Assembly (NCBI GenBank): GCA_963803145.1
Contig: CAWDLW010000032.1
Coordinates: forward strand, 1 to 29,064
Length of the DNA: 29,064 nt
Origin: Methanotrichaceae archaeon
GTDB lineage: Archaea > Halobacteriota > Methanosarcinia > Methanotrichales > Methanotrichaceae
Direction: 5' to 3'
Below, one piece after another: positions 1-29,064 of this stretch. Every line of letters starts with the position of its first letter. Position 1 is the first letter of the stretch. Below the pieces are notes generated by a model. The model did no database searches and had not been told where the DNA came from. It was given only the letters and a program-made list of their open reading frames with translations. Made by a program: the position numbers and the translations under genes.

Positions 1-16
1 AAAATATTAGAGTACA

Positions 17-1252
17 AATAGCAGGCTGCATCCCTGCCAATTCATGGGTAGGTTAGGCCATGTGGATTGATCGCAAACTATTTGATGCAGCGAGTGCATA
101 ATATCCAATAATGCCTCAAGTGTTTCAGTATAGATTGACGCCTACAAAACATCAAGTTGCTATCTTGAATAGACAACTTGATCTATGTAGGTGGGTCTAT
201 AATCAAACACTTGCTCTTCGAAAGAATGCCTGGGAGAAAGAGCAAAAAAGCATCGGATACTACGAATCTAAGAAGTATATCGCTATCTGGAAGCAGGATA
301 AACCAGAACTTAGAGAAGTCCACTCTCATGTTCTTCAAGATGTATCTATGCGCGTGGATCTCGCGTTAAAGGCATTCTTCAGAAGAGTCAGAAATGGCGA
401 AGAACCGGGCTATCCCAGGTTCAAAGGTAAAGGCTGGTATGACAGCTTAACCTACTTTGAATCAGGTTTCAAGCTTGATTGGAATAACCTTTGGCTCTCC
501 AAGATCGGAGATCTCAAGGTCTGGCTTCACAGGCCCATAGAAGGAACCATTAAGCGCCTAACCATTCGGAGGTCTTCCACGAATAAATGGTACGTCTCCT
601 TCCTGGTCGAAGATGTTCAGAGGGAAGTTCTACCAGAATCCGAGAAGGCAGTAGGCATAGATGTTGGCATATCCAACTTTGCCGTATTCTCTGATGGAAC
701 ATTCATAGAGAACCAGAGATATTTGGCTGAATATGAAGAGAAACTTTCCAGTGAGCAGAGTAAGAAAGACAAGCTGCCTAAAGGATCTCCTGAAAGAAGA
801 AAGGCTGCTAAGAAAGTCTGCCATATCTACGAGAGACTAAGTAACCTCCGACATAACTTCGCCCACCAGTTAAGCCATGATATCATAGATGATTATGGTA
901 TCATCTGCATAGAAGATATCGATATCAATAACATGATAGAAAAAAAGCCATACATGGCCAAAAGCGTTCTAGATGCAAGCTGGAGCAGATTCAGGATTTA
1001 CGTTACGTACAAGGCTGCAAGGGCTGGTCGTAAGGTAGTCCTGGTTAACCCTGCCTATACATCTCAGAAATGCTCAGGCTGTGGAACCATAGTAAAGAAG
1101 GATCTCTCTGAAAGAGTCCATAACTGCACAGTTTGTGGACTGGTCGTGGATAGGGATCTCAATGCTGCTAAGAACATCCTTCGACTGGGATTACAGTCCT
1201 TGGTTGGGATTACAACCTAGATGCCACCGACTTTAGTCGGGGGAGTAGTCAC
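17..1252 (+). mobile_element. IS200/IS605-family (IS1341-like) solo tnpB element
   Basis: Left subterminal hairpin CCTGCC-N8-GGTAGG (33-52). Right end after the tnpB stop has hairpin CCGACT-TT-AGTCGG (1227-1240) and ends GGAGTAGTCAC at 1252. No tnpA in the window; left boundary approximate. Confidence 0.8.
111..1220 (+). CDS. tnpB: RNA-guided endonuclease TnpB
   Basis: N-terminal YRLTPT..CRWVYN HTH, GYPRFK motif, RuvC-I GIDVG, RuvC-II IEDI, zinc finger CSGC..CTVC, RuvC-III DRDLNAAKNI. Confidence 0.96.
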   Translation: MPQVFQYRLTPTKHQVAILNRQLDLCRWVYNQTLALRKNAWEKEQKSIGYYESKKYIAIWKQDKPELREVHSHVLQDVSMRVDLALKAFFRRVRNGEEPGYPRFKGKGWYDSLTYFESGFKLDWNNLWLSKIGDLKVWLHRPIEGTIKRLTIRRSSTNKWYVSFLVEDVQREVLPESEKAVGIDVGISNFAVFSDGTFIENQRYLAEYEEKLSSEQSKKDKLPKGSPERRKAAKKVCHIYERLSNLRHNFAHQLSHDIIDDYGIICIEDIDINNMIEKKPYMAKSVLDASWSRFRIYVTYKAARAGRKVVLVNPAYTSQKCSGCGTIVKKDLSERVHNCTVCGLVVDRDLNAAKNILRLGLQSLVGITT

Positions 1253-1272
1253 TAAACTATAACATCTAGCAA
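1100..1272 (+). ncRNA. Putative TnpB omega/reRNA (scaffold to 1252, guide about 1253-1272)
   Basis: TnpB reRNAs are known to overlap the tnpB 3' end and right end. Hairpins seen at 1202-1217 and 1227-1240. The 5' end is a guess. Confidence 0.55.
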
Positions 1273-1315
1273 TTACTTATATACAGCTATCTGATAAATG
1301 AAAGGGCGAGAATTT

Positions 1316-1633
1316 ATGCAAGATAACTTTGATCGCCGCAAGGGATATAAACCAAATTCTCAGGTAAGACCAAACCAGGACCAGAGGAAGCCAGGAGAAA
1401 GCCCAAAACGTGGAGATAGGGGGCCATACTTTCTGCCAAAGCTGCTGGGACAGGAGATAACCATTCACCTCGTCACTGGCCAGGTTTTTAAAGGAAGGCT
1501 CAAGGGATTCAACTCTTATGAGCTGCTCATCGAATCAACCGATTCAGATGAGCTGAGCCTGGTCTTCAGAAGTGCTATTGCTAAATTGACATTCGGGGCA
1601 GAGTTGGTAAGAGCCCAGAGTAATAAACAATAA
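1316..1633 (+). CDS. Hfq-like Sm-fold RNA chaperone with basic, disordered N-terminus
   Basis: Sm1-like ITIHLVTGQVFKGRLKGFNSYELLI and Hfq-type Sm2 LVFRSAI (cf. YKHAI). TATA at 1277-1283 favours ATG 1316 over 1298. Confidence 0.75.
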   Translation: MQDNFDRRKGYKPNSQVRPNQDQRKPGESPKRGDRGPYFLPKLLGQEITIHLVTGQVFKGRLKGFNSYELLIESTDSDELSLVFRSAIAKLTFGAELVRAQSNKQ

Positions 1634-1751
1634 GCACCATTGCCTGAGATCATCGGAAGAGGATGCCTGCTCCATATAAATAAGCGTCAGCGGTCGAATT
1701 CCCAAAAAGCTTCTTCCGGGAAATATATTCATAATCTCAATTGGATTCGTC

Positions 1752-2144
1752 TTGATACTAATAGTAATCTTGAGCTTCTTCGAGATCCTCACATCTTCTG
1801 GAGCCAGTACTGCCGGAACCGATACTGGTAGGGTGATTACAAACTTCGATATGCAAGGAACAATTACAGACGTCCTCACACCTTCGAGCATTCTCGTCGG
1901 CAATAAGACGGTCAACTTAGCGGACGTTGATCCTTCAGGCCTCAATGCAGCAGCATATATGTATTTAATGCAAGATCTTAAGGATTATTACGTTGGCAAG
2001 GATGTGTTTGTAAAGGGAAATTACGTTTATTTCGATTTAGACGGCGAGTATAATATCGATAGCATAAACGGGAAGATCCAAAAGGAGATCAATGATTTGA
2101 TTGAGGAGCAGAATTACGACCAGTGCTATTATGGACAATGTTAG
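1752..2144 (+). CDS. Exported hypothetical protein, degenerate thermonuclease (SNase)-like OB fold
   Basis: Hydrophobic N-terminus; GTITDVLTPSSILVGNKTVNLADVDP resembles the SNase pattern GxVxxVxDGDT..xRLxGIDAP. Start uncertain. Confidence 0.55.
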   Translation: MILIVILSFFEILTSSGASTAGTDTGRVITNFDMQGTITDVLTPSSILVGNKTVNLADVDPSGLNAAAYMYLMQDLKDYYVGKDVFVKGNYVYFDLDGEYNIDSINGKIQKEINDLIEEQNYDQCYYGQC

Positions 2145-2188
2145 TAGAATCAAAAATTGAAAATATGCTAGTAATGTAATCAATATAA

Positions 2189-2261
2189 GGCCGAGACCGG
2201 GATTCGAACCCGGCTCGAGGGATCCACAGTCCCTCAGGATAACCACTACCCCATCCCGGCC
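2189..2261 (-). tRNA. tRNA-His(GUG)
   Basis: Cloverleaf GCCGGGA..TCTCGGC, anticodon loop CTGTGGA, T-loop TTCGAAT, encoded G-1 (2261) and C73; no CCA encoded. Confidence 0.96.
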
Positions 2262-2282
2262 GCAAGCAGTTGCACTTTGCTT

Positions 2283-3800
2283 CTAAGAGATAAAACTTTC
2301 CCCGTCCATGTATGCCTGTTCTGCTGTTCTCACCACCAGCTTCACCAGATCGTCAAGCCTGTCTATGTAGTAAACCTGTCCGAGGCTTCTGAGGGTATTC
2401 TCGACATACTTATCCCTGCCAGCTTGATCGATGCAGAATAGCACGAAATCCCCATGCTGTGCTGCCTCTTTGATATAATCAAACTCTGTATAGAGGTTCT
2501 GGATATGAGTATCTGTAATGCAGAGAATGAGACACCCTTCTCGCGTTCGAGCCAGCTCGAGGATCTCACGCCCAGGTATATGAGTCCTTGTGCATATATA
2601 TTCTACAAGCACGTCTTCCACGGCACTAAGATCGCGCGTCCAAGGCTGAACATAGTATTTCTCGCTGAAGTTTATCGCCGCAACTTCAGCGCCCTGTTGA
2701 TGTGCGAACTGGCAGGCCTTGAAGGCTGCCAAAGTGGCTTTATGGGTCTTTGTGTTAAGGCCATGACCGTTCATGGATTTGCTGCTATCAAGCACAACAA
2801 GCAGGTCAGGAACCCTTTCGCGGCCAGCAGCCATTCGGCCGCATTCTCGCTCACGTTTATAAGTAGTCGTCCCAGGTATCAGCACTGGACTCATGCTCAG
2901 GGAGCAGGCTATATCGAGATCGCTCAGGGGGTCTGTATGCCTCCATTTTACGAGGCCTGAGGGGTAGCAGCTCTCCTTTGTACTTCCACTATGCCTGATC
3001 TCTATGAAGTAGCTCTGGTCACGATACCATCTCTTCAGGTCGCCTTTCAGTCCGAGAACTGCCAGGGCCCGGCTGTACTGTCCGGGCTCAAGTTCAGACG
3101 CTAAGGCTGCTAGAGGAGCAGCATGAGTGCTGCCGTTGAGACTCTCCATCGATCTGACCTGGCCCTTTCCAAGGATGCCAGGCATAAAAGGCTCTAAGAT
3201 TCGTGCGGTCTGTTGGCATTGCCTGCTCCATAAGCCCTTATCTCGGACTCCGGGAGAATAAACTTGTAGCAAAAGGTCAATCTCTGGCTCGTTGCATCTG
3301 GGCAGGTGCAGAGGCGCCCCCCAATATTCTGCCAGAAATCCTATAACGATCCTGTCAAGATTCGATAACTTCTGTTTAGCCAGTCTCCTCCAGCCCAAGA
3401 GAACTTTTTCCTCGTCCTCAGAGCTTCTCTCCAGGCGGAAGGAGTCAACGATGATATCAGAGAATATATTGACCATCGATTTTGCCTTTGCCTGATCCTT
3501 CAGGCCTTTTATCGCTGACAGCGCGAGATAGCCTGCAGTCTCAAGCGAGCGTGGGCAAAACATGTAGTGAATAATAAGATGGTCGAACAAATTTTCGATG
3601 TAGAGAGAGCCCTGTTTTAAGACTTCTTCGTTTAACGTGATTTGATAGTTATCGAATGGAAACTCGCTGCTGCCACGAACGCCTATATGGGGAGCAGGAA
3701 GCTGAGGCCAATGCCAATTGGATCTTGACTTCTCCCAAACGTTAGCTATAGAGTTCCAGGATGTTTCCTCCAAGTCTACCCTCTCCAACCTCAGGCCCAA
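2283..3800 (-). CDS. VWA domain-containing protein
   Basis: C-terminal LLVVLDSSKSM (MIDAS DxSxS), INFS, ILCITD; downstream of MoxR. The true start may be about 3773. Confidence 0.85.
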   Translation of the reverse strand: MGLRLERVDLEETSWNSIANVWEKSRSNWHWPQLPAPHIGVRGSSEFPFDNYQITLNEEVLKQGSLYIENLFDHLIIHYMFCPRSLETAGYLALSAIKGLKDQAKAKSMVNIFSDIIVDSFRLERSSEDEEKVLLGWRRLAKQKLSNLDRIVIGFLAEYWGAPLHLPRCNEPEIDLLLQVYSPGVRDKGLWSRQCQQTARILEPFMPGILGKGQVRSMESLNGSTHAAPLAALASELEPGQYSRALAVLGLKGDLKRWYRDQSYFIEIRHSGSTKESCYPSGLVKWRHTDPLSDLDIACSLSMSPVLIPGTTTYKRERECGRMAAGRERVPDLLVVLDSSKSMNGHGLNTKTHKATLAAFKACQFAHQQGAEVAAINFSEKYYVQPWTRDLSAVEDVLVEYICTRTHIPGREILELARTREGCLILCITDTHIQNLYTEFDYIKEAAQHGDFVLFCIDQAGRDKYVENTLRSLGQVYYIDRLDDLVKLVVRTAEQAYMDGESFIS

Positions 3801-4548
3801 AGGAGCCTCCTTTTATCGATCCGCCCTTCATACGCCAACCCCCACGTCTGCCCGCCCTGCCCATTACTATAATTTCTCCGCCGCTCATCAGAAGCCCTAG
3901 GTAATCACCTGCATCGCCTCGGATGCGTAAGTGGCCTGAGTGCATCAGCCAGCCGGACCGCTCACCTGTGTTTCCTCTTATCGCAATGCTTCCGCCGGAG
4001 TTCCCAACACCTACATATTTGCCCGCATGGCCAAGTACCACGCCCCAGCCTGCACTCATATTCCTGAAGGCGTAATCCCTACAGGAGCCTGTCACTATGC
4101 CGCCCCCGTTCATATCTTGGCCAAGATAATTCCCTGAGTCTCCCTTGATGAAGATCCGGCCTCCGCTCATTCCTTCGCCCACATGATCTCCGCCGCTATC
4201 GAGAACAATTATGCCTTTTTCAAGGCCAATTCCTACATAATCGCCGGATTGGAGTCTCAGTGGCAGGTTAATGCAATCTGCGGCGATGCTTGTAAGATAG
4301 CCCCAGATAATTTTGTACTTCAACTTCTTTCCCGGATCTGACGAGATGAGGCTTAAAAGAAGTTTATCATCTTTAGGTAGAAGCATCTCTACATCTGTCT
4401 TTGAGGGCCTATCTCCCAATCGCTCTGCAAGGTCATCCAGGCCGAAAACGATATTGCCTTTAAAGGTATCGAGCTTTTTGCTTCTTGTTCTGCCCTGGTA
4501 AGCATCATCCATGAAGCGCTTAAGCTTCATTTCATCCTCTCCAGGCAC
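3742..4548 (-). CDS. GXGXG beta-helix protein (GltB domain 3 / FwdC-FmdC-like)
   Basis: Repeated GDxxGxxMxGGxIxxxG units, e.g. GDHVGEGMSGGRIFIKG and GDYLGLLMSGGEIIVMG. Start may be MKLKR at 4530, overlapping the upstream stop. Confidence 0.85.
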   Translation of the reverse strand: MPGEDEMKLKRFMDDAYQGRTRSKKLDTFKGNIVFGLDDLAERLGDRPSKTDVEMLLPKDDKLLLSLISSDPGKKLKYKIIWGYLTSIAADCINLPLRLQSGDYVGIGLEKGIIVLDSGGDHVGEGMSGGRIFIKGDSGNYLGQDMNGGGIVTGSCRDYAFRNMSAGWGVVLGHAGKYVGVGNSGGSIAIRGNTGERSGWLMHSGHLRIRGDAGDYLGLLMSGGEIIVMGRAGRRGGWRMKGGSIKGGSFGPEVGEGRLGGNILELYS

Positions 4549-5783
4549 GGGATGTAATCCAGCCTGGCTATTGGATCGTCGTAGCCGGATAGCTCCTTTA
4601 TGGCATCATGAATGGAGAGGTCTCCGTCTACTGCCTGAGAGAATATCACATTCATCTCGCCCCTCTCATTCAGCGTTCTGTTTATGCTTCTTTCAACGAG
4701 GTCTCTGACATAGTCCAACCTTCTGGTGTCGTAGTATGGCGGCCTATCCAGAGATGAGCGATTGAGATTCACTCTATGCCAGATAACATAAGGTGCGACG
4801 GCTCTCAAAACCTCAATATTGCCTGATCTTCCTGTCAGGAAGGCTATTGCTCTGGTGTAGTCCCTCAGATCCTGTCTAACCCTATCGGAGAGACCTTCAT
4901 CTGTCTGCCAGCATATTGCCTCGGGATTATTGAAATAATGGCAGCCGGCGCAAAGCCCTTTGCTTGGCTTTGTTCCTGATAGCTGAGTTTTGTCGTATTC
5001 GGGTGCACGCTCGCAGAGAGTAAAATCTCTTAAGATCGATACAATTGCTAGTTCGATTGAGGTCTCGAGCTCTACCCCGGATATGCAGATCGGCAGGAGA
5101 TCAAACTCGCTTTTGCTGAACCTCGGCAGCTCCTCCGCCAGATCCCTGACAGCACGCTCTCGCGTCAGAAGCGCAAGGTCTCCCAGGAAATCGGGCTGTA
5201 CGGCTGGCGCACAGGCCGATATACGATCGAGAAGAGCCTCATCCAAGGGGTAAGTCGCACTGAACTCGGGGTTCATTGTAGCGAAATAACATGTATCCCC
5301 AGGCTCAAGCACATTTCCAGCGTATGCTATCGTTCTTTTCTGCAATATTTCTAGGAAGAGATTCTGCTTGCCGCTTGGAAAGCGGTTGATCTCATTTATG
5401 ACCTTCCATTGCGACCTTGTCCATGGTGTCCAGAGAACTTCTGTTGCATCGCTACCTGGCCGAGTCCATTGGCGTGGGTCCAGGAAACCAACGATCTTCT
5501 CCTCAGTCTGCTCAGGATGGCCGGAAACCATAATGTTTTCTATTTCGCCAAAAGATCGGCCCATGAAGGCTGCTCCAAGGAGGTTGACAAGCGTCGTCTT
5601 GTTTGCCCCCATCCCTCCATAGAGAAGCACTGCCTTATTGCGGAGGCATGCGTTTGCCAATGAAAAGTATAGCTGGGCGTTCATACGAGCATTGCCGATG
5701 ATAAGATCTTTCCTGCCTAAATGAAGCCTTAACTCCTCTAAAGATGATATCAGAGCATTTATTTTGCTCAAGGGATCCGGCAT
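4527..5783 (-). CDS. MoxR-like AAA+ ATPase
   Basis: Walker A-like GGMGANKTT, Walker B-like VINEINR, FATMNP, TYPLDEALLDR arginine-finger motif. Confidence 0.88.
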   Translation of the reverse strand: MPDPLSKINALISSLEELRLHLGRKDLIIGNARMNAQLYFSLANACLRNKAVLLYGGMGANKTTLVNLLGAAFMGRSFGEIENIMVSGHPEQTEEKIVGFLDPRQWTRPGSDATEVLWTPWTRSQWKVINEINRFPSGKQNLFLEILQKRTIAYAGNVLEPGDTCYFATMNPEFSATYPLDEALLDRISACAPAVQPDFLGDLALLTRERAVRDLAEELPRFSKSEFDLLPICISGVELETSIELAIVSILRDFTLCERAPEYDKTQLSGTKPSKGLCAGCHYFNNPEAICWQTDEGLSDRVRQDLRDYTRAIAFLTGRSGNIEVLRAVAPYVIWHRVNLNRSSLDRPPYYDTRRLDYVRDLVERSINRTLNERGEMNVIFSQAVDGDLSIHDAIKELSGYDDPIARLDYIPCLERMK

Positions 5784-5805
5784 AAGATGATGGCTAGATC
5801 TGTCG

Positions 5806-5813
5806 TATTTAAA
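5806..5813 (-). promoter_or_regulatory. TATA box of the (probably leaderless) MoxR operon
   Basis: TTTAAATA on the minus strand, 22 nt before ATG 5783. Confidence 0.55.
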
Positions 5814-5839
5814 TCAAACGATGATAACGGTGGGACATG

Positions 5840-5898
5840 AAAAGGAGGGATAGCAAAAGCCAGTAATGTAGGAGGGATAAAGGTACTTGACTTTTGCC
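5840..5898 (-). ncRNA. Putative small hairpin RNA, copy 1
   Basis: GGCAAAAGUC..GGCUUUUGCU stem with G-U pairs, loop containing AUCCCUCCU, pyrimidine tail. Own promoter CCGAAAAG-TTTATAAT (5936-5921). Confidence 0.7.
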
Positions 5899-5981
5899 AA
5901 ACGTAATACGTCACTCGACGATTATAAACTTTTCGGCTAAGGCGATCGACGTATTCTGTGATAGTCTATGCCTTTTGTGAT

Positions 5982-6039
5982 AGAAGAAGGAAGCAAAAGT
6001 CGATTTTGTGGGAGGGATTGATCACATTCGACTTTTGCC
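5982..6039 (-). ncRNA. Putative small hairpin RNA, copy 2
   Basis: GGCAAAAGUCGA..UCGACUUUUGCU stem, loop AUCAAUCCCUCC, tail UCCUUCUUCU. Own promoter CCGAAGCT-CTTATATC (6077-6062). Confidence 0.7.
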
Positions 6040-6099
6040 AGCGCGCATTACGACATAAGACGATATAAGAGCTTCGGTTGGATTTGAAATTTAAGTACT

Positions 6100-6157
6100 A
6101 AGGAGGGGGAGCAAAAGTCAAAGGAACTAGAAGGATCTGTATCAATCGACTTTTGCC
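6100..6157 (-). ncRNA. Putative small hairpin RNA, copy 3
   Basis: GGCAAAAGUCGA..UUGACUUUUGCU stem, loop containing AUCCUUCU, tail CCCCCUCCUU. Own promoter CCGAAAAC-TATATATT (6196-6181). Confidence 0.7.
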
Positions 6158-6581
6158 AACCAATACAACGACGTTGAGCGAATATATAGTTTTCGGTGAT
6201 CAACGTAGTAAGCCTGAAATTTCAGATCAAAAGGTATGTGGATGGCAGAGGTGAATAGAATAGTGAATACTACCTTAACGTATCTTTGTAATTACTCATA
6301 CGGCATGAGACGAATACTTATCTCTTAAGCTTGTCAAAATAGAACATAAGCGGAATGTATAAATTCGGCCATTGTCGTAATAGTATTGCTGTCAAAGTTG
6401 GCTAATCCCTTATAATACGGATGTATCGGTTTTGAAGTAATCTATTAGCCATCTCACCTTGAACGGTAAATGATCACTCTAGCAAAAAAACCGTTTACAT
6501 TTGAAGGTGTAGGAACTGAACCAAGTATCGGTGTAGGCACTGACAAAGAATATTAAGCCCAATAAACAGAACTATACTAAC

Positions 6582-7520
6582 ATGATCTATACCATCACCC
6601 TAAACCCAGCATTAGACAGAACAATCAGGATCGATAGAATTCGCGAGGATGTATCCAATCGTATCCTAGAGGAACAGAGCTACGCTGGCGGCAAAAGCAT
6701 AGATGTCTCCAAGGTCCTGAAGAATTTCGGCGTCGATAATACTGCTCTGGGGTTTGTGGGTGGGTTCGCAGGCAGGGAGCTTGAGGGAAGACTGCTCAAT
6801 GAGGGGATACAAAGCGATTTTGTATATGTCTCGGGAGAGACAAGGACGAACATAATCATCCATGAGACGGAGACTGGCAGGCAACTGGCCTTCAATGCGC
6901 GAGGGCCTGTAGTTCAGCCTCATGAGCTTATGCAGCTTATAGAGATGGTACAGAATCTTAAGAACCCTGAGATTGTTGCCATCGGAGGCAGCCTTCCGCC
7001 TGGAGTAACCCCTGAAATATATCGCAAAATCATAACTCTTGTAAAGAGGCTTAAGGCAAAGGTGGTGCTGGATGTTGATGGCAGCGCCCTTAAGGTTGGA
7101 ATCCAGGCTCAGCCAAATATCATCAAACCGAACATCCACGAGCTCAGCGAGCTTGTAGGCCGGGAGTTGAATGAATTAGAGGCAATACGCGCTGCCGCCA
7201 GGGAGATCCATCGAGGCGGCGTAGAAATCGTCCTTGTCTCCATGGGCGGGAAAGGAATTCTCATGGTGAAGGATGGCCTTGAGTGCCTGGCTGTTCCGCC
7301 TGATGTACCTGTCAGAAATACTATAGGCGCTGGTGATTCAGCAGTTGCGGGATTTATTTTTGGTATTGTAAAAGGCGAAGATCCCAAGAGATCGCTGATG
7401 TATGCTGCAGCATCTGGCACTTCTACTACACTAAGCCTAGGCACGGCGCTATGTCAGAAGGATGATTTCGAGAGGATACTCCCACAAGTGAAGCTTGAAA
7501 TGCTAACGGACGGTGAATGA
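6582..7520 (+). CDS. pfkB: 1-phosphofructokinase / PfkB-family hexose-phosphate kinase
   Basis: MIYTITLNPALD, GGKSIDVS, GETRTN, GSLPPGV, IKPNIHEL, NTIGAGDS. Confidence 0.92.
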   Translation: MIYTITLNPALDRTIRIDRIREDVSNRILEEQSYAGGKSIDVSKVLKNFGVDNTALGFVGGFAGRELEGRLLNEGIQSDFVYVSGETRTNIIIHETETGRQLAFNARGPVVQPHELMQLIEMVQNLKNPEIVAIGGSLPPGVTPEIYRKIITLVKRLKAKVVLDVDGSALKVGIQAQPNIIKPNIHELSELVGRELNELEAIRAAAREIHRGGVEIVLVSMGGKGILMVKDGLECLAVPPDVPVRNTIGAGDSAVAGFIFGIVKGEDPKRSLMYAAASGTSTTLSLGTALCQKDDFERILPQVKLEMLTDGE

Positions 7521-8437
7521 TAATGGTATCCGAAAAAGTAATGGTCCCACTGGATGTTCCAAGAAATGAAAGCCAGAGCTATACTCAGAATTATTTAAAG
7601 ATAACCAAGAACAGCGGCAGGTTGATGCTCTTCGCAGGCGACCAGAAGGTAGAGCATCTCAACGATGATTTCTATGGCCATGATATCAGCCCTGAAGACA
7701 GTGATCCTTCACATCTCTTTGAGATAGCCTCAAAGTCGAAGATAGGCTGCTTCGCTACCCAGCTCGGTCTGATAGCTAAGTATGGAGCTGATTATCCGCA
7801 AGTGCCTTACATGGTGAAGCTCAACTCAAAGACGAATCTCGTAAAGACATCTCAGGCTGAACCATTCAGCGGCCAGTGGCTTGACGTAAGCCAGGTTGTT
7901 GAATTTAAAGAGGATCGCGGGCTGGATATCCTGGGCGTGGGCTATACAGTGTATCTAGGTAGCGTTTATGAGGCAGCCATGCTCACCGAAGCCGCAGAGC
8001 TTGTTTATGAGGCTCACAGGCATGGCCTGATAACTGTGCTCTGGATGTATCCGCGCGGAAAAGCGGTGAAGGATGAGCTGGACCCTCACCTTATTGCAGG
8101 AGCTGCTGGAGTGGCGGCTGCTTTAGGAAGCGATTTTGTAAAGCTGAGCTACCCTGTTAAGATAGGAAACAAATCTAGCGAGGTCTTCAAGGAGGCTGTA
8201 AAGGCAGCAGGCAGGACAAAGGTAGTCTGCGCTGGCGGAGCTAGCGGTGACGTAAGAACTTTCCTTCAGACACTTTATGATCAGATCAACATCAGTGGAG
8301 CATCAGGCAGCGCTACCGGCAGGAACATCCATCAGAAGTCGCTTAAGGATGCGATAAGGATGTGCAATGCGATCTATGCCATAACAGTAGAGAATGCCGA
8401 TGTGGAGTCTGCCTGGAAGATCTATTCAGAGGGCTAG
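7517..8437 (+). CDS. Class I (DhnA-type) fructose-bisphosphate aldolase
   Basis: AGDQKVEH, VKLNSKT, LWMYPRG, Schiff-base Lys in DFVK, ATGRNIHQ. Confidence 0.88.
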   Translation: MIMVSEKVMVPLDVPRNESQSYTQNYLKITKNSGRLMLFAGDQKVEHLNDDFYGHDISPEDSDPSHLFEIASKSKIGCFATQLGLIAKYGADYPQVPYMVKLNSKTNLVKTSQAEPFSGQWLDVSQVVEFKEDRGLDILGVGYTVYLGSVYEAAMLTEAAELVYEAHRHGLITVLWMYPRGKAVKDELDPHLIAGAAGVAAALGSDFVKLSYPVKIGNKSSEVFKEAVKAAGRTKVVCAGGASGDVRTFLQTLYDQINISGASGSATGRNIHQKSLKDAIRMCNAIYAITVENADVESAWKIYSEG

Positions 8438-8467
8438 ATGTCAAAGCACATTCGTCCAGGAGATTAG

Positions 8468-9241
8468 ATGCCAATACTCGTTCTTCTCAGACACGGCCAG
8501 AGTCTCTGGAACAAGGAGGGACGGTTCACAGGCTGGACTGATATTGACCTCTCAGATAAGGGAGTCGAAGAGGCACGAGATGCCGGAAGGCTGCTGAAGG
8601 CATGCGGCATTCTCTTCGATATCGCTTATACATCTGTTCTAAAACGTGCCATCAGGACCCTCTGGATAGTCCTCGATGAGATGGACCTGATGTGGATTCC
8701 TGTCATCACCTGCTGGCGGCTGAACGAGCGCAACTACGGTAGCCTCCAGGGCGTGAGCAAGAAGGCGATGGAGGAAAAATACGGGGCTGACCAAATTCAC
8801 AGGTGGCGTCGAGGCTTCATCGATCAACCTCCAGCTCTGGAACCAAGCAATGGCAGATATTACAATGTTCTTTGCGATCCAAGGTATAGGGATCTTGAAG
8901 AAAATCAGATGCCGAGAGCTGAATCGCTCAAGGATACGCTTGACAGGATGCTGCCATGCTGGCAGAGCAAGATAGCGCCTGATCTCAAGGAAGGGAAAAA
9001 TATCTTCATATCCTCACATGGAAATACCCTCAGAGCTCTTGCCAAGCATATCGAAAATATCTCCGACGAGGATATAGAGAAGTTCGAGATACCGACCGGA
9101 ATCCCATTAGTGTATAAGCTAGATGAGAACCTACGACCTATAGACCGATTTTACCTGAAGAGCTATGATGACTGCAAGAGGCTACAGCTTGATGAATCAT
9201 CGGGCTTAGAAGAATCGGGCAGACGGGGGAGATGTAAGTGA
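8468..9241 (+). CDS. gpmA: 2,3-bisphosphoglycerate-dependent phosphoglycerate mutase
   Basis: LRHGQS-WN, FTGWTD, RLNERNYGSLQG, HGNTLRAL, IPTGIPLVY. Confidence 0.96.
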   Translation: MPILVLLRHGQSLWNKEGRFTGWTDIDLSDKGVEEARDAGRLLKACGILFDIAYTSVLKRAIRTLWIVLDEMDLMWIPVITCWRLNERNYGSLQGVSKKAMEEKYGADQIHRWRRGFIDQPPALEPSNGRYYNVLCDPRYRDLEENQMPRAESLKDTLDRMLPCWQSKIAPDLKEGKNIFISSHGNTLRALAKHIENISDEDIEKFEIPTGIPLVYKLDENLRPIDRFYLKSYDDCKRLQLDESSGLEESGRRGRCK

Positions 9242-10182
9242 CCTACTCAATAAATCTGATATCTATCGAACGAAAGGATGAGCTTGCCGAGAGATACAGC
9301 AGCCAGATCCTTTATGAGACCAAGTCTGATATCTACGGTTGCTGTATCAAGCTATTGACTGGCAAGCATGATGTAAAGGATCACTGGGAGGATAGCTTCT
9401 ACTCCGCATCCCAAAACATCCGCTCTCATGGCCGCCTCTATGTCCTTGAAGACAGTTCGGAAGGGATTAACAGCGTATATTACGATCCCCAATCTAGGAC
9501 ATGCTTCCTTTTCAATATGGATTATTATGGATGGATAAAGTCTCTTGCCCTGAGCGTTGCTGGAGATATCCTGGAGGATGAACACGGCATTTACTCAGTC
9601 CATGGGGCATGCCTCGATATTGAGGGAACGGGCATTTGTATTTTAGGCGGTTCAGGCGCAGGCAAGACCACCCATACATATGGTCTCCTCAGAGACCCTA
9701 AGGTCAGAGCAATCTCAGACGACTGGTTTTTTGCGCGCATTTATGGAGAGGATATTCTGGCCTACGGCTCTGAGAAGAACTTCTACATACGCGCGGATCT
9801 GGCAGATATCTGGAAGGAGTTCTCATGGCTTGTGAATAAGGCGATATTCGATTCAAAGGGCAGAGCAGTTGTAGATCTGCGGTGGGTGATCGGAAAAGGG
9901 CGCATCCTGCCTCTGACAACTTTAAAGGCTGTGATAATCCTGAAGAGGGATCGCAATGATAAAGAGACTCTGCGGGAGCTTGAAGCGGCAGAAGCATTGG
10001 ATATTTTGGAAAATAATGATTACTTCAATCCCCATTTGCTAGTGAAAAATGAGTTCAAGCGCAAGCTTCGCAATGGGTTTTTTGAAGCTCTCCTCACAAG
10101 GACAAAAGTATATGAGGTAAACACAGTTGGGACTCCTGAGGAGAGCCAGGAGGTTATCAGAAAGATCGTAAGATTGGAGTGA
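9238..10182 (+). CDS. HPr kinase / PEP carboxykinase-like P-loop protein, function unknown
   Basis: HGAC, GGSGAGKTT, ISDDW and GSEKNFYIR match the HPrK/PEPCK nucleotide-binding fold. GTGA overlap with gpmA. Confidence 0.7.
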   Translation: MTYSINLISIERKDELAERYSSQILYETKSDIYGCCIKLLTGKHDVKDHWEDSFYSASQNIRSHGRLYVLEDSSEGINSVYYDPQSRTCFLFNMDYYGWIKSLALSVAGDILEDEHGIYSVHGACLDIEGTGICILGGSGAGKTTHTYGLLRDPKVRAISDDWFFARIYGEDILAYGSEKNFYIRADLADIWKEFSWLVNKAIFDSKGRAVVDLRWVIGKGRILPLTTLKAVIILKRDRNDKETLRELEAAEALDILENNDYFNPHLLVKNEFKRKLRNGFFEALLTRTKVYEVNTVGTPEESQEVIRKIVRLE

Positions 10183-10261
10183 GATCGTTAACTACATACA
10201 TTAATCTGGGACATGGTTTAAAGCTTGAATATACTCAAGGAGGTGCTCTAAAACAGCAACT

Positions 10262-10540
10262 TTAAATTATATCATCGATGGCTATTCGAAGCTTTAAGAT
10301 CTCCTCATGATGGCGCTTGAAGCTTATCATGAGTTCTATACCCTTATCCGTGGTCTTATACAATTTGTGATTATCTTGGGCGGTCTCAATGAGGCCGCGT
10401 TTTATCAGCAAATCGATGTAAGGATTTGCGGTTCTGAAGTTTAAATTTGCCTGGTAGACTATCTTTGTCTTGCTTGCTCCGCCTATGCATACCTCAAGGA
10501 TGTGAGCTATTATCATGTCGCTGCTTCTTTTTCCCTTCAT
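10262..10540 (-). CDS. Winged-helix transcriptional regulator (HTH_45-like)
   Basis: KRSSDMIIAHILEVC..KTKIVYQANLNF..YKTTDKG. Start moved to MKGKR (about 10540) by analogy with the paralog at 21714. Confidence 0.85.
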   Translation of the reverse strand: MKGKRSSDMIIAHILEVCIGGASKTKIVYQANLNFRTANPYIDLLIKRGLIETAQDNHKLYKTTDKGIELMISFKRHHEEILKLRIAIDDII

Positions 10541-10698
10541 CTTCCTTCGGCCTGATTGCATATTCCTATTTTTGAGAGTCGCTTTGGATACCTTACCCCA
10601 AGGTACATCAACATAGTATCTCAAGTACTTATAATTTATCAGTACTAAAGATAGGTGGTATTTTATTCAAGAGCTACTGTTTTTACAATCAATTATAT

Positions 10699-13600
10699 TC
10701 AAACACAACTTGCGCATAAGACATTATCATCATTATCAAAATAATCGCTATCATCTTCCGTTATGTAGCATTCCTCGGTGCATTCAGGCAATGTGCACCA
10801 ATCTGCAGTTGCATTATATTGCGATGATAGCATAACTTTGTAGGGCTGGGTGAAAGATGAGCACGATGCTTCAGCCTTCATGATCTCCTCGTTATAATGC
10901 CCTATTGCTTTTACTCTGTTCTCCTTTAAAGAGCCGATAATCTTTACTCTGAGATCTAAGGTTCTTGTAGTTCCTGGTGCCAGAGATATGAGCGACCAGT
11001 TTATATTCCGGCCGTTGACCCTCGGCCTGATGCTCGAGTTGAAGAAGATCATGTTCTCAGGAAGAATATCCATGATTTCAACTGGAGCTAAAACTTTATT
11101 GCCGTCGTTTGTAACATTGATCCTGAAGCGCACGGTGCCAGAATCCACCTTCAACGCCTCTTTAGTCAGACTGATGTGAGGGCCGAGGTGTTTCGGGATA
11201 CTGTATACTCCTATTGCAGTATCAAGCCTATATTTGCCTGCAAATGTCTCATCCATGATAATGCCCTCATTTGCAGCTTGTGCCCAGAGAGATCCCATTC
11301 CTTTGAACTCGCTTGTCATAGCCAAAGATGATGGATCCATCAATGCCTCTTTCTGGATATAATCCGCTGAGCTGATTTTCTCGCCGATCCTCGACCTAAA
11401 CTCAGAATTCTCTGCTGACATGCCCTCACTCCATTTATCGGCATAAACAGCCCTGAGACTTCCTACGGACCAATCATTGCTCACATAGCTCAGATTTATG
11501 TTCTTGAGGCTGGTTGGATCATTTGTGAAGGTCTCACGGGATTCGTAGAGCCCGCTCCCGTGTTCATTGGATTTTATATTTGTATTGCCGCTCAATGCTT
11601 GCTTATCCGAGGATACGAAACCGATCCCTGAGGCGGATCTTGAATAGGTGACCCCTATGCCGTAGGAATCCAAGTGGCTTTCGAGCCTGAAGCTGCCGTA
11701 ATAGTCTTCGGATATCCCCACTACATCTTTTGCATTATTTGGGGCATTTTTTTGATAGGTTATCTGAGCGAGGCCAGACCCGAAAATTGAGCGTGAAGAG
11801 AAGACCGTCTGGTTCTTATCCATTAAAAACGATGCTAAATTGTCTAAATGGCTCATATATCTGTAATTCTCTGAGATAACCTCATTCCTGGCACCATTCT
11901 CCGCTCTTGTTCTGTCATCCCAGAGAGAACTTACGGTCAGGTTATTCTGGGCGAGTGAGACTTTGACTGGGCTATAGCGTGCGTGGATCTCTTTATTTAG
12001 ACTCATGCTTTTGCCTCTTCTGTAATCTATGGTTTGATCCATGTCATAGCTGCCGCTGCCCTTCTCTACTGATTCTACACCGGCGCCGGATAAATCCAGA
12101 AGCCTAATTTTGGCGAAACTTGAATCGCTCTCCTGCTTCTTCAGGTATGTTGCAGTTATGTTGGCGTAGTTAACAATCTCATGAAGTTCCGTGGATGCGG
12201 ATAGCTTTTGACTGGAGGCAACATAGCCCTCGCCTGAGACTAATTGCGTATCCTGCAAATGGATCTCGGGCCCGCCCTTGATCCCGACGCATAGGAGGAT
12301 CGATCCTTCTGTATGGGGCGGCAAGGTTCCTAACTTCCAGGTAAGCATATTGCCGTTGATCTCGGGCACAGGTGCCGCATAGACATAATCCATGCCTGTC
12401 AGTCTATCTGTTACTACTGCATTCTTTGCCTCGACCGCAAGCTCGTTGCCATAGGTCATCGTAAAATTTACGACTTCACCCTCTGCGCATGCATTCTTAT
12501 CGGCTCTCTTCCTGATGAATAGTGAGTGGATAACAAAGGTCTCCAAGAATCCCTGTTTGCCCTCAGCATTATCTGAATCGATCCTGTAAATGTTGTATAT
12601 GCTGTCTATATCGGGGTGTTCTGGAACAGGCGGCAGCCCGACTTCAAGCCTTATCTCTGCCGATTCTCCCTGCAGCATTTTACTTGTATTTAGGTTTGCA
12701 GGACTCCAGGAAAGATGAGTTCCTGTGTTGTCTGACCAGGTTTTCGCTGGCTCCGGCGTAGATCCTATGATCTGTAGATGGCTGTCTACGGTATCGGTTA
12801 TGCTGATGTTCCTGGCCTCACCCGGGCCATCGTTTCTGAAGTTTATGGTATAGTTCAGGCTACCTCCAGGACGGATAAAGTCGCTGGAGGATGTTGCATT
12901 TATTTCAAGTGAGGGCTGATTCTCCATTACAATGGTTTTCGCTTCTGCAGCGGCACTAGATTCATCTGATGTTATCTTGACTGTGTTGTTAAGTATAGCC
13001 CCCTGTTTGGTTGATGATTTTACTTTGGCAGAGACCTCTATCTTGCCAGAGGCACCCTGCTGGAGGTCTCCAATTGTCCAGAGATCATTTGTTCCGATAT
13101 CCGGAGAAGGATATGCTGATAAAAATGTGGTATTGCCATCATAGATTTCTCTAATGATTGTGTTGTGTACGGTAGACCCATAGTTTTCATAAACGATTGT
13201 GTAGTTGATAGTACTTCCAGGATGGACCTGGTTAGGTGCAGCTTTGGCGATGCTCAGACCTTTTTTCTGATCTTCGATCATCAGACAGCAATTGCTTTCA
13301 GTTGAATAAGTTCTTTCATAAGGGCAATTTCCTTGAGCACTTGTCCATGTTAGCGAGGATTTGCCGCAGTAGGGTCCGCCTTCTTGAACAGTGGCGTTAT
13401 ACCTGAGAAGAATTGGGCTGCTGCCTCTCCACGAAGAATCAATCGAATTGAAATGCCATGTCAGCAAAGACAAACTTGAATCATCTAATATTCCAGCAGG
13501 CCCTGTTAGGATCTTCATTGATCCTGGAGTGTAGACAAATCCCGGAGGCAGATATTCGGTTACATTTGCATCAAAAGCATCTGAGCTGCTTTTTGATGAA

Positions 13601-14148
13601 TGGAAGACTGAGATAATACAGCTTATGTTATCTCCCACACGGCATGATTCAGGAATTATCCTCTTCTCGATGATCAGGTCAGGCTCTACAATCTCAACAG
13701 GAACCGCCTCATCCGAGCTCAAGTGAAGTCCATGAGAATCCCTACACTTCAGAGCTGCCTTGTTTGGATGAAGCGTCACACCTTCATGATTGCCTGGAAC
13801 ATTAGCAACAGCAGCTTCAAAGCAGATTCGAATATCCTTATCCGCGGTGTTATTCACTCTGCCGAAGCTCCATGTTATGATTGACTCACAGCTCCCATCG
13901 TTTGGACCGCTAATATGCTCATTAAAATCATTGGCTCCTGTAATGTTGAGGCTATCGTTTTTATAAATTAAACCTCTAGGGAGAGTATCGGTAACGGTGA
14001 CATCTTGAATAATACCTGCTGGAAGATCTATATTTATGGTATATCGATCCTGGCTAAGGCAATCTCCTGCAATTGGCGCAATCGATAGGGTCAATAGGAG
14101 CAATAGGAGCAATAGGCGCAATAGGTGCCTTAGCAGGATCATTCTCAT
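10699..14148 (-). CDS. Large exported DUF11 / conserved-repeat Ig-like surface protein
   Basis: Poly-Leu signal peptide; repeated LxIxK..YTIxxxN..xTDxLP modules; Cys-rich acidic C-terminus. ATG 14148 directly follows the upstream stop. Confidence 0.85.
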   Translation of the reverse strand: MRMILLRHLLRLLLLLLLLTLSIAPIAGDCLSQDRYTINIDLPAGIIQDVTVTDTLPRGLIYKNDSLNITGANDFNEHISGPNDGSCESIITWSFGRVNNTADKDIRICFEAAVANVPGNHEGVTLHPNKAALKCRDSHGLHLSSDEAVPVEIVEPDLIIEKRIIPESCRVGDNISCIISVFHSSKSSSDAFDANVTEYLPPGFVYTPGSMKILTGPAGILDDSSLSLLTWHFNSIDSSWRGSSPILLRYNATVQEGGPYCGKSSLTWTSAQGNCPYERTYSTESNCCLMIEDQKKGLSIAKAAPNQVHPGSTINYTIVYENYGSTVHNTIIREIYDGNTTFLSAYPSPDIGTNDLWTIGDLQQGASGKIEVSAKVKSSTKQGAILNNTVKITSDESSAAAEAKTIVMENQPSLEINATSSSDFIRPGGSLNYTINFRNDGPGEARNISITDTVDSHLQIIGSTPEPAKTWSDNTGTHLSWSPANLNTSKMLQGESAEIRLEVGLPPVPEHPDIDSIYNIYRIDSDNAEGKQGFLETFVIHSLFIRKRADKNACAEGEVVNFTMTYGNELAVEAKNAVVTDRLTGMDYVYAAPVPEINGNMLTWKLGTLPPHTEGSILLCVGIKGGPEIHLQDTQLVSGEGYVASSQKLSASTELHEIVNYANITATYLKKQESDSSFAKIRLLDLSGAGVESVEKGSGSYDMDQTIDYRRGKSMSLNKEIHARYSPVKVSLAQNNLTVSSLWDDRTRAENGARNEVISENYRYMSHLDNLASFLMDKNQTVFSSRSIFGSGLAQITYQKNAPNNAKDVVGISEDYYGSFRLESHLDSYGIGVTYSRSASGIGFVSSDKQALSGNTNIKSNEHGSGLYESRETFTNDPTSLKNINLSYVSNDWSVGSLRAVYADKWSEGMSAENSEFRSRIGEKISSADYIQKEALMDPSSLAMTSEFKGMGSLWAQAANEGIIMDETFAGKYRLDTAIGVYSIPKHLGPHISLTKEALKVDSGTVRFRINVTNDGNKVLAPVEIMDILPENMIFFNSSIRPRVNGRNINWSLISLAPGTTRTLDLRVKIIGSLKENRVKAIGHYNEEIMKAEASCSSFTQPYKVMLSSQYNATADWCTLPECTEECYITEDDSDYFDNDDNVLCASCV
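14092..14127. repeat. 9-bp tandem repeat (CAATAGGNG) x4
   Basis: caataggag caataggag caataggcg caataggtg, encoding the Leu run of the signal peptide. Confidence 0.85.
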
Positions 14149-14149
14149 A

Positions 14150-14707
14150 CTATCCGGCCCCAGAAAGTGTGAAGACCATGACTGCACGGTAACAATGGCC
14201 TTCAGACAGAGGCTCGTCCATCCATGAGACTGGCTGTTCTATGTCAACCGCGAAATTTTGGCTTTTTCCAGCAGTCTCCTCGCCTTCTTGGATGACTCCG
14301 CCGGTGGAAAGATCGACGTCCCAAGGATCAGGGTGATCCTCAGTGCCTGCTGCAGATATCTTCAATTGGCTATCGAGTTCTTTTCCATCTCGAACGTAAC
14401 TTGAATTCAATGGATCGTACTCTGCCATCCTGCCTTTCTTCCTATCTGATGCGACAGATAGTTGCCAACATGTCTTCGCAGAGACTATCAAGGCTATCTG
14501 CCTTCTGCTTTCAGGTTCCGTTGGGTTAAGCATCCAGCCTGAGATCTCTAAGGGAGCATCGATAAAAAGGTCTGATTCACCAACTCCTCCAAGCTTCATC
14601 TCTCCACCGACGTTCTGCCCTGGAGCCGCCTTCAGCGTATCCCCCAAACATAGCGGCATCAGCAGAAGGGCTGCAAAAGCTGATGCTTTGATGATCGTTT
14701 TCAACAT
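14150..14707 (-). CDS. Exported hypothetical protein
   Basis: Signal peptide from MLKTIIKASAFAALLLMPLCLG (ATG 14707); beta-rich; ends YRAVMVFTLS. Confidence 0.7.
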   Translation of the reverse strand: MLKTIIKASAFAALLLMPLCLGDTLKAAPGQNVGGEMKLGGVGESDLFIDAPLEISGWMLNPTEPESRRQIALIVSAKTCWQLSVASDRKKGRMAEYDPLNSSYVRDGKELDSQLKISAAGTEDHPDPWDVDLSTGGVIQEGEETAGKSQNFAVDIEQPVSWMDEPLSEGHCYRAVMVFTLSGAG

Positions 14708-14957
14708 GCTTTTAACAATCCCTCGATTTCGAATACTACTAATATCCCTATTGTAATCTTTAGTTCCTTCATTTCTCACCGGGGGTACTATTGATAAGAT
14801 AAAATTGTAAGAAAAAGTGGTAATTACCATAATTTCTAATTCTTAATTCTAAAGAATAGCATACTAATTGGACTTATTCTTTTTCGAATAACATGAACTT
14901 AACTACAAAGGTTATGGGTTTGTGATGCTTACTATTGATTTAATACTCGATTTGTCC

Positions 14958-16379
14958 TCAGCCTAGATGTATTGTCTGGCTACTATTTCTGCCGCTAATC
15001 ACAATTGCCTTGTTAGGCATTTTGCTGCCCAGTTGAACCGGCCCTATATTGTTCATCTGGTTTGCTTGCGCCTCAGGCTTTATCGCTTGGGATTCGGATT
15101 TGTTTGTGGTGTTATAGGATGCATTCCTAGTTGCCGTTGCCTTCGATGTGTTGCTTTCTATAGATCTATTAGCCGATAGGTTAACGGCTGGTTTCATTGT
15201 GGTGTTCTTATATGGTGAGATGTTCTGCCGGCCTGAAACAATCGATACATTGGTTAAGTTGGATACATTGGTGGCATTTATAGCGTTTTGCTTTTCGCCT
15301 TTGAGCGATCTGTTCAAACCTGTGCTAAGGAGTCCATAGCTTTCATCGCCACTTCCCCCAGCGCCATTATCTAACGGCAGGTATACAGGGCGTATATTCT
15401 GACTTGGAATAGTTCTTATAGTGGCGTTCTCAGGGGAACTTGTGACGGCACTCATATTGGCACTCGTAACTGCATTTGTAAATGCTCTTGTAACAGGCAC
15501 TTCACCGCCCGATATATTGCCGCCCGATACATTCACCCAGAGATGGAGATCTCTATAGGGCGCCGTAAAGTTGTCTTCTTTATAAAGCAAAAACTCCAGC
15601 TTCTGTTCATCTCCAGGATGGTTGAGCACATAGGTTATGGGATGCTCCCATGTCTGGTTATGTTCAAGAGTCATTCTTCGATCAAGAATCGTGGTGTTAT
15701 CGAAGTTGAGATTCATTGTATAGTTTACAGTGGAATACTCGTGGTTCACAACGCCCACTATTACTGTGCTCATATTGCCTGCTATAACTCTGGTTGGGTA
15801 ATCATATGCCTTGCCATTCGGTCCGAGAATATAGAATTCGGTAAACTTTTCGCCCTGCTTGGGAGTGACTATGACATATACCAGGGCAGTGACGGATAAT
15901 ATTATTGATAGTATTAGTATTATTGTCAGAGCTTTATCAAGCCTGCTTTTTTCATCTGCCATCACTTCGGCCCTTGCCGAATCCAGGCCTTTTCTAAACT
16001 CTACAGAGAACCTTTCGTCTGAAGGCAGGCTTGTTCGCCTGAGGTAGGATACAGCGCTCATTGCAAGTGTGAATATTGATATGGATACGACGACAGGAGT
16101 CAGCCTTATGCCCCAGGGGGTATAGTTCAGGCCGAGCCCCATCAGAGGCACAACGGCAATGCTGAGTCCAAAGCTGAGCGCAACCCGCTCTATGCCGTCA
16201 AGGTCGCCCTTTCGGGGAAATAGAGCAGCTATTAGGGTGTAGCCCGGCACAAAGAGCACCATCATTAGGCCGAGAGGTATTCGAACAGGAGTATCCGATA
16301 AGGGCGGAAGAAGAGTGAATAAAAGCGTGGCTACCACAAGAATTACCGCAGCCAGCAGATCTCCCGGCATCTCTTCCAT
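14958..16379 (-). CDS. DUF1616-family membrane protein with Asn/Ser/Thr-rich tail
   Basis: FVPGYxLIAALFP, ERVALSFGLS, E-FTEFYIL, YRDLHLWVNV; many N-x-S/T sequons. Start probably 16379 or 16370. Confidence 0.85.
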   Translation of the reverse strand: MEEMPGDLLAAVILVVATLLFTLLPPLSDTPVRIPLGLMMVLFVPGYTLIAALFPRKGDLDGIERVALSFGLSIAVVPLMGLGLNYTPWGIRLTPVVVSISIFTLAMSAVSYLRRTSLPSDERFSVEFRKGLDSARAEVMADEKSRLDKALTIILILSIILSVTALVYVIVTPKQGEKFTEFYILGPNGKAYDYPTRVIAGNMSTVIVGVVNHEYSTVNYTMNLNFDNTTILDRRMTLEHNQTWEHPITYVLNHPGDEQKLEFLLYKEDNFTAPYRDLHLWVNVSGGNISGGEVPVTRAFTNAVTSANMSAVTSSPENATIRTIPSQNIRPVYLPLDNGAGGSGDESYGLLSTGLNRSLKGEKQNAINATNVSNLTNVSIVSGRQNISPYKNTTMKPAVNLSANRSIESNTSKATATRNASYNTTNKSESQAIKPEAQANQMNNIGPVQLGSKMPNKAIVISGRNSSQTIHLG

Positions 16380-16384
16380 CCTAA

Positions 16385-17479
16385 CTATCTTATTCGACCT
16401 CCAATAATCGATAGAATCCAATCAATAATTCTACTGAAAAAGCCTTTCTCTCCGAGTGAATCCTGAGAAAGGCCCATATTCCTTGGAACTGTAGCATTAA
16501 CAGCGGTAGCATTCTTGGCGGTCGCTATTGTTCCTGTTAAATTTTTTGTTAAATTTTCTGTTATATTTGTCTTCTGAGATGGCTTATTGGAACTTGCCGC
16601 CATCTCCTCATATCTACAGGTTGTGCAAGCATCCTTTCCTCTCACAAGACAATACTCATCCTCACAGATGCCAGCCTTTTCAGTAAAAGGCTCTCCTCGC
16701 GCGATGATCTTCCAATAGCCTCCAGATGTCATTGCCTTTAGCTGTCTTTCAGCCTCAGCATATTGAGTTGCATTTTTGGGATCAAGGGCATGTCCGTCTG
16801 CATACCATGCGATGATATCCGGAGTGATCTCCAATCCTCGCGCGTTCTCGTCAACATAAGGTGAAGCAGTGCCTCCGGAACTCTCGTGACCAACGCTCCT
16901 CTCGCCCGCGCTTGAGGCCGATGAGGTGCCTCCGATATGAACAACCTTGGAATCTCCATCGCCTTCGATTTTGTAGTCCCCGCTGGGTATGCCGGAGGTA
17001 TCTATGACGAGGCTGTAATTGCCCGATGAATCAGCTTTAACAACAGTTTCTGCGTTCACCTCAACGGTTACCTTAGAGGCTCCATCCGCAGTGGTGCCGA
17101 ACATCTTCAGATCATACCTACCAGGAGGAACATCTGACTGTGATATGGATGCGGTTCCGCCGCTGGCTTCAAACCGCTTTGTTATCCATATGATCATTTT
17201 CACGCCTAAATTCAGGTCCTTGACGTTTCTGGCTGTGACTGCCAGTTTATTAGGCGTTTGAGGGATAACGACGCTTGTCTCATATTCGTATTGGCCATTT
17301 GATACTGGTAGATCCATCGCGAAGCTGGACCTGAAGTTAAGCTGTTCTCCTGGAGATGCAGTGCCTGTGATAGTGATCTTATCTCCTGGCTGGGGGTTTG
17401 AGGGCGATAGATCGAATGCAGAACAAGTTGATACCAAAAATATTAGAATGAGAAATACAAGCGCCTCTGCTCTCATCAA
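16385..17479 (-). CDS. Exported Ig-like surface protein
   Basis: Signal peptide, SPSNPQPGDKITITG, Gly/Ser linker, Cys cluster CEDEYC..CTTC, amphipathic C-terminal helix FFSRIIDWIL. Confidence 0.75.
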   Translation of the reverse strand: MMRAEALVFLILIFLVSTCSAFDLSPSNPQPGDKITITGTASPGEQLNFRSSFAMDLPVSNGQYEYETSVVIPQTPNKLAVTARNVKDLNLGVKMIIWITKRFEASGGTASISQSDVPPGRYDLKMFGTTADGASKVTVEVNAETVVKADSSGNYSLVIDTSGIPSGDYKIEGDGDSKVVHIGGTSSASSAGERSVGHESSGGTASPYVDENARGLEITPDIIAWYADGHALDPKNATQYAEAERQLKAMTSGGYWKIIARGEPFTEKAGICEDEYCLVRGKDACTTCRYEEMAASSNKPSQKTNITENLTKNLTGTIATAKNATAVNATVPRNMGLSQDSLGEKGFFSRIIDWILSIIGGRIR

Positions 17480-18396
17480 TCTACCTCAACTGGAACCTGT
17501 CTCATTCCTAATATACCCTTTCCGGGTGAGTAGACGATGCAGGTCAGTATATAGCTACCATGATCCCATCCAGGATCGGAAACAAGATAGAATTCCGCCT
17601 CAGGCTTGGAGGACTTCTGCATGGCGACAGCGCTGTTCTGAGGCAATATTGTGAACAGCTTCATCATCAAATCTGTAGAGATGCTCGGGAGTCCCTGGAT
17701 ACTCATTGATCTGTTTCCGAAAGCTACGGTTGAACTCAAATTCCTCTGACTGCCGTTACTGGATATGTCCAGCTTTATTCCTTCATAATCCTTGCTTGGG
17801 ACCATGACTGCACCGTAGTATTTTGTTAGATTATCAGATTTCTGCATCTTTATAGCTACCTTCAACGTCCCTCCGGCAGGCATCTTTGCAGAAGAATTGA
17901 CGGATATATCCTGCGCCGTTACAATCAAAGGTACCATAGAGAGAATAGTGGAATTAAGCTCATCTTTTGCCGAGATCGTATATGTGCCGCTCTGTTGCCC
18001 CTGAAGAGTAAAATTGCCAGCACCAGTGCTGTTCAATTTGATTGGCGGCATATCGCACGTTCCATTTGCGATATTTACAGCAGATGCATTCTGGAATCTC
18101 GATAAATTGAAGTCTGATGTGCATAACGTTACATCAGCACCGGCAAGCTGATTTGTTCCTAGGATGCAGCCGGATATCCTCTGGCCTTCGGAATAAATGG
18201 GATAGTAGCTAAATGGATAGGTCCAATTCAATCCAGGCATTATGAAGTTTATCTCAGGAGCTTTGACAAGATTTGTTCCATTCAGCAAAATGCTTCCTAT
18301 TGGCTGAATTGTAGATGTTTGATTCTGCATTTCTGCTATAGCGGGGGCTGTTAAAGAAATAACAATCAATAAGGATAACAACATATAGGATCTCAT
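17476..18396 (-). CDS. Exported methanogen extracellular protein (possibly TIGR04279-like)
   Basis: Signal peptide, NWTYP..YPIY motif, many sequons. The family name is from memory and unverified. Confidence 0.55.
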   Translation of the reverse strand: MRSYMLLSLLIVISLTAPAIAEMQNQTSTIQPIGSILLNGTNLVKAPEINFIMPGLNWTYPFSYYPIYSEGQRISGCILGTNQLAGADVTLCTSDFNLSRFQNASAVNIANGTCDMPPIKLNSTGAGNFTLQGQQSGTYTISAKDELNSTILSMVPLIVTAQDISVNSSAKMPAGGTLKVAIKMQKSDNLTKYYGAVMVPSKDYEGIKLDISSNGSQRNLSSTVAFGNRSMSIQGLPSISTDLMMKLFTILPQNSAVAMQKSSKPEAEFYLVSDPGWDHGSYILTCIVYSPGKGILGMRQVPVEVD

Positions 18397-18548
18397 GAGC
18401 CTTTGAGGGCTAAGGAAAGTATTTATGGCTTTCCGAAGTCTGGCTGGATGAATGTTAATATTTGGTTACCTAGCTTATAAAATGCTCTGTTTTCAGTTAC
18501 TGTCTAGGGCAACCTATTTATTTCGCATACGAGTGTAAGCCGTAGGGT

Positions 18549-19424
18549 TTGATGGTGAAGCTGGAGATCATTGGCAAATACAATTTGGACTTGATCATAC
18601 CTTCATCCCTTATTATTTTGGCCGAGGGTCTAATTTTCTTTGGAGATATGAGGGCGGCGTTGGCTGTTCACGCCTTGAATCTGACAATGCTCATATTATC
18701 ATCAATCTATATAGAAAATAGAATATATCCAGCTTTGATGCTTTTGCCGCTGTTTAGGCTGCTTAACATAGCGATGCCGGTTTTTTTCGTTTTAACGCTT
18801 TACTCCTATTCAATCGTTTATGCCCCAATGTTCATACCTATTTATTTCATAATAAAGGAGAAGATGTTTAAAAGCTCGGAAATAGGGCTAACGCTCAGGG
18901 ATTTCTGGTTATTTCTGCCGCTTTCTATCGCAGTGGGGGTAGCAATAGGCTGGGGTGAATACCAGGTATTACACCCAGGAGTTCTTGTGCCGGATTACAG
19001 CATCAAAAGCGTTCTCCTGCTATCTGTAACAATGATATTCTTTGTGGGATTGGTAGAGGAATTCGTTTTCAGATCTGCATTGCAGACGGTTATGGAGGAA
19101 CGACTAGGGTCCATAACAGGACTGCTGGCTACAAGCATTCTTTTCGGCTTTATGCACAGTGGCTACCATCTTCCTCAAGAGCTTCTTTACGTTTCATTTG
19201 CGGGAATTATCTTCGGTCTGCTCTTCTGGCTGACAAAGAGCTTGCCAATAATTGCTCTTGCACACGGGATTACAAATGTTTCTCTATTTCTGGTGACACC
19301 CATATACCCTGGCATTCTTATTTATATAATTGTATTATCGATGCTTTTATTTATATTGGCTGCAATCCTATCAAGAAGATTGCCCAAAAAGATGAATTTT
19401 GATATAAGTGTACGTAGGTCATAA
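18549..19424 (+). CDS. CPBP (CAAX/Abi) intramembrane metalloprotease
   Basis: EEFVFR, FGFMH and HGITN motifs in a polytopic membrane protein. Confidence 0.92.
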   Translation: MMVKLEIIGKYNLDLIIPSSLIILAEGLIFFGDMRAALAVHALNLTMLILSSIYIENRIYPALMLLPLFRLLNIAMPVFFVLTLYSYSIVYAPMFIPIYFIIKEKMFKSSEIGLTLRDFWLFLPLSIAVGVAIGWGEYQVLHPGVLVPDYSIKSVLLLSVTMIFFVGLVEEFVFRSALQTVMEERLGSITGLLATSILFGFMHSGYHLPQELLYVSFAGIIFGLLFWLTKSLPIIALAHGITNVSLFLVTPIYPGILIYIIVLSMLLFILAAILSRRLPKKMNFDISVRRS

Positions 19425-19476
19425 AAAGATATAGACAAAAATGCAGATAAAATTGAAGTCTAATTAGCGAAAAAAT

Positions 19477-19845
19477 TTAAGAATTGATTACTTCAACTAC
19501 TCTGAAGGCTACTATCAAGAAGAACGTAAACACCATGGGAAGGATTGCCAGATTTAGCAGCGTCGATAGACGCTTATTCCAAAGCTTTGAGGCGGAAAGT
19601 ATCTCAGAGGCACTCAGCAACGCTATTAGGCATACAACTGTAATAATGCTGACATCTGATACACCTGTAAGAGAGAACGCGCTTACGATAGCGGATGTAG
19701 TACTCAATGCGCTCATAGTACTTAGTGCACTCGTTGTGCTTAATGTGCTCGTAGTGCTTAAGATATTACTAGCAGCAGTCATGCTTGTGATTGCGCTCGT
19801 AGTGCTCATTGTACTTGATAGCGTGCTAAGCATAGATGATAACAA
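19477..19845 (-). CDS. Small membrane protein with Ser/Thr-rich hexapeptide repeats
   Basis: Strong RBS AGGAGG before TTG; LSTTSA-like repeats; two C-terminal hydrophobic segments. Confidence 0.7.
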   Translation of the reverse strand: MLSSMLSTLSSTMSTTSAITSMTAASNILSTTSTLSTTSALSTMSALSTTSAIVSAFSLTGVSDVSIITVVCLIALLSASEILSASKLWNKRLSTLLNLAILPMVFTFFLIVAFRVVEVINS

Positions 19846-20656
19846 CTTGACTGCCCTCCTATTAACTTACACTCGTCTTACGCTAATAGAGTATAAGTAG
19901 ATTTCCCCCGAGCGTAGAACATCCCTAAGTTGCCGCGGCTGTCATGGCATTCTCATAAAGAAATAATAATTAGCTCCGGTTTTCAGGTCGCGTTTGTGAG
20001 CTACTGAAAACCGCTAACATATGGCACGATAGATGATTGCTGTTAAATTGAAACCGGTGCGTACGATTTCAGAGAGATTTTTCGGTAATCTACACCCACG
20101 ACCCACATTCCTAACGATTACTAAATATTATTCTGAGTGTTATCCCGGCAATGTGTATTTGCGTTGGTATTTGAATAGGCCCTTGTATAACATATCGTCA
20201 AGCTCATTCGCGATGAACCTACAAGCTTCCTCTAACATAGCATTCAGTTTCAAAAGACATCTGTGTTATATCCTGTCATTATTTATATCTTATTACGCAT
20301 TTTAATATTTTACGATGAATTAATTGTTAGCAGTAACGACTGGATCTATTATGAATGTCGCTTAAGGTAATATTATATAGTGTTTTACCCAAAGAATTAC
20401 ACTTAACGAGCCATAATAGCATGCTATGCGTGTCGATAATGAGTTTTAGATTTTGAGTAAAACACTATAAATTGGATCGCTACTAATCATATATATTGTA
20501 TCTTATTTATAGACAAGAGATCATGCACTAATCTTAAATACTTATCTTAAATTCTTATATGAATTCCCGTAATCTTTTAATATACAGGAAAAAACCACAT
20601 CTATATTTAGGTCAAGAAGCCTTAGAGGTACTATTGAGGGTAGGAGGGAAATCAAG

Positions 20657-21592
20657 TTGCAATATAAAATGGTAGTCGCTTTTCTCTTATTAGCTGTTTT
20701 AATTGGGACTGCAGGAGGGGCAACCTATCAAGAATTTATATATAAAATGGATCAGAAGGTCTCAGGGGAAGGATTTTTCAGCTCACGCCAAGATATAACT
20801 ACCACATCGTTTGCAACCACGCTTGCGGTTCCTGCTGGAGCTACGGGTGGAGTTCTTTCAATGAATAAACTCGCCTATGGATCTGGCAGCTACAATGCCG
20901 AGTCTACGACAACTGCCCTAAATGGAGCTAATACTGATACCTCTGGGCAATATCTCGATATAAGTGAGAGGAACATATCCTATAAAGAGACTGTCGATCT
21001 GGCTTATGGCGAAAAAGCTTTCAACTTAGGGAACAGCTTCAGCTCTAGCCCCATTAGAGCCCTCGGAAAGGAAGAGACATGTATCAAAAACTACGGGGCA
21101 GGTGTATCTATGGATGCCCTCTTCGATTCTGTCAGCACGCTTAGTAAGGACATCTCCGCCAATCTGAACTGGAAGTCTGTAGAAAGTGGCACTAAAGACG
21201 ACCCTGTTGATGATTATTCATTGGAACAGAAAGGCATCACAAAGCTGAATGTAGATGCTACATTCACGGGCAAAGGCCATATTGGAGCTCTCGCGATAGG
21301 TGATCTGACTGATTCAAAGAGCATTAACCATAATGACAACGTTGCCACGCTGATAGACGAGGATTATCTCGGCACTTATACGCTATCTAAAAAGATGTCC
21401 CAGGAATTCAATTACAAAGACACCAGGCAGGTAGATCAATGGCTATCCTGCTGCTATGGTGGCTGGGACTCGATGCCAATTTATGCTAAGAAAGGCTTCG
21501 GTGCAAGCGCTAAGGGCATATTCGATTGTACCTGCTATAAGGCCCAAAAGACAGCGCAGTTCCCAGAACCTGGTGAGAACAAGGCCTGGTAA
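20657..21592 (+). CDS. Exported protein with Cys-rich C-terminus
   Basis: RBS AGGAGG, signal peptide, C-terminal WLSCCYGGW..IFDCTC. Confidence 0.85.
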   Translation: MQYKMVVAFLLLAVLIGTAGGATYQEFIYKMDQKVSGEGFFSSRQDITTTSFATTLAVPAGATGGVLSMNKLAYGSGSYNAESTTTALNGANTDTSGQYLDISERNISYKETVDLAYGEKAFNLGNSFSSSPIRALGKEETCIKNYGAGVSMDALFDSVSTLSKDISANLNWKSVESGTKDDPVDDYSLEQKGITKLNVDATFTGKGHIGALAIGDLTDSKSINHNDNVATLIDEDYLGTYTLSKKMSQEFNYKDTRQVDQWLSCCYGGWDSMPIYAKKGFGASAKGIFDCTCYKAQKTAQFPEPGENKAW

Positions 21593-21713
21593 CTTCAGGC
21601 CTTCAAATATCTTTTATAATCAATTTTTTTATATCGAAAGATATTACTTATTATAACTGCTTCATGAAGCTAAGGTTATGAAACGTATCTTGATAGCTTT
21701 TTACCTAATACTG

Positions 21714-22007
21714 CTACTTGGTCCCATTAATATTTTGCATATCTATCTCTTCAAGCTCTTCCCTTAATTTCTTCAGCCTATTCCTAACGTTTACGCCCTT
21801 ATGCGTGGTTTTATATAAAATAGGAGTTCCTTGTATAGATTCTATAAGGCCGTTTTTAATTAGAAGATCCATATAAGATTTGACTGTTGTAAAATTTGTG
21901 TTTGCTCTATAAACGATTCGGGTTATGTTTTCACCATCAATACATATGCTCAAGACTTCAAGGATTATCCTATCCCTGCTTCTCCTCTCCCTCATTCCAT
22001 TTATCAC
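21714..22007 (-). CDS. Winged-helix transcriptional regulator (HTH_45-like)
   Basis: RRSRDRIILEVLSIC..ITRIVYRANTNF..YKTTHKG; clear paralog of the 10262 gene. Confidence 0.85.
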   Translation of the reverse strand: MINGMRERRSRDRIILEVLSICIDGENITRIVYRANTNFTTVKSYMDLLIKNGLIESIQGTPILYKTTHKGVNVRNRLKKLREELEEIDMQNINGTK

Positions 22008-22165
22008 CTAATCGCATACTGTATTATGAGTAAGTAGTCTTGTTAAGGCAGGCAATTCCATATAAAAGTATCTTAACAGAAATTCTTATTAAGACCTCAT
22101 TATCCGAAAATAGGTTGAGAGAATACTAATCACTAGGGCCTATATTAGATCTTTAGGATAGGTTA

Positions 22166-22699
22166 TTAGACCTTCTTTAAGAGATTTCTCATCATCCCCA
22201 ATTTGCTAGTGAGATTCACCATTGCATCGTTTCCCCAAATAGGAATTTGGAATCTTCGCTGGTAAATGAAGTAAAGAATGTATACAAAGCCTAGACACTC
22301 CGGTATAAGCACCACAGGGTCTCTCAAGCCCATGAACAACATCTCAATATAGCTCAAAGGATCTAGGTGTACAGCAGTGGGAAAGTTGCCGAGGAGAGGC
22401 CAGAGAAGGGTAACAGGCGAGTTCCACATAAAATCCAGAACAAGGTGGGATAGGACTCCGCCTGAAAGTGAGATGAGCCTTATATCACGAGTATAGGCAG
22501 CAAGCGCAGCGAGTATCAGAAGGAATAGTAGAGTATGTGCGAATGTTCTGCCCATAGCAGGCGTTCCGAAGACGATCTCCCCTAGGGGTTTATCTATGAT
22601 ATCGGGGAGAAGCGCGCCTATTGCCACGAACGTCAGGTTAGATCTTTTTATGAAACTGGCTGCGGCGAGAGCTAAACCGAGATGGGCAAAGAACAGCAT
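22166..22699 (-). CDS. Membrane-bound metal-dependent hydrolase (YdjM-like)
   Basis: FAH, GALLPDIIDK, R-FAHTL, SHLVLD, LWP. Confidence 0.85.
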   Translation of the reverse strand: MLFFAHLGLALAAASFIKRSNLTFVAIGALLPDIIDKPLGEIVFGTPAMGRTFAHTLLFLLILAALAAYTRDIRLISLSGGVLSHLVLDFMWNSPVTLLWPLLGNFPTAVHLDPLSYIEMLFMGLRDPVVLIPECLGFVYILYFIYQRRFQIPIWGNDAMVNLTSKLGMMRNLLKKV

Positions 22700-22796
22700 T
22701 AAGCAACTTTTAGTTCGAGGGATATTTAACTGTTTTTCTCAAAACAATCCAGCACTTTTGCAATCTATTCAAAGAAAAGGATTTTCTTGGATAAAT

Positions 22797-23156
22797 TCAG
22801 ATCTGCAGCAGCTCGATCAAAGTATTCTCAGGTACATTTGCATATTTCTTCACAATCTTTATGAAGAGCATTTCTTGCTGCTGCTTATCCATACCATAAG
22901 GGTCATCTAGCCCTTGATTATCAAACTCTTGTGTGATAAGTCGCACTTGTACCTGAGCGATTTTATATAATTTGCCAAGCTCGGCGAGCAGATTCATATA
23001 GTATCCTAAGGCGTGCGGCCTATCTGAGGACAGGTTCTTGATAAGTCCACATTCCATGCAATATGGATGAGGCTTAAGCCCGCGCTCCCTGCCATCATAG
23101 AAGTAAGGCAGCCATACTTTCTCGGTGCTGCCGCAACTATTATGCTCACAACCCAC
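22797..23156 (-). CDS. Hypothetical protein with CxH..HPYCxxC (possible Zn ribbon)
   Basis: GAGGA RBS upstream; CEH and HPYCMECG; fills the gap with no convincing competing ORF. Confidence 0.7.
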   Translation of the reverse strand: MGCEHNSCGSTEKVWLPYFYDGRERGLKPHPYCMECGLIKNLSSDRPHALGYYMNLLAELGKLYKIAQVQVRLITQEFDNQGLDDPYGMDKQQQEMLFIKIVKKYANVPENTLIELLQI

Positions 23157-23321
23157 AGTTCTTCCTCAATCCTGGCTCATATGACACTTTTCTCATTTAA
23201 AAACTTTTTGCAGGAACTGATATATGTTCTCCGCCTTGTTAAACTGATCTAAGAGAATAGTTAAATTTATCTATTATACTTACGAAAAAGCCGCAGATAG
23301 GTAAAAACGAGTAGTGATAAG

Positions 23322-23432
23322 CGCTGAGGGTGAGATTTGAACTCACGAGGTGCGATGCACCACTGGTTTTCTTATCTAGGCACTTTGTCTAGACCTCAAG
23401 ACCAGCGCCGTAGGCCGCTTGGCTACCTCAGC
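23322..23432 (-). tRNA. tRNA-Ser(UGA) with 26-nt intron (23369-23394)
   Basis: Acceptor GCTGAGG/CCTCAGC, G73, long variable arm; canonical BHB at 37/38 (helix CTTG/TAAG, bulges AGG and AAA). Confidence 0.94.
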
Positions 23433-23534
23433 TCATAAAACCTGTTGAGTCCGAACCTTTTAAGCCTGACGATCATACCTCATCACTGAGAGATAATCAA
23501 GATAATTTTAATATATCTTCTACCTCTTGCGATT

Positions 23535-24767
23535 ATGCTTATCAAGGATGTCTCTATTCTTCATTCTGGCCAGCTAGTAAAGGGCCGCGATATTCTCATC
23601 GAAGATGGTCGGATTGCAAAGATCGGCCGAGATCTCAAGGGCGGGGAGATAATCGATGGCCGTGGAAAGTTGGCCATCCCCGGGCTTATCAACGGTCACA
23701 CACATCTTGCCATGGCTCTGTTACGGGGTTATGCCGATGATATGGAGCTTATTCCATGGCTGAAGGATAAGATCTGGCCTCTGGAAGCCAAGATGACTGC
23801 GGATGATATTTACTGGGGGGTCAAGCTGGGCTGCCTGGAGCAGATCCGCTTTGGCATAACCTGCTACAACGATATGTATTACTTCGGGAATGAAACAGCT
23901 CAGGCCACTAAGGAGATGGGCCTTCGGGCTTTTATCTCCGGAGTACTCCTCGATGCTAGGCCAGATCTTCTTAAGGACGTAGAGCCTTTTTTGCGAAGAT
24001 GGAAAGATGACGACCTCATCCATCCTACTGTTGGCCCTCATGCAGTCTATACCTGCTCAGAGGAGACGCTTCTTAAAGCCAAGGATCTGGCGGATAAATC
24101 TGGCACAATGATCCATATGCATGTCTCAGAGACGCGCGAGGAGGTGGAGGAGTTCATTCTGAGCCATGGATTTAGCCCCGTGGAGTACTTAGACCGACTC
24201 GGTATGCTTAATGAGCGTTTTCTGGCAGTGCACTGCGTCTGGCTATCTAAGGAGGACGCCCAAATGCTCGCGGACAGGAACGTGAGTGTCGTAGACTGCA
24301 CCATAAGCAACCTGAAGCTCAGCTCTGGTATAGCACCTCTCAACTACCTTCTGGAGGCTAACACAAACGTCTGCCTGGGCACAGATGGTCCTGCCAGCAA
24401 CAATAACCTCAGCCTGTTCGAAGAGATGAAGGTCACAGCCATAGTACAAAAGAATGCCTACCACAACGCAGCAGCATTCTCCGCCCAACAAATCTGGCAA
24501 ATCGCTACAGAGAACGCATATCGGGCATTTGGCCTGGATATGGGCATGCGCGAAGGAGCACTGGCTGACTTAGCCCTGCTCGATTTACGCAAGCCTTGGT
24601 TCTGCCCACAGAATAATGTTATTTCTCAACTTGTCTATAGCATGACGGGCGGCGTGGACACGACTATAGTTAACGGCAAAGTGCTGATGCAAAATGGCGT
24701 AATTCCCGGCGAGGCTGAGATAATGGAGAAGGCACAGGAGCGCTTTGAGCGATTAACAGCGGTGTGA
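23535..24767 (+). CDS. mtaD: Amidohydrolase, MTA/SAH or 5'-deoxyadenosine deaminase family
   Basis: PGLINGHTH, LRGYADD, GPHAVYT, HMHVSET, AVHCV, SNLKL, LGTDG. Confidence 0.85.
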   Translation: MLIKDVSILHSGQLVKGRDILIEDGRIAKIGRDLKGGEIIDGRGKLAIPGLINGHTHLAMALLRGYADDMELIPWLKDKIWPLEAKMTADDIYWGVKLGCLEQIRFGITCYNDMYYFGNETAQATKEMGLRAFISGVLLDARPDLLKDVEPFLRRWKDDDLIHPTVGPHAVYTCSEETLLKAKDLADKSGTMIHMHVSETREEVEEFILSHGFSPVEYLDRLGMLNERFLAVHCVWLSKEDAQMLADRNVSVVDCTISNLKLSSGIAPLNYLLEANTNVCLGTDGPASNNNLSLFEEMKVTAIVQKNAYHNAAAFSAQQIWQIATENAYRAFGLDMGMREGALADLALLDLRKPWFCPQNNVISQLVYSMTGGVDTTIVNGKVLMQNGVIPGEAEIMEKAQERFERLTAV

Positions 24768-24842
24768 TTGTTATTATAGCCTATACTAGAACTTCCTGAT
24801 CTACTGTTTTCTCTACTGCTGTGCATTATACGAGCGCTATTA

Positions 24843-24864
24843 ACCAAACCAAAACGGGTTTGGT
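24843..24864. terminator. Hairpin between convergent genes
   Basis: ACCAAACC-N6-GGTTTGGT with a T-rich run shortly after. Confidence 0.35.
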
Positions 24865-24893
24865 ATGATTTTTGGCTTGGGGCAGGCTCACTT

Positions 24894-25811
24894 CTATAAT
24901 CGCCTTCTAAGCCGTTTCCTTCCAGTGCGAGCTTCTATTCCCAAATAGACTGCCCCCGCGAGAAACATGATTATCATGGCCAGGGCTACAAAGTTATCCC
25001 AGGATCTTTCTTTAACCTCTACAATGGCAGAGAGCCCATCGCTACGGACTAACTGACCGCATTTATAGCTCACATTGCAAGGAAGCGCATAATAGCCGCT
25101 GGCCGTATGATTTGCTGTAAAGATTCTGAACTTCGCTGATACGGAGCCACCAGGATCGATGCTGCCCAGATTGATTTTATCATCAACGAGAGTGAATGGG
25201 TCTTGTGGCAATAGCTGTACTTGAAGATCATCGACCGGTTCATCTCCGTGATTCACAAAGGGAATGGTAAGATCCGTTTCTATACCAGGAGCTACAACAT
25301 CACTGGTTTCCAGGCTGAGTCTTGGTCCAAGGTTAACATTTAACTCCAGAGGCAGAACCTCATTTACATCTTCATAATTGAAGAGAACGTCAGGGATATC
25401 ACCAGTAGATTTGATCCCTGAAAGTTTGCTGTAGCTTAGGGTAAGATCCATTGAATAGATGCCGGCATCCATGCCTTGATCTGTACTGGCTACAAATTCT
25501 ACAGACTTGTTCTCTCCTGGGGCAAGTGAGCCTGCTATTTGGGGTGCAGAAAGAACATGAATCTTATCGTCACTGCTGTGCAGCTCGGCAACTACTCCAA
25601 GACATGTCTCTTTATCACCAAATATACTGGGTGATTGCTGCATAGAGGCATTGTTCTTAAGCTCAACTGATATAGTCGCTGGACGACCTGTTTCCAAAAC
25701 CCCTGATATTGAGGATATTATTATATGACCGTGACCCTCCTGATTATCTCCGATGACTGGCAAGACGAATGCTATGAGGATAATCGGAAGGACCACCAGC
25801 TCTTTCATCAA
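24894..25811 (-). CDS. S-layer-like (COG1361-type) Ig-fold protein with C-terminal TM anchor
   Basis: Signal peptide; two GSL/IxPG..F..GxY domains; TM helix followed by RKRLRRRL. Confidence 0.75.
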   Translation of the reverse strand: MMKELVVLPIILIAFVLPVIGDNQEGHGHIIISSISGVLETGRPATISVELKNNASMQQSPSIFGDKETCLGVVAELHSSDDKIHVLSAPQIAGSLAPGENKSVEFVASTDQGMDAGIYSMDLTLSYSKLSGIKSTGDIPDVLFNYEDVNEVLPLELNVNLGPRLSLETSDVVAPGIETDLTIPFVNHGDEPVDDLQVQLLPQDPFTLVDDKINLGSIDPGGSVSAKFRIFTANHTASGYYALPCNVSYKCGQLVRSDGLSAIVEVKERSWDNFVALAMIIMFLAGAVYLGIEARTGRKRLRRRL

Positions 25812-26051
25812 AAATAGAACGAGCTTTTACTTATTGAGTTTAACCCATAACAGGAACATGGTTGCGTTCTCTAATCAATGTATTTAGTCTTCGATTCATG
25901 CGATAAATCACCCTCACCTCTGATGAGCAAGACGTAACAGAGGACGAAAATATAGATCTGATTTTCACTATAATTCGGGGCTAATGCTTATAAAAGTTTA
26001 TAAGTATATTGATAAAGTATATATATATAGGTAATAACGATTACGAGTTCA

Positions 26052-26846
26052 TCACATGGAGGATATACCTATCGACTCTTCGGCAGTCATACCCTTATGG
26101 ACTACTGAGCAGATCCTGTGTGTAATCAGAGTGGGATCATCAGCTTGGAAGACATTCCTTCCAATGGCAACACCCCGCGCTCCGGCGCTGATCGCACCCT
26201 CAACCATCTTCAAGAGATCCATCTCCGATTCGACCCTTGGGCCGCCTGCGATGATGACTGGAGCTGGACAGCCCTCAACTACCTGCGAAAAGCTATTTGG
26301 ATCTCCAGTATAGCTAGTCTTGATTATATCCGCGCCAAGCTCAGCCCCCACACGGCAAGCGTGAGCTATATACTCGCTGGAGTATTCATCCTTTATTTTT
26401 TTGCCCCGAGGATACATCATAGCAAGCAGAGGCATACCCCACTCCTGGCAGCTCCTTGATACTGAACCGAGAGTGGCAAGCATATTTGCCTCATCCTCAG
26501 CCCCTACATTTACGTGGATGCTAACGCCATCCGCTCCAAGCTTCAGGGCCTCCTCTACCGTTGCTACCAGCACCTTATTGTTCGGATCCGGGCCGAGCGA
26601 TGTTGAGGCTGAAAGATGGATTATCAGGCCCAGATCTCGGCCGTAGCCGCGATGGCCGAATATAGCGGCGCCCTTATGGACCACCGCAGCGTCTGCTCCG
26701 CCTGATGCTATAGAATCCGCTGTGGCCCTCATGCTTTTAATGCCCTTTATCGGCCCAACGGTAAGGCCGTGATCCATAGGAATTATGACGGTGTTCCCAG
26801 TGTTTCGGTTTAGGATCCTCTCGATCCTGATAGATTTACCCCTCAA
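26052..26846 (-). CDS. aroA': 2-amino-3,7-dideoxy-D-threo-hept-6-ulosonate synthase (class I aldolase)
   Basis: [64 protein letters not shown]. Confidence 0.88.
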
Positions 26847-26865
26847 TGTAATACCTCTATGTCCT

Positions 26866-26883
26866 ATGTACTATTAAGTACAT
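26866..26883. promoter_or_regulatory. Palindromic operator, TRP-box-like
   Basis: ATGTACT-ATTA-AGTACAT between the minus-strand TATA (26928-26921) and the RBS of aroA'. Confidence 0.55.
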
Positions 26884-26990
26884 TTTAGGTCTTTTTAATA
26901 CTATGGTGTATGTATTTGTGTATTTATAGCTATCGTCAGCGGCAAGGCTAAAATAGATACGGGGATTTGAAAGCATAGGAGAGCGGGAAA

Positions 26991-28052
26991 ATGGTAGCAG
27001 GTGGATTTAGATTCTGTAGAGATACTTTTGTAAGGCAGATGGGAATGGTGTGTATCATAGCTGTTTCATTTTTGTTTATAACAATAGCATTGAACCTACT
27101 TTGCGATCATGCAAAGGCTGGAACTGAGACGGGCGAGTTTTGCCCAGACTGTCCAGACCATCTGGATACAGAGGGTTGGCTCGCTAAGGAGGATGCCTAT
27201 AATAGGGCTAACCATCTTGGCCCTTATGCTGGAATCCCCCTTACTAAAAGTGTCGATAATGGAAACAAGACCAATAATGCTAATGTTGGAAAGACCCAGG
27301 TAAATGAATATCCTTGCCAGGAGATTATAACCTATTCAGGATCTCCGATGAATGGCATGGTGATTATCGATGTGAGATCTCCTAAGGAGTACATAAGCGG
27401 CCATATCCCGGGATCCAGGAACATCTACTGGGAATCTCTTCTGTCAAATGGCGTTGTTGATCCGATCCTGGCTGAAAGTGCTTTGCGTAAAGCTGGCATC
27501 AGCAACACAGATAAAATTCTGATCTATGGAGGCTCTGATGAAGGTGCTTCATTCATGTTTTGGGCTCTGAGCTACCTTGGTCACAAAGATCTGAGCAGAC
27601 TGGACGGCGGAGCGGATGCTGCATGGAGCTCTGGTATTAAGACGAGCGTATCTTTGCCTGTCTTCAAAGAATCGAATTACACAATCCATACTGTTCCTGA
27701 GCTGCTTGTGAACGAAAGCAATCTTGAGGCATTCCTAAAACGCCCAAACATCCAGATACTTGATGCTAGGAGTTTTGTGGATTATGGATTATCAAAACTT
27801 ACCGATAAGTCAAACTCATTTCAACCTAGCGATCTCTATGATGGCGCCAAAATAAAAGATACAAATGCTCTGAAGGATGAGCTTGGTAAACATGGCCTGA
27901 ACTATTCTGCTACAATACTTGTCTACGGCACCCCTCAGGCGTATGATCTATTCTACGGCCTGAAGCTGATGGGCTACAAGGCCACGCTGCTTGAGGGCGA
28001 TTGGTGGTCTGAAACAAGATGGGCAGTGAGCAATGTTGAAAAACATCAGTGA
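26991..28052 (+). CDS. Exported two-domain rhodanese-like protein
   Basis: IIDVRSPKEYISGHIPGS, LDGG, ILDAR; N-terminal hydrophobic segment. Start uncertain. Confidence 0.85.
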   Translation: MVAGGFRFCRDTFVRQMGMVCIIAVSFLFITIALNLLCDHAKAGTETGEFCPDCPDHLDTEGWLAKEDAYNRANHLGPYAGIPLTKSVDNGNKTNNANVGKTQVNEYPCQEIITYSGSPMNGMVIIDVRSPKEYISGHIPGSRNIYWESLLSNGVVDPILAESALRKAGISNTDKILIYGGSDEGASFMFWALSYLGHKDLSRLDGGADAAWSSGIKTSVSLPVFKESNYTIHTVPELLVNESNLEAFLKRPNIQILDARSFVDYGLSKLTDKSNSFQPSDLYDGAKIKDTNALKDELGKHGLNYSATILVYGTPQAYDLFYGLKLMGYKATLLEGDWWSETRWAVSNVEKHQ

Positions 28053-29059
28053 TGGGAATTATGAAAGGGCATAAATCGGGCATAAACAAAAGGATCTTCC
28101 TAGTATCTTTGCTTGTAGCTCTAACTCTGAATATCCCTCTGAGCCTAACCTTGGCAAGCGCGGAAACGGGAAAGTCCTGCTGGTATTGCCCAGACTACTC
28201 TAGCCCTGAGGCTACTGATGCATGGATAAGAGAACAACTCTCCAATGACGTTGGAGGGCTAAGTAGTAATCTGAGTAATAAGGCGGCAACCCAAGCTGAA
28301 ACACCCAAAGAGACTTACCCGAGACCAGAATTATTGATCTCTCCTGGATCTAATCTTGATAAATTTGTCATCCTAGATTCGAGAACATCGGGCCAATACG
28401 CGAGCGGTCATATCCCTGGAGCCAGAAACCTTTATTGGAAAAGCTTGGAGCCCAATGGCACGTTAGACCCTGTATCGGCAGAGAAGGCCTTATGCAAGTT
28501 GGGGATCAATAATTCGGACTCTATACTCATCTACGGAAGTTCCGAAGATGATTCGTCTGTATACTCCGTCTTCTGGGCGTTAAGTTATCTGGGGCATAAG
28601 AACTTAAGCACTCTTCGTGGTGGCGTTAATTCTGTGATCGGAGCTGGAATAAAGCTGGATAAATCAAGGACTGCTATTAGGGGATCCAACTATACAATTC
28701 ATGTAGTTCCCTGGCTGCGAATCAATAAGAGCACTCTACCTAATTGGCTCGAATATCCAAGCCTCCATATACTAGATGCTAGAACTTGGGTCGATTACGG
28801 AAAATCGAAGCTCACTGACGCCTCACTTCCGCTGGATGTGACACTACTTTATGATAGTGATAACAATATAAAGAACGCTGCAACCATAAAGGATATTCTT
28901 GATAGACACGGCCTGGCCAAGAACCAGATTCAAATGGCCTACGGCACGCCCCAGGCTTACTCATTATTCTTTATACTCAGGCTGATGGACTATAACGCCA
29001 CTCTACTTGAAGGAGATTGGTGGCAGAATACTAAGTGGGCTAGTAGCAGTGTAAATTAA
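28049..29059 (+). CDS. Exported two-domain rhodanese-like protein (paralog)
   Basis: ILDSR..YASGHIPGA, FWALSYLGHK, ATLLEGDWW shared with the upstream gene; signal peptide. Confidence 0.85.
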   Translation: MMGIMKGHKSGINKRIFLVSLLVALTLNIPLSLTLASAETGKSCWYCPDYSSPEATDAWIREQLSNDVGGLSSNLSNKAATQAETPKETYPRPELLISPGSNLDKFVILDSRTSGQYASGHIPGARNLYWKSLEPNGTLDPVSAEKALCKLGINNSDSILIYGSSEDDSSVYSVFWALSYLGHKNLSTLRGGVNSVIGAGIKLDKSRTAIRGSNYTIHVVPWLRINKSTLPNWLEYPSLHILDARTWVDYGKSKLTDASLPLDVTLLYDSDNNIKNAATIKDILDRHGLAKNQIQMAYGTPQAYSLFFILRLMDYNATLLEGDWWQNTKWASSSVN

Positions 29060-29064
29060 TAAAT

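Follow-up and report, generated by a model that had tools for sequence, protein, structure and literature searches.

What are the three repeats that lie on the minus strand, directly upstream of an AAA ATPase gene, in this 29,064-nt stretch of archaeal DNA (the window, below, means the whole stretch analysed)? The original prediction saw in them an array of hairpin RNA genes with a fixed scaffold and a variable, CU-rich loop. Reading the sequence bears out the layout that it described: in each unit, a BRE/TATA-like promoter stands 38–39 nt upstream of a hairpin of 47–48 nt, in which a 10-bp stem (GGCAAAAGUC/GRCUUUUGC) encloses a CU-rich loop and is followed by a CCUCC-type tail (Table 1). The unit loops contain AUCCUUCU, AUCCCUCCC and AUCCCUCCU, all tails are pyrimidine-rich, and the units are spaced 118–141 nt apart. 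Allowing one mismatch, the GGCAAAAGUC 10-mer occurs six times in the window, five of these within 5889–6157, compared with 1.64 occurrences expected; a count of six was reached by 1 of 100 shuffles. As judged from their sequence, the three repeats encode hairpin RNAs of about 60 bases that form an uncatalogued family.

Table 1. Positions of the array units and neighbouring genes in the window.
Feature	Position	Strand	Details
Unit 1 promoter region	6161–6196	−	CCGAA 6196–6192 (offset to hairpin 39 nt); TATA-like CTATATAT 6189–6182; conserved spacer TCGCTCAACGTCGTT 6181–6167
Unit 1 hairpin	6110–6157	−	48 nt; 5' arm GGCAAAAGUC 6157–6148 (first G 6157); loop with AUCCUUCUAG; 3' arm GACUUUUGCU 6119–6110; MFE −18.8 kcal/mol, z −4.5; model R1 49.1 bits, E 7.4e-8
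Unit 1 3' tail	6097–6109	−	CCCCCUCCUUAGU; CCUCC motif present (sequence read)
Unit 2 promoter region	6043–6077	−	CCGAA 6077–6073 (offset 38 nt); TATA-like CTTATAT 6069–6063; spacer CGTCTTATGTCGTAA 6062–6048
Unit 2 hairpin	5992–6039	−	48 nt; first G 6039; loop with AAUCCCUCCCACA; MFE −19.3 kcal/mol, z −6.5; model R1 62.6 bits, E 5.1e-11
Unit 2 3' tail	5979–5991	−	UCCUUCUUCUAUC; pyrimidine-rich, without exact CCUCC (sequence read)
Unit 3 promoter region	5902–5936	−	CCGAA 5936–5932 (offset 38 nt); TATA-like TTTATAAT 5928–5921; spacer CGTCGAGTGACGTA 5920–5907; fits operator-like pattern
Unit 3 hairpin	5852–5898	−	47 nt; first G 5898; loop with UAUCCCUCCUACAUUAC; 3' arm GGCUUUUGCU, giving a U-G pair; MFE −14.7 kcal/mol, z −4.5; model R1 57.3 bits, E 9.1e-10
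Unit 3 3' tail	5839–5851	−	AUCCCUCCUUUUC; CCUCC then U4, the putative termination site
AAA_5-type ATPase gene	4527–5783	−	Directly downstream of array; Pfam AAA_5, E 2e-5; syntenic neighbour, no demonstrated role in the RNA system
PfkB-family kinase gene (1-phosphofructokinase-like)	6582–7520	+	Divergent neighbour on the array's other side

Folded as minus-strand RNA, the three units were matched by none of 200 shuffles, and their plus-strand versions fold more weakly (z −2.2, −3.7 and −0.2). A G2-U pair is present in all three units, with an additional U-G pair in unit 3. The original prediction had pointed out that such pairs are G-U on the minus strand and A-C on the plus strand, a pattern that holds in the three units and throughout the family. 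In an alignment of 57 sequences from two families (A3), six of the ten core stem pairs are invariant; the 35 non-consensus stem cells comprise 31 G-U pairs, 3 A-U pairs and 1 unpaired position, and those 31 turn into A-C mismatches if read on the opposite strand. Covariance-model scores on the reverse strand are also far lower (for example, 24 versus 60 bits). The strand is fixed, in agreement with the earlier call, by two features: read in the proposed direction, the stem departs from Watson-Crick pairing almost only through G-U pairs, and the promoter stands on the corresponding side of the hairpin. Covariation, put forward as a check, is weak, since there is hardly any variation in the stem: shuffles reached the observed score in 0 of 500 cases for A3 and 11 of 500 for alignment A1, but in 94 of 500 (not significant) for alignment A4, which is biased in that many of its loci were retrieved through the exact stem pattern.

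These observations also bear on whether the repeats are elements of the DNA itself, either MITE-like mobile repeats or palindromic sites for protein binding or recombination, with only incidental RNA-like features. Such elements would fit a copy number of 2 to 19 per genome, a dispersed and sometimes tandem placement, and arms that in many copies are perfectly palindromic. A mobile repeat would be recognised by terminal inverted repeats, target-site duplications and insertion polymorphism. However, in a wide alignment of 16 copies the unit borders carry no such inverted repeats, no transposase is linked, and the loci are syntenic across genera and fall into orthologous subfamilies; the candidate of a mobile repeat was rejected on the alignment and the synteny. 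Arm-to-arm spacing ranges from 18 to about 50 nt across copies, which speaks against a dimeric site in the DNA, and selection at the DNA level does not predict stem deviations that are nearly all G-U on one strand. We disfavour a DNA-level element and consider it very improbable.

A scan of Methanotrichaceae genomes with a covariance model, as the original prediction had suggested, found the family throughout. Model R1 identified 18 sense-strand copies in the organism's own genome, and matches were obtained in 24 of 24 and then in 74 of 74 genomes of the family, with 2–18 copies per genome under model R2 or 2–19 under R1, so that the proposal of an RNA family with a fixed scaffold stands. In four other families of the class, 36 of 76 genomes contain a single copy (31/67 in f3, 3/4 in f4, 2/2 in f5 and 0/3 in f2); a covariance-model search of 132 genomes from 24 other families of the phylum found none. 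Named records among the matches are Methanothrix, Methanosaeta and Methanotrichaceae, together with Methanolobus and ANME-2. Two f3 genera with large genomes, which may be Methanosarcina, yielded no copy in 18 and 6 genomes, respectively. The stem is retained in the f4, f5 and ANME-2 copies. A stem of invariant sequence across families is not needed by base-pairing regulators; the invariance points to a protein partner or to a promoter-proximal constraint. The single-copy Methanolobus homolog may be among the 195 sRNAs reported from a dRNA-seq study of Methanolobus psychrophilus (PMC5378194).

The suggestion that the hairpins belong to no known family agrees with our database and literature searches. 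At gathering thresholds, Rfam 15 matched only a tRNA at 2189–2260 in the whole window; with E values up to 10, the region 5500–6600 gave three snoRNA-type matches of 13.7–17.6 bits, against cut-offs of 42–60, and none on the hairpins. The literature search returned no description of the hairpin family and none on small RNAs in Methanothrix or Methanosaeta; for the stem 10-mer strings, only unrelated primers appeared among the matches listed. At minimum, this is an RNA family new to Rfam, for which over 140 sequences and a working covariance model are available.

Several known classes were considered and rejected. C/D box sRNAs have a C box (RUGAUGA) near the 5' end, a D box (CUGA) near the 3' end, a K-turn and internal C'/D' boxes; by eye, such boxes are not in register in any unit, and no C/D family reached threshold. 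H/ACA sRNAs combine a K-turn or K-loop with a pseudouridylation pocket inside the hairpin and carry an ACA box downstream of it, whereas the three units and the consensus have a continuous stem without a pocket and a CU-rich tail after the 3' arm. A CRISPR array, in which direct repeats of one length alternate with unique spacers of one length and no unit has its own promoter, is inconsistent with 10-mers that are inverted rather than direct, a promoter for each unit, the spacing between units and the many solitary copies. Membership of the Cuckoo RNAs (CcsR, alpha-r14) was dismissed given one hairpin per gene, an invariant stem, the loop core UCCCUCCUAC and the lack of an Rfam match.

How, then, would the hairpins be expressed? 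The BRE/TATA assignment was made by comparison with the archaeal consensus. This layout, with its conserved spacer, is found upstream of 16 own-genome copies and likewise of copies in other genera; the distance from promoter to hairpin is fixed, and the inner units of tandem arrays each have their own BRE/TATA. A transcribed mini-hairpin in the spacer (CGNC-N4-GNCG) was rejected by eye, its third pair showing no covariation among the copies compared. From these motifs we infer that the hairpin RNAs are transcribed, and where they start and end. Each unit would be an independent gene for a non-coding RNA of about 60–65 nt, with promoter and spacer setting the start at or beside the first G of GGCAAAAGUC; the predicted 5' ends fall at or 1 nt before GGCAAAAG (6158/6157, 6040/6039 and 5899/5898). 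The RNA would open with one strand of a 10–12-bp stem, closed by GACUUUUGCC, and a short unpaired tail would form its 3' end, with termination probably in the U run behind CCUCC, at about 6100, 5985 and 5842. Termination is not clear-cut, because a run of four or more T within 25 nt of the stem occurs in only 74 of 204 collected copies.

The genomic surroundings raise the alternative that the units act in cis, as a leader, attenuator or insulator for the downstream gene (an AAA ATPase operon) or as 3' modules of a non-coding element of ~560 nt that precedes some hairpin copies. The AAA ATPase gene adjoins family hairpins in 12 other loci (tblastn), with synteny that spans genera and argues for vertical inheritance, and in the syntenic loci the array is always immediately upstream of this gene and co-oriented with it. 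The PfkB gene flanks the array in six other loci. Among the eight best loci of the 560-nt element, for which Rfam returned nothing, a hairpin follows directly on the same strand in six and lies ~1 kb downstream, behind a partial element copy, in a seventh; moreover, the hairpin and its U-rich tail resemble a terminator. A cis role nevertheless has to contend with the separate promoters at fixed distance, those of inner tandem units included, and with the ATPase gene's own TATA-like box, ~23 nt before the ATG and without a Shine-Dalgarno (SD) sequence on reading the DNA. Furthermore, several own-genome copies have a convergent gene downstream or no gene nearby, and the single-copy forms are convergent to an SSF transporter gene. 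We judge action in cis to be improbable. Between the array and pfkB, a plus-strand promoter of the same type as those of the units is present at 6358–6391. The RNA predicted to follow it folds no better than shuffles (z −0.47), five syntenic loci do not conserve this promoter type ahead of pfkB, and the region 6200–6580 has no blastn match in the other loci; Rfam returned nothing for three other loci with this promoter type.

The original prediction likened the loops to the anti-SD tail of 16S rRNA, and the comparison holds for the 3' end of the organism's own 16S rRNA (GGAUCACCUCCUAA), which is resembled both by the loop core, AUCCCUCCUACAUC, and by the tail, CUCCCUCCUU. Described previously as a pyrimidine stretch, the tail is indeed one, but it also forms a separate conserved motif, with the family consensus CtcCCtccTt (CUCCCUCCUU). 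The loops vary less than claimed: their centre is a conserved motif, uuu.UCCCUCCuaCauc, common to paralogs and to orthologs in other genera, which extends past CCUCC and, apart from a gap of one base, agrees with the 16S end AUC(A)CCUCCUA. The preferred distance of CCUCC from the 3' arm is 8–10 nt. Among 125 copies with a TATA-like promoter, CCUCC occurs in loop or tail of 111 and in both of 82. Anti-SD sRNAs carry an unpaired motif that is complementary to the organism's SD and so resembles the 16S 3' tail, and by predicted accessibility the present RNAs share this feature: the mean unpaired probability is 0.949 for loop CCUCC, compared with 0.794 for other loop 5-mers, and 0.878 for the whole 10-nt tail. 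The loop and tail of unit 3 have copies at 0.85–0.88 identity in other genomes, some of them known as other genera, and its tail is found identical in other genera. Certain subfamilies have a loop or tail of their own that persists from genus to genus, which leaves room for limited specialisation. The single-copy forms of the other families retain a related loop core; those of f3, f4 and f5 have no CCUCC tail, and f3 and f5 loops carry CCCCUC rather than CCUCC, so the ancestral role may not be SD pairing.

Searches for targets gave no extended complement of the loop in the own genome. Exact complements of 11–14 nt to the loops of 16 of 17 units, sought over 8.2 million positions, occurred at a level judged to be chance; a few fall on SD or start regions, as they would for any CCUCC sequence. 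At up to two mismatches, the 14-nt loop core has 42 complementary sites in the genome (6 of them in the hairpin genes themselves), compared with 29 for the reversed control. G-U-tolerant 12-mer patterns matched only the hairpin genes themselves and the start of one small ORF (C42:34754), and had no match near the two 16S 3' ends. The conserved loop motif is longer than SD pairing requires, yet has no extended complement in the genome. The idea of a variable, guide-like segment is only partly supported: the subfamilies that keep their own loop or tail would fit it, but the conserved core and the missing extended target speak against it.

GGAGG is found 4–11 nt upstream of 213 of 2,971 crude ORF starts in the own genome, so that SD-led initiation exists there for a subset of starts. 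On our best reading, the RNAs would mimic the anti-SD tail, masking ribosome-binding sites or titrating tail-binding factors, and they probably act on the start of translation. Each RNA would display two unpaired near-copies of the 16S 3' tail, one in the loop and one in the tail. Their most likely action would be to pair with purine-rich SD sequences of mRNAs and thereby block 30S binding, with the many gene copies acting additively. We assign a probability of about one half to this reading, in which the units are independent sRNA genes whose RNAs pair with SD sequences.

Alternatively, the RNAs could be made as proposed but act mainly through protein: a specific RNA-binding protein could hold them by the invariant stem, or loop and tail could serve as decoys that draw off factors recognising the 16S tail. 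What changes would then be the maturation of ribosomes or the supply of initiation factors, not the fate of particular mRNAs. Candidates would be the KH protein aDim2p and the D-site nuclease Nob1, along with Sm-like proteins on the U-rich end. The invariant stem pairs, the persistence of the stem in f4, f5 and ANME-2, the loop motif that reaches beyond CCUCC, the preferred placement of CCUCC and the missing extended RNA target would all suit a protein partner. Multicopy RNAs with repeated loop motifs typify protein titration, as discussed for CsrB/Rsm in the paper on LhrC (PMC4132741). However, no RNA-binding gene was found linked to the loci, whose neighbours are metabolic or of unknown kind, and the stem might instead stay invariant because the initially transcribed sequence is itself constrained, in addition to having to pair. 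A chiefly protein-mediated action seems to us rather unlikely, and SD pairing remains the preferred reading.

Small RNAs of comparable action provide a frame for SD pairing. The bacterial RsaE/RoxS and streptococcal csRNAs carry C-rich or anti-SD motifs in unpaired regions, and the csRNAs comprise several paralogs, each under the same regulator-dependent promoter; to our knowledge, they resemble the present family in these motifs and are unrelated to it in sequence and architecture. In Listeria monocytogenes, lhrC1-4 are arranged in tandem. LhrC1-5 (PMC4132741) are multicopy sRNAs under one regulator whose CU-rich UCCC motifs bind the G-rich SD region; like our hairpins, they are encoded by homologous gene copies, present redundant CU motifs in loops and single-stranded stretches, and have been proposed to act additively. 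LhrC, however, is bacterial, about twice as long and built of two stem-loops whose stems are not an invariant handle; it has no sequence homology to the present family, which has CCUCC in one loop and the 3' tail, and its targets and expression have been shown by experiment, whereas those of the present RNAs are predicted. The Cuckoo RNAs (CcsR1-4) of Alphaproteobacteria (PMC4615179) have 2–4 adjacent hairpins per RNA, with CCUCCUCCC in all loops and highly variable stems. They share with our family hairpin loops with one anti-SD-like motif, often several hairpins in a row, but in our family each gene has one hairpin and its own promoter, the stem is near-invariant and a second motif lies in the 3' tail. 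Within the class Methanosarcinia, anti-RBS sRNAs have been described from Methanosarcina, namely sRNA41 and sRNA154 of M. mazei, which a review (PMC5867862) presents as intergenic, with proposed RBS masking. They differ in being longer, single- or two-copy RNAs with defined targets (ACDS, glnA2).

A more far-reaching scenario would make the family an ancient, class-wide mimic of the 16S 3' end, consisting of a helix, an anti-SD tail and a loop that copies AUC-CCUCCUA. Present as a single copy in the ancestor of Methanosarcinia, it would have expanded in Methanotrichaceae to up to 19 genes under common control. There it would set the global balance between SD-led and leaderless initiation, or gate maturation of the small subunit, by vying with the tail of the ribosome itself for SD sequences or tail-binding factors; a dedicated protein would recognise the RNA through its invariant stem, and one regulator would use the TATA-to-start spacer as its operator. 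We offer this as an unlikely, speculative extension.

In wetlands, rice soils and digesters, Methanothrix is one of the main producers of methane from acetate, and archaea of this type are slow-growing and hard to study. The family offers a defined test of anti-SD mimic action among archaea, which use SD-led and leaderless initiation side by side, and its single-copy homologs in cultured Methanolobus-like relatives may allow knockout. With up to 19 copies, a place in every Methanotrichaceae genome searched, and promoter and stem conserved across families, these hairpins are strong candidates for a central role in post-transcriptional regulation.

Read on the minus strand, positions 5600-6500 contain three units of one common build, in which CCGAA lies 39, 38 and 38 nt from the stem (units 1, 2 and 3) and the hairpins are 48, 48 and 47 nt long; layout, offsets and hairpin lengths are thus as the original prediction described them. 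Within the window, the stem 10-mer occurs six times with at most one mismatch against 1.64 expected, five of these inside 5889-6157. The minus-strand RNAs are predicted to fold at -18.8, -19.3 and -14.7 kcal/mol (z -4.5, -6.5 and -4.5), with none of 200 shuffles as good, and the plus-strand versions fold less well (z -2.2, -3.7 and -0.2). A search of the whole window against Rfam at gathering thresholds returned a single tRNA away from the hairpins, and at E up to 10 none of the three hairpins matched any known family, as had been supposed.

Features of the hairpin array and of associated loci (C-numbers, contigs of the window's own genome; L-numbers, retrieved loci; other positions, window)
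Feature	Location	Strand	Description
CCGAA	starts 6196, 6077, 5936	-	then AT-rich TATA-like box and ~22 nt spacer
5' stem arm GGCAAAAGUC	starts 6157, 6039, 5898	-	after promoter spacer
Rest of each unit		-	27-28 nt loop, then GRCUUUUGCU, then pyrimidine tail
Family-type promoter copy	6358-6391	+	TATAAAT and spacer TCGGCCATTGTCGTA, towards pfkB at 6582
AAA_5 ATPase	2283-5783 cluster	-	418 aa, without NCBIfam name
GXGXG / FwdC-like protein	2283-5783 cluster	-	268 aa, below FwdC cut-off
505-aa protein	2283-5783 cluster	-	0 Pfam, 0 NCBIfam matches
Divergent member	C5:10838 (L208)	-	stem GGCAAAGGCC
Divergent member	C15:233991-234079	+	55-nt loop; 34.6 bits with model R1
Promoter before hairpin GCCGUUAGGAGAAACGGC	C27:141923 (L206)	-	BRE/TATA/spacer
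Promoter before hairpin GCCGUAAGAUAAAACGGC	C49:40120 (L207)	-	BRE/TATA/spacer
Single-copy homologue	L047 1501-1584	+	convergent to sodium:solute symporter (SSF) gene
Single-copy homologue	L051 1501-1581	-	convergent to sodium:solute symporter (SSF) gene
Loop-core complement GAUGUAGGAGGGA	C42:34754	-	12-13 nt, perfect
~560-nt element	C18:129289-129889	-	
~560-nt element	C42:11436-12027	+	
~560-nt element	C17:1647-2160	-	

The units belong to a dispersed family rather than a local repeat. In the window's own genome, the exact stem pattern is found at 11 places, compared with none for a reversed control, and a relaxed pattern gave 37 matches, which reduce to 16 units on removal of reverse-strand duplicates and five unrelated matches. 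Conservation in the 16-unit alignment spans about -45 to about +75, in the order aaCCGAAA, TATA, spacer TCGnCnAnTGnCGTA, stem, loop, stem and CUCCCUCCUU. Because CUCCCUCCUU recurs, what had been called a pyrimidine tail is indeed pyrimidine-rich but is also a conserved motif. A covariance model built from these copies (R1) recovered 18 sense-strand copies at E 1.8e-4 or better, scoring 50-60 bits against 19-24 bits on the reverse strand of the same places; the count could be slightly inflated, as the assembly (99.3% complete) has 6.8% contamination. Two genomes of the window's genus yielded 14-15 matches each. Two divergent members, one with a long loop and one missed by both R1 and a broader model (R2) and found through the TATA and spacer pattern, make the family somewhat larger than the model counts.

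The spacer between TATA and start is conserved across genera. The TATA and spacer pattern gives 16 matches at 14 places in the own genome, 10 of them preceding family hairpins, and this spacer may act as the operator of a small regulon. At L206 and L207, two of the remaining places, the same promoter stands before unrelated short 5' hairpins, neither locus matching Rfam, which are followed by a TPR-like and an EPSP-synthase-like gene (named from a reading of the translations); this hints at a small regulon under one operator. Five syntenic loci show no conservation of the plus-strand promoter copy facing pfkB, which is also one of the 14 places, and at z -0.47 the RNA predicted downstream of it folds no better than shuffles. 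This copy may represent the promoter of pfkB or else an inverted unit of the family that has decayed.

In an alignment of 57 sequences (A3), six of the ten core stem pairs are invariant, and the 35 non-consensus cells of the other four comprise 31 G-U, 3 A-U (a G-C to A-U change at the closing pair) and 1 unpaired. Read from the other strand, the 31 G-U cells become A-C mismatches, so the strand argument first drawn from the three units holds across the wider alignment. The near-invariance of the stem leaves little covariation within the family: the score exceeds all 500 shuffles in A3 but only 489 of 500 in A1, and it is not significant in A4 (94 of 500 shuffles as high), an alignment biased towards the unchanged stem by the many loci that an exact-pattern scan contributed to it. 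Taken together, the one-sided G-U changes, the promoter's location and the far lower reverse-strand scores fix which strand is the RNA strand, and they favour RNA-level selection.

The homologues anticipated in relatives were found. R1 matched all 24 genomes searched from the window's family, Methanotrichaceae (16 genera, 2-19 matches per genome), 9 of 13 genomes of another family of the class, f3 (a single match in every case), and none of 3 genomes from a third family. R2, built from 57 sequences, matched 74/74 Methanotrichaceae genomes and, in other families of the class, 31/67 (f3), 3/4 (f4), 2/2 (f5) and 0/3 (f2), always in single copy except for one genome with two. Matches in f3 are confined to three genera (8/9, 17/17 and 6/6 genomes), with none in five other f3 genera, including two with large genomes (0/18 and 0/6); outside the class, 132 genomes from 24 families of the phylum gave no match. 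The exact stem pattern occurs at 80 or more loci in genomes of named species. Among the matches listed, 55 of 80 belong to records named Methanothrix, Methanosaeta, Methanotrichaceae or Methanosarcinales, with two Methanolobus, one ANME-2 and one 'Methanobacteriota archaeon' in that number, so the original attribution to Methanotrichaceae is right. The remaining 25 are scattered over bacterial records; by our own arithmetic, chance alone would give this pattern about that often in 596 Gb.

Queried with the window's neighbours, tblastn located 12 further loci where the AAA_5 ATPase gene adjoins family hairpins; in 6, the PfkB gene flanks the array on its other side. The 12 include eight from the other genomes searched, seven in genera beyond the window's (g7, g9, g10, g11, g13 twice, and g16) and one in genus g2; AAA_5-linked arrays hold 3-5 units each. 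Moreover, for several own-genome copies the nearest relative by loop and tail is a copy in another genome rather than any paralogue (identities 0.91 versus 0.72, 0.88 versus 0.76 and 0.89 versus 0.70), and orthologous subfamilies therefore exist, one of them without CCUCC in its loop (AGCCUGUCUCUACCUC). Cross-genus synteny, these subfamilies and the lack of terminal inverted repeats at unit borders in a wide alignment of copies disfavour a mobile repeat. That the units act as DNA-level elements is highly improbable, given the synteny, the one-sided G-U changes and an inter-arm distance ranging from 18 to about 50 nt across copies, a range that a dimeric DNA-binding site would not tolerate.

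The genes flanking other own-genome copies are heterogeneous and often convergent, which disfavours a general 5'-leader role and makes cis-acting functions quite unlikely. The homologues at L047 and L051, from two genera of a sister family, share the convergent symporter gene and differ in their remaining neighbours, DUF2117 in one and a split metallo-beta-lactamase-fold gene in the other. Downstream of the window's array lies a conserved gene cluster, of which the AAA_5 ATPase gene, with a TATA-like box ~23 nt before its ATG and without a Shine-Dalgarno (SD) sequence, looks leaderless.

For motif analysis, 204 regex-collected copies were reduced to 125 with a TATA-like hexamer 24-36 nt upstream, a filter that removes bacterial chance matches and wrongly oriented ones. 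CCUCC is present in the loop or tail of 111 of the 125 and in both in 82; the loop logo of these copies is uuu.UCCCUCCuaCauc, with CCUCC usually 8-10 nt before the 3' arm. The predicted mean unpaired probability is 0.949 for the loop CCUCC, compared with 0.794 for other loop 5-mers, and 0.878 for the tail as a whole. The own-genome 16S rRNA ends in GGAUCACCUCCUAA, and the loop core AUCCCUCCUA is this end minus one base, which substantiates the likeness to the anti-SD tail noted originally; stem and tail recall helix 45 and the anti-SD tail. By crude start calling, 213 of 2971 ATG starts in this genome have GGAGG 4-11 nt upstream, so a subset of its genes uses SD-led initiation. The stem is retained in the single-copy forms from f3, f4, f5 and ANME-2, as is a loop core of related sequence (CCUCCUAUAUCCCG, CCCCUCAUAUCCCG, CCCCUCUAAACUUCCG), and the CCUCC tail is absent; the promoter of these forms is of the family type in f3 and f4, with a different AT-rich upstream sequence in f5 and ANME-2.

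The best-supported reading, to which we assign a probability of about one half, is that the units encode anti-SD-tail mimics. Each gene would be transcribed independently into an RNA of ~60-65 nt that would pair with SD regions, and the many copies would act additively, as reported for LhrC1-5 of Listeria (PMC4132741). The same mechanism has been proposed for Methanosarcina sRNA41 and sRNA154 (review PMC5867862).

Nevertheless, the conserved loop motif is longer than SD pairing requires and has no extended complement anywhere in the own genome, rRNA operons included; per-loop complement searches of that genome stay at chance level, and from family to family the stem sequence does not vary. These observations argue against the simple SD-pairing version and for the main rival, considerably less probable than mimicry of the anti-SD tail, in which the RNA would act through protein, either by presenting its stem to a specific binding protein or by serving as a decoy for factors on the 16S 3' tail, for which aDim2p, Nob1 and Sm-like proteins are candidates. 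Outside RNA genes the loop core has a single perfect complement, which is located 2 kb away from C42:36798, a family gene, and precedes by 5 nt the start codon (ATG) of a small ORF (~67 codons); it could be due to chance.

Outside the window, the own genome holds a multicopy non-coding element of ~560 nt with its own TATA-like box (loci L192/L193). It is predicted to fold at -224.5 kcal/mol (z -4.5), has stops in all six frames and inter-copy mismatches without codon periodicity (32/27/26), and has no match in Rfam. Of 40 other family genomes, 19 contain it, with a maximum of 13 matches in any one of them, and it is present in 9 of 16 genera, the window's own counted. A family hairpin gene directly follows it on the same strand in 6 of the 8 best loci, and in the own genome a small MC1-like gene precedes the element. 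It could represent a large ncRNA of unknown type, or else a mobile element that has no ORF.

A literature search found no description of the family, although subscription papers or supplements might contain one. Functionally closest are LhrC1-5, the cuckoo/CcsR RNAs (PMC4615179) and M. mazei sRNA41. In contrast to these, each gene of the present family has a single hairpin and a promoter of its own, with a second motif in the 3' tail; the family's invariant stem and semi-conserved loop reverse the arrangement of the cuckoo/CcsR RNAs. The present family is also archaeal, conserved across the class and amplified in one taxonomic family. The hairpins constitute a real, well-conserved and uncatalogued sRNA family, whose expression is putative and whose function we infer from sequence.
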